A program made the position numbers and the translations under genes. From Patescibacteria group bacterium (GTDB lineage: Bacteria > Patescibacteriota > Patescibacteriia > UBA9934 > GWF2-40-263): a stretch of 64,000 nt of DNA. Under the pieces are notes generated by a model. That model saw only the letters and a program-made list of their open reading frames with translations, was not told where the DNA came from and searched no databases. Below, in pieces: positions 1 through 64,000 of this stretch. The number at the start of each line of letters is the position of its first letter. Within the stretch, counting starts at the first letter, position 1. The stretch covers positions 132,368 to 196,367 of the forward strand of contig JBAZTR010000002.1 of NCBI GenBank assembly GCA_041661745.1, read 5' to 3'.

Positions 1-261
1 TTCATATTCCATTGGCGGCGGGTAACAAAATCTGTACGTACTATTTCCGTCTGGGTTACATGCCTTATTCGACGCCTTATCATTAGAGTCGGCGAATCGA
101 CCGTCCGGACCGTCTTTTCTGTCAGCATCATTCGTACAAATTTCCTCAGTCCAGCAACGCGGATCTGTCGTGGGATCAACAACAGCCTCGGCCGCCATAA
201 TCGGACCAGCCGGAAAGAGTAAAAACAAACTGATTAAAATTAACCAAACTTTCATAAAAAA

Positions 262-999
262 TTATTCAGTCATTTTTTCCATAACGCCGCGCAACAAATC
301 AGCCGGAACCGCCCCTTCGATCATTTGGTCACCTAAAAACATTGTTGGCGTGCCATAAACACCGGCCTGCAAGCCTTCAGCCAAATCGGCTTCAACCAAA
401 CTGGCTTTAACTCCGGAATTAAGACAAGAAATGAATTTCCCCATTTCTAAATCTAAGGCGCGGGCGTATTCGACAATGGCTGTTTGAGATAAATCGGATT
501 GATTTTGGTACAACTTATCAAACATTTCCCAAAACTTCCCTTGATCTTGAGCACATCCAGCGGCTTCGGCGGCCAAAATTGCTTCAGGATGAAGATCAGC
601 CAAAGGGAAATCTTTATAAACAAAATAAACTTTGTCACTAAACTGAGTGGTCAACGAACGCAGAGTAAACGCCAACTGTTGAGAATATGGACAGGCAAAA
701 TCACCAAACATGACAATTTTTAGAGCCGCCCCAGGATTACCAAAGGCCGGCTCTTCGGCTAAAGAAAAATTTGCAATTTTGTTGGAAGTTGACGCGGCAG
801 CCGCCGTTAACTCACTAACGGTCATGTCCCTGGCCTGCTCAATCCGATTTTCGGCGATTTGACCCGATTTAATCAAATCAAAATAGTAAAAGATACGCCA
901 AACAAATAAAGCCACGCCCAGTAAAACCACAAAAGTGACTATGGCCGGCCACCAATGGCGGTGTGGCGATAAACTTTTTTCCCCCTTAATTATTGGCAT
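262..999 (-). CDS. DsbA-like thiol:disulfide oxidoreductase (thioredoxin fold) with N-terminal membrane anchor
   Basis: 245-aa ORF. CxxC-type active site in FGDFACPYSQQ. Hydrophobic N-terminus (WWPAIVTFVVLLGVALFVW). Confidence 0.7.
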   Translation of the reverse strand: MPIIKGEKSLSPHRHWWPAIVTFVVLLGVALFVWRIFYYFDLIKSGQIAENRIEQARDMTVSELTAAAASTSNKIANFSLAEEPAFGNPGAALKIVMFGDFACPYSQQLAFTLRSLTTQFSDKVYFVYKDFPLADLHPEAILAAEAAGCAQDQGKFWEMFDKLYQNQSDLSQTAIVEYARALDLEMGKFISCLNSGVKASLVEADLAEGLQAGVYGTPTMFLGDQMIEGAVPADLLRGVMEKMTE

Positions 1000-1135
1000 A
1001 GAAATGAAAAAATTCCTTGATAAAAGTATAACAGAATCTTAGGATTAACAAAAGAAAAAAATATCGTCAATTGACATAAGCGGCCATCTCTGGTATCTTT
1101 AAACTTGTTGTTTTGCTAGTTATCCCTCTGTAATT

Positions 1136-1354
1136 ATGATCGAGAACATCTTAAATATCTCCCAAGCCGTATTAGCCGTAATTCTTGTTGTTTGTATTCT
1201 TCTGCAAGCCCGCGGCACTGGTTTGGGCGCAGCCTTTGGTGGCGACAGCAATGTTTATCGTACCAAACGCGGCATTGAAAAACGACTTTTCCAAGCCACT
1301 ATTGTCGTGGCAATTCTCTTCTTTGGTGTCTCTTTGGCCAACGTGGTTTTCTAA
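1136..1354 (+). CDS. secG: Preprotein translocase subunit SecG
   Basis: 72-aa, two-TM protein with the SecG-type LLQ..G.G.G..FGG motif (ILLQARGTGLGAAFGG). Confidence 0.7.
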   Translation: MIENILNISQAVLAVILVVCILLQARGTGLGAAFGGDSNVYRTKRGIEKRLFQATIVVAILFFGVSLANVVF

Positions 1355-1373
1355 AACAAGAGACAAATTTTTT

Positions 1374-3239
1374 GTGCCATTAGGCATACTCTTAAAATCC
1401 GGTTTTAAAAATCTATTCAGACGCTTAAAGGGCGCTTGGTCTGATTTACGTTCCCCAAAAAACCAAACCGGCAATTTGACCAAAAAACAAATCCTGCAAC
1501 TCTCAACCAACCATCGTTTTCCAACCTTGGCTCAATGGAAACATTTGCCTTCAGTCCTTTCTGAGACGGAAAAGAAAACCCTGCAAGTTGTTTTGGCTGT
1601 GGGAGCAGTCTCTTTCATTACCTTGGGTAGTTGGTGGTTGGTTACTCATCGGGCCGAGGTTCCGATGGTTGGTGGTTCGTATACCGAGGGTTTGGTTGGC
1701 TCCCCACAATTTATCAATCCCCTTTATTCCTCAACCAGTGATGTTGATTCTGATTTGGTCAGCTTAATCTATTCCGGACTTTTTAAATGGACTCAGGCCG
1801 ACGGCCTGCAACCCGATCTGGCCGAATCCTTTACGGTTTCCGAAGACCAGAAAACTTATACTATTAAATTGCGCGGCAACGCCGTCTGGCATAACGGCGA
1901 CCCGGTTCGTTCCAGTGACGTCTTATTCACTATTCAAAGCATTCAGGATCCGGCTTATCACAGTCCTTTGGCTATAAGTTTTCGCGGCGTAACCGTTTCA
2001 GAAGTTGATGAGTTGACTGTTCAGTTTGTTTTAAGTGAACCGTTTGCCCCGTTTCTTTCTTCCTTAATTGTCGGTATTTTACCATCGGCTATTTGGGCGG
2101 AATTGCCAGCCAAAAATGTTCCTTTAACCTCATTCAATCTTTCCCCTATTGGTAGCGGCCCGTACAAATTCGAAAAATATGCCGTGGAAAAAAGTGGTGA
2201 AATAAAATCATATTCACTAGTTCGTAACCCGGCCTACTACGGTGAGCCAGCTAAAATCGAACATTTAATTTTTAAATTTTATAACGATGCCACCAGCGCG
2301 GTGGCCGCTTTGCAAAACCAAAATGTCGAAGGGGTCGGTTTTGTGCCTAGTTACTTAGTTGAGGAAATAGCTGAAGACAAATCAGTTAATCTGTTTTACC
2401 CCAGCATGCCACAGGCCGTAACCCTCTTCTTTAATTCCGACACACAACCGCTTCTTGACGACGAAGACATTAGGCAAGCTTTGTCTTTAATTATCGACAA
2501 AGATCAAATCATTAACGAGGCCCTGGGCGGCAAAGGAACAAAGATCAATTCACCAATCCTGCCCGGCACCCTCGGTTACGACGAAACAATTGGCCAAACG
2601 GCCATTGATTCGGCCCAGGCCCTTGCTTTATTGGATAAGACCGATTATACTCAAACCTCTTCGGAAGGCTATCGAGCCAAAACCGTCAAAAAAACCGAAA
2701 ACGGAACAACTGTCGAAGCCCTCGAAGAGTTGACTTTAACTTTAACCGTTATTAATCAACCGACCTTTATTAAGGTGGCCGATCTGATTACGGCTCAGGC
2801 TAAAAGTGTTGGTATTAAAATCCAAACCGAAACCGTTGAACCAACCTCGCTTTATAATGAAGTTATCAAACCGCGAGCTTATCAAATTCTTTTAACAGCC
2901 ACACAATACGGTTTGGATTCTGATCCATATCCGTTCTGGCATAGTTCGCAAATTAAAGATCCCGGTCTAAACCTTTCACTTTACAGCAACCGAACGGTTG
3001 ATGAATTGTTAGAAAAAGCTCGGGCTACCAATAATTCTGAAGAACGGGCCACAGCTTATAAAGATTTTCAAACACAAATCGTTAAAGATTTACCAGCTAT
3101 TTTCTTGTATCAACCAGCCTACACCTACGCCGTCGGTTCGAAAATAAAAAATGTTTCTCTTCAAAAAATTCAGTCACCGGCCGATCGTTTCCAAGACATT
3201 ACCGGTTGGTATATCAAAACAAAAAATGTCATCAAATAA
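1374..3239 (+). CDS. ABC transporter substrate-binding protein, family 5 (oligopeptide/nickel type), membrane anchored
   Basis: Long ORF 1185..3239. Its 5' part overlaps secG, so the start is placed at GTG 1374 just after the secG stop. There is an N-terminal TM segment and then an SBP_bac_5-like length and composition. Confidence 0.6.
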   Translation: MPLGILLKSGFKNLFRRLKGAWSDLRSPKNQTGNLTKKQILQLSTNHRFPTLAQWKHLPSVLSETEKKTLQVVLAVGAVSFITLGSWWLVTHRAEVPMVGGSYTEGLVGSPQFINPLYSSTSDVDSDLVSLIYSGLFKWTQADGLQPDLAESFTVSEDQKTYTIKLRGNAVWHNGDPVRSSDVLFTIQSIQDPAYHSPLAISFRGVTVSEVDELTVQFVLSEPFAPFLSSLIVGILPSAIWAELPAKNVPLTSFNLSPIGSGPYKFEKYAVEKSGEIKSYSLVRNPAYYGEPAKIEHLIFKFYNDATSAVAALQNQNVEGVGFVPSYLVEEIAEDKSVNLFYPSMPQAVTLFFNSDTQPLLDDEDIRQALSLIIDKDQIINEALGGKGTKINSPILPGTLGYDETIGQTAIDSAQALALLDKTDYTQTSSEGYRAKTVKKTENGTTVEALEELTLTLTVINQPTFIKVADLITAQAKSVGIKIQTETVEPTSLYNEVIKPRAYQILLTATQYGLDSDPYPFWHSSQIKDPGLNLSLYSNRTVDELLEKARATNNSEERATAYKDFQTQIVKDLPAIFLYQPAYTYAVGSKIKNVSLQKIQSPADRFQDITGWYIKTKNVIK

Positions 3240-3240
3240 T

Positions 3241-3327
3241 GGGCGAGTGGCGGAATTGGTATACGCGTAGGTCTCAGAAGCCTATGTCTGCAAAGACTTG
3301 AGAGTTCGAGTCTCTCCTCGCCCACCA
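3241..3327 (+). tRNA. tRNA-Leu (anticodon CAG), long variable arm, encoded CCA
   Basis: Cloverleaf GGGCGAG..CTCGCCCACCA. Anticodon loop CTCAGAA. Long extra arm TGTCTGCAAAGACTTGA. Confidence 0.8.
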
Positions 3328-3419
3328 AGCTTAGCTTGGCCCACCATTGAGAGTTTCCCGCCTTTGGCGGGACCCCGCCGAGGCCACCGAAGGCGGGGCG
3401 AGTCTCTCCTCGCCCACCA
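3328..3419 (+). repeat. tRNA-associated GC-rich double-hairpin element followed by a 20-nt duplicate of the tRNA-Leu 3' end
   Basis: TCCCGCCTTTGGCGGGACCCCGCC..GGCGGGGC at 3356-3398. Exact copy of GAGTCTCTCCTCGCCCACCA (tRNA 3308-3327) at 3400-3419. Confidence 0.75.
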
Positions 3420-3550
3420 AGTAGTTTTCCTTCTTATTTGTCTTCCCCTAAAAGCTTTGGGAGAAAACAAATAACGAGGAGAAATCCCCGTCTCTTCCCT
3501 TAATTAAATAATCGTTTTGCTGTTTTTACGTATTAAAAACAAAAATATTT

Positions 3551-5419
3551 ATGGTAGAAAAAATTCAACCTAAACAAGCCCATCGTGGCGGCCAACGTCG
3601 CCATCACCGGGCCGGTTTTCAAAAAACCAAACCGCTCGCCGTTAAAACACCAGAGGTCCCAAAGCCATTGGATAGTTTTAATCGCTTTCGCGGAAAAATT
3701 TTCCGTCGTCAAGACGCCAAACCGCTTCCTTCTAATCAACCGTCGTCACCCGGTGACACCCTGCGGGTGGTTATTATCGGCGGCTGCGAAGAAGTTGGCC
3801 GCAACATGACTGTATTCGAATACGGTAACGATATTGTCATCCTCGACATGGGTATTCAATTCCCCGAGGAGGACATGCCCGGCATTGATTACATTATTCC
3901 GAATATTAGTTACCTGCGCGGCAAAGAAAAAAATATTCGCGCCGTAATTTTTAGCCACGGCCACTTGGACCACATTGGCGCGGCCCCAATTCTTTTAGAA
4001 AAATTGGGTTATCCGCCAATTGTTGGTCGCAGCCTGACCTTGGCCATGATCAAAAAACGCTTGGAAGACCACGAACCAGGCTCAGCCAAAAAATTAAAAA
4101 CCATTCTAATTAAAAATATTAGCGATCGTTTTACTTTTGGTAAATTCAAAGTTGGTTTCTTTGATATCGAGCATTCCATTATGGACGCCGTTGGCGTTAT
4201 TTTGGGCACCCCGGCCGGCAACGTTCTTCACCCCGGTGACTGGACCATGGGTAAGGATGTGGAAAAGAATCAAGTTATTTCTTATCGTCACTTAACCAAA
4301 ATCCCCAGCCCGCGCATTTTAATGCTCGAAAGTTTGGGAGCCATTGATTTTCGAACCGAAACCGTCTCTGACAAAGAAATGTACGAAAATCTACAACTGT
4401 TAATTGATAAGGCCCCGGGCCGAGTGATTATCGGAACTTTCTCTTCGCAGATTAAACGCATTGGTAAACTAATCGAGTACGCCGAAAAAATCGGCAAAAA
4501 AGTTGCTCTCGATGGTTTTAGTATGAAGATGAACGTGGAAATCGCTCAGTCACTTGGTTACATTAAAGTTGCCCGAAACACCCTTATTCCCATCAATGAG
4601 GTTAATAGCCACCCTGATGAAAAAATCGTGATTATTTGTACCGGCGCCCAAGGCGAAGGCAACGCCGTGTTGTCGCGCATCATCAGTGATAACCATCGCT
4701 TCGTTAAAATTAAAAAGAAGGACACTGTCATCTTCTCTTCCTCGGTTATTCCTGGTAACGAACGCACTGTGCAGCGTCTAAAAGACAATCTGTATCGCAA
4801 ATGTGACAACGTTATTCACACCAGTATCATGGATGTGCACGTCAGCGGTCACTCCAACGCCGAAAACATCAAAGAAATGATTCGCCAAACTAAACCCGAC
4901 TTCTTTATTCCGGTTTATGGCAACCACTTCTTCTTAAAGGAGGCCGCCAAACGGGCCGTGGAAATCGGTTTCCCCAAAGAACGAATTATTGTGCCGGACA
5001 ACGGCTCGGTTATTGAATTCAAAAACCGCCAAGCCAAAATATCCGACCAAAAAGTTGATACCAGTTATATCTTTGTCGACGGTTTGGGCATCGGCGATGT
5101 CTCGCAAATCGTTTTGCGTGACCGCCAGGTTTTGTCCGAAGACGGTATGATTGTCGTCATCGTCCAAATCGATCGCAAAACCGGTAAACTGGTCGGCTCG
5201 CCCGACATTATCAGTCGCGGCTTTATCTTCATGAAAGAACATAAAGATTTAATCGAAGCGACTCGTCAAAAAGTCCGCGACATTGCCGCTGATAAGGATC
5301 CAAAAACCGAAGCCGACTCGGATGACATCAAAAACAACATCCGAAACGGCTTAGGCCAGTTCTTGTTCCAAAAAACCGAACGCCGGCCAATGATTCTGCC
5401 GGTTGTAATCGAAGTTTAA
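3551..5419 (+). CDS. rnj: Ribonuclease J (metallo-beta-lactamase / beta-CASP RNase) with basic N-terminal extension
   Basis: HGHLDHIG zinc motif, beta-CASP layout, 622 aa. Confidence 0.85.
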   Translation: MVEKIQPKQAHRGGQRRHHRAGFQKTKPLAVKTPEVPKPLDSFNRFRGKIFRRQDAKPLPSNQPSSPGDTLRVVIIGGCEEVGRNMTVFEYGNDIVILDMGIQFPEEDMPGIDYIIPNISYLRGKEKNIRAVIFSHGHLDHIGAAPILLEKLGYPPIVGRSLTLAMIKKRLEDHEPGSAKKLKTILIKNISDRFTFGKFKVGFFDIEHSIMDAVGVILGTPAGNVLHPGDWTMGKDVEKNQVISYRHLTKIPSPRILMLESLGAIDFRTETVSDKEMYENLQLLIDKAPGRVIIGTFSSQIKRIGKLIEYAEKIGKKVALDGFSMKMNVEIAQSLGYIKVARNTLIPINEVNSHPDEKIVIICTGAQGEGNAVLSRIISDNHRFVKIKKKDTVIFSSSVIPGNERTVQRLKDNLYRKCDNVIHTSIMDVHVSGHSNAENIKEMIRQTKPDFFIPVYGNHFFLKEAAKRAVEIGFPKERIIVPDNGSVIEFKNRQAKISDQKVDTSYIFVDGLGIGDVSQIVLRDRQVLSEDGMIVVIVQIDRKTGKLVGSPDIISRGFIFMKEHKDLIEATRQKVRDIAADKDPKTEADSDDIKNNIRNGLGQFLFQKTERRPMILPVVIEV

Positions 5420-5423
5420 TAGA

Positions 5424-5452
5424 AACCCCTGGGGTAAACCCGGGGGTTTTGA
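5424..5452 (+). terminator. Rho-independent terminator after rnj
   Basis: AAACCCCTGGGGTAAACCCGGGGGTTTT: GC hairpin followed by a T-run. Confidence 0.55.
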
Positions 5453-5469
5453 TTTTTCCCCAACGGCCC

Positions 5470-5498
5470 TTGACAACAAAATGGCTATATACTACTAT
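5470..5498 (+). promoter_or_regulatory. sigma70-like promoter (TTGACA, 17-nt spacer, TACTAT)
   Basis: TTGACA at 5470-5475, 17-nt spacer, TACTAT at 5493-5498, about 15 nt before the ATG at 5513. Confidence 0.5.
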
Positions 5499-5512
5499 AC
5501 TAGTATAACAAT

Positions 5513-5794
5513 ATGGAAAAAAAATCTGCTTGGCGTCGGGAATTAGAAAAGACTCTAAGTCTGGCGGCCCGCGACCCAAAAACTCTCAACCTTTTCTTAG
5601 ACGATTTACTCTCCCCCGAGGAATTACTGGCCTTGCCAGTGCGTTGGCAAGTTATCAAACGTCTCAATCAAGGCCTGCCTCAACACCAAATCGCCAAAAA
5701 ACTGGGAATTGGCGTAGCCACCGTAACGCGCGGGGCTAAAATGTTAAAAAATCAACAGGGTGGTTTTCGAAAAATTCTCAATACCCTCAAATAA
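5513..5794 (+). CDS. TrpR-like YerC/YecD family DNA-binding protein
   Basis: 93 aa. LSPEELLALPVRWQVIKRL..IAKKLGIGVATVTRGA matches the Trp-repressor-like HTH family. Confidence 0.6.
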   Translation: MEKKSAWRRELEKTLSLAARDPKTLNLFLDDLLSPEELLALPVRWQVIKRLNQGLPQHQIAKKLGIGVATVTRGAKMLKNQQGGFRKILNTLK

Positions 5795-5996
5795 TTTATT
5801 ATGTCGTTTCGCATAAAAGACAACCTAATTTGGTGGCGAACTTGTCAAAGGTAAGGCAAGATTCGTTTTGATTTTTCGAATATTTAACGAAACATCCCGG
5901 ATCTGGCCGGGATGTTTTTTTATTCGAAAGGGGTCAACGAATTGTTCGTTTGTCCTGACGGACAAAAAACCGTCACTTCACCTCAAGAGGTCTGTC

Positions 5997-6620
5997 ATGC
6001 TCGCGACTCCCTTCGCTCCTTCTGCCGTTTCTGCCAACGGATTCAAAATCGTTGTCAGAATCCCCGACCCGGAACAGGCAACCTTGGCCGCTTCGGAAGG
6101 CTTCGGCAAACCAATCGACCCGGCTCTAGAAAAAGACGTGACCGAACATCTGGCCGCCTGCCATTTCGGTCTGTCTTTCTTTAGCTCCGAGGACGAATTC
6201 GCCGGCTTTGCTCTCTACCGAAGACTCGGCAATATTCTCTGCGGTGGTGGCATGGTTCTGCGAACAGCTTTCCAAGCTCATGGGCTTGGACAAATTGCCA
6301 TCCAAACCGCGCGGGTCGTAAGCCAAACCGAATACCTGGCCTTCCGAACTCAATCGTTGCGTATGTGGACGGCTGGGAAAAAGGCTGTCTCGATCTGGCG
6401 ACCAAATCCCTCAGGCACGGACGATCCGGCGTTGGCTGAAGCAATCGAAAGAGCGGCGATCTTTCTTAAGGTCAATCAGACCGTGACCTCAGGATTCTAC
6501 GGCGGCCCGCTTTACGGGAAAAAGCCGCTCTACACCAAAGACGCGGCGCGTCAGGCCTGGTGGGACTCCATTTGCTCTTTCGAACGTGGCGACGCTATTC
6601 TTTGCGTCGGACGCTTTTAA
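5997..6620 (+). CDS. GNAT-family N-acetyltransferase (GC-rich gene)
   Basis: ORF 5868..6620 with probable start at the MLATPFAP Met. Acetyl-CoA motif-A-like VLRTAFQAHGLGQIA. Local GC is clearly higher than the flanks. Confidence 0.4.
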   Translation: MLATPFAPSAVSANGFKIVVRIPDPEQATLAASEGFGKPIDPALEKDVTEHLAACHFGLSFFSSEDEFAGFALYRRLGNILCGGGMVLRTAFQAHGLGQIAIQTARVVSQTEYLAFRTQSLRMWTAGKKAVSIWRPNPSGTDDPALAEAIERAAIFLKVNQTVTSGFYGGPLYGKKPLYTKDAARQAWWDSICSFERGDAILCVGRF

Positions 6621-6621
6621 C

Positions 6622-6660
6622 TTCAATGGCCGGCGGTGCTAAACCGCCGCCGGCCGAACC
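6622..6660 (+). terminator. GC-rich hairpin terminator after the GNAT gene
   Basis: GGCCGGCGGTGCTAAACCGCCGCCGGCC hairpin followed by TTTTTTT. Confidence 0.55.
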
Positions 6661-6667
6661 TTTTTTT

Positions 6668-7399
6668 ATGAAAATCATCATTAACCGAAAAATAACAAAA
6701 CCTTTTGTTTCCGTGGTGTGTTGTTTGCATGGCAATGAAAAATTCGGCTTGCGAATTTTTAACGCCCTCAAAAAACAGATCAATCGCTATCCCGGTCTGC
6801 AACTTATTGTTGCGAACGAAGAAGCAATAAAAATTAATAAACGCTTTGTCGATCAAGACCTAAATCGCTCGTTTCCTGGACGACCACAGGGAAACCACGA
6901 GACAAAATTGGCTTACAAAATTCTTAAAAAAGTTTTTCAAAGCGATTATGTTTTGGATATTCACACCACGGTTTCCGCGGCTGGTTTTTTAACGCCGATT
7001 TTTGCCAAACAAAATAAAAACACTCAGAGAATAATCAACTTACTGCCCGAAGAAAAAATAGTCATGGTTCGACAACCGCTGGCTAATCTTTCTCTTATCG
7101 GTAATGTCAAAAACGGGGTTTCTTTAGAATTTGGTAAAAAAGAAGCTAAGGGAAAACCAGCAGTTAAAACAGTTATGGAATTAATTGAAAATTTATATGC
7201 CGGACAAACAAACCGACCGCGACAACGACAGATTTTTTGTGTAAATGGAGTAATTCCAAAAGAAACAAAACTTCCAACCAAAGCTAAAAATTTTCAGTTA
7301 GTTAAAAAATATAAATTTTATCCAGTTTTGTTAAAAGACGCTTCTTATATTGGTAATCAGGGTTTAAAGGCTAATAAAAAAATCCAAAAGTTGATATAA
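6668..7399 (+). CDS. AstE/AspA-family zinc deacylase (succinylglutamate desuccinylase / aspartoacylase-like)
   Basis: VVCCLHGNEKFG (HGNE zinc-binding motif) near the N-terminus. Start at the MKIIINRK Met. Confidence 0.5.
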   Translation: MKIIINRKITKPFVSVVCCLHGNEKFGLRIFNALKKQINRYPGLQLIVANEEAIKINKRFVDQDLNRSFPGRPQGNHETKLAYKILKKVFQSDYVLDIHTTVSAAGFLTPIFAKQNKNTQRIINLLPEEKIVMVRQPLANLSLIGNVKNGVSLEFGKKEAKGKPAVKTVMELIENLYAGQTNRPRQRQIFCVNGVIPKETKLPTKAKNFQLVKKYKFYPVLLKDASYIGNQGLKANKKIQKLI

Positions 7400-7429
7400 A
7401 ATACAAAAAACTGCTAAACTGATTACGTT

Positions 7430-8422
7430 ATGTCTAAATTTCTAACTGCCATCCAGCCGAGCGGCCTTCTGCACCTCGGTAACTATATCGGGGCCATTGA
7501 ACCGGCCGTGGAATCGCAACGCGGCAACGAGCTGCGAATGTTTGTTGTTGATTACCACGCCATCACTGTGCCGCAAAAGCCGGAGGAACTGCGTAAAAAT
7601 ATTCTCCTTGCCACCGCCACTTATCTGGCCTGCGGTATTGATCCAAAAAAGACCATACTCTTTCAGCAATCGCGCGTGCCCCAACACGCCGAGCTGGCTT
7701 GGATTTTAAACTGCACGGCACGCATGGGCGAGCTGGAACGCATGACTCAATACAAAGACAAGGCCCGAACCCGCGGCGAAACCACCACCGTCGGTCTTTT
7801 CGACTACCCGGTGCTCATGGCCGCTGATATTCTTCTTTACGACACGGCCATTGTTCCGGTTGGCGAAGATCAAAAGCAACATGTGGAGCTGGCTCGCGAT
7901 TTAGCCATTCGTTTTAATCGCGATTTCGGCGAAACTTTTGTTGTTCCGCAGCCGAAAATCCGCGAAGTTGGGGCGCGTATTATGGGCCTTGATGATCCGA
8001 CCAAAAAAATGTCGAAATCGGCTTCCAATCCAAAAAATTACATCTCGCTAATGGACGACACTGAGACTGTCCGAAAAAAAATCATGAGCGCAGCCACCGA
8101 TTCCGAGGGACTTGTTGCTTTTGACGAAAAACGTCCGGGAATAGCCAACCTTATGACGATCTATACAGCTGTAGCCAAAAAAGACAATGAAAACATGGAA
8201 CGGCTCGAGGCTGAATACGACGGTAAAGGCTACGGCGAATTCAAAAAAGATTTGGCCGAAAAAATAAATGAATTCCTCGTGCCACTGCAGGCCAAAATTA
8301 GAACTAATCTGAAAAACGAAAAGGCCTTAATCAAAATTTTGGAAGCCGGCTCAAAACGCGCGGCCAAAGAAGCCGAGAAAAAAATGGAGTTGGTGCGGAA
8401 AAGGATTGGAATAAAATTATAA
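7430..8422 (+). CDS. trpS: Tryptophanyl-tRNA synthetase
   Basis: HIGH-type motif HLGNYIGA and KMSKS motif (KKMSKSASN). 330 aa. Confidence 0.9.
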   Translation: MSKFLTAIQPSGLLHLGNYIGAIEPAVESQRGNELRMFVVDYHAITVPQKPEELRKNILLATATYLACGIDPKKTILFQQSRVPQHAELAWILNCTARMGELERMTQYKDKARTRGETTTVGLFDYPVLMAADILLYDTAIVPVGEDQKQHVELARDLAIRFNRDFGETFVVPQPKIREVGARIMGLDDPTKKMSKSASNPKNYISLMDDTETVRKKIMSAATDSEGLVAFDEKRPGIANLMTIYTAVAKKDNENMERLEAEYDGKGYGEFKKDLAEKINEFLVPLQAKIRTNLKNEKALIKILEAGSKRAAKEAEKKMELVRKRIGIKL

Positions 8423-8436
8423 AAAAGATATACAAA

Positions 8437-8462
8437 AAATCGTCCTTGCGGACGTTTTTTTG
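8437..8462 (+). terminator. Rho-independent terminator after trpS
   Basis: CGTCCTTGCGGACG hairpin followed by TTTTTTT. Confidence 0.6.
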
Positions 8463-8463
8463 A

Positions 8464-8872
8464 CACAGAACCATCTGTAAGCCGAATTTTGTCTGCCCGA
8501 TCTTACGACCGAGGAGGCAATCATTTATCTAGATTAGACATTGCTGCCTAATTCATCAGCGAGCTACCAGTAAAACTTGCTCTTGTACCAGAAGGGGTTT
8601 TCCACGCGTCCATGTTGCCATGGAGCGAAAGGCGTTCGACGCCTTACTTTTCACCTTTCATCCCGCCAGAGGCGGGACTAGTATTGTCTCTGTGGCACTA
8701 ATCCCTAAGCTTTTGAACTTGAACAACAGAGATCTCTCAAGGTCGTCCAGATTCATTATGCTTGGTCGCCGTTAGCGACTTTCCTTTTCATCAGCCGTTG
8801 CCGACTGAAGGGTATTCGGACTTTCCTCAACTCACCTTTCGGCAAATCGCGATTGCCCGATGGTCTGTGCCC
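8464..8872 (-). ncRNA. rnpB: RNase P RNA (bacterial type) candidate
   Basis: About 410-nt ORF-free gap. The minus strand has GAGGAAAGTCCGAAT (P4 5' strand) near the 5' end and ACAGATGGTTCTGTG / CGGCTTA near the 3' end. The P1 strands pair (GCACAGACCATC with GATGGTTCTGTG). There is a GGTGAAAAGTAAGGCG-like element. Confidence 0.55.
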
Positions 8873-8944
8873 GAAGAAGATATCATAAAAAGGCGTTATT
8901 GTCAATGAAGCAAAAAAAGATTAAAATGGAGCTACTTCATTTTT

Positions 8945-10366
8945 ATGAAAAAAAGCGAACTTTTTCTTACCTTCCTTTTACTGCCTTTGGATATTTCAGC
9001 AATTGTTGCCGGCGGTCTAACAGCCTATGCCCTGCGCTTTCACCCGGCTTTAGCCGAAATAAAGCCGGTCATCTTTCAGCTACCGCTTGATCGCTACGCC
9101 GGTATTCTGGCCTTGGCCGTGGTGTTATGGATTGTTGTTTTTGCTTTCGCTGGACTATACAACACCCACCCCCGTCCTTTAAAAAAAGAATTGGTCCGCC
9201 TTTTTATTGCTTCGGCAGCCAGCATGGCGGTAATTTTTTCTGTCTTGTTTTTCTCACGTTCTTTTTTTGAATCGCGTTTTATTGTCATGGCTGGCTGGGC
9301 TTTAGCCCTAGCCTTTACGGGGTTGGAACGCGTGGCCATACGCCTGTTGCAACGAGCTCTATTAGTCTGGGGTATTGGCATACACCGTGTGGTTGTAATA
9401 GGTAAAAACAAAACTGCCGAAGCCTTAATTAAAGAATTTAAACACAAGGGCCGCCTGGGTTTTAGAGTTATAGCTCACCTTGCCAAATACGACGAATCGA
9501 CCCAAAAAGTTTTAGCTGATTTAGTAAAAAAGGATGCTGTTGATGAAATTCTTTTAACCGATCAAAATGTTTCGCGCGAAGATACCCTCGAGCTTTTGGC
9601 TTTCACTGATGCTGAACATATTTCTTTCAAATACACGGCTGATTTGTTTGCCGCGGCCATTGGTCGTACTGACATTGGCACTTACGCCGGCATTCCGGTC
9701 GTGGAAATTCGCAAAACTCCGCTTGATGGTTGGGGGGCAATTTACAAAAGATTTTTTGATATCGCTGTTTCTCTAACTTTAATTGTCATTACCTTACCTA
9801 TTCAAATCATCACGGTTATCGCCCTTTTTATTGAACAGCCCGGACGAGTTCTTTTCTCGCGTTTGCCTGATGGTAAAAAAACCGTTCGCGTCGGACAACA
9901 TGGAAAAAACTTTCACTATTTTAAATTTCGTTCAATGATCAAGGATGCTCACAAATACCGCTTTGATCCTGACTTTATAAAAAAATACGGCAACGAACGT
10001 GAGGGCACGCCGCTCTTTAAACTTAAAGATGATCCGCGCATCACTCCCGTTGGCCGTTTTATTCGCAAATTCAGTATTGACGAATTACCGGAATTTTATT
10101 TGGTCTTTTTTGGCCGTATGTCGCTTATTGGTCCACGACCACACCTGCCGGAAGAGGTGGCCGAATACAAACCACATCATCGTCGCGTTTTAACCATTAA
10201 ACCGGGCATTACTGGCTTAGCCCAAATCAGCGGTCGGGCTGACCTTGATTTTGAGGACGAAGTGCGGTTAGATACTTACTACATCGAACATTGGAGCCCT
10301 TGGCTCGATTTAACGATTTTACTCAGAACACCCTTTGTTGTCCTATTTGGACACGAAGGGGGGTAG
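8945..10366 (+). CDS. Polyprenyl-phosphate sugar phosphotransferase (WbaP / bacterial sugar transferase family)
   Basis: N-terminal TM helices plus a C-terminal bacterial-sugar-transferase domain (SIDELPEF..LIGPRP). Confidence 0.8.
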   Translation: MKKSELFLTFLLLPLDISAIVAGGLTAYALRFHPALAEIKPVIFQLPLDRYAGILALAVVLWIVVFAFAGLYNTHPRPLKKELVRLFIASAASMAVIFSVLFFSRSFFESRFIVMAGWALALAFTGLERVAIRLLQRALLVWGIGIHRVVVIGKNKTAEALIKEFKHKGRLGFRVIAHLAKYDESTQKVLADLVKKDAVDEILLTDQNVSREDTLELLAFTDAEHISFKYTADLFAAAIGRTDIGTYAGIPVVEIRKTPLDGWGAIYKRFFDIAVSLTLIVITLPIQIITVIALFIEQPGRVLFSRLPDGKKTVRVGQHGKNFHYFKFRSMIKDAHKYRFDPDFIKKYGNEREGTPLFKLKDDPRITPVGRFIRKFSIDELPEFYLVFFGRMSLIGPRPHLPEEVAEYKPHHRRVLTIKPGITGLAQISGRADLDFEDEVRLDTYYIEHWSPWLDLTILLRTPFVVLFGHEGG

Positions 10367-10367
10367 T

Positions 10368-11453
10368 ATGAAATTAGCTTTAGTTCACGATCACCTTATC
10401 CAAGACGGAGGAGCGGAAAAGGTGCTAAGGGTCATGCAAGACATTTGGCCCAAGGCACCCACTTACGCTCTCTTTTATGATAAAAACAATTTCCCTGACT
10501 TTCAGGAAAAGGAAATTAGGACTTCGTTTTTACAAAAACTCCCCCTGGCTTTAAAAAAATATCAGTGGTATATCGGCCTTATGCCGGCCGCAACCGAAGG
10601 TCACAATCTTTCGGAATTTGATGTTGTGGTTTCCAGTTCCAGTGCTTTCAGCAAAGGCGTCATTACCCGTCCCGACGCCAAACATATTTGTTATTGTCAC
10701 ACCCCGACGCGCTATCTTTGGAGCGACACCCACAGCTATGTGGCCGAATTGCGCGCCCCAAAAATTCTAAAGATGTTTTTACCACCAGTTCTCTCTCGTC
10801 TCCGTTCGTGGGATCAAATAGCCGCTCAACGTGTCGATCTTTTTGTCGCTAATTCTAAAACCGTTCAGGAAAGAATCAAAAAATATTATGGTCGCGATTC
10901 CGTGGTAATCCATCCACCAGTGGAGACGGAAAAATTTTCCATAAGTCATGAACCAAAAAAATATTTTCTGGTCGGTGGTCGCCTGGTGCCATACAAGCGT
11001 TACGATTTAATCGTCGAAGCCTTTAATCGCACCGGACTGCCCCTTAAAATTTTCGGAACAGGCCCAATGGAAGCTGATTTAAAAAAACAAGCCAAAGGAA
11101 ATATTGAATTTCTTGGTCGAATTTCTGACGAAGAACGTGCCAAGTTATATTCGGGCTGTCTGGCTTTCTTACATCCACAAGAAGAGGACTTTGGCATTAC
11201 CGCGGTTGAGGCCATGGCCGCCGGCCGACCGGTTATCGCCTTAAAAAAAGGCGGAGCCACGGAAACCGTGGTCGAAGGTGTAACTGGCGAATTTTTCGAA
11301 GAACAAATTTGGGAGGAATTGGCTGATCGTGTTCTTCGTTTTGATGAGACAAAATATAATCCAGAAGTCATTAAAGCCCATGCGGAAAAATTCGGGGTGG
11401 AACAGTTTAAACAACAAATGAGACATTTGGTGGAACGAATGGCTGGTGTATGA
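10368..11453 (+). CDS. Glycosyltransferase family 4
   Basis: EEDFGITAVEAMAAGRPVIA motif (GT4 E-x7-E region). Start at ATG 10368. Confidence 0.8.
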   Translation: MKLALVHDHLIQDGGAEKVLRVMQDIWPKAPTYALFYDKNNFPDFQEKEIRTSFLQKLPLALKKYQWYIGLMPAATEGHNLSEFDVVVSSSSAFSKGVITRPDAKHICYCHTPTRYLWSDTHSYVAELRAPKILKMFLPPVLSRLRSWDQIAAQRVDLFVANSKTVQERIKKYYGRDSVVIHPPVETEKFSISHEPKKYFLVGGRLVPYKRYDLIVEAFNRTGLPLKIFGTGPMEADLKKQAKGNIEFLGRISDEERAKLYSGCLAFLHPQEEDFGITAVEAMAAGRPVIALKKGGATETVVEGVTGEFFEEQIWEELADRVLRFDETKYNPEVIKAHAEKFGVEQFKQQMRHLVERMAGV

Positions 11454-12592
11454 AAATCGTCATCGACATTAGACATCTGACCAAACCAGAACCCAGTGGG
11501 GTCGGACAATACACAACAGAGCTGCTTAAAGCTCTTTTTGCTTTAGATAAGGAAAACGAATATTTTCTTTTTTCCAGCGGTTCTAATCGCGCCAAAGCCA
11601 ATCTGCCAGTTTTCGATTATCCGAATGTTAAATCAATTCATCTAAATCTCCCCAACCGCCTTCTTAATCTTTCGCTGCTAACAACCGGCCGACCAAAATT
11701 CGATGAAATAATTACCAATAAAATCGGTGCGGGTGAAAAACTTCTTTTCTTTTTTCCTAACCTGAATATTATTTCTCTTTCTCCCGGGACGTCGTATGTC
11801 CTGACTCTGCATGATCTGTCGTTTGAATTTTTCCCCGAGCTGTACAATCCAAAAGCCCGCTTGTGGCATCGTCTCACTCGCGCTCGAGCCCTGGCCCAAA
11901 ACGCAAAAGCGATAATTGTTCCTTCGAAGTCAGCCGCTCATGATGTTAACTTTGTTTTCGGCGTACCAAAAGAAAAAATCTTTGTCGTGCCGCACGGTGT
12001 TGATCCTCGTTTTTCGCAAAAAATTGAAGCGCAAGATTCTGGGGTTCGTTCGCGCTACCATTTACCAAAAAAATTCGCCCTGTTTGTCGGCACACTTGAA
12101 CCTCGCAAAAATATCGCTCTAATGATAGAAGCGGTTGCGGCCTACCGCAAAGAAACTAAGGACGATCTTCGTTTGGTTCTGGTTGGCAAACCGACAAAAT
12201 ACAGCCAACGCTTAATAACTCGTAAACATAAAGAATTTATCCATGAGCTCGGTTACGCCCGCAGCCAAGACCTCCCCGCTCTTTTCCGTCTAGCCGATGT
12301 TACTTTGTTTCCCTCGCTCTACGAAGGTTTTGGTTTACCAATTGTCGAATCAATGGCCTGTGGTACGCCAGTTATTGCCGGAAAAACCTCGTCTATGCCC
12401 GAGGTTGGCGGCCGAGCGGCTCTTTATATTGATCCGCACAAAACCAACGATTTAACCGCAGCCCTACGTGAATTGTTGAGTTCACCAGAATTACAAAGAC
12501 AAAAAATTGCTCAAGGACTGGAAAGATCAGGGGATTTTAATTGGCAAAAGGCGGCGGCCGCCACCCTTGCTGTTTTTAACTCTCTTTCGTAA
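11450..12592 (+). CDS. Glycosyltransferase family 4
   Basis: YEGFGLPIVESMACGTPVIAG motif. Overlaps the previous gene by 4 nt, which suggests an operon. Confidence 0.8.
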   Translation: MKIVIDIRHLTKPEPSGVGQYTTELLKALFALDKENEYFLFSSGSNRAKANLPVFDYPNVKSIHLNLPNRLLNLSLLTTGRPKFDEIITNKIGAGEKLLFFFPNLNIISLSPGTSYVLTLHDLSFEFFPELYNPKARLWHRLTRARALAQNAKAIIVPSKSAAHDVNFVFGVPKEKIFVVPHGVDPRFSQKIEAQDSGVRSRYHLPKKFALFVGTLEPRKNIALMIEAVAAYRKETKDDLRLVLVGKPTKYSQRLITRKHKEFIHELGYARSQDLPALFRLADVTLFPSLYEGFGLPIVESMACGTPVIAGKTSSMPEVGGRAALYIDPHKTNDLTAALRELLSSPELQRQKIAQGLERSGDFNWQKAAAATLAVFNSLS

Positions 12593-12679
12593 TTTTAGAT
12601 GCTTGATACAGACCCTTATCTCTGAAAAATCGGAAACAAAGGCCTTTACCAAATCGGACCAGCTTCAAGAAGGTGACAA

Positions 12680-13342
12680 ATGGAGGAAAACAAAAAGAAC
12701 GGTCTCGGGGACCTAAAAAAAGCCTCACGATCGTGGCTAAAGAACACGCTCCTGTTGTCGCTAATTATTGGCTCTGTGGCGACCCTCCTGGCTACTCTGG
12801 TCTTCAAAGAACCAACATGGAAGGACAATCTTCTGGTAGTCTCAAGTTTCATGATAACCAGTCTCACGACCTTCACCACAATAATGAGTATTAAACTCCT
12901 AAGGTTTGACTGGCACCCGGTCTTTCTCACCCGACAACTCGCCTTAAAAAATGAAGCTATCGAAAAGCTGACTGGGGAACGTGATCGGTTGGCCTTTGCC
13001 GCTGACCACTTAATCGCGGCTCTGGTCCAAGAGGTTCTACTGCCTCTCTGGAGACACCGCGATGAACAATCGGTGTATGATCCAATTGCACAACAGATCG
13101 GGGTGCTCGTCCTCAGACTTGCTGAAAGAATACCTGATCATGTTATGTCCAGTGGAAACTTCATTGGGCTCTTTGAGAACGAGGCAGGCCTGGTCAGGAG
13201 TATCTTCGACACAGCGACCAACCTTGGAGTAGTCGACTCGGCCAGCCCGTTAATCAAAGAACTCAGATTCTGGCTCAACATTGCCGCGGCCGAAGAACCA
13301 AGACAACCACCGCCAGACGACGATCTTCTCTCCGACCACTGA
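12680..13342 (+). CDS. Hypothetical membrane protein
   Basis: 220-aa ORF with two N-terminal hydrophobic segments. No recognisable motif. Confidence 0.4.
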   Translation: MEENKKNGLGDLKKASRSWLKNTLLLSLIIGSVATLLATLVFKEPTWKDNLLVVSSFMITSLTTFTTIMSIKLLRFDWHPVFLTRQLALKNEAIEKLTGERDRLAFAADHLIAALVQEVLLPLWRHRDEQSVYDPIAQQIGVLVLRLAERIPDHVMSSGNFIGLFENEAGLVRSIFDTATNLGVVDSASPLIKELRFWLNIAAAEEPRQPPPDDDLLSDH

Positions 13343-13375
13343 AAGGTGGCCGGATTTTTTATCTATTGGTATTAA

Positions 13376-13482
13376 AGGGTTTTGAAGGGTTGGGAAGAGT
13401 TAGGAAGGGTTATTGAGATATATTTCTCTCATAAAAAAGTCCATCCCCCTTCTCAACCCTTCAAGACACTTCCAAACCCAAC
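13376..13482. repeat. Inverted arrays of degenerate GAAGGGTT octamers around an AT-rich core
   Basis: Left arm GGGTTTTGAAGGGTTGGGAAGAGTTAGGAAGGGTT. Right arm CCCTTCTCAACCCTTCAAGACACTTCCAAACCCAACC. Confidence 0.6.
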
Positions 13483-13535
13483 CAATGTTGATAACTTCTG
13501 AACAGCTAGCCAAAAATTTGATATAATAAAGTCGC

Positions 13536-14645
13536 ATGAAAATCGGAATTGACGCAAGAATGTATGGGCCAAAGGTGGGGGGCGGTGGTCTTGGGCGCTA
13601 TGTTGAACAACTAGTGACCAAATTGCAAGAAATTGACCAAGAAAACCGCTATATTTTGTTTCTAAAGAAGGAAAATTTTCACCTCTGCCCCATTACTAAT
13701 CCTAACTTTGAAAAACGCCTGGCCGATGTCCCGTGGTATTCCTTTGCCGAACAGTGGGTTCTACCAAGAATAATTGACCGCGAAAGGCTTGATTTGGTTC
13801 ATTTCCCTCACTGGAACATTCCTCTGCTCATTAAAACCCCATTTGTCGTAACTATTCATGATTTGATTCTTTTGGATGATCTCTCCTCAGCCAAAGCCAC
13901 AACTTTGGGACCGGTTCTTTACGCCATTAAACGTTTTGCCTACCGCACCACTTTAATAAATGTCGTTTCAATGAGCGAAAAAATTATCGCCGTTTCCGAG
14001 GCCACCAAACTTTCTATTTTGAAACATTTTCCCAAGGCTAATCAAAAAAAGATCGAAGTGGTTTACGAAGGAGTAATCACTCTTCAGTCTCCCCAGTCTC
14101 TTCAGTCCCCTCAGTCCCTCCTTTATGTCGGTAATTCCTATCCACACAAAAACCTGAAAACCTTACTCGACGCTTTCAAAACATTTTCTGAAAAAAATCC
14201 CGAAGCAAAGCTGATCATGGCCGGGCACAAAGATTTATTCTCCGAAGCGATTGAAAAATACGCACGAGAAAAACAAATAACCAAGGTTGAGTTCTTCCGA
14301 GATATCGATGATACAAAATTAGCTGAACTTTACGCTGAGGCTAAGCTCTATATCTTTCCTTCGCGTCTGGAGGGCTTTGGTCTGCCGGCTCTGGAAGCTA
14401 TGAGTATGAAAGTACCGGTCATTGCTGCCCGAGCTGGCTCGCTGCCTGAAGTGTTGGGCGAGGCCGCGGAATATTTTGACCCGGATAACACCACTGAACT
14501 GGTCGACTTAATGGAAAAACTTTGGCATGACGAAAATCATCGCAACGAACTGATTGCTAAAGGCCTTGAACAAATCAAAAAATACTCTTGGAAAAAAATG
14601 GCGGAGGAGATCAAAAAAATTTATCAAAAGGGACTAGGTGACTGA
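13536..14645 (+). CDS. Glycosyltransferase family 4 with internal SPQSLQ repeat
   Basis: FPSRLEGFGLPALEAMSMKVPVIAA motif. In-frame repeat SPQSLQSPQSL encoded by CTCAGTC-type octamers at 14082-14122. Confidence 0.8.
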   Translation: MKIGIDARMYGPKVGGGGLGRYVEQLVTKLQEIDQENRYILFLKKENFHLCPITNPNFEKRLADVPWYSFAEQWVLPRIIDRERLDLVHFPHWNIPLLIKTPFVVTIHDLILLDDLSSAKATTLGPVLYAIKRFAYRTTLINVVSMSEKIIAVSEATKLSILKHFPKANQKKIEVVYEGVITLQSPQSLQSPQSLLYVGNSYPHKNLKTLLDAFKTFSEKNPEAKLIMAGHKDLFSEAIEKYAREKQITKVEFFRDIDDTKLAELYAEAKLYIFPSRLEGFGLPALEAMSMKVPVIAARAGSLPEVLGEAAEYFDPDNTTELVDLMEKLWHDENHRNELIAKGLEQIKKYSWKKMAEEIKKIYQKGLGD

Positions 14646-14728
14646 AGAGACTGAGATACTGAGTTATGGAAAATCCATAAACTCAGTCCCTCAGTGCCGC
14701 CAGTATCACAGTCCCCCAAACCAAACCA
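14641..14728. repeat. Inverted arrays of degenerate ACTGAG heptamers around a small palindromic core
   Basis: ACTGAAGAGACTGAGATACTGAG .. ATGGAAAATCCAT .. CTCAGTCCCTCAGTGCCGCCAGTATCACAGTCCCCC. Confidence 0.6.
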
Positions 14729-14746
14729 CTCCTGCTTGTCGGAGTT

Positions 14747-17494
14747 ATGGAGGTCAAACGCAAAATAAAAAATAAGAAGAAGCTCGCGGCTAAAAAGCCG
14801 GCGGTTTTGCGTTATCGCGCCCCAAAAACCACCAAGATGTTCGACGAAGGCGTGCCAGCTAATCTTCTTAATTTCTCCGGCTTAAAATTAAATAAACCAA
14901 CAATAAAATTTACCGAGCGAACCGACCTGTCGCCGTTTATTGTCTCTTTTGTTTCAGAAAAACCGGCTATTGAGGAATTGCCGTTGGCCCAATTAAATTT
15001 TGCCGTTCCTGAATACGAATTTCGTCCAATTAAAACAGCTGCAGACGAGTCTTTATTGCACGAAGACTTGCTCGAACAATTTTTAGAAGAGGAACGCACG
15101 CCGTTCCGCTCAAAAAAAATCATACCAGCCGCCGCGCCCGTTTGGCCATCGTTTGAATCAATTAAACAGGCACTGCGAAACTTCACCGGTCGTGAAGAAA
15201 TCATTGAACCGGTCGTCGCCCGATTTGATTTAGATGTTCTTCAACCAGTTTATTCAAAACCAGCCATGATTGTTGAAGAAAAAATTGAGGAAAAACAAAA
15301 CGAATACATTGCTCAGTTCGACTTGCCGGAAATGGAAGAAAACGAAACCGCGGAATCAGAAATTTTAACTTGGGACGATGTTGTTCGTTCCACCATCAAA
15401 GAAGGACCACAGGTTTTTGAGGAAACCGAGGAAGAAATTGAAGCTGAAGAAAAACCAGTCAGTTGGCTTGAATGGTGGAGCACGGTTAAGGTCCCTGTTC
15501 ATTTCGGTTCCCTCGAAATGTCGGCTGGCTGGCATCGCGCCCTAGTGGCTTTTGTCTTGTTATCTTTCGTGTTTGTTCTACCGCTCCACGCCATGGAAAC
15601 AATTCACGACTTACAGAGTGTTAAAAATAATTTATCATCAGCCGGCGTTTCCGCGGTTACTAAACTAAACGAAGCCGTCTTACAGATTACGGCCAATTCC
15701 GCTTCAGCCGCTACTTCATTTGAAGCGGCCAAAAAAGATTTCAGTGCGGCTCGCTCAAATATTGAAAGTCTAAACACCACCGCCGAATTACTTCTTTCTG
15801 TTCTGCCTTCAACCCACAAAGTTTACACTTCCGGCGTCAATTTAATTTCAGCCGGTGAAGAAATCTCCTCGGCTGGTGAAAAAATAAGTCAGGGTCTTTC
15901 CGCCATGCAGACTGATGGGCTGGATACAACCGGCAAGCTAGCAATTTTAACCAAAACTTTCGAAGCGGTTCTGCCAGCGTTGGAACGCGCTGAAAAAAAT
16001 CTTAAAAAAGTTGATCCAACTGTTCTGCCAGCTGAATATCAAGACCGTTTTTCTGAATTACAAACCCTTCTCCCCAGTTTCCTTGCTTCGGCTAAAAACG
16101 TCACGGAATTTTCCGATGTTTTGGCCACCCTACTCGGCGCCGAAGGAAAAAAACGTTATCTACTTCTCTTTCAAAACAACACCGAGATAAGACCAACTGG
16201 TGGTTTTATCGGCAGTTTTGCTATTCTTGATGTTTCGCACGGTGAAATCACCAACTTAGAAGTACCAGAAGGCGGCAGCTACGATTTACAGGGCTCGCTT
16301 AAAGAAAATATCGTTGCCCCGTTACCGTTACAATTAATTTCCGCACGTTGGGAATTTCAGGACAGCAACTGGTTCCCTGATTTCCCCACCTCGGCGCGCC
16401 AAGCCCTAGAATTTTACGAGGATGCCGGTTGGCCGACGGTTGATGGCGTTGTGGCTGTAAACGCAACTTTTGTTTCATCCCTTTTGTCATTACTCGGACC
16501 AGTCGAAATGAGTGAATACGACCGAACCATTGATTCGGAAAACTTTTTGTTTGAAACACAAAAAATGGTTGAGACTGATTACGTTAATTATCAAGATGAA
16601 ACCAGCGAGCGCGAGGAGGCCGCCCCCAAAGCTTTCATTGGTGACCTGGCCGAAGCCCTACTTAGCCGAGTTGGTGATCTCGACACGGCCTTTTTGTTAC
16701 AAGCGCTTGATGCGATTCAAAGCGGTTTGACTCAAAAAGATATTCAACTTTATTTCCCCGACGAAGCAATTCAAAAAGTCGCACAAAAACTGGATTGGAC
16801 CGGCGAAATAAAACAAACCGATCGCGATTACCTAATGATCACCGACACTAACTTGGGCGGCGGAAAAACCGATTTGATTATCAGCGAAAAAGTTGATCTT
16901 AAGGTTTCCGTTCAACCCGATGGTCGCATTATCAACACGCTTACCATTAATCGAAAACACAACGGTATTAACGGAGCCATGTTTACCGGCGTCAATAATG
17001 TAAATTTCATGCGGGTATACGTACCAAAGGGCAGTCGACTTATTTCATCCAATGGTTTTTCCATTCCCGATGTTTCATTGTTTGAAAAACCTGGAGCTGA
17101 CTGGGAACGCGATGTTGATGTTCTATTTGGTGAAGAAAATACTGAAGTCGATCCGATTAGCGGCACCATGGTTAGCGAGGAAGCCGGTAAAACGGTTTTT
17201 GGTAACTGGACACAAACCCGACCAGGCGAAGCTTCAATAATAACTTTTGTCTACGAGTTGCCGTTTGATTTATCCCAACCAACCGGACTTGTTCAAATGG
17301 TAAAAGATAAGGTTGGTTTATCTAGCGGGCTTACTTATTCTCTTTTAACCCAAAAACAATCGGGTTTTCTTGATCGTCAGACCTCCGTTACGGTTGATGC
17401 CCCGAATTTAAAAACGGTCTGGTCATCGGAAGCTACCAATCAAAACACTTTCAGCAACGAAACCGATTCCTTCATAAGTTTTGTCTTTGAGTAA
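14747..17494 (+). CDS. DUF4012-domain protein (large secreted/membrane protein of glycan clusters)
   Basis: 915 aa with a TM segment. NTEIRPTGGFIGSFAILD and WEFQDSNWFPDFP motifs are typical of DUF4012. Confidence 0.55.
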   Translation: MEVKRKIKNKKKLAAKKPAVLRYRAPKTTKMFDEGVPANLLNFSGLKLNKPTIKFTERTDLSPFIVSFVSEKPAIEELPLAQLNFAVPEYEFRPIKTAADESLLHEDLLEQFLEEERTPFRSKKIIPAAAPVWPSFESIKQALRNFTGREEIIEPVVARFDLDVLQPVYSKPAMIVEEKIEEKQNEYIAQFDLPEMEENETAESEILTWDDVVRSTIKEGPQVFEETEEEIEAEEKPVSWLEWWSTVKVPVHFGSLEMSAGWHRALVAFVLLSFVFVLPLHAMETIHDLQSVKNNLSSAGVSAVTKLNEAVLQITANSASAATSFEAAKKDFSAARSNIESLNTTAELLLSVLPSTHKVYTSGVNLISAGEEISSAGEKISQGLSAMQTDGLDTTGKLAILTKTFEAVLPALERAEKNLKKVDPTVLPAEYQDRFSELQTLLPSFLASAKNVTEFSDVLATLLGAEGKKRYLLLFQNNTEIRPTGGFIGSFAILDVSHGEITNLEVPEGGSYDLQGSLKENIVAPLPLQLISARWEFQDSNWFPDFPTSARQALEFYEDAGWPTVDGVVAVNATFVSSLLSLLGPVEMSEYDRTIDSENFLFETQKMVETDYVNYQDETSEREEAAPKAFIGDLAEALLSRVGDLDTAFLLQALDAIQSGLTQKDIQLYFPDEAIQKVAQKLDWTGEIKQTDRDYLMITDTNLGGGKTDLIISEKVDLKVSVQPDGRIINTLTINRKHNGINGAMFTGVNNVNFMRVYVPKGSRLISSNGFSIPDVSLFEKPGADWERDVDVLFGEENTEVDPISGTMVSEEAGKTVFGNWTQTRPGEASIITFVYELPFDLSQPTGLVQMVKDKVGLSSGLTYSLLTQKQSGFLDRQTSVTVDAPNLKTVWSSEATNQNTFSNETDSFISFVFE

Positions 17495-17495
17495 T

Positions 17496-19346
17496 ATGTC
17501 AGTTCTCTCCCGTCGAAAGCGACCTTACAATCGTGTTTCTAAAAGTCTAGAAAAAAGCCTGAAAGATATCTACAGTCATGACGGTGATTTAAACATGACT
17601 AAGATTGATCGTCACAAACGGTCCCGCTTGACCGCTTTTTTAATTCGCCTGGTCGGCGTTCTTTTTCTTTTGGCTTTAATTTCTTGGGGTGGTTTTCTAT
17701 GGTGGCAATCTAATCCAACTTCAACCAGCCAACCGCTCAGGGCGGAAATTGAAACACCACAAACCATTACTTCAGGGGCAACTTCGTGTTTCAAGGTGCG
17801 TTACGAAAACGCCGGCCGTGTGCCGATTGCCGCTTTGTCTGTTTCAATTAATCTCCCCGAGACTTTCACCTTAAAGGAAGCTAAACCGGAAGCAACTGGA
17901 GAAAATTATCAATGGACCTTATCGCCCCTCGGCGTTGGTTCGGACGGTTCGGTCGACCTTTGTGGTATCTTCCGTTCTGTCACCCCCGGTTCGGAAAAAA
18001 TCCAAGCTGTCTTTACTTATCGGGCAGCTAATTTCAGTTCTGATTTTCAAGATATCGCCGGCACAACCGTGACTATTGAAAAATCTATTCTAGCCCTTGA
18101 AGTAACCGGGGCAACCGAAACCGTAGTCGGCGATCAAACCATTTATACGGCTAAAATAAAAAATAACGATACCGAAACAACAGAAAATCTTCGACTGCGC
18201 GCCGTCTTGCCAGAATCGTTTACCATTACTTCCGCCGATCCGGCCGTCTCCGAAATTGGCTCGGCTTACTGGGACTTCACCACTCTGCAACCGGGCGAAG
18301 AAAAAACCATCACCTTTACCGGCTCGTTCACCAGCTCGGCTTCGGGGATTTTGCCGATTACTATGGAGGCCGGTTTCTTAAACGCCAAAAAAGATTTTAT
18401 CGAGCAAGCGGAGAGCAAGACTGAGACAAAAGTCATGGGCGGCGACCTGGCCTTTAACCTTATCGTCAATGGCTCAGACAAGGAACAGACCGTTGATTTA
18501 AGCAGTCGGTTACGTTTATCACTTTCCTATACCAATCGCGGTGGGGAAACTATGGAAGATGTTTCTTTTGCCCTGACTATCGAAAGTGGTGGAAAAACCA
18601 TTCCGATTGATTTTCAAAATTCCGATCTTGTCGGAGGAAGTAAAACCGGCAATACCATTACTTGGAACAAAACAAACACGGCTGGGTTGGCTCTTCTTTC
18701 TCCAAGCGCTTCCGGAACGGTTGACCCGGTTCTAATTGCTGTCAGTTCGCTTGATCCAAACACCACTGCCGACTCCATTACTCTCCTTGTTAAGGCCTTA
18801 GTCGGAAAAGTTAATGGTACGGTCACGACCAGAACAATTTCTTCCACACCATTAACAATAAAATTTAATTCTGATGCCAAACTTTTAACCGAAGCACGTT
18901 ACTTTGATCGCGATGGTAACTCGCTTGGCTCGGGCCCCTTACCGCCAACCGTTGATGAGGTTACAACCTATCGAATTTTCTGGACAATCGAAAATAAATT
19001 GCACGATTTAAATAATCTTTCCACCACCATGAACCTGCCAGCCAACGTGGCCTGGACTAACAATGTCCAAGCCGACAGTGGTTCAATCACTTTCAACGAA
19101 ACAACCAGACAAGTAACTTGGACGGTTAGTTCTCTCGCTAAAAGTGCCGCCTCGACTTCAACTTGGTTCGACTTGGCTATCACTCCTTCGGTCAGTGACA
19201 TTGGTTCATTCATCAACCTGACTAATCCAGCCGCTTTCGAGGCCACCGATGCCTCGACTGGTGATACTGTTCACGACTCGACTGATACATTAACCACCGC
19301 CCTGCCCTTCGACGAGTTAGCTGAAGGTAAAGGAGTGGTGGAATAA
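17496..19346 (+). CDS. Hypothetical cell-surface protein with N-terminal TM anchor and repeated beta-sandwich (DUF11/CARDB-like) segments
   Basis: ATG at 17496 right after the upstream stop. TM helix, then Thr/Ser-rich repetitive segments. Confidence 0.5.
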   Translation: MSVLSRRKRPYNRVSKSLEKSLKDIYSHDGDLNMTKIDRHKRSRLTAFLIRLVGVLFLLALISWGGFLWWQSNPTSTSQPLRAEIETPQTITSGATSCFKVRYENAGRVPIAALSVSINLPETFTLKEAKPEATGENYQWTLSPLGVGSDGSVDLCGIFRSVTPGSEKIQAVFTYRAANFSSDFQDIAGTTVTIEKSILALEVTGATETVVGDQTIYTAKIKNNDTETTENLRLRAVLPESFTITSADPAVSEIGSAYWDFTTLQPGEEKTITFTGSFTSSASGILPITMEAGFLNAKKDFIEQAESKTETKVMGGDLAFNLIVNGSDKEQTVDLSSRLRLSLSYTNRGGETMEDVSFALTIESGGKTIPIDFQNSDLVGGSKTGNTITWNKTNTAGLALLSPSASGTVDPVLIAVSSLDPNTTADSITLLVKALVGKVNGTVTTRTISSTPLTIKFNSDAKLLTEARYFDRDGNSLGSGPLPPTVDEVTTYRIFWTIENKLHDLNNLSTTMNLPANVAWTNNVQADSGSITFNETTRQVTWTVSSLAKSAASTSTWFDLAITPSVSDIGSFINLTNPAAFEATDASTGDTVHDSTDTLTTALPFDELAEGKGVVE

Positions 19347-19361
19347 ACGAACAAAAACTAA

Positions 19362-19395
19362 AAGACACTCGGTTCAAACCAAGTGTCTTTTATTT
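19362..19395 (+). terminator. Rho-independent terminator
   Basis: AAGACACTCGGTTCAAACCAAGTGTCTTTTATTT. Confidence 0.6.
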
Positions 19396-19456
19396 AAAAC
19401 ACCAAAAATAAAACCCGCATGGAACCAGATGTTTTCAGCGGGTAGGGAGAGCGTGA

Positions 19457-19732
19457 TCATTCCTTGTAGGCATTCACTGCCTTGATGATCAGCTCGGCGT
19501 CGGCAGGCATCAGATGCTCAGCGACCGGATCGCCGAAGCGATCCAACACGGCGTGGGTGCCGTGCCCGAAACCTCGGTCGCAGTACCCGAGCCGCCAAGG
19601 ACGCGGCCGTGGTGTGAAGTAACCCTTGGCTTCCAGAGAGGCCATCGCCTTTTCCGGAGGCACACTACCTTCAGCCCTTAGGGCTTCAAGCAGCGGCGGC
19701 CTTCGTTCGTTCAAATACGATTCCGGGGGCAT
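19457..19732 (-). CDS. Hypothetical small protein (GC-rich, probably acquired)
   Basis: 91-aa ORF with much higher GC than its surroundings. Sits next to a tRNA with att-like repeats. Confidence 0.4.
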   Translation of the reverse strand: MPPESYLNERRPPLLEALRAEGSVPPEKAMASLEAKGYFTPRPRPWRLGYCDRGFGHGTHAVLDRFGDPVAEHLMPADAELIIKAVNAYKE

Positions 19733-19965
19733 TTACCTTCCTCCTGTGACGATTATCGAATCGTTACTTTGGTCGAGCACAATATCATAATAAAACTTAA
19801 AGGTCAATACTAAACCAAAAACCGCCCGGTTTAATCCGAGCGGTTTTTTATTTTTAAGATTGGTGCGTCGAGCTGTGCTCGACTCGCACCATCGAGCTTA
19901 TCTGACTTCTATGCCAGGCAAAAGCTAAGCTTTTGCCATTGTAACAGAAATCGAGCTAAGCTCGA

Positions 19966-20042
19966 TGGTGCGCCCAAGACGATTCGAACGTCTGACTTCT
20001 TCCTTCGGAGGGAAGCGCTCTATCCAGCTGAGCTATGGGCGC
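19966..20042 (-). tRNA. tRNA-Arg (anticodon CCG), encoded CCA
   Basis: Reverse complement reads GCGCCCATAGCTCAGCTGGATAGAGCGCTTCCCTCCGAAGGAAG..TTCGAATCGTCTTGGGCGCACCA. Anticodon loop CTCCGAA. Confidence 0.8.
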
Positions 20043-20264
20043 ATATTATTTTGTTGCGCCTAGCGAAGCTGGCAATTTTTCCAGCTGCCCCGCCGACGGT
20101 GGCCTTTGGCGGGGTCCCGCCAAAACGAAGTGACGGCGGGAAGCTATGGGCGCATATTATTTTGTTGCGCCTAGCGAAGCTGGCAATTTTTCCAGCTGCC
20201 CCGCCGGCGGTGGCCTTTGGCGGGGTCCCGCCAAAACGAAGTGACGGCGGGAAGCTATGGGCGC
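20043..20264 (-). repeat. Two tandem 111-bp units, each made of a tRNA-associated GC-hairpin element plus a 12-nt copy of the tRNA-Arg 5' end
   Basis: AGCTATGGGCGC (reverse complement of the tRNA 5' end GCGCCCATAGCT) recurs at 20031, 20142 and 20253. The units differ by a single A/G. Confidence 0.85.
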
Positions 20265-20406
20265 ATATTGTTTTGCCCTCTTCTGTAAGCTCATACTGTT
20301 GAGCTACGAAGTCCACCGAAGCTCCGAAGCCTATAGATGAAGGCGAGGAGCGAAGGTGGGTGGGCGCATTAAACGAGAGCTTAAACCTCTTTTTTCAACA
20401 AGTCAA

Positions 20407-21102
20407 CTACTTCTCTAGCCTCTTCAAAATAAAAAAACCGTGTCTTACCTTATCTGGTTTTATTTCATGAACTTGTTTTGTTTCAAAACCATGCGCTTTA
20501 AAAAAAGCTTCCCACTCTGGAATACTTTTATAGCCATGCGGTCCGTTCCTTAATTCCAAATTAATCTTCTTATCAATACTAGTAGTTATTTGGCGCTCGG
20601 CTTCACTTTCAACAATATCTTCAGCAATAAAAATTCTACCATCTTTATTTAAGACTCTGTCTATTTCAGAAAAAACGTCTTCCAAATCTTCACCTTCGAC
20701 ATGGTGCAAAACGAAAAACAAAGTCACGGCGTCTTGTGATCCGTCCTCAATCTCCCGCAAATCGCCACCATGTATACTTTCATGCAAATAAGAAGCGTTA
20801 TGGCCTAACCTTTCTAATCTTGCTTTAACTGGTGGCGCCCAATGGTCGTGCGGGTCAACGCCGGTCACAGTTGTCTCTGGCAGCTGGGAATCGATCTGAT
20901 CCATTTCATGACCCTTTCCCGCGCCTAAACACAAAATTGATAAACCACGGCCTTTCTTTTCTCGTAAGGGACGAAGCTCTCCGACCAAACCAACTTCCTT
21001 TAACATCCACTGAGCCCGTTCGGTAAGGGTCTTGTCAACCTGCCCACGAGAAAACTCTCTGATAATCGTCGGCCACAAATCATGTCTTCTTGACTCGTTC
21101 AT
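20407..21102 (-). CDS. Class I SAM-dependent methyltransferase
   Basis: Motif I ILCLGAGKGHE. Acidic motif II. Confidence 0.6.
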   Translation of the reverse strand: MNESRRHDLWPTIIREFSRGQVDKTLTERAQWMLKEVGLVGELRPLREKKGRGLSILCLGAGKGHEMDQIDSQLPETTVTGVDPHDHWAPPVKARLERLGHNASYLHESIHGGDLREIEDGSQDAVTLFFVLHHVEGEDLEDVFSEIDRVLNKDGRIFIAEDIVESEAERQITTSIDKKINLELRNGPHGYKSIPEWEAFFKAHGFETKQVHEIKPDKVRHGFFILKRLEK

Positions 21103-21110
21103 ATCTTTTA

Positions 21111-22043
21111 TTATTTTATCGTCTCTAATCTTTTTTCGTCTCTAATTTCTCTAATCGACAATCCTAAAAAAACAATCAACAAAACAGCGGTGTTAAGCGG
21201 GGCCACCCAGAACGGAAACTCCTTACCAAAACTTTCTAAAACCATTATTCCACCAAGCATACCAATGGAATACATGGCCCCATTTTTTAAATATGCAAAC
21301 TTGTTTATAAAATTAAGACCGTGAACGGTGAACTCTCGGACAACTAGGGCACCAATACCGTTACCAATCAAAATGAGCGGCACGGACATGGTAAAGGCAA
21401 AGGCGCCAATCACCCCATCAATGGAAAAAGAGGCATCGAGGACTTCCAAATAAATTAATTTGCTCCAAGCGCTCATGTTGCCCTTCTTCTCCAATTTTTT
21501 TTCCATTTCTTCGGCGTTCTTTCTGAAACCATCGGTCAAAAAGAAAGCTGTAGCTCCGATCGAAGCGGCCAAAGCCAAAAAGGGATTCACAACAATGGAA
21601 AAATAAATCACCGCGGTGATGAAAAGCGAGGAAATGGCATAAAACCACACCCCTTGGCGATGGATAAATCCCTCGACTAAAAACGCGTACTTTTTTTCTT
21701 CCAAAAATAGCCAAGCTAAAAAGACAAAGAAAAGATAAACCCCACCACCGAGAAGCAATAACGGTTTAGAATGTTCTAAAGCTCTTTCCATTAATTCTGG
21801 ATTGGAAAAAACTAAACTAAAAACTTCACTCAGCGGTTGACCGGCGTTGGCTAACCAAACGATCACGAACGGCAAGACCCCGCGCATGACAAAGACCGCT
21901 AAAAGCAAACCCCAAATCAAAAAAAACTTACGAAACTTTTCCGGAACGGTTTTTAAGACATTGGCGTTAACAATGGCGTTATCAATCGAGCTGATAATTT
22001 CAAAAAGAACCAAACCAAAAATTATAATTAACGTTTGAACCAT
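21111..22043 (-). CDS. TerC/DUF475-like integral membrane protein
   Basis: Polytopic. N-terminal EIISSIDNAIVNA resembles the TerC-family signature. Confidence 0.45.
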   Translation of the reverse strand: MVQTLIIIFGLVLFEIISSIDNAIVNANVLKTVPEKFRKFFLIWGLLLAVFVMRGVLPFVIVWLANAGQPLSEVFSLVFSNPELMERALEHSKPLLLLGGGVYLFFVFLAWLFLEEKKYAFLVEGFIHRQGVWFYAISSLFITAVIYFSIVVNPFLALAASIGATAFFLTDGFRKNAEEMEKKLEKKGNMSAWSKLIYLEVLDASFSIDGVIGAFAFTMSVPLILIGNGIGALVVREFTVHGLNFINKFAYLKNGAMYSIGMLGGIMVLESFGKEFPFWVAPLNTAVLLIVFLGLSIREIRDEKRLETIK

Positions 22044-22046
22044 AAA

Positions 22047-23003
22047 CTAACGAACTAACCGCGCCAGGCGGCGAGTAACTTTATAAAATAAGTAACCGAA
22101 GGGTTTAATTATGTAATCAAAGGTGCCTGGATATTTTACCACTTCACCGCCAAAACCTTTTTTGAAGCGAGTAATCCCGGCCCAAGGATCCTTGGGATCA
22201 TCACTCGAGGCAATGCCCCACCAATCGTAAAACTTTAAACCTTTTTCTTTTGCCTCTTTCATTAACTCCCAGTGTAATAAAAACGGCGCCATCAAATTCC
22301 GGTCTTGGTTTGATGAGGCCCCGTGGAGGTAGGTTCTGGTTTCGTTAAAATCAACCATGATGTTTGCGGCAATTGCTTTACCTTCAAAAAATACGGCGAC
22401 CAAAAAGACCTGCAGGCTGTCGTCGGATAAATTCAACAAATTCTGATAATGCATTTTTGGATGAATCCGGAACCCGTCGCGTTTAGCCGTTTCTTGAAAC
22501 AACGACCAAACCGAATCGAGGGCACCAGACTTCAAAAATTTAACCTCTAAATTTTTGCGCTGAGCCAGGCCGATGTTGTATCTAGTTTTTGGATGCATGG
22601 CCCCCAAAAGTTCTTGTACGCTTGGCTGAAGAGAAGTAATCAAGGTGGTAGCCGGGGTAATGGAAATAGTTTTTCTAATTCGGGGTGACTCAATTTTGTC
22701 TGATGGCTCGAAACGAATAAATAAAGAATGCTTATCGGCCAGAGTTTCTAAAATTTTTAAAATATTTTTCTTATCTGTGGCCATTGGTCCGCAAATGCCG
22801 GAAATATACGACTGTCCTAATGGTAAAAAGATTCGGCCAACGCTGGCCAAGCCGACCAGCTCATTATTTTCAATAAATTCATAACGCTGACCGCTGGCCA
22901 ACTCACTCCACTCCCAAGCATACAAAAAAGCTCCGGAGCGTGGCCCGTACTTTTTTACAAAACTGTTCCATTTTTCTTTTTCCGTAGCTTCCCTCTTTTC
23001 CAT
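22047..23003 (-). CDS. FemAB-family peptidyltransferase (peptidoglycan interpeptide bridge formation)
   Basis: 318 aa. C-terminal RFKKGFGGEVVKYPGTFD is typical of the FemAB family. Confidence 0.5.
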   Translation of the reverse strand: MEKREATEKEKWNSFVKKYGPRSGAFLYAWEWSELASGQRYEFIENNELVGLASVGRIFLPLGQSYISGICGPMATDKKNILKILETLADKHSLFIRFEPSDKIESPRIRKTISITPATTLITSLQPSVQELLGAMHPKTRYNIGLAQRKNLEVKFLKSGALDSVWSLFQETAKRDGFRIHPKMHYQNLLNLSDDSLQVFLVAVFFEGKAIAANIMVDFNETRTYLHGASSNQDRNLMAPFLLHWELMKEAKEKGLKFYDWWGIASSDDPKDPWAGITRFKKGFGGEVVKYPGTFDYIIKPFGYLFYKVTRRLARLVR

Positions 23004-23007
23004 ATTG

Positions 23008-23118
23008 CCCTCTCCTCTTATCCTCCCCCGTCGTGGCGACGAGGGAGGAAGATTAGAATTTTTTAAAAATTAGTTCTCCCTCTCTCGCTGCCACAGCGGG
23101 GGAGGGCTGGGGTGGGGG
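23008..23118. repeat. Pair of pyrimidine/purine perfect-stem palindromes (CCTCCCCCGTCG..CGACGAGGGAGG and CTCCCTCTCTCGCTG..CAGCGGGGGAGGG)
   Basis: Read directly in the 23004-23120 intergenic region. Confidence 0.6.
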
Positions 23119-23119
23119 A

Positions 23120-23668
23120 TTATCGCGACAAAATTTTTAAAGCCGCTCTAATACGATCTTCAGTCGTCGAGCCTTCCAATCCAGATAAAACATCTTCCGC
23201 TTGGCGGCGAGCGTAACCAAGCCCAACCAAACCTTCAACGGCGTCGGCGTCAAAACCAACCGGCCGTCCGGTATCTTCAACCAATACTCCCTTCATTTCA
23301 AGAATAATCTTTTGAGCTGTCTTTTTACCAACCCCGGGGATGTCCGTCAAAAAAGCAATGTCGCCTTTCATTATTTTCTCCTTAACATTTTCGACTGTAT
23401 TGGCAAAAACGATTTTTTGTCCCACCTTTGGTCCAACTCCGGAAACACTTGTCAGCTTCCAAAACAAATTTAGCGCCTCCATCGACAAAAAACCAAACAG
23501 CTCGTGTTGATCTTCTCGCTGAACCTCGTGAGTATAGAGCAAAACCTCGCCGGAAAGTTCGTGGGCCCGATCTTCGGGTAAGTTAACCTTATAACCAACT
23601 CCGCCGACTTCGAGAATGACGAAACCGATTCCGTGATATTCAATTTTGCCACGTAAAGAAGTAATCAT
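23120..23668 (-). CDS. ruvA: Holliday junction DNA helicase RuvA
   Basis: MITSLRGKIEYHGIGFVILEVGGVGYKVNLPED N-terminus. HhH and C-terminal domains present. Confidence 0.85.
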   Translation of the reverse strand: MITSLRGKIEYHGIGFVILEVGGVGYKVNLPEDRAHELSGEVLLYTHEVQREDQHELFGFLSMEALNLFWKLTSVSGVGPKVGQKIVFANTVENVKEKIMKGDIAFLTDIPGVGKKTAQKIILEMKGVLVEDTGRPVGFDADAVEGLVGLGYARRQAEDVLSGLEGSTTEDRIRAALKILSR

Positions 23669-24597
23669 AATGATCTAAACGTCGTCACTCGATTTAGTAT
23701 TTTGCTTTTAACCTCGGCCGACATCTCCGGTGCTTCAGCTTCACCTTTGGCAAAGGCGTGAATCGACGCCAACAACCTACCAAATTCCGGCCCGGGTTTC
23801 ATATTTAAAAGTTTCATTAAATCATCACCGGCCAGACCAGCTTCATGCCAACGTATCTGTTCGGCCCTTTTCTTTTTTTCTGTCTGGCGAAGAAGTCTGG
23901 CCGCCCCGCGCTCGGGGGCGTGATGGCGCTCAGCTGACAAAAAATTGAAACAAACTTTAGACAAGCGTTCGGCATCAGTGGTCATGAGCAAAATAAGTGC
24001 CGACAAAAGCAGATCAAGAAAGTCATCAGCATCACGCCCGTATTTTTGGCAGTACTTTTCTAAATACTCATAAGTCGGCTTGGCCGGACCATGCGAAAAA
24101 TCCTCGATAACTTTTTCGTGCAAAATAATTAGATGAAAAACATCCTCAGTATCCTCCGGTGAAAGCCGAAAATTCTTTGCCAATTCTTGAAACCCGGCTA
24201 AGTATTCTTTATTAACGATTCTGTGAGCATAGGCTTGCTCGACCTCAAGTTTTCCTAATTTATGGGCCAGGATAAAAACCTCGAGTGAAGCCGCTTTTTC
24301 TTTTATGGTTTCTTCGGCCTCGTCAATTTCGCCAAAAAACATTTTGTCGCGCCTTAATTCCTCGATCTCTGACAGATGGATCTTATCGTTAACTATGGCA
24401 TACAAAAAACTCAAAGGTAGCCCAAGCCCATTTATTGATATAGACGAAAAAAGCCGAGCCATAATTTTATCAGCTTGGGCTTTTTCTAAAACCTCGCTCA
24501 CTTGTCTACCAATCTCCTGGTCAGCCAAAACCATCTCCGTGGCCTCGGCCAAAAACTTAGTTTCTTTAGGCTGGTGAGTAGTCCAATCACGCCACAT
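23665..24597 (-). CDS. Hypothetical protein with CCA-adding-enzyme-like C-terminal segment but no nucleotidyltransferase head
   Basis: C-terminal LAGDDLMKLLNMKPGPEFGRLLASIH resembles the tail motif of class II tRNA nucleotidyltransferases. No GG..D.D head motif. Confidence 0.4.
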   Translation of the reverse strand: MWRDWTTHQPKETKFLAEATEMVLADQEIGRQVSEVLEKAQADKIMARLFSSISINGLGLPLSFLYAIVNDKIHLSEIEELRRDKMFFGEIDEAEETIKEKAASLEVFILAHKLGKLEVEQAYAHRIVNKEYLAGFQELAKNFRLSPEDTEDVFHLIILHEKVIEDFSHGPAKPTYEYLEKYCQKYGRDADDFLDLLLSALILLMTTDAERLSKVCFNFLSAERHHAPERGAARLLRQTEKKKRAEQIRWHEAGLAGDDLMKLLNMKPGPEFGRLLASIHAFAKGEAEAPEMSAEVKSKILNRVTTFRSL

Positions 24598-24751
24598 ATT
24601 TCGTCATAATTTTATCTAAAAAACGGTCTTCTGTCTATTAAATACTCCTGAAAGCCCCGAGATCAATCGAGGGGTTGACTTTTTTCGGCCAATCTCGTAC
24701 ACTTTTGGCACCGTCCAAGCTCTAAAGACGAAACCTGAAAAGTAATAAACT

Positions 24752-25087
24752 ATGTTATCAATCCGTTTTTCTAAAGTCGGCAAGCGCAATCGCCCGGAAT
24801 TCCGCCTGATTGTTGTCGACAAACACAAAGATCCGTGGGGCAAAGCTGTCGAAATTCTCGGCTCCCGCAACCCGCGTACCAAGGCCAATGTCTTTAATCT
24901 TGATCGCATCAAGTATTGGCTCAGCCAAGGTGCCCAACCGTCGGCCACAGTTCACAACCTTTTGGTTGATTTGAAACTGGTCGAAGGCAAAAAGCAGTCG
25001 GTTACTAATATTTCAAACAACCGTACCGCCAAAATGGCCAAAGAAGCCGGCGAGAAAAAGAAAAAAGAAGAAACTCCGGCCGCCTAA
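24752..25087 (+). CDS. rpsP: 30S ribosomal protein S16
   Basis: MLSIRFSKVGKRNRPEFRLIVVD N-terminus. Confidence 0.85.
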   Translation: MLSIRFSKVGKRNRPEFRLIVVDKHKDPWGKAVEILGSRNPRTKANVFNLDRIKYWLSQGAQPSATVHNLLVDLKLVEGKKQSVTNISNNRTAKMAKEAGEKKKKEETPAA

Positions 25088-25126
25088 AAACAACATTTTA
25101 AAAGAGACCGCAACGCGGTCTCTTTT

Positions 25127-25795
25127 TTAAACTTTCTTTTGCTGTTTCCTTCGCCACTCAGCAATCTTTTTATGATCACCGGAAAGCAAAACCTCCGGCA
25201 CCTTCCACTTTTTATAAACTTCCGGTTTGGTGTATTGCGGATATTCAAGTAGCCCTTCTTCGGTATGTGATTCCTCGGCCAGCGACTCTTTTGCTCCAAG
25301 AACGCCGGGAACATTGCGGGCAATGGCATCGGCCATAATCATAGCCGGAAGCTCCCCGCCAGTTAAGACATACGGACCAACAGAGAATGATTCATCAACC
25401 AAATTTTCTTCCACCCGGGCATCGATTCCTTCATATCGCCCACAGAGAAAAATAATTCGATCGTATTTCGCCAAACGAATGGCATCTTTTTGAGTGAAGG
25501 GTTTCCCTGAGGCCGAAGTCAAAATAACCCGAGTCTTAGAGCCCCTCAACGCCTTAATGTCCTTTAGTGCCCTATCAAAAGCCTCCACTTTCATAACCAT
25601 ACCTGGCCCCCCACCATACGGCGTGTCATCAACCCGATGATGCTTATCTAGAGCCCAATCGCGTAAATTGTGTGATTCTATCTTAATTAGACCGCTTTTC
25701 TGGGCCCGCCCCAAAATTGACTCATTGGTATACAAGGTGATCATTTCGGGAAAAATAGTGAGAAAATCGTATTTGTGAATTTTGGCTTTGGACAT
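25127..25795 (-). CDS. trmD: tRNA (guanine37-N1)-methyltransferase TrmD
   Basis: FLTIFPEM..GGGPGMVMK SPOUT motifs. Confidence 0.9.
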   Translation of the reverse strand: MSKAKIHKYDFLTIFPEMITLYTNESILGRAQKSGLIKIESHNLRDWALDKHHRVDDTPYGGGPGMVMKVEAFDRALKDIKALRGSKTRVILTSASGKPFTQKDAIRLAKYDRIIFLCGRYEGIDARVEENLVDESFSVGPYVLTGGELPAMIMADAIARNVPGVLGAKESLAEESHTEEGLLEYPQYTKPEVYKKWKVPEVLLSGDHKKIAEWRRKQQKKV

Positions 25796-25876
25796 ATTGT
25801 CTACATCCTACCGATTTTTTGTCTAAAAATCAAAACCCCACCGTAAAAACGATGGGGCTTTGTTTTGACTTTGGTT

Positions 25877-26200
25877 TTAAATACCGAGGTCGTCAACCGA
25901 GGCGCTGTCCGTAGCCGGGGCTTCCGCGTTGTGAAAACGACGGGAACCTTCCGGTTCGTAAATCTTCAAATTGACGCGGGCATTGTTCTTGGCCCCGACA
26001 ATCTTTAGAAGAATGCGGATGGCGCGAGCGGTTTGACCCTGGCGACCGATGACGTAGCCCATATCCTCAGGATTGATGTGGAGGGTGATGAGCACGCCGC
26101 GCTCGTCGACAATTCGGTCAGTCTTCACGTCATCCGGATGGTTGACGATCTGCTTAACCAGACTCTCGACAAACAGTTGGTCTTGTTCCATGTCTGCCAT
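25877..26200 (-). CDS. KH-domain RNA-binding protein (KhpA-like)
   Basis: Start at MADMEQ. VIGRQGQTARAIRILL is a KH GXXG motif. The longer ORF to 26392 is likely an over-extension. Confidence 0.6.
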   Translation of the reverse strand: MADMEQDQLFVESLVKQIVNHPDDVKTDRIVDERGVLITLHINPEDMGYVIGRQGQTARAIRILLKIVGAKNNARVNLKIYEPEGSRRFHNAEAPATDSASVDDLGI

Positions 26201-26410
26201 AACTGCTTTTGCATTAATTTCTGTTAGATTCGGCCTGTTCGACCTGTCCGTAAAGATACGGAGCAACAAGCTATTACTAACCAAAACAAGAGTATCATAA
26301 AGAAGTCGAGGCGTCAATGTGTGTAAGTAATTAAAATGGCTTAAATGAGCAAAATAATTAACACTTTTTAACAGTCCACAGCTTCCCCACACCTAAACAC
26401 CCCAAATCTC

Positions 26411-26439
26411 TTGACAGCCTAAATGAATACAAGTAAAAT
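26411..26439 (+). promoter_or_regulatory. rRNA promoter (TTGACA, 17-nt spacer, TAAAAT)
   Basis: Consensus -35 and near-consensus -10, about 260 nt upstream of the 16S 5' end. Confidence 0.55.
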
Positions 26440-26694
26440 ACTGCCGTTCGCTACAATTCAATTTTTCAAGAAAAAAGGCTCATTCATCCAGTCTTTGGAG
26501 AATGGGTTTTAAAACTCCAGCGAACAACGATCATTCACAATTGAAGACCTGCAACAAACAAGCAAAAAGAATCAATTGTCAATTATACGATTGTAACGTC
26601 TATCAATGACAAATATTTAACTCCAAACAATAACGGAGCTAGTCATTTCTCAGAGTTCCTCCGAAGCCCGTAAGGGCAAAGGGGAATTTCTTCT

Positions 26695-28187
<1,493 letters not shown>

Positions 28188-28406
28188 AAAGGAATCCGAG
28201 GCTTAGGCCTCTATCCTATTAGGTCGACCAGTTAACCGAGTTCGCTCGGCTTAACAGGCAAGGATCAGTCTCGCAAGAGAATGATTTACAGACGTTACAA
28301 TCGTATAGAAGACAATTGCTTGAAGACACCTGAAATATGGTGTTTTTTGTTTATTTTTCCTCTTGACCTTATTGGGTTAATTTTCTATAATATCACTCGT
28401 CAATAC

Positions 28407-28488
28407 GGGCGTGTAGCTTCCCCCTTCGCCTTCGGGCTTCGGAGGACAGGCAGCTGGTCCAGCTTCGCTACACGTTCAAAAATAACCC
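28407..28488 (+). repeat. 12-nt duplicate of the tRNA-Ile 5' end (GGGCGTGTAGCT) followed by a 70-nt tRNA-associated element (TCCCCCTTCGCC..CAGCTGGTCCAGCTTCGCTAC..)
   Basis: Exact repeat of tRNA nucleotides 1-12 lies immediately upstream of the element, and the element abuts the intact tRNA. Confidence 0.8.
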
Positions 28489-28565
28489 GGGCGTGTAGCT
28501 CAGCTGGTTAGAGCGCAACACTGATAATGTTGAGGTCACAGGTTCGAGTCCTGTCACGCCCACCA
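28489..28565 (+). tRNA. tRNA-Ile (anticodon GAT), encoded CCA
   Basis: GGGCGTGTAGCTCAGCTGGTTAGAGCGCAACACTGATAATGTTGAGG..CACGCCCACCA. Confidence 0.85.
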
Positions 28566-28567
28566 GA

Positions 28568-28642
28568 GCCGAGGTAGCTCAGTGGTAGAGCAGAGGACTG
28601 AAAATCCTCGTGTCGCGAGTCCGATTCTCGCCCTCGGCACCA
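28568..28642 (+). tRNA. tRNA-Phe (anticodon GAA), encoded CCA
   Basis: GCCGAGGTAGCTCAGTGGTAGAGCAGAGGACTGAAAATCCTC..CCTCGGCACCA. Sits 2 nt after tRNA-Ile. Confidence 0.8.
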
Positions 28643-28797
28643 CACCACGTCGCTGCATTTTAAATGGAGCTATGTGGTGTGTCCCTCCGAAGTCCTGCCT
28701 GTGGCGGGACGAAGGGGGACATCAAAACATCCAGACTCGTTCTGGGTTTTTTGTTTTATCCATGTTATACTCTTTCCGACAGAAATCTTATAAATAT

Positions 28798-29535
28798 ATG
28801 CGCAAAATATTCACTCTTTTCTTTGCCGTCGCCTTAATTAGTTTTATTGGCCTGCCGGCAGCCAAAGCCGAGGAGGATACTGCCTTAAACGAACCAGTGT
28901 TAATCTCAGAGCAAATCGAAGCTTGTAATGGCAATCAAGGCTTAGTAGTAAAACGTTTAAATAATGACGGCGTCAATGCTATACCAACAGTTTTCGTTTT
29001 AGGTTGCTATGACACCATCCATATTTTTCCTAATGAGCAAACCTACAAAACATGGTGGACTGATTTTGAAGACATCTCTTACGTTGATGGCGCCTATATT
29101 GCTGACAAAAAACTGGAAGGCAATGTGACGATTAGACCAGGAACCTACTTGGTTAAACAACCTTCGAGTCCCAAAGTTTACGCTGTTGAACCCGGTGGTG
29201 TTCTCCGTTGGATCCCCGACGAAACCACGGCCGAGGCTCTTTATGGAAAAAAATGGAATACAATAATCCTAGACCTATCTGACGAACTCTTTTCTGACTA
29301 CACTATCGGTGCAACTCTAACGACCACAGCATATCCTAACGGCGTCTTGGGTTATTTGCCGGAAGGTCGAGTGGTTTACTTGTCGGGAACCTCTTATTAC
29401 AATCTTCCTGGTAGTGTAATGGACCCTCTTCGATTAGAAAGTAAATTTTTAGTTCCTCTCTCGGCCGGAGTTATGGCTACCTATACCGATGGCGGTGACC
29501 TGGCCTACGACCAAGCAATTGCTTTTCCTTTTTAA
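28798..29535 (+). CDS. Hypothetical secreted protein (signal peptide)
   Basis: Start at MRKIFTLFFAVALISFIGLPAAKA. The upstream part of ORF 28582..29535 overlaps tRNA-Phe and is not coding. Confidence 0.6.
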   Translation: MRKIFTLFFAVALISFIGLPAAKAEEDTALNEPVLISEQIEACNGNQGLVVKRLNNDGVNAIPTVFVLGCYDTIHIFPNEQTYKTWWTDFEDISYVDGAYIADKKLEGNVTIRPGTYLVKQPSSPKVYAVEPGGVLRWIPDETTAEALYGKKWNTIILDLSDELFSDYTIGATLTTTAYPNGVLGYLPEGRVVYLSGTSYYNLPGSVMDPLRLESKFLVPLSAGVMATYTDGGDLAYDQAIAFPF

Positions 29536-29554
29536 AAAAATAATAGAAAAATCT

Positions 29555-29770
29555 ATGGACGATACCATGTTTATCTTAATTTTTGGATTAATGGGTCTCT
29601 TTATTCCGTTATTAGGTCTGGCCAGTTTAGCTTTTTGGGTCTGGATGTTGGTCGATTGTCTTCAACGTAAACTTGCTGAGAACGACAAAATTCTTTGGAT
29701 GTTAGTCATAATCTTCGGCAATATCATTGGAGCACTTATTTATTTCTTCATGATAAAGAACAAAAAATAA
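29555..29770 (+). CDS. Small membrane protein, PLD-nuclease N-terminal domain-like
   Basis: Two TM helices. LWMLVIIFGNIIGALIYFF is PLDc_N-like. Confidence 0.45.
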   Translation: MDDTMFILIFGLMGLFIPLLGLASLAFWVWMLVDCLQRKLAENDKILWMLVIIFGNIIGALIYFFMIKNKK

Positions 29771-29868
29771 CAATAATAAAGCAACAAACAGCCTTGTTTA
29801 CCAGGGCTGTTTTAATATCTTTAAACAGTTGCCAAAAGATAAAGAAACTGTTATAGTTTCCCCCGTAT

Positions 29869-29947
29869 CGGGCCGTAGCTTCCCGCCTTTGGCGGGACCC
29901 CGCCAGAGGCGGGGCAGTAGTTTTTCTTCGCTACGGCTGATAAATGT
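29869..29947 (+). repeat. 12-nt duplicate of the tRNA-Pro 5' end (CGGGCCGTAGCT) plus a 67-nt GC double-hairpin element
   Basis: TCCCGCCTTTGGCGGGACCCCGCCAGAGGCGGGGCAG..CTTCGCTACGGCTGATAAATGT directly precedes the intact tRNA. Confidence 0.85.
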
Positions 29948-30024
<77 letters not shown>

Positions 30025-30029
30025 TTTCT

Positions 30030-30881
30030 ATGAAAAAGGCATTAATAATTTCTGTTTTAATTTTTGTTCCGTTTTTCTGTTCAGCTGCCGACATTCGTCC
30101 GGGCACTGATGATTATTTAATTGCCAACGGATGGACCGAGGAACAACTGACGACAACAATGGCCACCGAGGGTCGTGAAACTTTTGCCGCAACTACCGGA
30201 GAAGCCAAGGTTGAAGATCCGTCTGGCGATGTCTTAAGTCGCACTGGCACTCATCCTTTAATCAATAATGCTTGGGGCGATATCACCGCGGTTGAAATTA
30301 AAAAGGATGAAACTCGTCAATGTTGGTCAGCCGATTTCACCATGGCCGCAGATATTCCGGCCACGTCTTCTGTTCAGGCTAATTTCTTGATCTACATGGA
30401 TGGCGACAATGACGTTACTAACAACGCACCGGAAGGGGTTCGAGCCAACACTGACAAAGAGTTCTCTATAAAAAATTCTGAGGATGGTTGGTCTGCCGAT
30501 TATCGTTGGTACAACAGTGCCTACAACGCCTTAACTTGGGCTATTAACAAAGACACAACTTCGACTTTCGCTTTCAACGGAAACAAATTGAATGTCTGTA
30601 TTCCCTTCGCCGAAGTTGGTGCGGATATTACACCGATCTGGCGGGCCGCGGTCGCGATTTATGATGGCACCAACACACAAGTTGATGTTGCTCAAAACAC
30701 CGGCTTTCCACCAATCAAGGGCGAGACTGATAACACTGTCAATCAAACATCTGTAAATTATTTAAAAAATCTATTAAGTTGGCAAACACTGGAATTTTTT
30801 GGCGGACTTGTAGTTTTGGCTGGCTTGGTTAAGTTAGTAGTTTGGTTGATTAAAAGAAAGAAAAAAGCGGGTGTCGTATAA
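30030..30881 (+). CDS. Hypothetical secreted protein with C-terminal membrane anchor
   Basis: Signal peptide at the N-terminus. C-terminal hydrophobic segment followed by KRKKK. The 3' end overlaps tRNA-Gly by about 15 nt. Confidence 0.5.
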   Translation: MKKALIISVLIFVPFFCSAADIRPGTDDYLIANGWTEEQLTTTMATEGRETFAATTGEAKVEDPSGDVLSRTGTHPLINNAWGDITAVEIKKDETRQCWSADFTMAADIPATSSVQANFLIYMDGDNDVTNNAPEGVRANTDKEFSIKNSEDGWSADYRWYNSAYNALTWAINKDTTSTFAFNGNKLNVCIPFAEVGADITPIWRAAVAIYDGTNTQVDVAQNTGFPPIKGETDNTVNQTSVNYLKNLLSWQTLEFFGGLVVLAGLVKLVVWLIKRKKKAGVV

Positions 30882-30940
30882 TGGTAATACCTCAGCTTTC
30901 CAAGCTGATGCCAGGGGTTCGATTCCCCTCACCCGCTCCA
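30867..30940 (+). tRNA. tRNA-Gly (anticodon TCC), encoded CCA
   Basis: GCGGGTGTCGTATAATGGTAATACCTCAGCTTTCCAAGCTGATGCCAGGGGTTCGATTCCCCTCACCCGCTCCA. Confidence 0.8.
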
Positions 30941-31041
30941 AATATTGTCACCACGATTTTAATCTCTAATAATTCAGTGGTCGGGGTGAATCAAAATAAA
31001 AGCCATTAAAAAAGACAGGGTGTGATCCTGTCTTTTTTATA

Positions 31042-31266
31042 CTAACCTCGAGGAGGAAAGAGGTCGGGTTTACCATAGGTGTTTCGTCCACGGATTTTAC
31101 CATTCAAACCATGGATTATTACATCTCCACCTTGATTATCGGCAATTTCTTTTGCTATAGAAAAAGCCTGAAGTTGAGTATCTAGGTGCAAGGTGTCGCG
31201 CGAATTACCCTCGCCTAGTATAGCCCAACTCCCATCTGACCTATGAACAATGTGTTGATTGGCCAT
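31042..31266 (-). CDS. DUF2188-like small protein
   Basis: 74 aa. VHRSDGSWAILGEG..AFSIAKEIADNQGGDVIIHGLNGKIRGRNTYG matches the DUF2188 pattern. Confidence 0.45.
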   Translation of the reverse strand: MANQHIVHRSDGSWAILGEGNSRDTLHLDTQLQAFSIAKEIADNQGGDVIIHGLNGKIRGRNTYGKPDLFPPRG

Positions 31267-31473
31267 ATAATTTATGTGCCTTCGCTCTAGATTCCGGCCG
31301 GTGTTAATTAGCTAATTTCTAGAGAATTAGGAATTGACTTTTCACGGGGCAGTCTAACACAAGACGTGCCTTTTGTCAATAAAATGATTAACCTATTGTG
31401 TTAATAACTTTCTTGACACACCAATTTTTATGATTTATAATAATATCGTTATGCAAGGTCAATAACGCAACAT

Positions 31474-31791
31474 ATGGAGCTGTCTTTTAAAAACGAGAGG
31501 TTGAAAAAGCTTTGCGAAAATCATAAAAAAATGTTCATAAAATATGGCTGCGACCAGGCGGAGAAAATAATACAAAGGATAAACGAGCTACAAGCCGCGG
31601 AAACCTTATATGACATTTCCAAACTGCCGCAAACCAACTTGCACCCATTGGCCGAAGATCTCAATGGCTTTTTTGCTGTTAATCTAATTAATCCTTATCG
31701 ATTATTATTTTCACCGGTCAACGGTGTTAGTAGCGACCTAAAAACAATTACGAAAATTAAAATTTTCGAACTAAAAATCAACTATCACTAA
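31474..31791 (+). CDS. higB: HigB-like toxin (RelE/ParE superfamily, 'plasmid maintenance system killer')
   Basis: 105 aa. KKLCENHKK..AEKIIQRINELQAAETLYDISKLPQTNLHPL matches the HigB family pattern. Confidence 0.6.
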   Translation: MELSFKNERLKKLCENHKKMFIKYGCDQAEKIIQRINELQAAETLYDISKLPQTNLHPLAEDLNGFFAVNLINPYRLLFSPVNGVSSDLKTITKIKIFELKINYH

Positions 31792-31794
31792 AAT

Positions 31795-32886
31795 ATGGCT
31801 GAAACTAATTTTCAACCAGATAAGGCTATACACCCCGGTAAAACGCTGCAAGAAACGTTGGACGTTTTAGGTATGAGCCAAATTGATTTAGCACAACGAA
31901 CCGAATTAACAACGAAAACTATTAACGAAATAATTCAGGGTAAAAATCCTATAACTTCCGAAACAGCGATGAAACTCGCCAATGTCTTCGGTATGGATCC
32001 TAATTTTTGGAGTAACTTACAAAAAAATTATGACGCCCAAATAGCAAAACTGCGAGAAGACGAACATCTGAAGGAAGAATCCGAATATTTAATAAAGTTC
32101 AAATGTTATAAGAAGTTGGAGGAACTGGGCTTTGTACCTAAAGTATCCGGAAAAAAAGAAAAAGTGAAGAATCTTTTAAACTTTTTCGGCATCAGCTCTC
32201 TCGATTTAGTATGTAATGTTCAACAAGTCGCCTTTAGGAAACACGAACAAAAAAAACTAGAAGAAGAATCTCTGGCGGCGTGGTTAAGGTGTGGGGAATT
32301 AGAAGCTTCAAAAATAGACACTGCTCCCTTTGACGAAAAAAAAATACAAAACAGTCTTCAAAAATTGAGAGGATTAACTCTGGAAAAGGCGGAAGCTTTT
32401 GAAAGCAAACTAATAAATGAATGTGCTTCCTTCGGAGTCGCTGTGGTCTTTATACCATACTTCAAAAATACCTATGTTTGTGGCGCTACACGATGGATCA
32501 ATCCTGAAAAAGCAATGATTCAGCTGAGTCTAAAAGGTGGACATAGTGACATTTTCTGGTTTACCTTTTTTCATGAATTGGGTCACTTATTAAAGCATGG
32601 GAAAAAAGGACGGTTTATTGAATTCGAAAAAAATAAAATCGCAAACATAGAGGAAGAACAGGCTAATAAATTTGCGTCTGATGTTTTGATTCCTCCCGTT
32701 GAGTACGCTCGATTCAAGGAGACACGAATATTTAATGACGACACAATTAAAAAATTTGCTCAGAAAATTAATGTCTCGGCAGGAATAATCGCCGGCCGCC
32801 TAGCACATGATTATGGATCTGGAAAAGCATATCGAAATTTTGAACATCTAAGGAGTAAAATTAAGTTCCGTGATAAATCCACATAA
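31795..32886 (+). CDS. HigA-like XRE-family HTH antitoxin fused to an ImmA/IrrE-type zinc metallopeptidase domain
   Basis: N-terminal HTH (LDVLGMSQIDLAQRTELTTKTINEIIQGKN). C-terminal HEXXH (FFHELGHLL). Starts 4 nt after higB. Confidence 0.6.
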   Translation: MAETNFQPDKAIHPGKTLQETLDVLGMSQIDLAQRTELTTKTINEIIQGKNPITSETAMKLANVFGMDPNFWSNLQKNYDAQIAKLREDEHLKEESEYLIKFKCYKKLEELGFVPKVSGKKEKVKNLLNFFGISSLDLVCNVQQVAFRKHEQKKLEEESLAAWLRCGELEASKIDTAPFDEKKIQNSLQKLRGLTLEKAEAFESKLINECASFGVAVVFIPYFKNTYVCGATRWINPEKAMIQLSLKGGHSDIFWFTFFHELGHLLKHGKKGRFIEFEKNKIANIEEEQANKFASDVLIPPVEYARFKETRIFNDDTIKKFAQKINVSAGIIAGRLAHDYGSGKAYRNFEHLRSKIKFRDKST

Positions 32887-32951
32887 AACAAAACTCTGAA
32901 GTCAGAAGTAGCAAAATTAAAACCGCCCCACCAATTGGGACGGTTTTTTGG

Positions 32952-33440
32952 TTATCGAATATTTCTACTTATTAATCCGGTTGAGGCCGTAAGGGCAATG
33001 GCCAAGGCGTCGGCGGCGTCATCTGGTTTAGGCACACACGACAGGTTAAAAAGGCGCGTGACCATTTTTTGCATGGCTTTTTTGTCGGCCGCCCCATTGC
33101 CAGTGACGGCTGATTTAACCTGGTTTGGGGTGAATTCGACTGTTGGGAGTTTACAGCGAGCCGCTGTCAGAGTCACCACTCCGCGGGCTTCAGCCACCTT
33201 CATGGCGGTTTTTTGGTTAACCGTGGTGTAAAGTTTTTCCATTGAAAGCAGATCCGGTTTATGCTCTTTCAAAAGACAAAGCAAGTCTTTTTCAAGCTGT
33301 AACAGCCGACTCCCAAATTCGTCTTTTTTGTCTGTGGTAATAACACCAAAATCAATGGCCCGAACGCGACAGCCGTCGACAACAATAATAGCAAAACCAA
33401 GACGATCAAAGCCTGGATCAATACCAATGATCTTAGACAT
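32952..33440 (-). CDS. ruvC: Holliday junction resolvase RuvC
   Basis: MSKIIGIDPGFDRLGFAII N-terminus (catalytic Asp). C-terminal DAADALAIAL. Confidence 0.85.
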   Translation of the reverse strand: MSKIIGIDPGFDRLGFAIIVVDGCRVRAIDFGVITTDKKDEFGSRLLQLEKDLLCLLKEHKPDLLSMEKLYTTVNQKTAMKVAEARGVVTLTAARCKLPTVEFTPNQVKSAVTGNGAADKKAMQKMVTRLFNLSCVPKPDDAADALAIALTASTGLISRNIR

Positions 33441-33441
33441 A

Positions 33442-34167
33442 TTAAGCTTCGTTGGTAAAAACCGCATCGACGTCGTCGTTTTCTTCCACTGTTTCAATAA
33501 ATTCTTCGATTTGTTTTTGAACGGCCGGGTCGTCAACCTTGGTTGTAGTCTTGGCTAAAAATTCTATACCCACACCGTCCGGTTTAAGTTTAAGAGCTTC
33601 GGCAGCATCAACGACTTTTTTTAAATCTTTTACATCACAAATAACTTGCAGACCTTCTCCAGAAGAAATAATATCTTCAGCCCCGGCCTCGATCATGGCC
33701 ATTTCAAAAGTTTCACGATCACCAACAGCACTCGAGTCAACAAAACTGACTACCCCCTTCTTATCAAACATCCACATGACACTGCCTTGGCCGCCAACTG
33801 AACCGCCGTTTTTGCTGACAATATTTTTAATCTCACCGACCGTACGATTACGATTATCAGTTGTACAACGAATAAGCAGGGCCACGCCGCCCGGAGCAAA
33901 GCCCTCGTAAATAACCTCGTCGATACTGGCCCCCTCCCCACCACCGGCCCCACGAGCCACGGCCCGCTCAATATTATCCTTGGGCATGTTTACAGCCTTA
34001 GCCGCATCAATAGCCATGCGCAACTTAAAATTAAAAGACGGGTCAGTTCCCCCTTCTTTGACGGAAACTGTAATATTTTTTGCCACCTTAGAAAAAGTAT
34101 TTGCCCGAATAGCATCGGCTTTACCTTTTACGTCTTGAATGTTATGAGAGTGAGAGTGTCCGGACAT
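33442..34167 (-). CDS. YebC/PmpR-family transcriptional regulator
   Basis: MSGHSHSHNIQDVKGKADA N-terminus typical of YebC. Confidence 0.85.
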   Translation of the reverse strand: MSGHSHSHNIQDVKGKADAIRANTFSKVAKNITVSVKEGGTDPSFNFKLRMAIDAAKAVNMPKDNIERAVARGAGGGEGASIDEVIYEGFAPGGVALLIRCTTDNRNRTVGEIKNIVSKNGGSVGGQGSVMWMFDKKGVVSFVDSSAVGDRETFEMAMIEAGAEDIISSGEGLQVICDVKDLKKVVDAAEALKLKPDGVGIEFLAKTTTKVDDPAVQKQIEEFIETVEENDDVDAVFTNEA

Positions 34168-34227
34168 ATTGAAGGGGTTAATTAAAAACCGCCATAATTT
34201 TAGCAATCTGGGCGGTTTCTGTCGAGG

Positions 34228-34686
34228 TTATTTTTCCATTTGGAAATACTTGGACAAAATGGCATGGTAAATGGTTTTACGTCCGACCATGCCAATCAAT
34301 TTTCCATTCTCGACAACCGGAACCTGATGAATGCCGCTGGCCGACATAAGCGCCCCGACTTTAAGGACCGGGGTTTCCGGATCAGCCACCAATGTTCGAG
34401 AAGACATAATCTCGGACACGGTACGCTCGGTTGCCGCCCGGGCTTCTTCTTCCATTAATTCGAAATCTTGATAAGCGTGCGGCGCTTCCATCCAATCTTT
34501 GTAAAGAGGAAAGAGCGCACGAAATAAATCTTTTTCAGAAAGTACACCAACAACCGTACCGTTCGCGTCAACCACAGGCACGGCTGGTAATTGTTTTTCA
34601 ATCAAAAGCATTGCGGCTTTTGACCATGACGTCTCGGGTGAACAAGTGTGCACCTCAGACGGCGTAAAGATATCTTTGATCTTCAT
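34228..34686 (-). CDS. CBS domain-pair protein
   Basis: Two CBS-like repeats (VVDANGTVVGVLSEKDL / VENGKLIGMVGRKTI). Confidence 0.7.
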   Translation of the reverse strand: MKIKDIFTPSEVHTCSPETSWSKAAMLLIEKQLPAVPVVDANGTVVGVLSEKDLFRALFPLYKDWMEAPHAYQDFELMEEEARAATERTVSEIMSSRTLVADPETPVLKVGALMSASGIHQVPVVENGKLIGMVGRKTIYHAILSKYFQMEK

Positions 34687-34779
34687 ATACTTCTACTAAA
34701 CCACGGGCGTGAAAGGGACGCAAGGGGTGGAAGGGTTTGAAGGGGACAAAGGGAATTTCTTTATTAAATATTTTATATT

Positions 34780-34810
34780 AAAACAACGACCTTGCTGGCC
34801 GTTGTTTTAA
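34780..34810 (-). terminator. Terminator hairpin after rpoC
   Basis: AACAACGACCTTGCTGGCCGTTGTT hairpin flanked by A/T runs. Confidence 0.5.
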
Positions 34811-34818
34811 TTAAATGA

Positions 34819-37800
34819 TTAACCGTTTTTTTCTAGGTCGGCTTCGGTCTGACTGACGTTGACCTCGCCTTCGTCATCCTCTTCACATGCGTGATGACCA
34901 AAGCCAGTGCCGGCTGGGATCAAACGACCGATGATAACGTTTTCTTTAAGACCTCGAAGTGTATCAACCTTACCGGTAACCGAAGCGTTAATAAGAACCC
35001 GAGCGGTTTCCTGGAAAGACGCGGCCGAAAGCCACGACTCGGTTGAGAGAGAAACTTTGGTAATACCGAGGAAGATTTGATCGGCCGAGGCTTCACGTTT
35101 ACCCAAGGCTTTGACACGATCGTTTTCATCAAGGAAACAATTCTTTTCTGTGATCTCGCCAGGCAACAATTCAGTATCGCTCGAATCAACAATACGCACG
35201 CGGCTAAACATTTGTTTAATGATAAGCTCGATGTGTTTGTTGTTCAGTTTCTGACCTTGGCTCGCATAAACAAACTGAATTTCTTTTGAAAGATAACGTT
35301 GCACGGCGTCTTGACCCTTGTGTTTGAAAAGAATCTGCAAATCAAGACCACCATCAGTTAACGGGTCGCCGGCCTGAATTTCATCACCGTCCTTAACAAT
35401 TAACGAGTAACCTGGCGGGATAATATATTCACGTGCTTTTTGGCTTTCCGCGACAAACTTGATGATGCCCTTGGCAATGGCTGAGATGGTACAACTCTTT
35501 TCGGCCAAAATCTTGGAACCGTCGGACTTTTCGGCCAAAACATCACCTGGCATAACCTTATCACCAACTTTAACCTTGGCTTCAGAACTCTTACCAATAA
35601 CCATGGCTTCGTCTTCGACACTACTATACATGATACGGACAATCTTTTGACCGGAACGAGTGTCGACAATTTGTTTACCTGTACCAACTTGAACAATTTC
35701 ACGTTCCACTGTTTCGATTTGCGCTTTACCGGAAACTTCGGACATAACTGCCTTGAGTTTCGGGTTACGCGCTTCGAATAATTCTTCCACGCGCGGCAAA
35801 CCTTGAGTAATGTCTTTGCCAGCCACACCTCCAGTATGGAAAGTACGCATGGTGAGCTGAGTACCAGGTTCACCGATGGATTGAGCGGCCATGATACCGA
35901 CCGAGGTGCCAAGTTTAACCAGCTTGTTAAAGGCCAGGTCGTAACCATAACACTGCTGACACACACCGCGGCGCGACTTGCAGGTCATAACCGAACGCAC
36001 ATGAGCCTCTTCCAATTCCTTGCCAGACTTTTCTACTTCACGAATATGATCTTCGGTAATCAAATCACCGGCTTTAACCAAAGCCTTTTTGCTACCTGGT
36101 AATTTAATGTCAGACAAAGCTGTACGACCAAGAACACGAATTAAAAGTGGTTCGCCAATTTCATCAGACTCGGCTTTGGTAAGTAACACACCGTCACGAT
36201 CACCGCAGTCAATTTCACGAACCACCACGTCTTGAGCCACATCAACCAGACGACGGGTAAGGTAACCAGCGTTGGCTGTACGAAGAGCCGTATCAGACAA
36301 ACCTTTACGCACACCGTGGCTGGAAATAAAGAACTCCAAGACATCAAAACCTTCTTTAAACGAACGTTTAACTGGCAGCTCGATAATTTCACCGGCCGGG
36401 TTAGCCACCAAGCCTTTCATACCAACCATCTGAGTAAACTGACCCCACGAACCACGAGCTCCAGATTCAATCATGGTATAAACCGGACCATTGTGAACCA
36501 GGGATTTCTTGGCTAGGTCGGAAACACGATCTTTAATTTCGTTCCAAATTTTTACAACAGAGTTGTGGCGTTCAGCTTGCGTTAACAAACCTTGAGCGAA
36601 AAAGTTGTCGACTTCACGAATACGCGTATCACCTTCGTCAAGCAATTCTTTTTTGGCTGAAAGATCCGGCAAGTCGGCCATACCCCACGAGTAACTTAAA
36701 AGGGTGGCGTTGCGGAAACATAAATCTTTAATAGCATCGAGGGTACCGGCCGTTTTTTCTTGGCCCTCGAGTTCAACTGAAGTACGAATAATGTTAGCCA
36801 ATTCTTTGCGACCGAACGGTTGGTTCATGAAAGGAATAACCGCCGGAATGACACTGTTAACAATAACGCGACCAATGGTTGTGACAGTAATCTGACTTTC
36901 ATCCTTCATGCCTTCCTTTAAGCTGCCGCGCAAACGAATCCATTCACGCAAACCGATCTTCTTTGTTTCGTAAGCGTAACGAGCATCGGACACGCTGGCA
37001 AAAGCCTTCATGTCTTTTTCTTCTGGCTTATCGGCAGTCATAGACATGCAATAAGCTGTCCAGGCCAAATCACGACCAGGCGTGGCCACTGGGCCGCCGT
37101 GGGCTGGTTTCAACAAGTTCTTGGTAGCCATCATCAAATCACGAGCTTCGTTCTTGGCTTCCTCGGTCAACGGAACGTGAACAGCCATCTGGTCGCCGTC
37201 GAAGTCAGCGTTAAAAGCGTCGCAAACTAGCGGGTGAATTTGAATTGCTTTACCTTCAATCAAAATCGGTTGGAAGGCTTGGATACCGAGACGGTGCAAG
37301 GTTGGGGCGCGGTTTAACATGACATAAGCGTCTTTGGTAATTTCTTCCAAAATGTCCCAAGTCTCAGGATGATCGCCTTCAATAAAACGGTTAGCTGAAC
37401 GAATGTTGTGAACAAACTCGCGTTCAATTAACTTGGCAATAACAAACGGTTTAAAAAGTTCCATGGCCATGGTCTTTGGCAAACCGCATTGATTCATGCG
37501 GAGGTGTGGACCAACAACAATAACCGAACGACCAGAATAGTCGATACGTTTACCAAGCAAGTTTTGACGGAAACGACCCTGTTTACCCTTCAAGAAATCA
37601 GCCAAAGATTTTAACTGACGCTTTTTGCCGGTGGCGGCCAAAACCGTTTTGGAATGTCGGGCGTTGTTATCAATAAGCGAGTCAACGGCTTCTTGCAGCA
37701 TGCGCTTTTCGTTTCGAGCAATAACTTCCGGAGCGTTCAATTCGCGTAAACGATTAAGACGGTTGTTACGGTTGATAACGCGACGGTACAAATCGTTTAA

Positions 37801-38793
37801 GTCGGAAGTGGCGAAACGGCCGCCATCAAGAGCGACCATTGGGCGCAGGTCCGGTGGGATAACCGGAATAACCTGAAGAATCATCCACTCCGGACGAATG
37901 TGATTTTTAGATAAAGCCCGCAAAAGTTTTAAGCGGCGCATGAGACGATCTTTTTTGGCCCCAATAGCTTTCGTCAAACCTTCCTCGATAAGAACAATGG
38001 TTTCTTCCAAGTTAATGCGTTGCAAAAGTCTTTGAATGGCCCCGGCACCGATATCGGCATCAAACAAATGACCATAACGAAGCGACCATTCATGATAGGT
38101 AGCTTCGTTAACCACCTTAAGTGGTTTTAATTCCTTAAGTTCTTTATCAACGGTTAAAAAGTCTTCTTCTAATTCGGCCAGTTTGCGATCACGGATACCG
38201 GCCAAGTGTTCGGCCTCTTTGCTTATTTTCTTTTCATCACCGGCAAAGCGTTGTGCCAAACGATCGACATCACGGCTGTATTCGCCTTCGATCATTTTCT
38301 TCTTACTCTTATACTCCTGCTTAACTTGTTCCAAGGTTTGTTCCTTGGCGGCTTCGTTAACATCGGTAATTAAGTAGCTGGCAAAATAAATAACCTTTTC
38401 AAGCGACTGCACCGACATATCAAGAACTGTCCCGATTTTGCTTGGCAAGCCACGCAAAAACCAAATATGGCTGACTGGCGCGGCCAATTCAATGTGACCC
38501 ATGCGTTCGCGACGAACAATCGAATGAGTAACTTCCACGCCGCATTTGTCGCAGACGATTCCTTTAAAACGAATCTTTTTGTATTTACCGCAATAACACT
38601 CCCAGTCTTTGGAAGGTCCAAAAATTTCTTCGGCAAAAAGTCCGTGCTTTTCCGGTTTCTGAGTACGATAGTTAATGGTTTCCGGCTTGGAAACTTCCCC
38701 ATAGGACCAGTTGCGCATTTCTTCCGGCGAAGCCAGACGAAGACGAATGGCGTCAAAGTCCGTGGTTTTTAAGGTGTCGAGTTTCTGAAACAT
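34819..38793 (-). CDS. rpoC: DNA-directed RNA polymerase subunit beta'
   Basis: 1324 aa. [12 protein letters not shown] catalytic motif. Zinc-ribbon cysteines. Confidence 0.95.
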
Positions 38794-38805
38794 ATTTATA
38801 TAAGA

Positions 38806-41800
38806 TTAGGCTTTTTTGAGAGCACGAGCTTTCTTTTCCTTTTCCTCGGCCAACTCGACAACTTGGCCGTTCTTCATAAGTTCAACACCTAAACACAAGC
38901 CTTTAAGTTCGCGTAAAAGCACGTTGAACGATTCTGGAATATTAACTTTTCTGATGGTCTCGTTTTTAATAATTGATTCGTACGCTTTGGAACGGCCGGG
39001 CACGTCATCTGATTTGATTGTCAAAATTTCTTGCAAGGTATGTGCCGCGCCATAAGCTTCAAGGGCCCAGACTTCCATTTCACCAAAACGCTGACCGCCA
39101 AATTGGGCCTTACCACCAAGCGGCTGCTGAGTAATGAGTGAGTACGGACCAGTGGAACGCTGGTGAATCTTGTCCTCGACCATGTGGTTAAGTTTCAACA
39201 TGTACATGTAACCAACAGTGACCGGATTGGCAAAAGCCTCGCCAGAGCGACCATCGTGCAAAATCAACTGACCGGACTTGGGGAAACCGGCTCTTTCCAA
39301 TTCATCACGAATTTCAATTTCCTTGACTCCGTTCAAAACCGGAGTAGCCACCTTATAACCAAGAGCGTTGGCGGCTAACCCTAAATGTGTTTCCAAAATC
39401 TGACCAAGGTTCATACGAGAAACAACGCCGAGTGGTGTCAAAATAACATCAACCGGGGTGCCATCCTCAAGGAACGGCATGTCTTGAACCGGAACCACTT
39501 TTGAAATAACCCCTTTGTTACCGTGACGACCGGCAACCTTGTCACCAACCTGAATCTTACGAAGATCGGCCACGGCCACCTGAACCGACTTCACCACGCC
39601 CGGCGGAAGTTTGTCGCCAGATTCGCGAGAGAAGACTTTAATGTCAACCACCTTGCCGTGTTCACCGTGTTCCAAATACATGGAAGAGTCACGAACATCA
39701 CGAGCTTTTTCACCAAAAATGGCGCGCAACAATTTTTCTTCAGCGGAAAGTTCGGTCTCGCCTTTCGGAGTGATTTTACCAACCAAAATGTCGCCGGATT
39801 TAACTTCAGCACCAACACGAATAACACCTTCGGCATCAAGATTTTTTAATTTCTCTTCCGAGACATTAGGGATGTCACAAGTTATGACCTCGGAACCTAA
39901 TTTAGTATCTCGAACATCAAGGGTGTAATTTTCAATATGAACTGAGGTAAAACGATCATCGTGCACCATGCGTTCATTAATGATTACGGCGTCCTCGTAG
40001 TTATAACCTTCCCACACCATGAAAGCGACGAGGGCGTTTTGTCCCAAAGCCAACTCACCTTTTTCAACAGCTGAGGAGTCGGCAATCAAATCGCCTTTTT
40101 TAACCTTATCCCCGACATCAATCGAAGGAACTTGGTTAATACAAGTTGAAGCGTTTGAACGCAAGAACTTATTAAGACGTTGAACATGAACATTATCTTT
40201 TTTATCAGTAATTTCAATGCGATTACCATCAACAGCAGTAACCGTGCCTTCAGCATCGGCCAAAACTACGTGACCGGAATCGCGTGCCGCCCGTCTTTCT
40301 GACCCGGTGCCGACAATCGGCGACTGTGGTTTGATGGTTGGCACAGCCTGACGTTGCATGTTCGTACCCATGAGAGCACGAGTAGCGTCGTCGTGTTCCA
40401 AAAACGGCACGAGTGAGGAACCAATAGACACGATTTGTTTGGAAGAGACGTCAACGTAGTCGACTTCTTCGACTGGAACAATTTGTGGCTCGCCAAATTT
40501 ACGAGCACTGACAAAATCGTCGACAATGAAACCTTCGGCATCCATTTTAATGGTGGCCGGAACGGTAACATGCTTGTCTTCCTTAAAAGCGTTGATGTAT
40601 TCAATCTCGTCAGTCACGTGCACGCGAACCTTACCCTTCTTGTCAGTAATTTTTTCGGTTTTGCGATAAGGTGTTTCGATGAAACCGTATTTGTTAACCA
40701 CGGCATAGCTGGCCAGCTGGCCAACCAAACCAATGTTTGGACCTTCTGGGGTTTGAATCGGGCAAATACGACCGTAGTGTGTTGGGTGAACGTCGCGAAC
40801 TTCGAAACCAGCGCGTTCGCGGGAAAGACCGCCCGGACCCATGGCTGATAAACGACGTTTGTGTTCCAATTCGGACAACGGATTCATTTGGTCCATGAAT
40901 TGCGACAACTGTGAGGACATGAAAAATTCACGTACTGCCCCAATGACCGGTCGAGCATTAATAAGACGAGCCGGTGTTAAGAGTTCGACCTCTTGTGTCG
41001 ACATGCGATCTTTAATAATGCGCTCCATGCGCGCCAAACCAACGCGGAAACGGCTTTGGATAAGTTCACCAACCGCGCGGACACGGCGGTTGCCCAAGTG
41101 ATCAACGTCATCAGGATCTTCTTGAGTAATATTTAAACGAATAATTTCGCGGATGATTTGTACCAAATCTTCTTTGTGCAAAATGCGCTTTTCTTCTGGA
41201 GTAATTTCTGTCTCGGAAGCATCCAAACCAAAACGCAGGTTAAACTTAAAGCGACCAACTTTACCCAAATCATAACGATCGAAATTGAAGAACATGGAGT
41301 GGATCAAAGACTTGGCGTTGTCTGGGGTAGCCAGGTCGCCCGGACGAATGCGCTTGTAAACTTCGATCAAACCACCGTTCTCATCTTTAGAAGGATCCTT
41401 AGCCAGAGTCGATTCAATGTAATGGTTCATTGGGTGAGTATCGATGTCCTCGAATAGCTTGATGATTTCTTCATCGGTAAAATAACCGAAAGCGCGGAGC
41501 AAAGCTGTTACCGTAACCTTGCGCTTGCGATCGATTTTAACCCACATGACATTTTTTGGATCAGTCTCAAATTCCAACCAGGCTCCGCGATTAGGAATAA
41601 TCTTGGCGCCGTAATAACGGCGACCGCGTTGTACCTCGGCCGTGAAAAAAGCTCCGGCCGAACGCACCAACTGCGAAACAATAACGCGCTCAATGCCGTT
41701 GATGATAAAGGTGCCGCGCGGGGTCATGACCGGCAAGTCGCCCAAATAAATTTCCTGTTCCTTGCTGGTGTTGTTGCGCTTGTTGGTTAAACGAGCCTTG

Positions 41801-42081
41801 ATGCGCAACGGTGCTTCGAAGGTAATATTTTTATTACGGGAAGTAACCTCGTCAAACTTTGGTTCATCCATGTAATAGTCGTCAAAATGCAATTCCAAAT
41901 CGCGACCAATAAAATCACGAATCGGATTGATTTCATCAAACAGTTCGCGCAAACCTTCTTTCATGAACCAGTCGTAAGAACTTAACTGGATTTCCGTAAG
42001 CTCGGGCAGTTCCATGCTGTCCGGTACGGTCGTAAAAGTGCGACGTTCCTTCTCCTTCGGAGGTGTTAAGCGGTAAATCAT
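38806..42081 (-). CDS. rpoB: DNA-directed RNA polymerase subunit beta
   Basis: 1091 aa. Conserved beta-subunit blocks ([13 protein letters not shown], etc.). Confidence 0.95.
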
Positions 42082-42487
42082 AATTTGGCTTATAGAACAA
42101 AAAATCCGTCCCTAAAATAAAGGAAGGTTAATTATGTTTTTTTATTGTTAGGCAGGACAGTTCCAGCGCGCTCGTCAAGCGGGTCGCGTTAGTAACCGTT
42201 AAATATTGCGCCAGCATGGAAAATATTTTTTCATGCCTCGAATCCCGTCAAACGGGAGAAGAAGCTTTTGCTGGAGGTCCGCCCGGTAGACCTGTCTGCC
42301 TCAAACGGGGCGAATTTTAGCCGAAAAACTTCGGCCAGCTCGACGCAAATATATCAAAGCTGTGGACAAACGTCAAGAGGAAAAAGAGTGAATAAAAAAC
42401 AAGCTGTCAAGACTAGAACTTTTTTAGCTTAATTTAGCTAAAAGACAGTATAAAACCAACTTTTAACCCGGAAGTTATCCCCAAAAT

Positions 42488-42521
42488 CCCCCTTCGTCGA
42501 GCCTAGCTCGACTTCGGAGGG
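42488..42521 (+). repeat. CCCCCTTCGTCGAG..CTCGACTTCGGAGGG hairpin motif (copy 1)
   Basis: Shares CCTTCGTCGAG and TCGACTTCGGA cores with the copy at 44204-44241. Confidence 0.6.
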
Positions 42522-43081
42522 ATTGTTCAAACATTCATGGAACAAACACAAATGCTCCACCAAAAGCCACAAAGCAACAGCGATGACTTGAGCGAAGAAA
42601 CACTAAGCCAATATTGTTTGAACGCGAGGAGAGAGATTTGCATTCAAGACATTGATCTAGCGGCATCACGTGCTTTGCGGCTTCCGATGGAGCATCCGAG
42701 GGTATTATTAAATCATTTTTTTATTATTTCGACAAGGTAACTAAAACGCCCCAAAACGGAAGACAAGAACCATGAGTGGCCGGGCTTACGCTAGGCATCG
42801 TGGGTAGAAGTCGAAGGCGGTCAGAAGAAAGCCGAGGCCTTGTTCTGATCGAATCGAGTTCAAATTATCTTATTCGGCAACAAAACCGAACAAAATGTGG
42901 CTCCTCTTGTCCTCCGTTTTAGGGCGGAATCAATCATTTTTGACCGAAAAATATACCACAAAATCACGACTTTGTCAATGTTCGCGTCTTCTAATTGATA
43001 AAACAAAACCTCTCGCAAACTTCTAATCCCTAAAGATTAAATATCTGCGAGAGGCTTCCGAACGCGCTGGGCACGCTCGGA

Positions 43082-43339
43082 TTAGACGTCGATCGCCTTG
43101 GTGCGGTCGACTTCGAGCTGGTCGGGCTTCTTGCGGCGGCGGATCTCGATGATCGCCCGCCAGCCGATGAACCCGAGCGTCAGCTCGTCCATGAGAGGAA
43201 TGGTGTCCGGAGTGAGAATGCCGATCCCGAGGATCAGCAGAATCGCCCACAGAATCCAGCTTGGAAGTCTGCGAAGGATCTTCTTGTCCGCCCAGTCGAG
43301 GACGGAATGATGAAGGAACTTGGCCGGAAGCATAAGCAT
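43082..43339 (-). CDS. DUF1232 (YkvA)-like small membrane protein, GC-rich
   Basis: 85 aa. LTPDTIPLMDELTLGFIGW resembles the DUF1232 D.IPD.IP..G..DD motif. High GC. Confidence 0.45.
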   Translation of the reverse strand: MLMLPAKFLHHSVLDWADKKILRRLPSWILWAILLILGIGILTPDTIPLMDELTLGFIGWRAIIEIRRRKKPDQLEVDRTKAIDV

Positions 43340-43497
43340 CGATTTTTCCTCCAGGCTTAATAGCCTGTTTACTCGTTGTTAAGTCCAAAAAACTAAACTA
43401 TCGGATATAAAATATACCATAAAAAAGCCCTTTTGTCAATGGTCAATAAAAAACCACACAGCCGTAAAGCTGTGCGGGGAGAGGGGGTTGTCGGGTA

Positions 43498-43980
43498 CTA
43501 CGCCACGCGGCGGAGGAGGCGCCCGTTTTCGAACCAGCCGCCGGGGATGTTGCACCAGTCCTTGATCCACCGGCCACCGATCCACCGAACACAAGCGCAT
43601 CTTGAAGAATCGCTAGGGTCCAGCCAGTTCAGGAAGGCGATGAATACCTTACGTAAAGCAGCGGGAATCTCGTCCTGATGATCCAGGAAATGTTGGCCTT
43701 CTCCTTCACCCTGAGCGGCACACATCTCCTTAGACCTCTCGAGCAACCTACGGCTATCGATAGACTTCTCACTATCGGAGAGGTAGGAGAGAACCTCGTA
43801 GGTTCGTCTGCCGATAACCATAGTGGTCGGTAGGGGCTGACCATCTTCCACCAGCTTCTGGAGACCTTCCAGAAGTCTCGCCGGATCGTGGGGATACTCC
43901 GCCTGCCCGAGCTGACGCTCGATCTCACTAAGGCGCCGAAGCGCCGTTCGAAGCTGATCGCCAGTGAGGATATACCTCAT
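43498..43980 (-). CDS. Hypothetical protein, GC-rich
   Basis: Start at MRYILTGDQL. No recognisable motif. GC is far above the genome background. Confidence 0.4.
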   Translation of the reverse strand: MRYILTGDQLRTALRRLSEIERQLGQAEYPHDPARLLEGLQKLVEDGQPLPTTMVIGRRTYEVLSYLSDSEKSIDSRRLLERSKEMCAAQGEGEGQHFLDHQDEIPAALRKVFIAFLNWLDPSDSSRCACVRWIGGRWIKDWCNIPGGWFENGRLLRRVA

Positions 43981-44203
43981 GACAATCTCCTTGTGATAGT
44001 GGCTCACGCCCGCCAGTGCGACATACACCAACAGACATTCGCCGTCCGAAACCGGTTGTGTCCCGATCTTCTCTCAAGTTTCTTATTAAAAAATCTAAAA
44101 GAAAACCAGGACATTTTGGTTCCCGACTATACTTTAAAATAGGCAAAATGTCAATGTTTGTACCTAACCGATTAAAAATGCTAAAATAGATGAGCTTTCA
44201 CTT

Positions 44204-44241
44204 TGTCCGCCTTCGTCGAGACTTAAATTCGACTTCGGACG
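44204..44241 (+). repeat. CCGCCTTCGTCGAG..TCGACTTCGGACGG hairpin motif (copy 2)
   Basis: Same orientation as copy 1. Together they bracket the 43.05-44.04 kb GC-rich island. Confidence 0.6.
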
Positions 44242-44325
44242 GATGTCGCTATAAGGCGGATAATCCCACCATAGCCCCGCGAATGCGGGGCGAAGGGGGA
44301 TGATGCCTGTGGGGCTCCATTTTTT

Positions 44326-46692
44326 ATGTCCAGAAGAAGAAAACATCGTTATCAAACTGATTCGCCAAGATTTGAACTGCCGCCGCTGAATCCGGAAACC
44401 AAGCGCGGCATTATCGTAGTCTTTTTATTTGCCGCCGCGGCTCTACTTCTTCTTTCGTTCTTCCAAATAGCTGGAACAGCTGGAATAACTTTGGACACTT
44501 TAATGGCCAAAGGTTTTGGCGTTGATCGTTTTTTGGTTCCTTTTCTTTTTGTGGTCATTGGCTTTTCCCTTCTCTTCCCGGAACGCAGCAAAATGGGACC
44601 ATGGAATTATTTGGGAACACTTTTTTTCTTTCTATCATTAAACGGTTTAATTAATTTGATTTGGAACCAAAAACAACTAGCTACTCCGGAGCGTTTAATG
44701 GCGACTGGTGGTTTGGTTGGACAAGCCCTTGGTTCCACGCTTGAAAAAGCTACAAGTTTTTGGGCAGCCTTACTTATCTTAGCTGCCTTACTACTAATCT
44801 CTGTCATTCTGACTCTTAACACCTCTCTGCGTTCAATTGTCGGCTTTCATCGCCACCTAACTGGTTGGTTTGGTGAGATGTTGCACCGCCGCCGCACCGA
44901 AGCTTTGGAGCGCGAATTAAATTCTGGAATCACCGTGTCTGAAGAGGACGAAGGGGTTGAGGGGGACGAAGAGGACGAGGGGATTGAAACCGAAGAAGTT
45001 GATGAAGACGAAGCCAAAAAGAATTTCCGCACAACTAATCTGGTGCCAGCTGAAGCGGAAAAGGTTTTAACCACTCGCCAACATCGTCAGATAAATCTTC
45101 CAATTGATCTTTTGGAATACCGTTCGATGAAAGTAAATTCCGGGGACACTGATCGCAACAAGGAAATTATTCGTCGGACTTTTGAACAATTTCATATTCC
45201 AGTGGAGATGGGGGAAATTGCTGTTGGCCCAACCATTGCTCAATACACTTTACGTCCGCATGAAGGCGTTAAACTTTCTAAAATTGTCGCCCTTAATAAC
45301 GACTTGGCTTTGGCTTTGGCCGCTCACCCAATTCGTATCGAAGCACCAATCCCAGGTAAGTCATTGGTTGGCGTTGAGGTTCCAAACCAATCAATCGCCA
45401 CTGTCTCCTTGCGTGACTTGCTTGAATCAAAAGCTTTTAAAAATCGCCCCAGCAACTTAAGTGTGGCCGTTGGTAAAGATGTTACCGGTAAAGTTTGGGT
45501 CGCCCCTCTGGAAAAAATGCCGCACATGTTGATTGCCGGAGCCACCGGTTCCGGTAAAAGCGTTTGTATCAACACGATTATTGTTTCTTTGCTTTACACC
45601 AATGGTCCTGATGATCTTAAACTCATCATGGTTGATCCAAAGCGTGTTGAACTCACGGCTTACGAAGGAATTCCTCATCTTCTGGTACCACCTATCACCA
45701 AAGTCGACGACACTGTTAATGCTTTGAAATGGACTGTCCGTGAAATGGATCGCCGTCTTGATTTACTTTCCAAATTTGGCGCCCGTGATATTAATTCCTA
45801 CAACCAACGGGTGGAAGAAAAAATGCCACGCATTGTCGTGTTGATTGATGAGTTGGCTGACCTTATGGCCTCGAGCGGTCACGAGATTGAAGGAACAATT
45901 GTCCGCATTGCTCAGATGGCTCGTGCTGTTGGTATTCACTTAGTCTTGGCCACTCAGCGACCGAGCGTTGATGTTATTACCGGACTTATCAAAGCCAACT
46001 TTCCAACCCGCGCTGCTTTTGCCGTAGCCTCGCAAACTGATTCGCGCACCATTCTTGATTGTGCCGGTGCAGAAAAACTTCTGGGTCGCGGCGACATGCT
46101 TTACAGCTCAGCTGAATTATCCAAACCGGTTCGCTTGCAAGGCGCTTATGTTTCGGAAGCCGAAGTTAATCGTATTGTTGAACACTTAAAACAAGAGTCC
46201 ACACCTGATTACAACTACTCGGTTTTAGAAAAAGAAAAAATGGGTTCTATTTTCGATGGCGCGGCCGATGTTGGTGACTCTGATCCAGTCTTGGTCGAGG
46301 CGGCCCAGATTGTTATTCAAGCCGGCCGAGCTTCCACTTCCCTTTTGCAACGTCGTCTAAAAATCGGCTATGGCCGAGCGGCCCGTATCCTGGATGTCTT
46401 GGAAGAAAATGGCGTTATCGGCCCACCTGATGGTTCCAAGCCTCGAGAGATCTTGGTGGAATCATGGCCGCCGAATAGTAATTTACGAGATCCGGAATTT
46501 GCTGAACGAAAAGAGTTCTTAAAAATCGAAGAACTACCAGTGCCTCCGGATGCCGTTGATCTTGAAATAGAAGAGGTTGAAGAAGAGGCCGTGATAAAGG
46601 AAGAGGACATTAATAATTATGTTCCTTCGCCGGATCAAAATTTTCTCGATGCTCAAGAGGGTGAATATTTAGATGAAAAAGAAGAAAAGTAG
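44326..46692 (+). CDS. ftsK: DNA translocase FtsK/SpoIIIE
   Basis: N-terminal TM helices. Walker A GATGSGKS, Walker B VVLIDELADL. C-terminal gamma (winged-helix) domain. Confidence 0.9.
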   Translation: MSRRRKHRYQTDSPRFELPPLNPETKRGIIVVFLFAAAALLLLSFFQIAGTAGITLDTLMAKGFGVDRFLVPFLFVVIGFSLLFPERSKMGPWNYLGTLFFFLSLNGLINLIWNQKQLATPERLMATGGLVGQALGSTLEKATSFWAALLILAALLLISVILTLNTSLRSIVGFHRHLTGWFGEMLHRRRTEALERELNSGITVSEEDEGVEGDEEDEGIETEEVDEDEAKKNFRTTNLVPAEAEKVLTTRQHRQINLPIDLLEYRSMKVNSGDTDRNKEIIRRTFEQFHIPVEMGEIAVGPTIAQYTLRPHEGVKLSKIVALNNDLALALAAHPIRIEAPIPGKSLVGVEVPNQSIATVSLRDLLESKAFKNRPSNLSVAVGKDVTGKVWVAPLEKMPHMLIAGATGSGKSVCINTIIVSLLYTNGPDDLKLIMVDPKRVELTAYEGIPHLLVPPITKVDDTVNALKWTVREMDRRLDLLSKFGARDINSYNQRVEEKMPRIVVLIDELADLMASSGHEIEGTIVRIAQMARAVGIHLVLATQRPSVDVITGLIKANFPTRAAFAVASQTDSRTILDCAGAEKLLGRGDMLYSSAELSKPVRLQGAYVSEAEVNRIVEHLKQESTPDYNYSVLEKEKMGSIFDGAADVGDSDPVLVEAAQIVIQAGRASTSLLQRRLKIGYGRAARILDVLEENGVIGPPDGSKPREILVESWPPNSNLRDPEFAERKEFLKIEELPVPPDAVDLEIEEVEEEAVIKEEDINNYVPSPDQNFLDAQEGEYLDEKEEK

Positions 46693-46702
46693 TTGAAAAG
46701 TT

Positions 46703-47371
46703 ATGTCCTTCTTTGTCCGAAATTTGAAACAGGAGGAAGGCCTTGGCGAAAAAATTCGCGCCTTGCGCAAACACAAAAACATCACTTTAAACGAAGTGGT
46801 GAGTATTACCAAAATCCAAAAAAAACATCTTGAGGCTTTCGAGTCCGGCCGATACGATCAATTGCCTGAACCAATTTACGCCAAAAATTTTCTGCGAAAA
46901 TATATTCAGGCTCTAGGCGGTGACCCTAATTATTTTGTCACCCGTTTTGAGGAAGAGACAAAAAAATGTGATCTACTCACCCCACACCGTCTGCCAGTTC
47001 AACGCACTCGAGCCGCGGCTTTGTTTGCCTCGCATCGTTTGTGGAAACTTTTAGTTGGTTTATGTTTTGTTGGAGCGATTATTTTCTACCTGGGCTGGCA
47101 AGTTAATGCTTTAATGGCCCTGCCGGAAATAACTGTTTTCGAACCATTGGACGGCATCGAGGTTACCAAGGCAACCATTACTGTCAAAGGAAAAGTTGAT
47201 CGTGAGGCAGAAATATTTGTAAACAACGATGCCGTTGTCTCAGACATTGACGGAAATTTCAGCACAGAAGTAACGCTTGAGCGAGGTTTAAACATAATCA
47301 CGATCGAGGCGAATACCAGACATTCCAAAAAAGCCGCGGTTTATCGAAAGGTTGTGTTAAAACAAGAATAA
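46703..47371 (+). CDS. RodZ-like XRE-HTH membrane protein
   Basis: N-terminal HTH (LGEKIRALRKHKNITLNEVVSITKI), TM segment, and C-terminal beta-rich domain. Confidence 0.55.
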   Translation: MSFFVRNLKQEEGLGEKIRALRKHKNITLNEVVSITKIQKKHLEAFESGRYDQLPEPIYAKNFLRKYIQALGGDPNYFVTRFEEETKKCDLLTPHRLPVQRTRAAALFASHRLWKLLVGLCFVGAIIFYLGWQVNALMALPEITVFEPLDGIEVTKATITVKGKVDREAEIFVNNDAVVSDIDGNFSTEVTLERGLNIITIEANTRHSKKAAVYRKVVLKQE

Positions 47372-47476
47372 ATATTTATCCACATCGCCCTGAAAATTGG
47401 GCGATTTTGTTTATTGCCTTTTCTTCCTTTCACCTTTAAGATGGAAGGGCTACTGAGAAAACGGGTGGGTATTTTT

Positions 47477-47545
47477 GAGGGCGTTAAGGCCTTAAGGCCG
47501 GGCTCCCTCATTTCCTCAACGCCTAAACGCCTTAGCGCCCCCCCC
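47477..47545. repeat. GC-rich palindromic intergenic repeat, family GGGCG(T/C)TAAGG / CCTTA(A/G)CGCCC (copy R1)
   Basis: GAGGGCGTTAAGGCCTTAAGGCCGGGC..CAACGCCTAAACGCCTTAGCGCCCC. Confidence 0.7.
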
Positions 47546-47582
47546 CACAATTTAACCCCCTCTATCCACCCCAACAAAAAAT

Positions 47583-48629
47583 ATGCCTAAACATGTTATC
47601 GAAGAGCCGACGGGTAAATCCCAGGCGGCCACTGAAGCCATTGCCCAAATTCGCCAACGTTTTGGTGAAGGTTCCATTATGAAACTCGGCGAAGCCAAAA
47701 CCATGAAGGTCGATGCTGTAACCACCGGTTGTTTGTCGCTCGACATCGCTCTTGGCGTTGGCGGGGTGCCGCGCGGGCGCATTATCGAAATCTTTGGACC
47801 GGAATCGTCCGGTAAAACCACTTTGGCCCAACACATTGTGGCCGAAGTGCAAAAAGCCGGCGGCGTGGCCGCCTTCGTTGATGCCGAACACGCCCTGGAT
47901 CCTGATTATGCCCAAAAAATCGGCGTCAATATCAACGACCTGCTAATTTCACAGCCTGATAACGGCGAACAAGCTTTAGAAATTGTCGAAACCTTGGTTC
48001 GCTCAAACGGCGTTGATGTTGTGGTAGTTGACTCGGTCGCTGCTCTCACGCCAAAAGCCGAAATCGAAGGCGACATGGGTGACCAGCACATGGGTTTGCA
48101 GGCTCGTCTCATGAGCCAGGCCTTGCGTAAACTCGCGGCCATTGTCGGCAAAACCCACACCATTGTTATTTTCATCAACCAAATCAGAATGAAGATTGGC
48201 GTCTTTTTCGGCAATCCGGAAACCACCACTGGCGGCAATGCTTTAAAATTCTATTCCTCCATGCGCATCGAAATTCGTCGTTCAGCGCAAATCAAACAAG
48301 GCGAAAGAATTATTGGCAACCGCACCCGCGTTAAGGTGGTTAAAAATAAAATGGCTCCGCCTTTCCGCACTTGTGAGTTCGACATTCTTTATAACGAAGG
48401 TATTTCCATTGCCGGTGACATCCTTGATGTTGGTGTGCCGAGCGGGGTTGTTAAAAAGAGCGGCAACTCATACATGTTTAACGAAGAGAAGTTGGGTGTC
48501 GGTCGCGAAGTTGTTAAACAATATCTGCGCGAACATCCCGAAACCATGGCGGCCATTCGCAAAGTGATTACTGACAAAATGGAAGCCGGCGAATTGGAGA
48601 TGGAGGCGTCCGAAGGCGAAGGGGAATAA
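47583..48629 (+). CDS. recA: Recombinase RecA
   Basis: GPESSGKTT Walker A. Conserved L1/L2 regions. 348 aa. Confidence 0.95.
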
Positions 48630-48640
48630 AGTCATAAACA

Positions 48641-48672
48641 AAAAACCAACCGGACAAACGGTTGGTTTTTAA
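48641..48672 (+). terminator. Rho-independent terminator (AAAAACCAACCGGACAAACGGTTGGTTTTTA)
   Basis: Perfect 9-bp stem plus T-run. An identical copy lies at 49319-49350. Confidence 0.7.
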
Positions 48673-48728
48673 TTCCTTTACGGTTAACCTTCAAAATTGT
48701 ATATTAAGACTGGCTTAAAACAACCAAT

Positions 48729-49316
48729 ATGGAAGAAAATCTAAAACCAATCGCCAATTTCTTATTTGAAACCGGCATGCTACAAAAAACACCACGTAGC
48801 GGTTTTTTCTTTTTAGGTAGTGGCAACCAGTCAGTGGCCGAACATATTAACCGCGTTTCATATGCCGGTTTCACTTTAGCTAAAATGAATGGCCAAGCTG
48901 ATCTAAATAAAATTCTCCAGATGTGCATGTTCCACGATCTTTCCGAGGCCCGAGTTTCCGACCTGAATTATGTTCACCAAAAATACAATGAGCGTTTGGA
49001 AACCAAAGCTGTGGAAGATTTAGCTAATACTCTACCTTTTGGTGATGACATGAAGAAGATAATCGATGAATACGAAGCTAGAGAAACCATCGAAGCCAAA
49101 TTAACAAAAGACGCTGACAACATTGAACTTCTGTTATCACTAAAAGAACAATCAGACATTGGTAACGACCGTGCTGATACTTGGATCCAACCATTACTTG
49201 GTCGTCTACTAACAGAAGAAGGAAAACAACTGGCTCAAGTAATTCTTAATACCGATTCTGATCAATGGTGGTACGGAAACAAAGATGACAAGTGGTGGAT
49301 TAATAGAGATAAGTAA
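48729..49316 (+). CDS. HD-domain phosphohydrolase (YfbR-like 5'-deoxynucleotidase)
   Basis: H..HD..E motifs (EHINRVSYAG, MFHDLSEARVSD). Confidence 0.65.
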   Translation: MEENLKPIANFLFETGMLQKTPRSGFFFLGSGNQSVAEHINRVSYAGFTLAKMNGQADLNKILQMCMFHDLSEARVSDLNYVHQKYNERLETKAVEDLANTLPFGDDMKKIIDEYEARETIEAKLTKDADNIELLLSLKEQSDIGNDRADTWIQPLLGRLLTEEGKQLAQVILNTDSDQWWYGNKDDKWWINRDK

Positions 49317-49318
49317 TC

Positions 49319-49350
49319 AAAAAACCAACCGGACAAACGGTTGGTTTTTA
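49319..49350 (+). terminator. Rho-independent terminator, exact duplicate of the recA terminator
   Basis: AAAAACCAACCGGACAAACGGTTGGTTTTTA. Confidence 0.7.
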
Positions 49351-49400
49351 AATTTTCCAAAGCCTCTCAAGCCTTTCCCGCCTTTCCAGCATCTCAAGCG

Positions 49401-49967
49401 TTAGTTATTCACCCTTTCCGAATATTCCCCATTATCCGTGCTGACCAAAACTTCTTCGTTTTCTTTTAAAAAGATCGGCACGCGAATTTTCATTCCATTA
49501 TCAAGGGTCGCTTCTTTAGTAACATTGCCTGAGGCGGTATCACCTTTAACAGCCGGTTCGGTGGAAACAACTTTGTACTGAATTTTCATTGGCAGGTTAA
49601 TGGTGAGTGGGGTTTCGCCGTGCATAATGATCATCACTTCCAAACCTTCTTTCAGAAACTTGGCGTCATCACCGACATCATCAACCCCGAGCTGTACTTG
49701 CTCGTAAGTCTGATTATCCATGAAGGTGTAGAAAGTTCCGTCGCCGTATAAGTACTGCATTTTTTTGTATTGTACTTCCTCAAATTCCAGTGATTCGGCT
49801 GACTTGAAATTTTGTTCGACGATTTTTCCGGTTTTGATGTTTTTGGCGCGGGTGCGCACAAAAGAACTACCTTTGCCCGGCGAAACGCGTTGGAAATAGA
49901 CGACTACCCACAACTCGCCGTTTAGCCGAAGCACGGTGCCTTTTTTGATATCATTTGGTGATGACAT
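49401..49967 (-). CDS. efp: Elongation factor P
   Basis: IKKGTVLRLNGELWVV..SPGKGSSFVRTRAKN with the conserved KPG-loop region. Confidence 0.9.
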   Translation of the reverse strand: MSSPNDIKKGTVLRLNGELWVVVYFQRVSPGKGSSFVRTRAKNIKTGKIVEQNFKSAESLEFEEVQYKKMQYLYGDGTFYTFMDNQTYEQVQLGVDDVGDDAKFLKEGLEVMIIMHGETPLTINLPMKIQYKVVSTEPAVKGDTASGNVTKEATLDNGMKIRVPIFLKENEEVLVSTDNGEYSERVNN

Positions 49968-49970
49968 AAT

Positions 49971-50210
49971 TTATCTTTGAATGAACGGAAGAAGGGCCAT
50001 GATACGAGCACGCTTGATGGCGTCGGCCAAGACCCGTTGGTGTTTGGCGCAAACGCCGCTGCGATGACGCGGCACGATTTTAGCGAAGGACGAAGTAAAG
50101 CGTCGCAAAAACTGCGAGTCTTTATAATCGATTTCGATTTTTTTATTAACGCAAAACGGACAATGGCGTTGTTTGGCGTTATTATTTTTCTTATTGTTAT
50201 TATCTTTCAT
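49971..50210 (-). CDS. rpsR: 30S ribosomal protein S18
   Basis: CPFC..IDYKD..LRRF..GKI.PRR.TG.CAK.QR.L motif. Confidence 0.85.
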   Translation of the reverse strand: MKDNNNKKNNNAKQRHCPFCVNKKIEIDYKDSQFLRRFTSSFAKIVPRHRSGVCAKHQRVLADAIKRARIMALLPFIQR

Positions 50211-50223
50211 AAATTGTCATTCT

Positions 50224-50658
50224 TTAAAAAGGAATATCTTCAACCTTGATTTCCGTGGTCGGATCGATTGACGGATCATCTGGCAATGAAGTCGCGGCCG
50301 GAGCAAAGCTGCCGCCACCGGCACTGCCGGCGCGATCAAGAATAATGGCATTCTCGGCCACCACTTCGGTGCGATAACGCTTAACACCATCCTGACCCTC
50401 CCAGTCACGGGTTTGCAAACGACCTTCAATATAAACTTTTTTACCTTTGGCTAAATACTGTCCAAGAATTTCCGCGAGCTTGCCCCAAGCCACGATGTTA
50501 TGGAATTCTGCTTTATCCTGTTTAACTCCATTGGCATCGGTCCAGTTGCGATTGGTGGCCACACCAAAAGTGCAGACACTTTGGCCAGACGGCAATTGTT
50601 TAACTTCCGGATCCCTGGTGACGTTACCAAGAATCGTCGCGCGATTGAGTGAAAACAT
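50224..50658 (-). CDS. ssb: Single-stranded DNA-binding protein
   Basis: OB-fold N-terminus (NRATILGNVTRDPEV). C-terminal acidic tip DDIPF. Confidence 0.9.
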   Translation of the reverse strand: MFSLNRATILGNVTRDPEVKQLPSGQSVCTFGVATNRNWTDANGVKQDKAEFHNIVAWGKLAEILGQYLAKGKKVYIEGRLQTRDWEGQDGVKRYRTEVVAENAIILDRAGSAGGGSFAPAATSLPDDPSIDPTTEIKVEDIPF

Positions 50659-50669
50659 ATGTTCGATGA

Positions 50670-51176
50670 TTAAATATTTTCGGAAGTGTTAACATCCAAA
50701 ATTTCATCAAGTTTTTTATCCAAGTCTTCCATGGACAATGGTTTTTCGTCACGCAATACTGGTTCGGTTTCCGTTACTTCGGCTGGTTTAACCGGCGCAG
50801 CTTCGGCCGCGCGATGTGGGCGACGGATTTCCTCTTCCTCTTCCGACAACGGGGCCACATAGGATTCGAGCAGGAACGAACGTTCCGGCACGCCCTTAGG
50901 AAGTTGCACCAACATGTGACGCAAAACCTCCGTGGCTAAACGGAGTTGATTTTCGATTTCGGCGACCACCGAAGTTTCGGCTTCGAGGTAGGCCAAAATA
51001 TATGAACCATGGCGCGTTTGCTTGATAGGATAGGCCAAGCGAATGCGACCAAGATTTTCCTCCTTAACGACTTTGGCTCCGGCCTTTTCGATTAGACCGC
51101 GAACCGTTCCTTGGATCCCCTCAATTTCCGCGTCAGTGAAGCGGGTGGGGATGATGTAAAGTAATTCGTACATCAT
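50670..51176 (-). CDS. rpsF: 30S ribosomal protein S6 with acidic C-terminal extension
   Basis: MYELLYII..RHGSY S6 pattern. Operon order rpsF-ssb-rpsR. Confidence 0.85.
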   Translation of the reverse strand: MMYELLYIIPTRFTDAEIEGIQGTVRGLIEKAGAKVVKEENLGRIRLAYPIKQTRHGSYILAYLEAETSVVAEIENQLRLATEVLRHMLVQLPKGVPERSFLLESYVAPLSEEEEEIRRPHRAAEAAPVKPAEVTETEPVLRDEKPLSMEDLDKKLDEILDVNTSENI

Positions 51177-51416
51177 AGAGTGTCGCCCCGCACCGTACGG
51201 TGCAGGGACTCTGGTTAAATAACGCCCCAGAGTATGGACGACTTAAATTGTAAGTGCCCAGACTTTAATATATTTGGCGGTTTTGGTCAAGACTTATGGC
51301 TTGAGATGCCTTAGGGGCCGGCGAGGCTGGAAAGGCCTCTGTTATCCACTTCTGCCTAATAAGGCTTGTGATAAACTGACTGCGGTTCATTCGTTTTTCA
51401 CGGAAGGAGGCGGGCT

Positions 51417-52070
51417 GTGATTTCTCACTTTTTCGACTCGTGGTCCCGTCAACTGGCCATCAAGCTCGATGCCTGGCTCATTGCCAAAGGATACGTTCCT
51501 GAACGCCAGCAGGTGAGAGATGAAAACGAGCACAATGGCCGGATCATCGTCATCACCGGCGAAATGTTCTCGGGCAAGACCGAAGAGCTGATTCGTCTGG
51601 TCAGGCGCAATGTTTTTGCCAAGGTTTCCTTCGCCACCTTCAAGCCGCGGCGCGACACGCGAGAAAGTGGCCTAGTAAAATGTCGCAACGGTCACCACTT
51701 GGAAGCAATCGAGGTGGGGGATTCCAAGGAAATCCTCCGACACATCGTGGCCCATCCGGAGATCAGAGTCGTCGGCGTCGACGAAGCCCAGTTCTTCGAC
51801 GAAGGAATCGTCGAGGTTCTGCGGACTCTGGCCGACATACGCCACATCACGGTCATCGTGGCCGGCCTGGACATGGATTTCGAAGGCAAACCGTTCGGAC
51901 CAGTGCCCGGCCTCATGGCCATCGCTTCCGAAGTCCGTAAAGTCCACGCCGTCTGTGTCGAGTGTGGTCGTACTGCCGCCTACAGTCGCCGCAAGGTGCC
52001 CGACACCGCGCAGATCGTGGTCGGCTACGATGGCTACGAGGCCGTCTGCCGCGCCCATCGTTCTTTCTAG
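51417..52070 (+). CDS. tdk: Thymidine kinase (GC-rich, GTG start, N-terminal extension)
   Basis: P-loop GEMFSGKTEELIRL. C-terminal zinc ribbon CVECGRTAAYSRR..C..H. GC is much higher than the neighbours. Confidence 0.7.
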   Translation: MISHFFDSWSRQLAIKLDAWLIAKGYVPERQQVRDENEHNGRIIVITGEMFSGKTEELIRLVRRNVFAKVSFATFKPRRDTRESGLVKCRNGHHLEAIEVGDSKEILRHIVAHPEIRVVGVDEAQFFDEGIVEVLRTLADIRHITVIVAGLDMDFEGKPFGPVPGLMAIASEVRKVHAVCVECGRTAAYSRRKVPDTAQIVVGYDGYEAVCRAHRSF

Positions 52071-52121
52071 GTTCCTAGTTCTCTGTCCCGCACCCACTCA
52101 GGGTCGCGGGTTTTTAATAAA

Positions 52122-52511
52122 TTGACAAAGTTACCATGTTCTAGCATCCTTAAAATAGTCACCAACCACCCGATCGGAGAAAAAATGTTCATTCCCGTCA
52201 CAGATCTTCCACCAGAAGCTTACAAGCTCGCCTATATCTTTGTCATTTTTAGTGCGATAGGTTTCTGGTCACACCTCCTGCTCTTTCATGGCAGAAAACG
52301 GAAGCTTATCCAACATCTATTCTTCATGATGTTTATACTTGGCGTGATTACTGGGCTTGAGGTATTAAGCCGTACAAACTATATAACCGGCTTAGACGGT
52401 GCAATATCTTTTACTGCCTCCGTTTGCCTGATTTCTGGTTGGTTTACCAGTGTAATGTACGACCTTGTTGAAAAAAAATGGTGGGAACCACAAAATCCGA
52501 CCAAGAACTAG
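52122..52511 (+). CDS. Hypothetical membrane protein
   Basis: Several hydrophobic segments. The true start is possibly at MFIPV (52185). Confidence 0.35.
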   Translation: MTKLPCSSILKIVTNHPIGEKMFIPVTDLPPEAYKLAYIFVIFSAIGFWSHLLLFHGRKRKLIQHLFFMMFILGVITGLEVLSRTNYITGLDGAISFTASVCLISGWFTSVMYDLVEKKWWEPQNPTKN

Positions 52512-52611
52512 TTTCGGTCGGTCAAACTCCCCGAGCCCGACATGCGACTCGGATTTTTATTTTGCGACACATTGTGATATTATCGGGGGGATAAATATGA
52601 TTAATCGGCGT

Positions 52612-52669
52612 CAGGGCGCTAAGGCGTTTAGGCCTTAGGGGCATAACCTTAAAGCCCTTTAACGCCCGG
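52612..52669. repeat. GC-rich palindromic intergenic repeat (copy R2), abutting the methyltransferase start codon
   Basis: CAGGGCGCTAAGGCGTTTAGGCCTTAGGGG..CCTTAAAGCCCTTTAACGCCCGG. Shares the 20-mer GGGCGCTAAGGCGTTTAGGC with the reverse complement of R1. Confidence 0.7.
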
Positions 52670-53995
52670 ATGCCGACCATCCAAACCAATCCCCAAAATA
52701 TGACATTTTTTGTACTCGGTTCTCACCCGGCCCTTTCGGTCGCAGAAATTGCGAACGTGCTTGGTGTGGAAATAAACCACTCACAATATTCAAAAGAAAT
52801 TTTATTGCTCGATGAAATCGGCACTTCACCCGAAGCCCTGCAAGGTCGTTTGGGTGGTACGATTAAAATCGGCGACATTGTCGGCGAAGTGAACCCCCCT
52901 TCGCCGGGCTTCGGCGGGGCAAGAAAAATTGATAAGGAAGAGGTCGCTGATCTTTTTGTTTCGCTTCTCGCCCACCCCTCACCCCTGCCCCTCTCCCTGA
53001 GGGAGAGGGGGGAGGAGGAGAGGGGTAACCGTGTTGTTTTCGGCATCAGCACCTATTCACTCGATGCCCACCGCGATCTTTCGACTGAAGTCAAACAAAT
53101 TGGCATGACCATAAAAACCAAGTTAAAAGAAGAAGGCCGAACCGCTCGTTTTGTTTCGACCAAAACTGCCGCCCTGCCAAGCGCGGCGGTGACCGGCGAA
53201 AAGCTTCTGGAAAACGGAGCTGAATTTGTAATCATTGTCTCTAAAGAAAAAATATACCTTGGTCAAACCCGCATTGTGCAGGATTTTCAAAGCTGGTCAG
53301 CCCGTGACTACGGTCGACCGCGTCGCGATGCCAAGTCCGGCATGTTGCCGCCAAAACTCGCGCGCATGATGATTAATTTGTCCGGCGCCAAAACCTCGGC
53401 TGCTTTGCTCGATCCGTTTTGTGGCTCGGGCACAGTGCTTATGGAAGCGGCGCTAATGGAATTTACCAATCTTATCGGCAGTGATATTTCCGAAAAAGCC
53501 ATTAAGGACACAACAATAAATTTAGATTGGTTAAATCAAAACGAAGAAGTTGATACTTCCGGAATTCGTCTTTTTAATAAACCAATCGAAACCCTGGCCG
53601 GAGACTTAAAAGAAAAAGTTGAGGTGATTGTCGGTGAAACCTATCTCGGTCCACCGCTCTCGGGTCGCGAAACACCGTTTCGACAAAAACAAATCATGGA
53701 CGAGCTGCTTGAACGCACCGCTTCCGGCCTGGCCGCCTTACTTCAACTTCTTAAAAAAGGTGGAACCGTGGTTTTGGCTCTCCCGGCTTTCTGTGCCCGC
53801 CATAGCCCGGCGACGGCGGGTCAGAATGGAAAAAATATTCAATATCTACCAACCAAAAAACTGGCCGAGGCCGTTGGTTTACAAATTGTTCCCTTCACCG
53901 GCGAACCAAACGAGGTTTCGCCTAATGGTGGGCTACTGTATGTTCGTGAAAATCAAAAAGTGGGAAGAGAAATTGTGAAAATGGTTCTTAAATAA
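52670..53995 (+). CDS. THUMP-type class I SAM-dependent RNA methyltransferase (RlmL/Trm11-like) with an in-frame palindromic insertion
   Basis: Motif I LLDPFCGSGTVLMEAA preceded by MLPPKLARMMINLSG. Low-complexity insert HPSPLPLSLRERGEEERGNR encoded by the palindrome at 52988-53010. Confidence 0.55.
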   Translation: MPTIQTNPQNMTFFVLGSHPALSVAEIANVLGVEINHSQYSKEILLLDEIGTSPEALQGRLGGTIKIGDIVGEVNPPSPGFGGARKIDKEEVADLFVSLLAHPSPLPLSLRERGEEERGNRVVFGISTYSLDAHRDLSTEVKQIGMTIKTKLKEEGRTARFVSTKTAALPSAAVTGEKLLENGAEFVIIVSKEKIYLGQTRIVQDFQSWSARDYGRPRRDAKSGMLPPKLARMMINLSGAKTSAALLDPFCGSGTVLMEAALMEFTNLIGSDISEKAIKDTTINLDWLNQNEEVDTSGIRLFNKPIETLAGDLKEKVEVIVGETYLGPPLSGRETPFRQKQIMDELLERTASGLAALLQLLKKGGTVVLALPAFCARHSPATAGQNGKNIQYLPTKKLAEAVGLQIVPFTGEPNEVSPNGGLLYVRENQKVGREIVKMVLK

Positions 53996-54023
53996 ATACC
54001 AAAGGGATTCTTGAATTTAGACG

Positions 54024-54112
54024 GCACTCGGGCCTTAAGGGGCGTTAAGGTTTTGTCTGGGCTTGGATAAAAATTCCATGCCCTAGTGCCCTAAAACGCC
54101 TTAACGCCCGAC
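54024..54112. repeat. GC-rich palindromic intergenic repeat (copy R3)
   Basis: CGGGCCTTAAGGGGCGTTAAGG..GCCCTAAAACGCCTTAACGCCCG. The arms are exact reverse complements (GGGCGTTAAGG / CCTTAACGCCC). Confidence 0.7.
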
Positions 54113-54180
54113 CGTGTCCGTCATAGCTCGCCTCGAGCGACGGCGGAATGCCACCTAGCCACCGCGATTCCAAAAACACT

Positions 54181-55101
54181 ATGCCAACTCAAATCGATAA
54201 ACTCTTAACTGACTTCCTTGAATATCTCGAAGTCGAACGCGGTCGCTCGGCCCGGACGATTAGAAATTACGATTTTTATTTGCGCCGGTTTATTAAATGG
54301 GCACGCCACCCTTCGCCGGCCGGCATTACCGATGATTTGATTCGCAAATTTCGCCTGTGGCTTAATCGTGCTGTGCCCGGACGACTTGATTCCACCATAA
54401 AAAAGAACACACAAAATTATCACCTTATTGCCTTGCGAGCTTTTCTTAAATACTTGGCTCGTCGCGATATAAAATCCATGTCCCCGGAAAAAATCGAGTT
54501 GGCTAAAGCCCCCTCGCGCATTGTTGCTTTTTTAGAAGCCGATGAATTGGATCGTGTTTTACAAATTCCCCTAGCCGCCGGCGAAGATTTAATCGGCTTG
54601 CGCGACAAAGCCATTTTGGAAATGCTTTTTTCGACCGGCCTACGCGTGTCCGAATTGGCTAATTTAAAAATCGATCAGGTAAATTTGAAACGCGACGAAT
54701 TCACTGTCCGCGGCAAAGGCGACAAACCGCGCGTTGTTTTTTTATCCGACTCGGCCAAAGAGTGGTTAAAAAAATATTTAAACAAACGCCACGATACTTC
54801 GCCTTACATGTTCATTTGCCACGACCGTGCCAAACGCGGCCGTGAGGATTCCGGTCCAATTACTCCGCGTTCAATCGAACGGATGGTTGAGTATTGTGCC
54901 AAAGCCGCCGGGGTCACCAAACGCATTACCCCGCACACCTTGCGCCACACTTTTGCCACTGACCTTTTAATGAACGGTGCCGATATTCGTTCAGTTCAAT
55001 CGCTCCTCGGCCACGCTTCCATCACCACCACCCAGGTGTATACTCATATTACGAATAAACAGCTAAAAGAAGTGCATAAAAAATTTCACGATAAGAAATA
55101 A
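54181..55101 (+). CDS. Tyrosine site-specific recombinase XerC/XerD
   Basis: HTLRHTFATDLLMNGADIRSVQSLLGHASITTTQVYTH catalytic box (R, H-x-x-R, Y). Confidence 0.85.
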   Translation: MPTQIDKLLTDFLEYLEVERGRSARTIRNYDFYLRRFIKWARHPSPAGITDDLIRKFRLWLNRAVPGRLDSTIKKNTQNYHLIALRAFLKYLARRDIKSMSPEKIELAKAPSRIVAFLEADELDRVLQIPLAAGEDLIGLRDKAILEMLFSTGLRVSELANLKIDQVNLKRDEFTVRGKGDKPRVVFLSDSAKEWLKKYLNKRHDTSPYMFICHDRAKRGREDSGPITPRSIERMVEYCAKAAGVTKRITPHTLRHTFATDLLMNGADIRSVQSLLGHASITTTQVYTHITNKQLKEVHKKFHDKK

Positions 55102-55104
55102 AAT

Positions 55105-57465
55105 ATGCGTACCATAGAAAAATCAGAAGCACCTCCGGTCAAAGACACTCGGGAACCGAAAAATTCAAGCGAAATTATTAATGAAATTTTTCAGTACCTG
55201 GAAGAAAGAGAATTGATTGAGAGAAAACCGGATGGTGTACTTATCGTAGATAGCCAACTTTTATCCCGGTACGATGTCAGAGACGCTTTATTTCGAAAAC
55301 TCAACGGCCGGTTAGGTAAAACAAGGGCCGAGCAAATAGGCAACTTATTTCTAGAAGAAAAAGTTGTTATAAATTATTCAGAAGATGAAGTCGTCCCAAT
55401 CGGCAGCCAGAAACCAGAGCCACTTTTTTATTCACCTAAATCAAAAGAGGACGCCTTTGATTTAGAAAAAATCAAAGGCGCTAATTTTCATTTTGGCCTC
55501 TGGGAAGATTACAAGGGCTTTGTCGACAAAAACGGAAACACTGTCGAACAGCCGGGGGCAACAGATGGTTTATCTTTAATTGAGGCTTCGCTAGCCTGTC
55601 TTATTTTTCATCCTAAATTTGGTAATGGCCACCGCAACGAAAAGGGACAACTGGTTGTTCGGAGACCTAATGGACAAGAAACGGTTTTTTCGTCCAATTG
55701 GCTGAAGGAATGGCCCGGCATGCATACCAGAGTCAATGAAAAAAACAGTCGACCGTTGTTTGAATATTTTTTTACCAACAGTCAAACCATGGCCGCCAAC
55801 CTGCTAGAACAAGGTTTGCTTAATCGAGCTGATTTTGCCCGAACCAAAGAAGTAAGGACTTCGGAAACACGAGTTAGTAGTAATGGTATGGTTTCGATTG
55901 ATTCGGTCAAACACTACTTGGGTCGGCAGTATGCCGGAACCAGAGTTGAACCGCTTGGTGAAATATTAGCAGTGATTAGAGCCGACGAATCGGGAAACGA
56001 AACCTTAGTCGCCACAAGTCGACAGCTTAAAAAAGGTGATGTTGGCCTGGTCCAAAGAAAAACGGCCACCGGAACCTTTCTCGAAGCTCCGGTTGATCTA
56101 TGCCAACCAATACCTTTCGACCCAAAAAAACCGCACACCCTAGACGATTCCGCGGATATAGAAAAAAAAATTGAACAAGCCAAAGTCCTTAATGGCTTGC
56201 AAATGAAATTGGATTTTGATAATCACTTAAATCGCTCCGGATCCGAAGCCAGACTCAGCCTTCTTCCGTCTTTTTTGCAAAAGAAAATCCAAAAAAATAT
56301 TGCCAATCTGCCAACAATTTTTTCGCCTGGTTTAAAACTAAGTGAAGAAGACGGTCAGGACGGTTTAGAAATTTTTGCCATGACTATCGACCAACCGATT
56401 TTATTTTTACAAACTTTTTATTCACTTAAGGATTTGTCTGAAAGTGAACGTCTCAAGGCCCAGGAAACAATAAAAGAACTTTGCCACTTAAGACTGGCTG
56501 TACAGCATCTTTCTAGGAACCTCGGCAAAAAAGATTCAGAAAAAATTGGTGAAATGGTTAATGAAAGTTTAGTTAAAAGAGAAGAAGGCGGATTGGAAAA
56601 ACTCCGAACAGCTGTGGTTTCTGAACTGGCCACGGTTTTGGGAGCTGAATCATTACGGGTTGAACTACAAAATGCCGCGGAAACCGGCGAGGCTTATTTA
56701 AAATCAGTTTTTGAAGATCTATTGCGAGTCATGAGTCCGGAAACACCTAATAATGTCAAAACCAGTCTTAGAAAGTTATATAAAGAAATTAAATTTGAAC
56801 AATACAAACTCAACGAGTTATCGCAACAAAGAGATGAAAACTTTTTGAGGAAAAACTTGCAACTGGGTAGTCGTGTCGCCGACTTAGGTGCCGGCACCGG
56901 ACGCCTTTCCCAGCCATTGTCCGAAGCGGGAATTAAGGTAACTGCCGTTGACAATGTTCAACGCCACGTAGATTTAATGCGCCGAAAATTTCCAAAAGTT
57001 GAAGTTGTAAATGCTGATTGGACCAGAACCGGATTGCCAAATGAAAGTCAGGAAACCGTTTTCTCTTTGGGCCGTTCGATTCTTCACGAATTTACTTTGG
57101 CTAGACAAAATGCTTTGTTTCGCGAGGCCAACCGCATTCTTCAAGATGGTGGAAAATTTATTATCGATATTCCCGATCGCACCAAAGGCAACTACGCCCA
57201 TTTGGTTGAAAGCTACCGAGCCGCCATGGCCGAAAGAAACATTCCGGTTCGAGAGGGTTTAATTTACGACAGCCCCGATGGTCAAAACTTTTTTACAAGA
57301 TACGCTTATTCCCTGGAAGACATTAGGCACTTGGCCGAAGACAACGGTTTCCAAATTGAGACAACTGAAACCGCCCAGGTTGAAACAGGAGAAGGTGACG
57401 AAAACATTTATATTGTTATGAAGAAGGTTGGGCAACCAAAGGAGCAACTTCCTCTGGCGGCATAA
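55105..57465 (+). CDS. Large hypothetical protein with C-terminal class I SAM-dependent methyltransferase domain
   Basis: 786 aa. C-terminal VADLGAGTGRLSQPL motif I and IIDIPD motif. The N-terminal 550 aa are uncharacterised. Confidence 0.6.
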   Translation: MRTIEKSEAPPVKDTREPKNSSEIINEIFQYLEERELIERKPDGVLIVDSQLLSRYDVRDALFRKLNGRLGKTRAEQIGNLFLEEKVVINYSEDEVVPIGSQKPEPLFYSPKSKEDAFDLEKIKGANFHFGLWEDYKGFVDKNGNTVEQPGATDGLSLIEASLACLIFHPKFGNGHRNEKGQLVVRRPNGQETVFSSNWLKEWPGMHTRVNEKNSRPLFEYFFTNSQTMAANLLEQGLLNRADFARTKEVRTSETRVSSNGMVSIDSVKHYLGRQYAGTRVEPLGEILAVIRADESGNETLVATSRQLKKGDVGLVQRKTATGTFLEAPVDLCQPIPFDPKKPHTLDDSADIEKKIEQAKVLNGLQMKLDFDNHLNRSGSEARLSLLPSFLQKKIQKNIANLPTIFSPGLKLSEEDGQDGLEIFAMTIDQPILFLQTFYSLKDLSESERLKAQETIKELCHLRLAVQHLSRNLGKKDSEKIGEMVNESLVKREEGGLEKLRTAVVSELATVLGAESLRVELQNAAETGEAYLKSVFEDLLRVMSPETPNNVKTSLRKLYKEIKFEQYKLNELSQQRDENFLRKNLQLGSRVADLGAGTGRLSQPLSEAGIKVTAVDNVQRHVDLMRRKFPKVEVVNADWTRTGLPNESQETVFSLGRSILHEFTLARQNALFREANRILQDGGKFIIDIPDRTKGNYAHLVESYRAAMAERNIPVREGLIYDSPDGQNFFTRYAYSLEDIRHLAEDNGFQIETTETAQVETGEGDENIYIVMKKVGQPKEQLPLAA

Positions 57466-58228
57466 CTATTCCCTTTGAAGATAAAATAAACTTTATTGCC
57501 GAACGCAAAGTTGCGGCCAAAGAAGAGCTTTCAATAATCGTTCCGATAAGCTCTTCTTTTTTGTAACTGATAAAAGCCACCTTGTCACCAAAAACATCAA
57601 TCTCACCATGAAAATCATAAAGGTCGTGATCGACCGTGGCCACGGAACGCATTTGTTCTTTACTACTTTTAACGTAACTTTCAATATTCTTTTCACCAGA
57701 AGCCACAACATAAGCGTAAATACCCTTTTCAGCCCTGGCCGAACCGTAAGTTTTGGAAAGCCAACGGAAAATCTCCGGAGCCGGGTCATCGGGCCCAACC
57801 AGAGCAAAAATTGTCTTTTTGTCTTCCAGTGTTTCCCGATAGATTTCTTTCAGACTATCAATTCCTTCGAACATTCTAACTGTCGGACGCTTGGTAACCA
57901 GGTTGTATTGAGACTTAAGGGTTGGTAACGCTGCCGATAACTGGTTTAAAAGGTCATGACTGGCGGCCACCTTGGCCTGGGCAAGCCTACGCAAAGTCTC
58001 GGGATCAGCCGCTTTAAACACGGTTTTGGCCCCGGACTCCTCAAAAATTAGCCCCTTTTTCTTTAAAGAAGCCATTACATTATATAGGTTGCCACGGCCT
58101 AAACCCGAAGGAACCAGTAAATCCTGGGCCGGTTTTGGCCCTAATTCCAATAAAAGCTCATAAACCAGGGCCTCGGAATCATTTATTCCCAGTTGGGAAA
58201 GGATTGGGTAATGGACTTCGTGAATCAT
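57416..58228 (-). CDS. TrmB-like HTH transcriptional regulator
   Basis: Start at MIHEVHYPILSQLGINDSEALVYELLLELGP (winged helix of the TrmB family). The upstream extension to 58372 runs into a repeat and is unlikely to be coding. Confidence 0.55.
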   Translation of the reverse strand: MIHEVHYPILSQLGINDSEALVYELLLELGPKPAQDLLVPSGLGRGNLYNVMASLKKKGLIFEESGAKTVFKAADPETLRRLAQAKVAASHDLLNQLSAALPTLKSQYNLVTKRPTVRMFEGIDSLKEIYRETLEDKKTIFALVGPDDPAPEIFRWLSKTYGSARAEKGIYAYVVASGEKNIESYVKSSKEQMRSVATVDHDLYDFHGEIDVFGDKVAFISYKKEELIGTIIESSSLAATLRSAIKFILSSKGIVMPPEEVAPLVAQPSS

Positions 58229-58230
58229 AG

Positions 58231-58325
58231 AAAAGGGAGGGAAAGGGTTGGAAAGAGAGTGGAAGAGAGGGAAAGTTTTTCTTACTTTCCTTCCCTTTAA
58301 TCCCCTTTCCTTCTCTTTCATTCTT
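58231..58325. repeat. Inverted arrays of degenerate GGAAAG hexamers (purine arm / pyrimidine arm)
   Basis: GGGAGGGAAAGGGTTGGAAAGAGAGTGGAAGAGAGGGAAAG .. TTTCCTTCCCTTTAATCCCCTTTCCTTCTCTTTC. Confidence 0.6.
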
Positions 58326-58430
58326 TTACAAATACAGTATAACATCAAAATGCCATATTGTAAATGACACAAAGTGGATAACTATCTTGGCTTAAATTGG
58401 CCTAAATATGTAATATCTGCCACTAAAGTC

Positions 58431-58459
58431 TTGACAAGTTTCCTCTTTTATGATACTAT
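58431..58459 (+). promoter_or_regulatory. sigma70-like promoter (TTGACA, 17-nt spacer, TACTAT) in a gene-free region
   Basis: Consensus -35 with good spacing. No ORF follows. Confidence 0.5.
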
Positions 58460-58465
58460 AGTGTC

Positions 58466-58668
58466 ATCAAGATGAGGTACAGGGAAGCGAAGACCAGTAC
58501 TTCACCAGATCTTTAAAAAATAACGAGCGAGAGAGCCCTAGTCCAGGGTTAAATGGACATCTACTGAACAAGTAGTCTCCCCTATCCTTATATAGGGGGG
58601 CGAAAGAACAGTGGAAAAGACAGGTTTGTGTATCTTTCTCAAATAAGAACATAAACCTGTCTTTTTCT
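58466..58668 (+). ncRNA. Candidate small RNA of about 200 nt (unknown family), bounded by a promoter and an intrinsic terminator
   Basis: Promoter at 58431-58459. Internal hairpins (CCCCTATCCTTATATAGGGGG). Terminator AGACAGGTTT..AAACCTGTCTTTTT at 58618-58668. No ORF longer than 14 codons. Confidence 0.4.
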
Positions 58669-58974
58669 TTAAGACTCTGTCCTGGCCAGACTTGCCAGGA
58701 ATTAACTTGGATGAAAAGGAGATAAACACGCTATCGGTTGAGTCCAACTCAATGGATTCCCGAGGAGATACGGCGAGAGAGATTATCACCCTTTCAACTA
58801 AGCCAAACTTCTTAACGAGTGCGCAGTGGCCTAATTCCCTACGGGTTGAGTTGGACCACCTGCAGTCTTTAAGAAGACTATGAGGTTCTGCAAGAGGTGT
58901 TGGAACCATCTTCTGCCGGATGAACTTTCACAATTGAATATTCATCAAAAAAACTGACCGATACTTCGGGGGCA

Positions 58975-59017
58975 ATTCGTAATTCGTATATTCGTACGAA
59001 TTCGTAATTTCGTCCCC
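58975..59017 (+). repeat. Array of five TTCGTA hexamers with an embedded palindrome ATTCGTACGAAT
   Basis: AATTCGTAATTCGTATATTCGTACGAATTCGTAATTTCGT. Confidence 0.6.
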
Positions 59018-59215
59018 TCTCTGGAACAAGCCGATTTCGGATACTCGACCTTTAACCAGCCATGCTTGGATTAAAGATCATCGAGCCCGAGACTCAGGAC
59101 GTTCTGGAAGATTCGGTCTTCTTAACGAGGAGGGTTCTTCTTCCTCGGTTCGAATAAGTTCTTAACCCCTCTCCCCAACCCTCCCCCAAGGTGGGAGGGA
59201 GATCTAACTTGAGAA

Positions 59216-59396
59216 CTTTGAGAAAAATATGATTTACCAAATTACCTACATCGCTTCGGCGATCGGAACACTTGGGTTCATGCTCGGATTGAGCTAACCC
59301 AAAAAGCACGAGAGAAAAATCTCACGCGTGCTTCATGATTTATAACCTCACCCCACCCTCTCCTTAGTAAGGAGAGGGAGTTACAGATCACGAAGC
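59216..59396 (+). repeat. 180-bp leader repeat, copy A: mini-ORF + hairpins
   Basis: About 90% identical to 60578-60760. Contains the 22-aa ORF at 59229-59297, an imperfect hairpin AGCACGAGAG..CTCACGCGTGCT, and a perfect hairpin CCCTCTCCTTAGTAAGGAGAGGG. Confidence 0.85.
59229..59297 (+). CDS. 22-aa hydrophobic mini-ORF (MIYQITYIASAIGTLGFMLGLS), leader peptide or type-I-toxin-like
   Basis: Conserved in both copies of the leader repeat (paralog MIYYFVYVASAIGTLGVLLGLS). The differences are largely conservative hydrophobic substitutions. Confidence 0.4.
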   Translation: MIYQITYIASAIGTLGFMLGLS

Positions 59397-59466
59397 ATTC
59401 GAGGAGATCCACCTTCGCCGAGCTTCGGCGGACAAGGAGTCCACGATTGCGAATCCTGTCCATGTT

Positions 59467-59498
59467 GGACGGGTCCGGCAGGCATGCCGTCCTTTTTT
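59467..59498 (+). terminator. Intrinsic terminator / attenuator immediately upstream of the ribosome-binding site and ATG of the first GC-rich gene
   Basis: GGACGGGTCCGGCAGGCATGCCGTCC hairpin, then TTTTTT, then GGAGGAAAACATG. Confidence 0.55.
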
Positions 59499-59508
59499 GG
59501 AGGAAAAC

Positions 59509-60372
59509 ATGCGCTTCGTCATCAGCAGCAATCCCGTCGTCCTCGCCGCCGCCCTGCAGGACAAGCCGTCCGCAACGGTCGAGGCCGAGTACGGCAACGC
59601 CGTGGTCGAGGGCTCTGTCCTCACCATGGCGCACCACGGCCCCCGCGCCGGCCAGCCCGCGCCCTGTGCCTACGAGAACGGCTGCGCCGACGGGGTCGAG
59701 GTGGTGGGCCTGTCCCACTTCGATCTCGACACCCTCGGCGGGTGCGCGGCCATCCTCGGCCGCAAGGTCGAGGCCCCGACCTTCTGGCAGCTCGCCGAGT
59801 TCATCGACCTCAACGGGGCTCACAAGCTCAACGAGGGGATCGAGAAGACCGGCGCGACGCCCGACGACGTGGCCAAGCTCTTCGCCTTCTGGGCGTGGTC
59901 GCGCAACTTCCGCGTCTTCCCGAACCGCGACGGCAGCGTCAGCGACGTCACCGACAAGGTCATCGAGGGCTGCAACGTCCTCGACAAGATCATGAACGGC
60001 GATGCCGACCTGATGAAGGCCGGAACGGTCTACAAGGACGCGGAAGGGAAACTCAACGCCGACTCGTTCGTGGAGGCGAAGGACGGCGTGGTGGTGCGGG
60101 TCTCGTCCCAGTTCACCAACCACCTGTACAACACCCCCGACGGGAAGGCCCACGCCGCGGTCGTGGCCTACACCACGACGACCGGCGCAGTCACGGTCAG
60201 CTTCGCGGACTCCCCCAAGGGCAAGAACGCCCGCCAGATCGTGCAGGAGCTCTGGGGTGAGCTCGCCGGTGGCCACGCCGGAATCGCCGGCAGCCCCCGC
60301 GACCGTCGCATGTCCCTCATCGACCTCACCGCGGCGGTCGAGGCCCTCCGCGCCGCGCTCGCCGGCAAGTAG
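59509..60372 (+). CDS. Hypothetical protein (about 68% GC, foreign composition)
   Basis: ORF 59497..60372 with ATG at 59509 behind a GGAGG ribosome-binding site. Strong GC3 bias. No motif recognised. Confidence 0.55.
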   Translation: MRFVISSNPVVLAAALQDKPSATVEAEYGNAVVEGSVLTMAHHGPRAGQPAPCAYENGCADGVEVVGLSHFDLDTLGGCAAILGRKVEAPTFWQLAEFIDLNGAHKLNEGIEKTGATPDDVAKLFAFWAWSRNFRVFPNRDGSVSDVTDKVIEGCNVLDKIMNGDADLMKAGTVYKDAEGKLNADSFVEAKDGVVVRVSSQFTNHLYNTPDGKAHAAVVAYTTTTGAVTVSFADSPKGKNARQIVQELWGELAGGHAGIAGSPRDRRMSLIDLTAAVEALRAALAGK

Positions 60373-60577
60373 TCACATAGGTTTCTTTCCCAATTTCTTC
60401 TCCTTAGGGCGAAAAAAGTAAATTGGCCATGTGTGCTTTCGAACTCGAGCACGCGTGGAACCGTAGAGTTCAAAAGGAAAGTCGTCTCCCTTTAAGTAGA
60501 CGGCAAAAACAATGCACTCGATTGGCGGATTCACTCCCCGCCTCTTCGACTAAACTCTTGAATTTTCTTTCGAGGGC

Positions 60578-64000: not shown

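What the first reader, a model, noticed from the sequence alone, without database searches (positions are those of the whole stretch)
58340..58700. Promoter-to-terminator unit with no ORF: candidate small RNA of about 200 nt
A consensus TTGACA-17-TACTAT promoter (58431-58459) is followed by about 200 nt containing stable hairpins (CCCCTATCCTTATATAGGGGG and others) and a clean intrinsic terminator (AGACAGGTTT..AAACCTGTCTTTTT). The longest ORF is 14 codons. It lies in a 1.1-kb gene desert between a TrmB-like regulator and the leader cassette. I could not match it by eye to tmRNA, SRP RNA or 6S RNA.
Basis: seen in the sequence. Interest (0 to 1): 0.55.

Follow-up and report, generated by a model that had tools for sequence, protein, structure and literature searches.

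The report
Conserved leader RNA heading foreign-gene array
The promoter-to-terminator unit is real and belongs to a previously undescribed structured RNA conserved in a small group of Patescibacteria, but it is probably the first domain of a roughly 750-nt RNA leader in front of horizontally acquired defence genes, not a free-standing small RNA.

Summary
A TTGACA-17-TGnTACTAT promoter (58431-58459) is followed by about 200 nt with no conserved ORF and a strong hairpin plus U-run terminator (58612-58669). No Rfam 15 family, tRNA or tmRNA matches.

I found 14 homologous copies in Patescibacteria metagenome contigs, each with the same promoter grammar. The conserved core is:
- a 5' hairpin, usually with the loop GAAGCGAAG;
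- an A-rich, boxA-like linker;
- an invariant GAGAGAG;
- a small H-type pseudoknot with strong covariation;
- a terminator whose loop always carries a CUCUC-type complement to GAGAGAG.

The rest of the "gene desert" (58671-59140) is also conserved, structured, same-strand RNA, in at least six lineages. It contains a 12-nt motif identical to one in this genome's 16S leader. No strong promoter follows. Downstream lie mostly co-oriented, high-GC, defence-type genes (Csx3, MoxR-vWA, SAVED).

My best reading (about 0.45) is a leader or attenuator domain that gates read-through into this array and yields a roughly 200-nt RNA by default. The main rival (about 0.3) is a stand-alone trans-acting sRNA. 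Transcription could not be tested.

The parts
58336..58428 (.). Conserved upstream control region. It holds the divergent promoter for the TrmB-like gene (TTTACA-17-TATACT, 58364-58336 on the - strand) and conserved blocks (AATGRCA..GTGGATAA, GGCTTAAATTRGCC, CTGCCAC) directly upstream of the -35. These are candidate operators.
   Evidence: The blocks are conserved in window, L001, L005, L006, L010, L031 and L033.
58431..58459 (+). Sigma-70-type promoter: TTGACA, 17 nt, then TG-extended TACTAT. Predicted start near 58466.
   Evidence: The same TTGACA-17-TGnTAnnnT is present in all 14 homologues. The RNase P RNA gene in the window has the same grammar.
58473..58504 (+). P1 hairpin with apical loop GAAGCGAAGA (58484-58493). 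The loop is invariant as GAAGCGAAG in 10 homologues. It may be a GCGA (GNRA) tetraloop on A.A / G.A pairs.
   Evidence: The apical stem covaries: CAGAG/CUCUG, CUGG/CCAG, CGAG/CUCG, CCGG/CCGG, UUCGG/CUGAA.
58508..58519 (+). A-rich single-stranded linker GATCTTTAAAAA, which is boxA-like.
   Evidence: It has 2 mismatches to the E. coli boxA GCTCTTTAACAA and 1 to the Legionella CRISPR-leader boxA GTTCTTTAAAA (PMC7862264). The core NNC(C/A/T)TT(A/C)A is kept in all homologues, but with 2-6 mismatches.
58528..58535 (+). Invariant CGAGAGAG element.
   Evidence: Invariant columns. It is complementary to the terminator loop in 13 of 13 homologues. It pairs with that loop in 7 of 10 folds of transcripts truncated before the 3' arm.
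58536..58558 (+). H-type pseudoknot. S1 is CCC (58536-58538) with GGG (58546-58548). S2 is GUCC (58541-58544) with GGAC (58555-58558). L3 is A-rich.
   Evidence: All pairs are Watson-Crick in 10 of 10 sequences, with S2 variants GUCC/GGAC, GGCC/GGCC, CAUCC/GGAUG, GCCU/AGGC, CACC/GGUG, UACC/GGUA, ACCC/GGGU and CGAUC/GAUCG, and GCACC/GGUGC in L034. The pseudoknot grammar is met by 9 of 9 sequences, against 0.1-0.7% of shuffles.
58561..58600 (+). Two variable hairpins: CTACTGAACAAGTAG and CCCCTATCCTTATATAGGGGGG.
   Evidence: Present in window, L006 and L014. L001 and L033 have one different hairpin. L005, L010, L013 and L016 have none.
58612..58669 (+). Intrinsic terminator: a stem of about 23 bp with an A-run before it and a U-run after it. 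The loop carries CUUUCUC (58634-58640), complementary to GAGAGAG.
   Evidence: 11 of 17 pairs change on both sides and 96.7% of cells pair. The sequence is different in L013, L032 and L036, but a hairpin plus T-run is kept. The T-run is weak in L035.
58671..59140 (+). Region B: a conserved structured RNA domain of about 470 nt, closed by AAGAC (58671-58675) pairing with GUCUU (59116-59120). It carries variable hairpin inserts.
   Evidence: RNAalifold gives 103 pairs, 18 of them compensatory among 4 sequences, with many conserved G.U pairs that fit only the + strand.
58927..58938 (+). TTCACAATTGAA motif inside region B. It is identical to a motif in this genome's 16S rRNA leader (26534-26545), in the same orientation, and is boxA-like.
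   Evidence: It is conserved at the same place in L001, L005, L006, L034 (exact) and L035 (1 mismatch).
59141..59228 (+). First copy of the junction repeat: TTCGAATAAGTTCTTAA, an inserted CCCTCCC..GGGAGGG hairpin, then TTGAGAACTTTGAGAAAAA. Homology between genomes ends here and the variable genes begin.
   Evidence: Further copies lie at window 60530-60588 and, degenerate, at 60770-60826. L001 has 8 and L005 has 2, all co-oriented with the RNA.

Best explanation
The unit is the promoter-proximal domain ('domain A') of a long structured leader RNA that starts a hotspot of horizontally acquired genes, mostly defence-type, in a clade of Patescibacteria.

Proposed mechanism:
1. A near-consensus promoter, probably under the divergently encoded TrmB-like regulator, fires at about 58466.
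2. The nascent RNA folds into the P1 hairpin, a boxA-like single strand, the GAGAGAG element and a small H-type pseudoknot.
3. RNA polymerase then meets a strong intrinsic terminator. By default it stops there and releases a stable RNA of about 200 nt.
4. A fraction of polymerases read through into the 470-nt structured region B and on into the downstream foreign genes, which lack strong promoters. That fraction may be set by the pseudoknot and by GAGAGAG pairing with the terminator loop, or by Nus-type factors loaded on the boxA-like elements.

Shown here: the promoter, the terminator, the conserved fold with covariation, the same-strand structured region B, the lack of strong downstream promoters, and the variable high-GC genes downstream.

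Inferred: actual transcription, read-through, what controls it, and any role of Nus factors or TrmB.
For: 1. Fourteen homologues share the promoter and core architecture.
2. Covariation supports P1, the pseudoknot and the terminator.
3. Region B follows the terminator directly. It is conserved in window, L001, L005, L006, L034 and L035, and in part in L010, L014, L032 and L033. It has 18 compensatory pairs and conserved G.U pairs that fit only the + strand. No promoter of at least 10/12 lies between the terminator and the downstream genes in any of the six loci scanned. Region B can therefore only be made by read-through, or from a promoter that does not match the consensus.
4. In L013, which lacks both TrmB and most of region B, the RNA is still followed within 170 nt by a co-oriented gene of higher GC content with its own ribosome-binding site and no promoter.
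5. The first downstream genes are co-oriented with the RNA in window, L001, L005, L006, L013, L032 and L034.
6. Region B carries a 12-nt motif identical to one in the 16S leader. The linker in domain A is 1-2 mismatches from published boxA sequences (PMC7862264). BoxA elements are known upstream of long untranslated RNAs and CRISPR arrays. A 200-nt RNA that always ends at its own terminator would have no use for one.
7. GAGAGAG is complementary to the terminator loop in 13 of 13 homologues. This holds in two structural contexts: next to the pseudoknot, and inside a hairpin loop in L032 and L036. That links the conserved 5' core physically to the terminator.
Against: - No transcript data were available, so neither the short RNA nor read-through has been observed.
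- No convincing antiterminator that competes for a terminator arm was found. GAGAGAG pairs only with the loop and does not extend into the stem (my inspection).
- Up to 60-90 nt of variable hairpins separate the pseudoknot from the terminator, which is unusual for a kinetic riboswitch.
- The terminators are very strong, at -24 to -35 kcal/mol.
- The downstream genes have no common function that would suggest a ligand.
- In L035 the nearest downstream genes (HicAB pairs) are antisense to the RNA.
- The boxA resemblance of the domain-A linker weakens to 2-6 mismatches in other homologues. In the 16S leader, the TTCACAATTGAA motif could be a structural hairpin arm rather than a boxA.
- The promoter scans match a consensus only and would miss weak or atypical promoters.
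Confidence: 0.45

Rival explanations
1. It is a stand-alone, trans-acting small RNA of about 200 nt, either a base-pairing regulator or a protein-binding RNA. Its conserved unpaired motifs (the GAAGCGAAG loop, GAGAGAG and the CCUUAAAA linker) would act as seeds or protein sites. Its position next to the variable region would be incidental, or would reflect targets inside that region.
For: - It has its own strong promoter and a strong terminator, with the same grammar as the RNase P RNA gene in this genome.
- Sequence-invariant unpaired motifs are typical of seed regions.
- It occurs in L013 without TrmB or region B.
- TCGCTTC, the complement of the P1-loop sequence GAAGCGA, is about 3.5 times more frequent downstream (7 in 29 kb) than upstream (7 in 102 kb). 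Copies lie inside both copies of the 22-codon hydrophobic ORF and at the first junction of L001 and L005.
Against: - It does not explain why region B, which has no promoter, is conserved as same-strand structure directly after the terminator.
- It does not explain the boxA-like elements.
- The 7-nt complementarity is weak statistically, and its positions are not homologous between genomes.
- GAGAGAG has an internal partner in the terminator loop, so it is less likely to be a free seed.
Confidence: 0.3
2. Domains A and B are one large structural non-coding RNA of about 700 nt, in the manner of OLE, GOLLD or ROOL. The 'terminator' would be an internal long helix or an RNase III processing stalk, and the GCGA-type P1 loop would dock onto region B.
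For: - Both domains are conserved and structured on the same strand.
- A GNRA-like invariant loop and variable hairpin inserts at fixed points are typical of large structured RNAs.
- The stem of about 23 bp, with an A-run pairing to the U-run, would be a good RNase III substrate.
Against: - A T-run after the stem is kept in 12 of 13 homologues even where the stem sequence is entirely different. That argues for termination.
- L013 has domain A but not region B.
- No tetraloop receptor or A-to-B covariation was identified.
- No Rfam large-RNA family matches.
Confidence: 0.12
3. It is the RNA component, or the target site, of the machinery that inserts the foreign genes. It would be either a guide or bridge-type RNA for a recombinase, or an RNA gene whose 3' end serves as the attachment site, as tmRNA and tRNA genes do for genomic islands.
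For: - Homology between genomes ends exactly at the junction repeat that closes region B.
- In window, L001 and L005 the same repeat recurs, co-oriented, between the downstream gene blocks. This is expected of serial site-specific insertion.
- Contigs from many assemblies break at this locus.
- A Xer-type tyrosine recombinase lies 3 kb upstream in window and L001.
Against: - No recombinase is linked to the RNA in L005, L006, L008, L032, L033 or L034.
- The recombinase in the window scores as XerC/D and falls below the integron-integrase cut-off.
- Complementarity between the RNA's loops and the junction repeat is at most 5-8 nt and is not conserved (my inspection).
- L032, L006 and L013 have no junction repeats.
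- The insertion point lies 560 nt beyond the terminator of the 200-nt unit.
Confidence: 0.08

Closest known systems
Transcription-attenuating leader RNAs and riboswitches with small H-type pseudoknot sensors (for example preQ1-I, SAM-II, fluoride)
   Same: - A strong promoter, a compact conserved fold that includes an H-type pseudoknot with an A-rich third loop, then an intrinsic terminator upstream of co-oriented genes.
- The pseudoknot has the same strand order as preQ1-I: S1 5' arm, L1, S2 5' arm, S1 3' arm, A-rich L3, S2 3' arm.
   Different: - No Rfam riboswitch model matches.
- The downstream genes are heterogeneous and foreign rather than one pathway.
- 0-90 nt of variable hairpins separate the sensor from the terminator.
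- No mutually exclusive antiterminator was found.
- A further 470-nt structured domain lies between the terminator and the first gene.
rrn-type (boxB-boxA-boxC) Nus-factor antitermination leaders, and the boxA elements reported upstream of CRISPR arrays (Stringer et al., as cited in PMC7862264)
   Same: - A hairpin followed by a U/A-rich single strand resembling boxA lies just after a strong promoter, ahead of a long untranslated transcript.
- Region B shares a 12-nt motif with this genome's own 16S leader.
   Different: - The boxA match is imperfect and degrades among homologues.
- An intrinsic terminator sits between the two boxA-like elements.
- From my own knowledge, rrn-type antitermination acts mainly on Rho-dependent terminators.
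- No NusB or NusE binding was tested.
Integron platform (Pc promoter and attI, followed by an attC-separated cassette array)
   Same: - One strong outward-facing promoter sits at the head of a variable array of mostly promoterless, co-oriented, horizontally acquired genes.
- In three genomes the blocks are separated by a conserved imperfect-palindrome repeat with a variable central part.
- The arrays contain toxin-antitoxin pairs (HicAB in L035).
   Different: - No integron integrase is present: the Xer-like protein is below the cut-off and is not linked in most loci.
- The repeat lacks the attC core, ending ...TTTGAGAAGAA rather than GTTRRRY.
- Its G.T pairs favour the top strand.
- A 750-nt structured RNA with an internal terminator has no counterpart in integrons.
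- Some 'cassettes' are multigene blocks of more than 7 kb.
Large bacterial ncRNAs of unknown function (OLE, GOLLD, ROOL, raiA, HEARO)
   Same: - A long, highly structured, narrowly distributed non-coding RNA with variable inserts.
- It is associated with mobile or variable DNA.
   Different: - There is no sequence or structure match to any of them.
- It has a two-domain layout with an internal terminator.
- It is found in Patescibacteria.

Membership tests
6S RNA | A long closing helix formed by the 5' and 3' ends around a large central bubble; match to Rfam RF00013 | tested here: not met
   The MFE and centroid folds show independent hairpins and no 5'-3' closing stem. No 6S hit appears even at E <= 10, nor in the homologues.
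tmRNA | A tRNA-like acceptor and T-arm domain plus a tag reading frame | tested here: not met
   ARAGORN finds 6 tRNAs and no tmRNA in the window. Rfam finds no tmRNA.
SRP RNA | The conserved domain IV (helix 8) motif; match to the Rfam SRP models | tested here: not met
   No SRP hit at the gathering threshold or at E <= 10.
Known riboswitch classes (Rfam 15) | Match to a curated aptamer model | tested here: not met
   cmscan of 58200-59550 at E <= 10 gives only chance miRNA-like hairpin hits. The same holds for 7 homologous loci.
Known riboswitch classes (Rfam 15) | A consistent functional class of downstream genes pointing to a ligand | tested here: not met
   The downstream genes differ between loci: DHH-like, Csx3, MoxR-vWA, AAA, SAVED, HicAB and proteins of unknown function.
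Intrinsic-terminator attenuator (generic) | A promoter, a structured leader, a hairpin plus U-run, and co-oriented downstream genes without a promoter of their own | tested here: met
   This rests on consensus scanning only.
Intrinsic-terminator attenuator (generic) | An alternative (antiterminator) structure mutually exclusive with the terminator | tested here: inconclusive
   Only the pairing of GAGAGAG with the terminator loop was found. It does not invade the stem.
rrn-type boxA antitermination leader | A boxA sequence (consensus GCTCTTTAACAA) in the nascent RNA downstream of the promoter | tested here: inconclusive
   The linker GATCTTTAAAAA has 2 mismatches in the window and 3-6 in the other homologues. 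TTCACAATTGAA in region B is identical to a motif in the 16S leader. Over GATCATTCACAA, that 16S-leader motif matches the consensus at 9 of 12 positions.
rrn-type boxA antitermination leader | Binding of NusB and NusE, and read-through that depends on Nus factors | not testable with these tools
   This needs biochemistry or genetics.
Integron | An IntI-type tyrosine recombinase with the integron-specific insertion, adjacent to the array | tested here: not met
   The protein at 54148-55101 scores 145 bits against the 265-bit cut-off for TIGR02249. It scores best as XerC/D. No such gene is found near the array in L005, L006, L008, L032 or L034.
Integron | attC sites: imperfect palindromes with R''/R' cores RYYYAAC and GTTRRRY | tested here: not met
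   The junction repeat is an imperfect palindrome, TCTTC..AAGTTCTTAAA / TTTGAGGACTT..GAAGA. It lacks the GTTRRRY core, and L032, L006 and L013 have no repeat at all.
Type I toxin-antitoxin antisense RNA | An sRNA encoded antisense to, or overlapping, a small hydrophobic toxin ORF | tested here: not met
   The 22-codon hydrophobic ORFs (59230-59298 and 60595-60663) lie 560 nt or more downstream on the same strand. The only link is a 7-nt complementarity.

The most novel reading that the evidence does not exclude
The 200-nt unit is the regulatory head of a previously undescribed expression platform for captured genes in Patescibacteria. The platform would consist of:
- a TrmB-controlled strong promoter;
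- an attenuator domain in which a pseudoknot and a kissing contact with the terminator loop set read-through;
- rRNA-leader-like antitermination signals;
- a 470-nt structured RNA domain.

Together these would drive promoterless, horizontally acquired, high-GC defence genes. In some lineages those genes are organised as integron-like cassettes separated by a structured repeat of about 110 nt that is unrelated to attC.
Probability: 0.3. Interest if true: 0.85.

Novelty: new variant of a known kind. Interest (0 to 1): 0.62.

Why it matters
Patescibacteria (CPR) have tiny genomes with very little non-coding DNA, and almost nothing is known about their regulatory RNAs. In this lineage about 750 nt of conserved, structured, non-coding RNA sits exactly where foreign, high-GC, defence-type genes accumulate.

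If the leader model is right, it shows how an ultra-small, host-dependent bacterium expresses and controls captured genes that carry no native promoters. It would also add a new attenuator architecture: a pseudoknot plus a contact with the terminator loop.

If the junction repeats prove to be recombination sites, this would be a gene-cassette system independent of integron integrases and attC.

Even on the most modest reading, this is a new RNA family, with a well-supported pseudoknot, that is ready for submission to Rfam.

Tried and rejected
1. Known RNA families. Rfam at the gathering threshold on the whole window, at E <= 10 on 58200-59550, and at E <= 0.1 on 7 homologous loci gave nothing relevant. 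ARAGORN found no tmRNA.
2. Coding potential. The 14-codon ORF changes frame between the window and L001. The antisense ORFs are 35% identical over 60 aa with 25% gaps, although the DNA is about 80% identical.
3. Phage or plasmid origin. blastn in 'distant' mode against phages and plasmids gave no match. The viral-contig pattern scan gave 0 hits.
4. Wider distribution. The genome-collection pattern scan returned only the contig already known (L030 = L008) among 13 hits; the rest were chance. In the metagenome scan, 5 of 7 hits were true and L015 and L017 were chance matches in coding repeats.
5. Antiterminator search. I tested pairing of the linker with the terminator 5' arm, and a 5'-end AAGAU with linker AUCUU helix. 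Neither is conserved across homologues (inspection).
6. Guide-RNA idea. Complementarity between the P1 loop, GAGAGAG or the terminator loop and the junction repeat is short and not conserved (and inspection).
7. Ribozyme resemblances. The hammerhead-like GAUGAG and the pistol-like GUUAAAU are not conserved in the right context, and no Rfam ribozyme matches.
8. Shared cassettes between genomes. The downstream proteins are not near-identical between loci; the best case is MoxR at 54%. Recent cassette exchange could therefore not be shown.
9. Literature. Searches for Patescibacteria with integron, riboswitch or non-coding RNA found nothing that describes this locus.
10. Alignment. The MAFFT alignment misplaced the pseudoknot arms, so I checked the pseudoknot with an explicit per-sequence table and a grammar test instead.
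Full report
**Observation**

The window is a Patescibacteria (CPR) MAG fragment; an identical TrmB-family protein carries that source name. GC content is about 0.44 up to roughly 59400 and 0.55-0.65 after it.

- Promoter: TTGACA (58431-58436), 17 nt, TACTAT (58454-58459), preceded by an extended-10 TG.
- About 200 nt follow with no conserved ORF.
- Terminator: 17-nt arms at 58615-58631 and 58649-58665 are 94% complementary. The stem extends to about 23 pairs and is followed by a T-run.
- Fold: the + strand folds far better than shuffles (z = -5.5, 0 of 200 shuffles as good). The - strand gives z = -2.8.

The RNase P RNA gene in the same window has the same promoter grammar (TTGACA-17-TGnTATCTT, 9 nt upstream of the RNA) and a terminator just after it. 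Consensus promoters of this kind therefore mark genuine RNA genes in this organism. Only 24 sites of at least 10/12 occur in the 64 kb, and none lies downstream of 58431 on either strand.

**Not a known RNA**

Rfam 15 gives nothing at the gathering threshold. At E <= 10 it gives only chance miRNA-like hairpin hits, which fall on a purine/pyrimidine hairpin upstream and on the terminator. ARAGORN finds no tmRNA. Seven homologous loci also match no family. Nothing similar is present in the phage or plasmid collections, and the pattern scan found nothing in the viral contigs.

**Conservation**

I collected homologues in two ways: from the genomic neighbourhoods of TrmB homologues, and from a DNA pattern built on invariant blocks. 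This gave 14 distinct copies:
- window (= L004, an independent assembly of the same locus)
- L001, L005, L006, L008/L010, L013, L014, L016
- L031 (cut by the contig end), L032, L033, L034, L035, L036

. All 14 carry TTGACA-17-TGnTAnnnT. A covariance model built from eight copies finds exactly one strong copy per locus: 172 bits in the window, down to 24 and 17 bits in the most divergent copies.

The genome-collection scan found no further species. The family therefore looks rare, or narrowly distributed, at the sensitivity of an exact-pattern search.

**Anatomy**

In order from the 5' end:
- **P1** is an irregular hairpin starting about 7 nt after the predicted start. Its apical stem covaries (CAGAG/CUCUG, CUGG/CCAG, CGAG/CUCG, CCGG/CCGG, UUCGG/CUGAA). 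Its loop GAAGCGAAG is invariant in ten copies.
- **The linker** is a single-stranded A-rich stretch with the core NNC(C/A/U)UU(A/C)A.
- **(C/G)GAGAGAG** is invariant.
- **The H-type pseudoknot** pairs fully in 10 of 10 sequences, and in L034 by inspection. S2 varies: GUCC/GGAC, GGCC/GGCC, CAUCC/GGAUG, GCCU/AGGC, CACC/GGUG, UACC/GGUA, ACCC/GGGU, CGAUC/GAUCG, GCACC/GGUGC. S1 is usually CCC/GGG, but CCACG/CGUGG in L013 and GCCG/CGGC in L031. A fixed grammar is met by 9 of 9 sequences, against 0.1-0.7% of shuffles.
- **Variable hairpins**, from zero to two.
- **The terminator** keeps its shape even where its sequence is unrelated (L013, L032, L036). Its energy is -24 to -35 kcal/mol, and 12 of 13 copies have a clear T-run.

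On the CM alignment, 87.6% of cells pair, against 74.7% in shuffles and 26-50% when the partners are slid. 20 of 32 pairs change on both sides.

The terminator loop always contains a CUCUC-type stretch complementary to GAGAGAG: 5-7 nt in 13 of 13 copies. Transcripts truncated before the 3' arm fold into this helix in 7 of 10 cases. In L032 and L036 the GAGAGAG sits in a hairpin loop, which would make the contact a kissing complex. Both partners are invariant, so this contact has no covariation support.

**Not coding**

The 14-codon ORF shifts frame between the window and its closest relative. The antisense ORFs are not conserved as protein.

**The unit is not isolated**

The 470 nt after the terminator (region B, 58671-59140) are conserved in at least six lineages, with variable hairpin inserts at fixed points.
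- RNAalifold on four sequences gives 103 pairs, 18 with compensatory changes.
- Many invariant G.U pairs would be C.A mismatches on the other strand, so this is + strand RNA.
- The domain is closed by a helix between AAGAC, right after the T-run, and GUCUU, just before the first junction repeat.
- No promoter of at least 10/12 lies between the terminator and the downstream genes in the six loci examined.

Region B also contains TTCACAATTGAA (58927-58938). This is identical to a motif about 90 nt into this genome's 16S leader (26534-26545), in the same orientation, and these are the only exact or one-mismatch occurrences in the window. The motif is kept at the same place in L001, L005, L006, L034 and L035. 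The 16S-leader version, GATCATTCACAA, matches the E. coli boxA consensus at 9 of 12 positions.

The domain-A linker GATCTTTAAAA is one mismatch from the boxA that was taken from a Legionella CRISPR leader and shown to raise array transcription. It is two mismatches from the E. coli consensus (PMC7862264). In other homologues the match is weaker, at 2-6 mismatches. That paper also summarises two points: boxA elements precede long non-coding RNAs such as 16S, and Stringer et al. found them upstream of CRISPR arrays. I treat the boxA reading as a lead, not a result.

**What lies downstream**

Homology between genomes stops at a junction repeat (window 59141-59228). Beyond it the genes differ between loci and are often much richer in GC than the host.
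- Window: a DHH-like protein, Csx3 plus a Csx3-associated AAA protein, then MoxR and vWA.
- L005 and L034: bpMoxR, with vWA as well in L034.
- L006: an AAA ATPase.
- L032: SAVED and MoxR-vWA.
- L035: two HicAB pairs and Csx3.
- L013: a 158-aa protein of unknown function.

The first genes are co-oriented with the RNA in seven loci. In L035 the nearest genes are antisense.

In window, L001 and L005 the blocks are separated by a co-oriented module of about 110 nt. It consists of a GGCGG-N9-CCGCC hairpin followed by an imperfect palindrome, TCTTC..AAGTTCTTAAA / TTTGAGGACTT..GAAGA, with a variable centre. L032, L006 and L013 have no such repeat.

The recombinase 3 kb upstream is XerC/D-like, scores below the integron-integrase cut-off, and is not linked in most loci. 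Many assemblies break at this locus, as expected for a strain-variable region.

**Interpretation**

The simplest account of all this is that the 200-nt unit is the promoter-proximal domain of a long leader. By default polymerase terminates and releases a short RNA. A fraction that may be regulated reads on into region B and the foreign genes.

For this model:
- a promoterless, same-strand, structured region B;
- the position and orientation of the downstream genes;
- the L013 arrangement;
- the boxA-like signals;
- the physical link between the conserved core and the terminator loop.

Against this model:
- there are no transcript data;
- no classical antiterminator was found;
- variable inserts lie between the sensor and the terminator;
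- the terminators are very strong;
- the downstream genes are heterogeneous;
- L035 is an exception on orientation.

I put this model at about 0.45. A stand-alone trans-acting sRNA gets about 0.3. It is supported by the complete gene-like signals, the invariant unpaired motifs, and a weak enrichment of the P1-loop complement downstream. A single large structural RNA gets about 0.12, and a role in gene capture about 0.08.

**Novelty**

The RNA is a new family. Its kind, a structured leader or sRNA ending in an intrinsic terminator, is familiar. Its architecture and its setting at the head of a foreign-gene hotspot in a CPR bacterium are not.

Noticed in passing
window 58671-59140: Region B is a conserved structured RNA domain of about 470 nt, directly after the terminator and on the same strand. 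It has 18 compensatory pairs among only 4 sequences and matches no Rfam family.
   Followed up: partly
window 26534-26545 and 58927-58938: The 12-nt motif TTCACAATTGAA is identical in the 16S rRNA leader and in region B, in the same orientation. It is conserved in region B of five other lineages. It may be this clade's boxA.
   Followed up: partly
window 59141-59228, 60500-60588, 60770-60826; L001 at 8980, 8642, 7730, 5900, 3536, 2955, 1670, 1021; L005 at 2397, 1700: A co-oriented two-hairpin 'junction' repeat of about 110 nt, ending ...TTTGAGAAGAA, separates the downstream gene blocks. The layout is like an integron cassette array, but without the attC core or an integron integrase.
   Followed up: partly
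window 59223-59401 and 60588-60766: A 179-nt direct repeat (88% identical). Each copy holds a 22-codon hydrophobic ORF (MIYQITYIASAIGTLGFMLGLS and MIYYFVYVASAIGTLGVLLGLS), followed by an imperfect inverted repeat around a CCCTCTCC..GGAGAGGG hairpin. It could be a small membrane peptide or a type I toxin-like module. A copy is also present in L005.
   Followed up: no
window ~59400-64000 (continues in L004): GC content jumps abruptly from about 0.44 to 0.60-0.68. The high-GC genes are DHH-like, Csx3, a Csx3-associated AAA protein, MoxR, vWA and a 768-aa protein. The same junction is present in an independent assembly (L004), so it is not an assembly chimera.
   Followed up: partly
window 55105-57465: A 786-aa protein with a C-terminal SAM methyltransferase domain and an uncharacterised N-terminal region of about 570 aa. 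It is always convergent with the TrmB-like gene. It evolves fast: 59% identity to L001, against 87% for TrmB and 92% for the Xer-like protein. It has a weak PADLOC 'mad2' hit.
   Followed up: no
window 58231-58330: A long purine-rich/pyrimidine-rich hairpin (GGGAGGGAAAGGG...CCCTTTCCTTCTC) lies between the TrmB start codon and its promoter. It is the source of the spurious plant-miRNA Rfam hits. Similar GGGAGAGGG/CCCTCTCCC hairpins are scattered through region B and the junctions as variable inserts.
   Followed up: no
window 58965-59015; L001 ~9290-9345 and ~7790-7850; L006 ~1700-1760: Clusters of ATTCGTA/TACGAAT repeats, some of them palindromic (TACGAATTCGTA), occupy variable positions in region B and between gene blocks. 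They look like iterons or protein-binding sites.
   Followed up: no
window 59476-59498: A terminator-like hairpin plus T-run (CGGCAGGCATGCCG TCCTTTTTT) lies immediately upstream of the ribosome-binding site of the first high-GC gene. It may have come along from the donor genome, and it would be a further obstacle to read-through.
   Followed up: no
L008, L031, L033, L014, L016 (contig ends): Contigs from several independent assemblies end within or just after this RNA locus. This suggests strain-level variability or repeats at this site.
   Followed up: no
L035 4126-5207: Two tandem HicB-HicA toxin-antitoxin pairs lie in the variable region downstream of the RNA, antisense to it.
   Followed up: no
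window 8441-8905: The RNase P RNA gene (408 nt) has a TTGACA-17-TGnTATCTT promoter (8905-8877) and a short bidirectional terminator (8441-8454). It is a useful internal reference for RNA-gene signals in this genome.
   Followed up: yes

What the first reader, a model, noticed from the sequence alone, without database searches (positions are those of the whole stretch)
59400..59511. Strong intrinsic terminator placed directly in front of the ribosome-binding site of the first high-GC gene
GGACGGGTCCGGCAGGCATGCCGTCC, then TTTTTT, then GGAGGAAAACATG. A canonical terminator 10 nt before the start codon, sitting downstream of the mini-ORF leader, is the layout of a transcription attenuator or riboswitch-type control. 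An upstream CCACCTTCGCCGAGCTTCGGCGG hairpin could serve as the alternative (antiterminator) structure.
Basis: seen in the sequence. Interest (0 to 1): 0.55.

Follow-up and report, generated by a model that had tools for sequence, protein, structure and literature searches.

The report
Structured leader before an acquired gene
The hairpin, run of six T and ribosome-binding site are really there in front of a GC-rich, horizontally acquired gene, but the hairpin is a modest one that is predicted to lose out to a neighbouring hairpin, so this looks like a structured (possibly degenerate switch-like) 5' leader rather than a strong terminator or a proven attenuator.

Summary
The letters are exactly as described: GGACGG..CCGTCC at 59467-59492, T6 at 59493-59498, GGAGG at 59499-59503 and ATG at 59509.

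"Strong canonical terminator" is overstated.
- The hairpin is 6 bp around a 14-nt loop (-11.4 kcal/mol, terminator score +2.1). The genome's clean terminators score +12 to +38.
- It ranks about 73rd of 290 hairpin+T-run hits in the window.
- In the nascent transcript it is predicted not to form (p=0.001). An upstream 8-bp hairpin, P2 (59455-59473), takes its 5' arm.

The mini-ORF ends 170 nt upstream and belongs to a separate duplicated 179-nt unit.

No Rfam family matches. Neither the closest gene relatives (80-86% aa) nor any other of 19 homologous loci examined has this layout.

However, three other Patescibacteria carry a conserved, covarying leader with two mutually exclusive helices before the orthologous gene. 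The window leader shares three of its invariant blocks, but models built without the window do not recover it.

Best reading: a structured, probably degenerate regulatory leader giving leaky termination and/or SD occlusion. Regulated switching is unproven.

The parts
59409..59437 (+). Its stem is UUCGCCGA/UCGGCGGA. Its 3' tail is CGGACAAGG, which holds block 'a' (CGGAC, 59429-59433).
   Evidence: The hairpin is -11.0 kcal/mol with pair probabilities 0.75-1.0. It is a dispersed repeat: CTTCGCCGGGCTTCGGCGG at 52899-52917, and a copy at L014 5976-5996. CGGACAAG is invariant in the L069/L066/L013 leader family.
59455..59473 (+). P2 hairpin CCUGUCCA-UGU-UGGACGGG (8 bp). It competes with the proposed terminator for GGACGG and corresponds in position to the family's 'c' hairpin.
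   Evidence: It is -11.6 kcal/mol with pair probabilities 0.94-1.0. It is transcribed before the terminator's 3' arm. L023 has a hairpin at the same place with compensatory changes.
59467..59492 (+).
   Evidence: It is -11.4 kcal/mol alone with a terminator score of +2.1. Pair probability in context is 0.001 or less. Forcing this fold gives -42.9 kcal/mol against an MFE of -49.0. It has no counterpart in L069/L066/L013.
59473..59482 (+). GUCCGGCAGG. This holds blocks a' (GUCCG) and b' (CAGG), which are shared with the family leader.
   Evidence: The pattern CGGACAAG..CTGNC..GNGTCCGNCAG, taken from family-invariant columns, matches once in the window (59429-59481) and never in 100 shuffles. Models built without the window do not recover this site.
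59476..59489 (+). HP2, a small hairpin CGGCA-GGCA-UGCCG. It is followed by UCC and then U6.
   Evidence: It is -6.8 kcal/mol with a terminator score of -28.8. Pair probability is 0.90-0.97 in the transcript ending at 59492 and 0.15 in the full-length leader. This is the only terminator-like site the tool's scan reports here.
59493..59498 (+). T6/U6 tract.
   Evidence: Read directly. In the full-length MFE it forms part of the stem and the loop of a hairpin that pairs UCCUUU with the SD GGAGGA. Relatives have GAAAAA, GAGAA or no tract at this place.
59482..59512 (+). Predicted SD/AUG-occluding hairpin. GCAUG pairs with CAUGC, and UCCUUU pairs with GGAGGA.
   Evidence: It is -10.5 kcal/mol alone and is part of the MFE. 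SD bases 59500-59503 have unpaired probability 0.01-0.04. Mean SD accessibility is 0.11 against a window median of 0.28.
59499..59511 (+). Shine-Dalgarno GGAGG, a 5-nt spacer and the ATG of the gene.
59509..60372 (+). Gene C: 287 aa, 69% GC, DHH/DHHA1-like. It is the gene behind the leader.
   Evidence: It gives a weak Pfam DHHA1 hit (E 1e-3). It has 283 homologues, mostly Patescibacteria, and 37 viral contigs carry a relative. Its GC is far above the flanks in many hosts.
59223..59401 (+). D1a, a 179-nt repeat unit lying directly upstream of the leader. It holds the 22-codon mini-ORF (59229-59297) and long palindromic hairpins. The second copy, D1b, is at 60588-60766.
   Evidence: The two copies are 88% identical and are the only copies in the window. 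The mini-ORF substitution pattern looks like coding sequence.
58431..58459 (+). The only good sigma-70-like promoter match upstream of gene C on this strand.
   Evidence: TTGACA-17-TACTAT with a TG extension, 10 of 12. No match of 9/12 or better lies between 58460 and 59509.
58619..58666 (+). Strong terminator-like hairpin plus T5, about 160-200 nt after that promoter.
   Evidence: It is -20.7 kcal/mol with a terminator score of +12.6.

Best explanation
The finding is the 3' part of a GC-rich, structured 5' leader of a horizontally acquired DHH/DHHA1-like gene. It is not a strong stand-alone terminator.

Predicted fold of the RNA made from this strand:
- P1 (59412-59434), a dispersed-repeat hairpin.
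- P2 (59455-59473).
- Then either a small hairpin HP2 (59476-59489) or a hairpin that pairs UCCUUU and GCAUG with the Shine-Dalgarno sequence and the start codon.

Inferred consequence: no promoter match of 9/12 or better lies between the only good upstream promoter (58431-58459) and the gene. Transcripts must therefore run through this leader. There, HP2+U6 can give at most leaky termination, and SD/AUG pairing lowers translation. The leader thus damps expression of the foreign gene.

The leader shares three invariant blocks with a conserved leader found before orthologous genes in three other Patescibacteria. These blocks are CGGACAAG, CUGUC followed by a hairpin, and GUCCGNCAG(G). In those relatives two covarying helices compete for the strand CAGRR, which is a switch-like design.

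I read the window copy as a diverged, 5'-truncated relative of that leader. It has acquired a U6 tract, and its switching may be weakened or lost.

Shown: the sequence, the predicted energetics, the lack of conservation of the terminator layout, and the covariation in the relatives. Inferred: transcription through the leader, leaky termination, SD occlusion, and homology of the window copy to the family.
For: Energetics:
- P2 and the terminator are mutually exclusive and P2 wins. Terminator pairs have p=0.001 and P2 pairs 0.94-1.0.
- State energies are MFE -49.0, HP2 state -48.1 and forced terminator -42.9 kcal/mol.
- SD bases are unpaired with probability 0.01-0.04. Mean SD accessibility is 0.11, about the 10th percentile of 30 gene starts.

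Strength as a terminator:
- Score +2.1 against +12.6 to +37.9 for the genome's own terminators.
- Rank about 73 of 290.

Transcription context:
- No promoter match of 9/12 or better between 58460 and 59509.

Conservation of the layout:
- Not conserved. The 19 homologous loci scanned have no hairpin+T-run within 20 nt of the start.
- Relatives at 80-86% aa have unrelated flanks.

Family leader (L069, L066, L013):
- 96.7% of cells are paired, against 34-51% in slid controls. Seven pairs have double changes.
- The alternative helix b-b' is 100% paired with 5 double-change pairs.
- Conserved G-U pairs indicate RNA of this strand.
- There is no Rfam hit.

Link to the window:
- The pattern of family-invariant blocks hits the window once, at 59429-59481, and never in shuffles.
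- A model of the window leader hits the leader of the L023 homologue, with compensatory changes in P2.
Against: - All folds are thermodynamic predictions. Co-transcriptional kinetics, proteins or ligands could favour the terminator.
- SD accessibility of the relatives (0.20-0.25) is near the window median of 0.28, so SD occlusion is not a clearly conserved or exceptional feature.
- Homology of the window leader to the family is not demonstrated. The covariance model R2 and an nhmmer profile, both built without the window, do not recover it.
- Pairwise local alignment is only weakly above shuffles, with z = 0.4 to 2.6 against the family.
- The block pattern was chosen after I had seen the window sequence.
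- The family alignment has only three sequences.
- A hairpin directly followed by U6 can terminate even if it is modest.
- Promoters of Patescibacteria may not all fit the sigma-70 consensus scan.
Confidence: 0.45

Rival explanations
1. It is a genuine regulated attenuator or riboswitch-type switch. A signal (ligand, protein, temperature or translation) shifts the leader between a read-through/ON fold and a terminating and/or SD-occluded OFF fold, and so controls gene C.
For: - Mutually exclusive helices exist in the window: P2 against the terminator, and a/a' and b/b' against P1 and HP2.
- The related leaders show three-way covariation. Columns 160/161 covary with both 56/57 and 124/125, so two helices share one strand.
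- In L066 the b-b'+c hairpin is followed directly by A-U5.
- Unpaired blocks are conserved in sequence, as in aptamers.
Against: - No known family matches.
- The window copy lacks the family's 5' half. Its a-a' and b-b' states are 9-12 kcal/mol above the MFE.
- In the window, the 'a' block is locked in the P1 repeat hairpin.
- The window copy is not recovered by family models.
- The distance between 'a' and 'b' is only 7 nt in L069, which leaves little room for an aptamer.
- No leader peptide overlaps the structure.
Confidence: 0.2
2. It is an ordinary intrinsic terminator that ends the upstream transcription unit (the D1 mini-ORF unit or the spacer transcript). It merely happens to abut the next gene's ribosome-binding site in a compact genome, and gene C is then expressed by residual read-through.
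For: - A hairpin followed by T6 passes a classical terminator discriminant when taken alone (score +2.1).
- The genome clearly uses hairpin+T-run terminators.
- Other terminators lie within 28-37 nt of a downstream start: 5893-5914 and 25863-25830.
- The D1a unit has no other plus-strand T-run terminator before gene C.
Against: - It is much weaker than the genome's real terminators and is out-competed by P2.
- The second D1 copy has no such terminator downstream.
- The hairpin region shares blocks with leaders that travel with the gene in other genomes rather than with the upstream unit.
Confidence: 0.2
3. It has no function. It is a chance hairpin plus T run in a GC-rich junction made of repeat-derived palindromes next to a recently acquired gene.
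For: - Terminator-like sites in 57-64 kb are no more frequent than in shuffles (9 found against 9.2 expected).
- 73 hits in the window are at least as stable, so one falling next to a start codon is not surprising after a whole-window read.
- The leader is private to this lineage. Three assemblies are 100% identical, so there is no variation to test.
- The neighbourhood is full of dispersed hairpin repeats.
Against: - The leader folds better than shuffles (z = -2.6).
- It shares ordered invariant blocks with conserved leaders of orthologues and with the L023 leader.
- The T run directly abuts a strong SD.
Confidence: 0.15

Closest known systems
Rho-independent (intrinsic) terminators and terminator/antiterminator attenuators (trp-leader type, riboswitch expression platforms)
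   Same: - A G+C-rich hairpin is followed directly by six U, in a 5' leader.
- An upstream hairpin (P2) shares a strand with it, so the two folds exclude each other.
   Different: - The stem is only 6 bp around a 14-nt loop.
- The competitor is as stable, is made first and is predicted to win.
- No leader peptide overlaps the structure.
- No sensing domain is identified.
- The layout is not conserved in homologous loci.
Translational control by SD sequestration (translational riboswitch platforms; U-rich anti-SD RNA thermometers of the fourU type)
   Same: A U/C-rich stretch (UCCUUU) immediately 5' of the SD is predicted to pair with GGAGGA. GCAUG is predicted to pair with the start-codon region. 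The relatives also have a short anti-SD next to the SD.
   Different: - The predicted occlusion is only moderately stronger than for average genes of the window (0.11 against a median of 0.28).
- In the relatives it is unremarkable.
- No temperature or ligand dependence was tested.
Conserved leader before gene C orthologues in L069, L066/67/68 and L013 (undescribed; no Rfam match)
   Same: - The same gene family lies downstream.
- The blocks CGGACAAG, (A)AUCCUGUC/CUGNC + hairpin, and G-GUCCG-N-CAG(G) occur in the same order.
- The hairpin is followed directly by GUCCG.
- The b-b' pairing CCUG/CAGG is kept.
   Different: - The window lacks the 5' half (CGUAAU, Hp-1). The D1 repeat sits there instead.
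- Its 'a' block is inside a repeat hairpin.
- The outer part of helix P1ext is broken.
- It has a U6 tract.
- It is not found by a covariance model or HMM built from the three relatives.
Dispersed palindromic repeats (REP/BIME of enterobacteria; Rickettsia palindromic elements that insert in frame into genes)
   Same: This includes an in-frame occurrence inside a THUMP/UPF0020 methyltransferase gene at 52895-53025.
   Different: - Only 2-3 copies were seen in 64 kb.
- No associated transposase was seen.
- The relation to REP or RPE is by analogy only.
- The terminator hairpin itself is unique in the window.

Membership tests
Intrinsic (Rho-independent) terminator | G+C-rich stem with a short loop, followed at once by a U tract | tested here: inconclusive
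   The U6 abuts the stem and the 6 bp include 5 G-C pairs. However, the loop is 14 nt and the energy is -11.4 kcal/mol. The discriminant score is +2.1 (borderline), against +12.6 to +37.9 for the window's clean terminators.
Intrinsic (Rho-independent) terminator | The terminator hairpin is the fold adopted by the nascent RNA when the polymerase is on the U tract | tested here: not met
   In the transcript 59402-59492 the outer pairs have p=0.001. P2 (0.94-1.0) and HP2 (0.90-0.97) form instead. This is a thermodynamic prediction only.
Intrinsic (Rho-independent) terminator | 3' ends of transcripts map to the U tract | not testable with these tools
   No transcript data are available.
Leader-peptide (ribosome-mediated) attenuator | A short ORF whose translation overlaps the first segment of the alternative structures | tested here: not met
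   The mini-ORF ends at 59297, 170 nt before the hairpin. It belongs to a 179-nt repeat whose second copy (60594-60662) has no terminator behind it. No short ORF with a stop lies in 59400-59470.
Leader-peptide (ribosome-mediated) attenuator | An antiterminator that shares a strand with the terminator | tested here: met
P2 (59455-59473) uses GGACGG(G) of the terminator's 5' arm.
Riboswitch (any Rfam class) | Match to a described aptamer family | tested here: not met
   Rfam 15 was searched at gathering threshold on the window and at E<=5 on 58400-62400. Nothing relevant was found; the best hit over the leader was SorX at 16.5 bits against a threshold of 46.6. The related leaders also give no hit.
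Riboswitch (any Rfam class) | Conserved structured domain with covariation across species, upstream of the same gene family | tested here: inconclusive
   This holds for L069/L066/L013, but that is only three sequences. The window copy shares only blocks and is not recovered by the models.
Riboswitch (any Rfam class) | Ligand-dependent change of structure | not testable with these tools
   This needs in-line probing or termination assays.
Gene C leader family (L069/L066/L013) | 5' module: CGUAAU, Hp-1 hairpin, GAGCGCU | tested here: not met
   It is absent upstream of 59409, where the D1 repeat lies instead.
Gene C leader family (L069/L066/L013) | Ordered invariant blocks CGGACAAG ... CUGNC + hairpin ... 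GNGUCCGNCAG before the orthologous start codon | tested here: met
   There is one match in the window, at 59429-59481, and none in 100 shuffles. Among 2.46 Mb of held DNA a looser version of this pattern (different gaps; CTG[TC]C; no GN before GTCCG) occurs upstream of gene C in four lineages. It also gives three hits in viral loci pre-selected for part of the pattern, which I take to be chance. The pattern was chosen after I had seen the window.
Gene C leader family (L069/L066/L013) | Significant score to a profile built from the other members | tested here: not met
   CM R2 gives only a 0.1-bit local hit at 59429-59477 (E 6.4). nhmmer gives no hit at E<=100.
Dispersed palindromic repeat (REP/RPE-like), for the 59409-59437 hairpin only | Near-identical hairpin copies at unrelated sites | tested here: met
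   Copies lie at 52899-52917 in the window and at L014 5976-5996. The copy at 52.9 kb is read through in frame.
Integron cassette array (attC sites) | Integron integrase next to the array | tested here: not met
   The tyrosine recombinase at 54148-55101 scores best as XerC/XerD. Against the integron-integrase model TIGR02249 it scores 145 bits, below the cut-off of 265. The syntenic L003 locus shows no recombinase among the genes called in the 6 kb upstream of gene C.
Integron cassette array (attC sites) | attC architecture (R''-L''...L'-R' with RYYYAAC/GTTRRRY at the outer ends) | tested here: inconclusive
   The D1 palindrome has TTATAAC ... GTTACAG/GTTACAA, but these lie at the inner ends of 17-bp arms. 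That does not match the attC layout. No attC model was available.

The most novel reading that the evidence does not exclude
The leader before gene C orthologues (L069, L066, L013, and in diverged form the window) could be an undescribed riboswitch or attenuator class of Patescibacteria. Under this reading:
- A closing helix (UUUUGCGGAC/GUCCGNCAGRR) and a competing hairpin (CYUCUG...CAGRR) share one strand.
- The switch controls a phage-related DHH/DHHA1-like phosphoesterase that moves between genomes as a GC-rich single-gene cassette.
- In the window copy the U6 tract turns the same platform into a combined termination/SD-occlusion switch.
Probability: 0.2. Interest if true: 0.7.

Novelty: new member of a known kind. 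Interest (0 to 1): 0.42.

Why it matters
If the leader is a working switch, it would be a new cis-regulatory RNA in the Candidate Phyla Radiation, where very few regulatory RNAs are known. It would control a gene family that is shared with phages and sits next to a Csx3 ring nuclease, so its signal might be a nucleotide second messenger.

Even as a damped or degenerate leader, it shows how a foreign GC-rich gene is wired into a low-GC host: it has no close promoter match and lies behind hairpins.

Tried and rejected
- **Rfam.** Searches of the window, of the 58.4-62.4 kb stretch at E<=5 and of the related leaders gave nothing.
- **Leader-peptide attenuation.** Rejected on geometry and on the repeat nature of the mini-ORF.
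- **P1 as antiterminator.** Rejected because it does not overlap the terminator and is a dispersed repeat.
- **BLAST of the leader against 59 loci.** No match. The closest homologue, L003, aligns only inside the CDS. Contigs at 80-85% aa have unrelated flanks.
- **k-mer enrichment in 23 upstream regions.** Only the SD motif is enriched. An apparent GAAUCC motif near -59 was not significant as a k-mer.
- **Single-sequence CM of the window leader (R1).** One borderline hit, at the L023 leader.
- **Family CM R2 and nhmmer.** Neither finds the window leader.
- **Exact-pattern scans of viral contigs.** Scans for the D1 repeat and the terminator gave 0 hits. Two motif patterns gave only chance matches.
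- **Viral homologues of gene C.** They lack the leader.
- **Integron reading of the repeats.** Not supported: the recombinase is Xer-like and the layout is not attC-like.
- **att-like repeats at the ends of the GC-rich island.** None found.
- **Assembly chimera as the source of the GC jump.** Rejected. At least two assemblies from different samples share the junction at 100% identity, and low-GC host sequence resumes after about 68.2 kb.
- **Literature search for integrons or cassettes in Patescibacteria.** Nothing relevant.
- **PDB sequence search for gene C.** Nothing significant.
Full report
**1. What is in the sequence**

The window is a Patescibacteria (CPR) chromosome segment.
- It has a bacterial 16S rRNA gene at 26689-28185, an RNase P RNA gene, and about 44% GC.
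- NCBI names the product of the gene in question 'MAG: hypothetical protein WC702_02850 [Patescibacteria group bacterium]'.

- CCACCTTCGCCGAGCTTCGGCGG at 59409-59431.
- GGACGGGTCCGGCAGGCATGCCGTCC at 59467-59492.
- TTTTTT at 59493-59498.
- GGAGG at 59499-59503.
- ATG at 59509-59511.

The ATG opens a 287-codon ORF (59509-60372) of 69% GC. From about 59.4 kb to about 68.2 kb the DNA is 60-70% GC, interrupted by low-GC spacers. At least two assemblies from different samples carry this stretch with 100% identity, so the junction is real. It also means there is no strain variation to exploit.

**2. Is it a strong terminator?**

No.
- Taken alone, the 26-nt element is a 6-bp stem closing a 14-nt loop, at -11.4 kcal/mol.
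- A classical hairpin/T-tail discriminant gives +2.1. Nine clean terminators of the same window give +12.6 to +37.9.
- A whole-window scan found 290 hairpin+T-run sites at or below -7 kcal/mol. Of these, 73 are at least as stable as this one. The top of the list shows that this organism does use textbook terminators with perfect 8-14-bp stems and short loops.
- The tool's own scan reports only the inner 5-bp hairpin here. It finds no excess of terminator-like sites over shuffles in 57-64 kb (9 found, 9.2 expected).

**3. Alternative folds**

The hairpin proposed as antiterminator (P1, 59412-59434) cannot play that role because it shares no base with the terminator.

A different hairpin does. 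P2, CCUGUCCA-UGU-UGGACGGG (59455-59473, -11.6 kcal/mol), uses the terminator's 5' arm and is transcribed first.

In the transcript ending at 59492:
- the terminator's outer pairs have probability 0.001;
- P2 has 0.94-1.0;
- a small hairpin HP2 (CGGCA-GGCA-UGCCG, 59476-59489) has 0.90-0.97.

HP2 is -6.8 kcal/mol and stands 3 nt from the U tract. Its terminator score is -28.8.

For the full leader (59402-59530), the state energies are:
- MFE: -49.0 kcal/mol.
- HP2 state: -48.1.

The MFE contains a hairpin in which UCCUUU pairs with the SD GGAGGA and GCAUG pairs with CAUGC over the start codon. SD bases are unpaired with probability 0.01-0.04 in that context. In a standard -70..+20 context the mean is 0.11. 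That is about the 10th percentile of 30 gene starts in the window, whose median is 0.28.

The leader as a whole folds better than shuffles (z = -2.6).

**4. The mini-ORF**

The 22-codon ORF (59229-59297) lies in a 179-nt unit, D1 (59223-59401). D1 is repeated at 60588-60766 with 88% identity, on the far side of gene C.
- It ends 170 nt before the hairpin.
- The second copy has no terminator behind it.
- It therefore cannot act as a leader peptide for this structure.

Its substitution pattern suggests an independent small gene for a hydrophobic peptide. Four consecutive codons have only synonymous changes, and the other changes are conservative hydrophobic ones.

**5. Transcription context**

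On the plus strand the only good sigma-70-like match upstream is at 58431-58459 (10/12 with a TG extension). It is followed by a strong terminator-like hairpin at 58619-58666.

Nothing scoring 9/12 or better lies between there and the gene. If the consensus scan is valid for this phylum, gene C can only be reached by read-through.

**6. Comparative evidence on the layout**

Gene C is a DHH/DHHA1-like protein. The Pfam hit is weak, and the motifs AHHG, DLDTLGG and GGHAGIAGSPR are conserved. Homologues are mostly from Patescibacteria and occur in 37 viral contigs.

- **Terminator layout:** in the 19 homologous loci scanned there is no hairpin+T-run within 20 nt of the start codon.
- **Closest homologue, L003:** 86% aa and 85% nt identity. 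It aligns with the window only inside the CDS (59542-60366). It is nevertheless syntenic, with trmB and a large protein upstream. Those neighbours are only 20% and 31% identical in protein.
- **Contigs at 80-85% aa:** these also have unrelated flanks.

The terminator-next-to-SD layout is therefore private to this lineage.

**7. A related, conserved leader elsewhere**

Leaders of orthologues in L069 (69% aa), L066/67/68 (68%) and L013 (Gottesmanbacteria, 55%) align over about 130-185 nt.

*Conserved sequence blocks:*
- CGUAAU
- GAGCGCU
- GGCGGACA
- CUUUUGCGGACAAGA
- CUGYC.CGG
- G.GUCCG.CAG

*Consensus fold from RNAalifold:*
- a hairpin Hp-1;
- a long-range helix UUUUGCGGAC/GUCCG-N-CAGRR;
- a variable hairpin 'c' stacked on that helix.

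*Pair counts:*
- 96.7% of cells pair, against 34-51% when partners are slid.
- Seven pairs have changes on both sides, against 0-1 in the slid controls.

*Alternative helix:*
- b-b' (CYUCUG with CAGRR) plus 'c' is 100% paired, with five double-change pairs.
- Columns 160/161 covary with both 5' partners. This is what two mutually exclusive helices sharing a strand look like.
- In L066 the b-b'+c hairpin is followed directly by A-U5.

Several conserved G-U pairs argue for RNA of this strand. Rfam has no match. These statements rest on only three sequences.

**8. Does the window leader belong to that family?**

Evidence for:
- The window has CGGACAAG (59429-59436), AAUCCUGUC (identical to L069) running into hairpin P2, and GGGUCCGGCAGG (11 of 12 identical to L013). 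They occur in the family order and directly before the orthologous start.
- A pattern made of family-invariant positions hits the window once (59429-59481) and never in shuffles.
- In 2.46 Mb of held DNA a looser composite motif (different gaps; CTG[TC]C; no GN before GTCCG) occurs upstream of gene C in four lineages. It also gives three hits in viral loci that had been pre-selected for part of the pattern, which I take to be chance.
- A model of the window leader also picks the leader of the L023 homologue, with compensatory changes in P2.

Evidence against:
- A covariance model and an nhmmer profile built from the three relatives do not recover the window leader.
- Pairwise local alignment is barely above shuffles.
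- I chose the block pattern after seeing the window.
- The window lacks the 5' module. Its 'a' block is buried in P1, which is a dispersed repeat also found at 52899-52917 and in L014.
- The family-type states a-a' and b-b' lie 9-12 kcal/mol above the MFE.

I rate homology as likely (about 0.65) but not shown. If the copy is homologous, it is degenerate.

**9. Verdict**

- It is wrong or unsupported in its specifics: the strong terminator, P1 as antiterminator and the mini-ORF coupling.

My most likely mechanism is passive damping of a foreign gene's expression. This would work by leaky termination at HP2/U6 and by partial SD/AUG occlusion, in a leader that descends from a switch. Regulated switching, a plain upstream terminator and no function remain live rivals. 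Only 3'-end mapping, termination assays and probing can decide between them.

Noticed in passing
window 59509-60372; loci L003, L005, L008, L013, L021, L039 and others: The gene C family is consistently far more GC-rich than its host flanks in many lineages. Examples are 0.66 vs 0.37, 0.70 vs 0.44, 0.67 vs 0.38, and Shimazuella 0.60 vs 0.35. Between the window and L003 the CDS is 85% nt identical, while the syntenic neighbours (trmB and a large protein) are only 20% and 31% identical in protein. This indicates recent transfer of essentially the CDS alone into the same locus next to trmB.
   Followed up: partly
loci L284-L320 (IMG/VR): Relatives of gene C (29-50% aa over most of the protein in 36 of the loci; the 37th, L320, is only a 29-residue fragment) occur on 37 viral contigs, including contigs of 100-300 kb. 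The family is therefore shared with phages. None carries the leader.
   Followed up: partly
window 59223-59401 and 60588-60766: A 179-nt direct repeat flanks gene C. It holds a 22-aa hydrophobic mini-ORF (MIYQITYIASAIGTLGFMLGLS / MIYYFVYVASAIGTLGVLLGLS). The ORF differs by four consecutive synonymous codon changes and by conservative replacements. It is followed by about 100 nt that are 94-96% conserved and contain a long palindrome. It may be a small membrane peptide gene; a type I toxin-like unit is a guess.
   Followed up: partly
window 52895-53025: Two GC-rich hairpin repeats lie inside the THUMP/UPF0020 methyltransferase ORF (52670-53995) and are read through in frame. They are CCTTCGCCGGGCTTCGGCGG and CCCTCTCCCTGAGGGAGAGGG, giving the peptide ...PPSPGFGGAR...PSPLPLSLRERG.... 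This is reminiscent of Rickettsia palindromic elements. The same two hairpin types occur in the D1 repeat and the leader region.
   Followed up: partly
L003 6882-10000; L014 4800-7300; L047 895-2479: In other Patescibacteria, gene C sits in arrays of small GC-rich ORFs separated by lower-GC spacers built from lineage-specific repeated hairpin modules. Direct repeats flank the gene in L014 (49 nt) and L047 (106 nt). The organisation looks cassette-like, but no integron integrase is present.
   Followed up: partly
window 58571-58730: The best window hit of the family leader model R2 is here (18.9 bits, E 0.004, rough calibration). It lies just after the promoter-like site at 58431-58459 and spans the strong terminator at 58619-58666. 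It contains AAGA-CUCUG-UCCUGGC..GCCAGGA and then AAGGAGAUAAACACG. It may be a decayed second copy of the leader.
   Followed up: partly
window 60993-62019 and 62243-64000 (continues in L001): The GC-rich island also encodes several other proteins:
- a Csx3/Crn3 ring nuclease (100 aa);
- a separate Csx3-associated AAA protein (215 aa);
- a MoxR/RavA-like ATPase;
- a VWA/ViaA-like protein;
- a 768-aa protein and a 117-aa protein.
No CRISPR array or other cas gene was seen nearby.
   Followed up: partly
L060 200-403 and L064 600-797: Two other gene C relatives (85% and 70% aa to the window) share a different, long conserved leader of their own ('type 2': AACGCTGG..GGCAC..GTCTATATCA..GAGCGTGCCGATTTGCCAG..GGTAGCCAATCC). 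The gene family therefore has more than one leader type.
   Followed up: no
L001 1-370 versus window 52606-52975: The ENA contig matches the window at 100% only from 52976 onward. Its first 370 nt (a DUF559 gene) differ. The break falls at the repeat hairpin at 52976-53025, so it is either a structural variant or an assembly join at a repeat.
   Followed up: no
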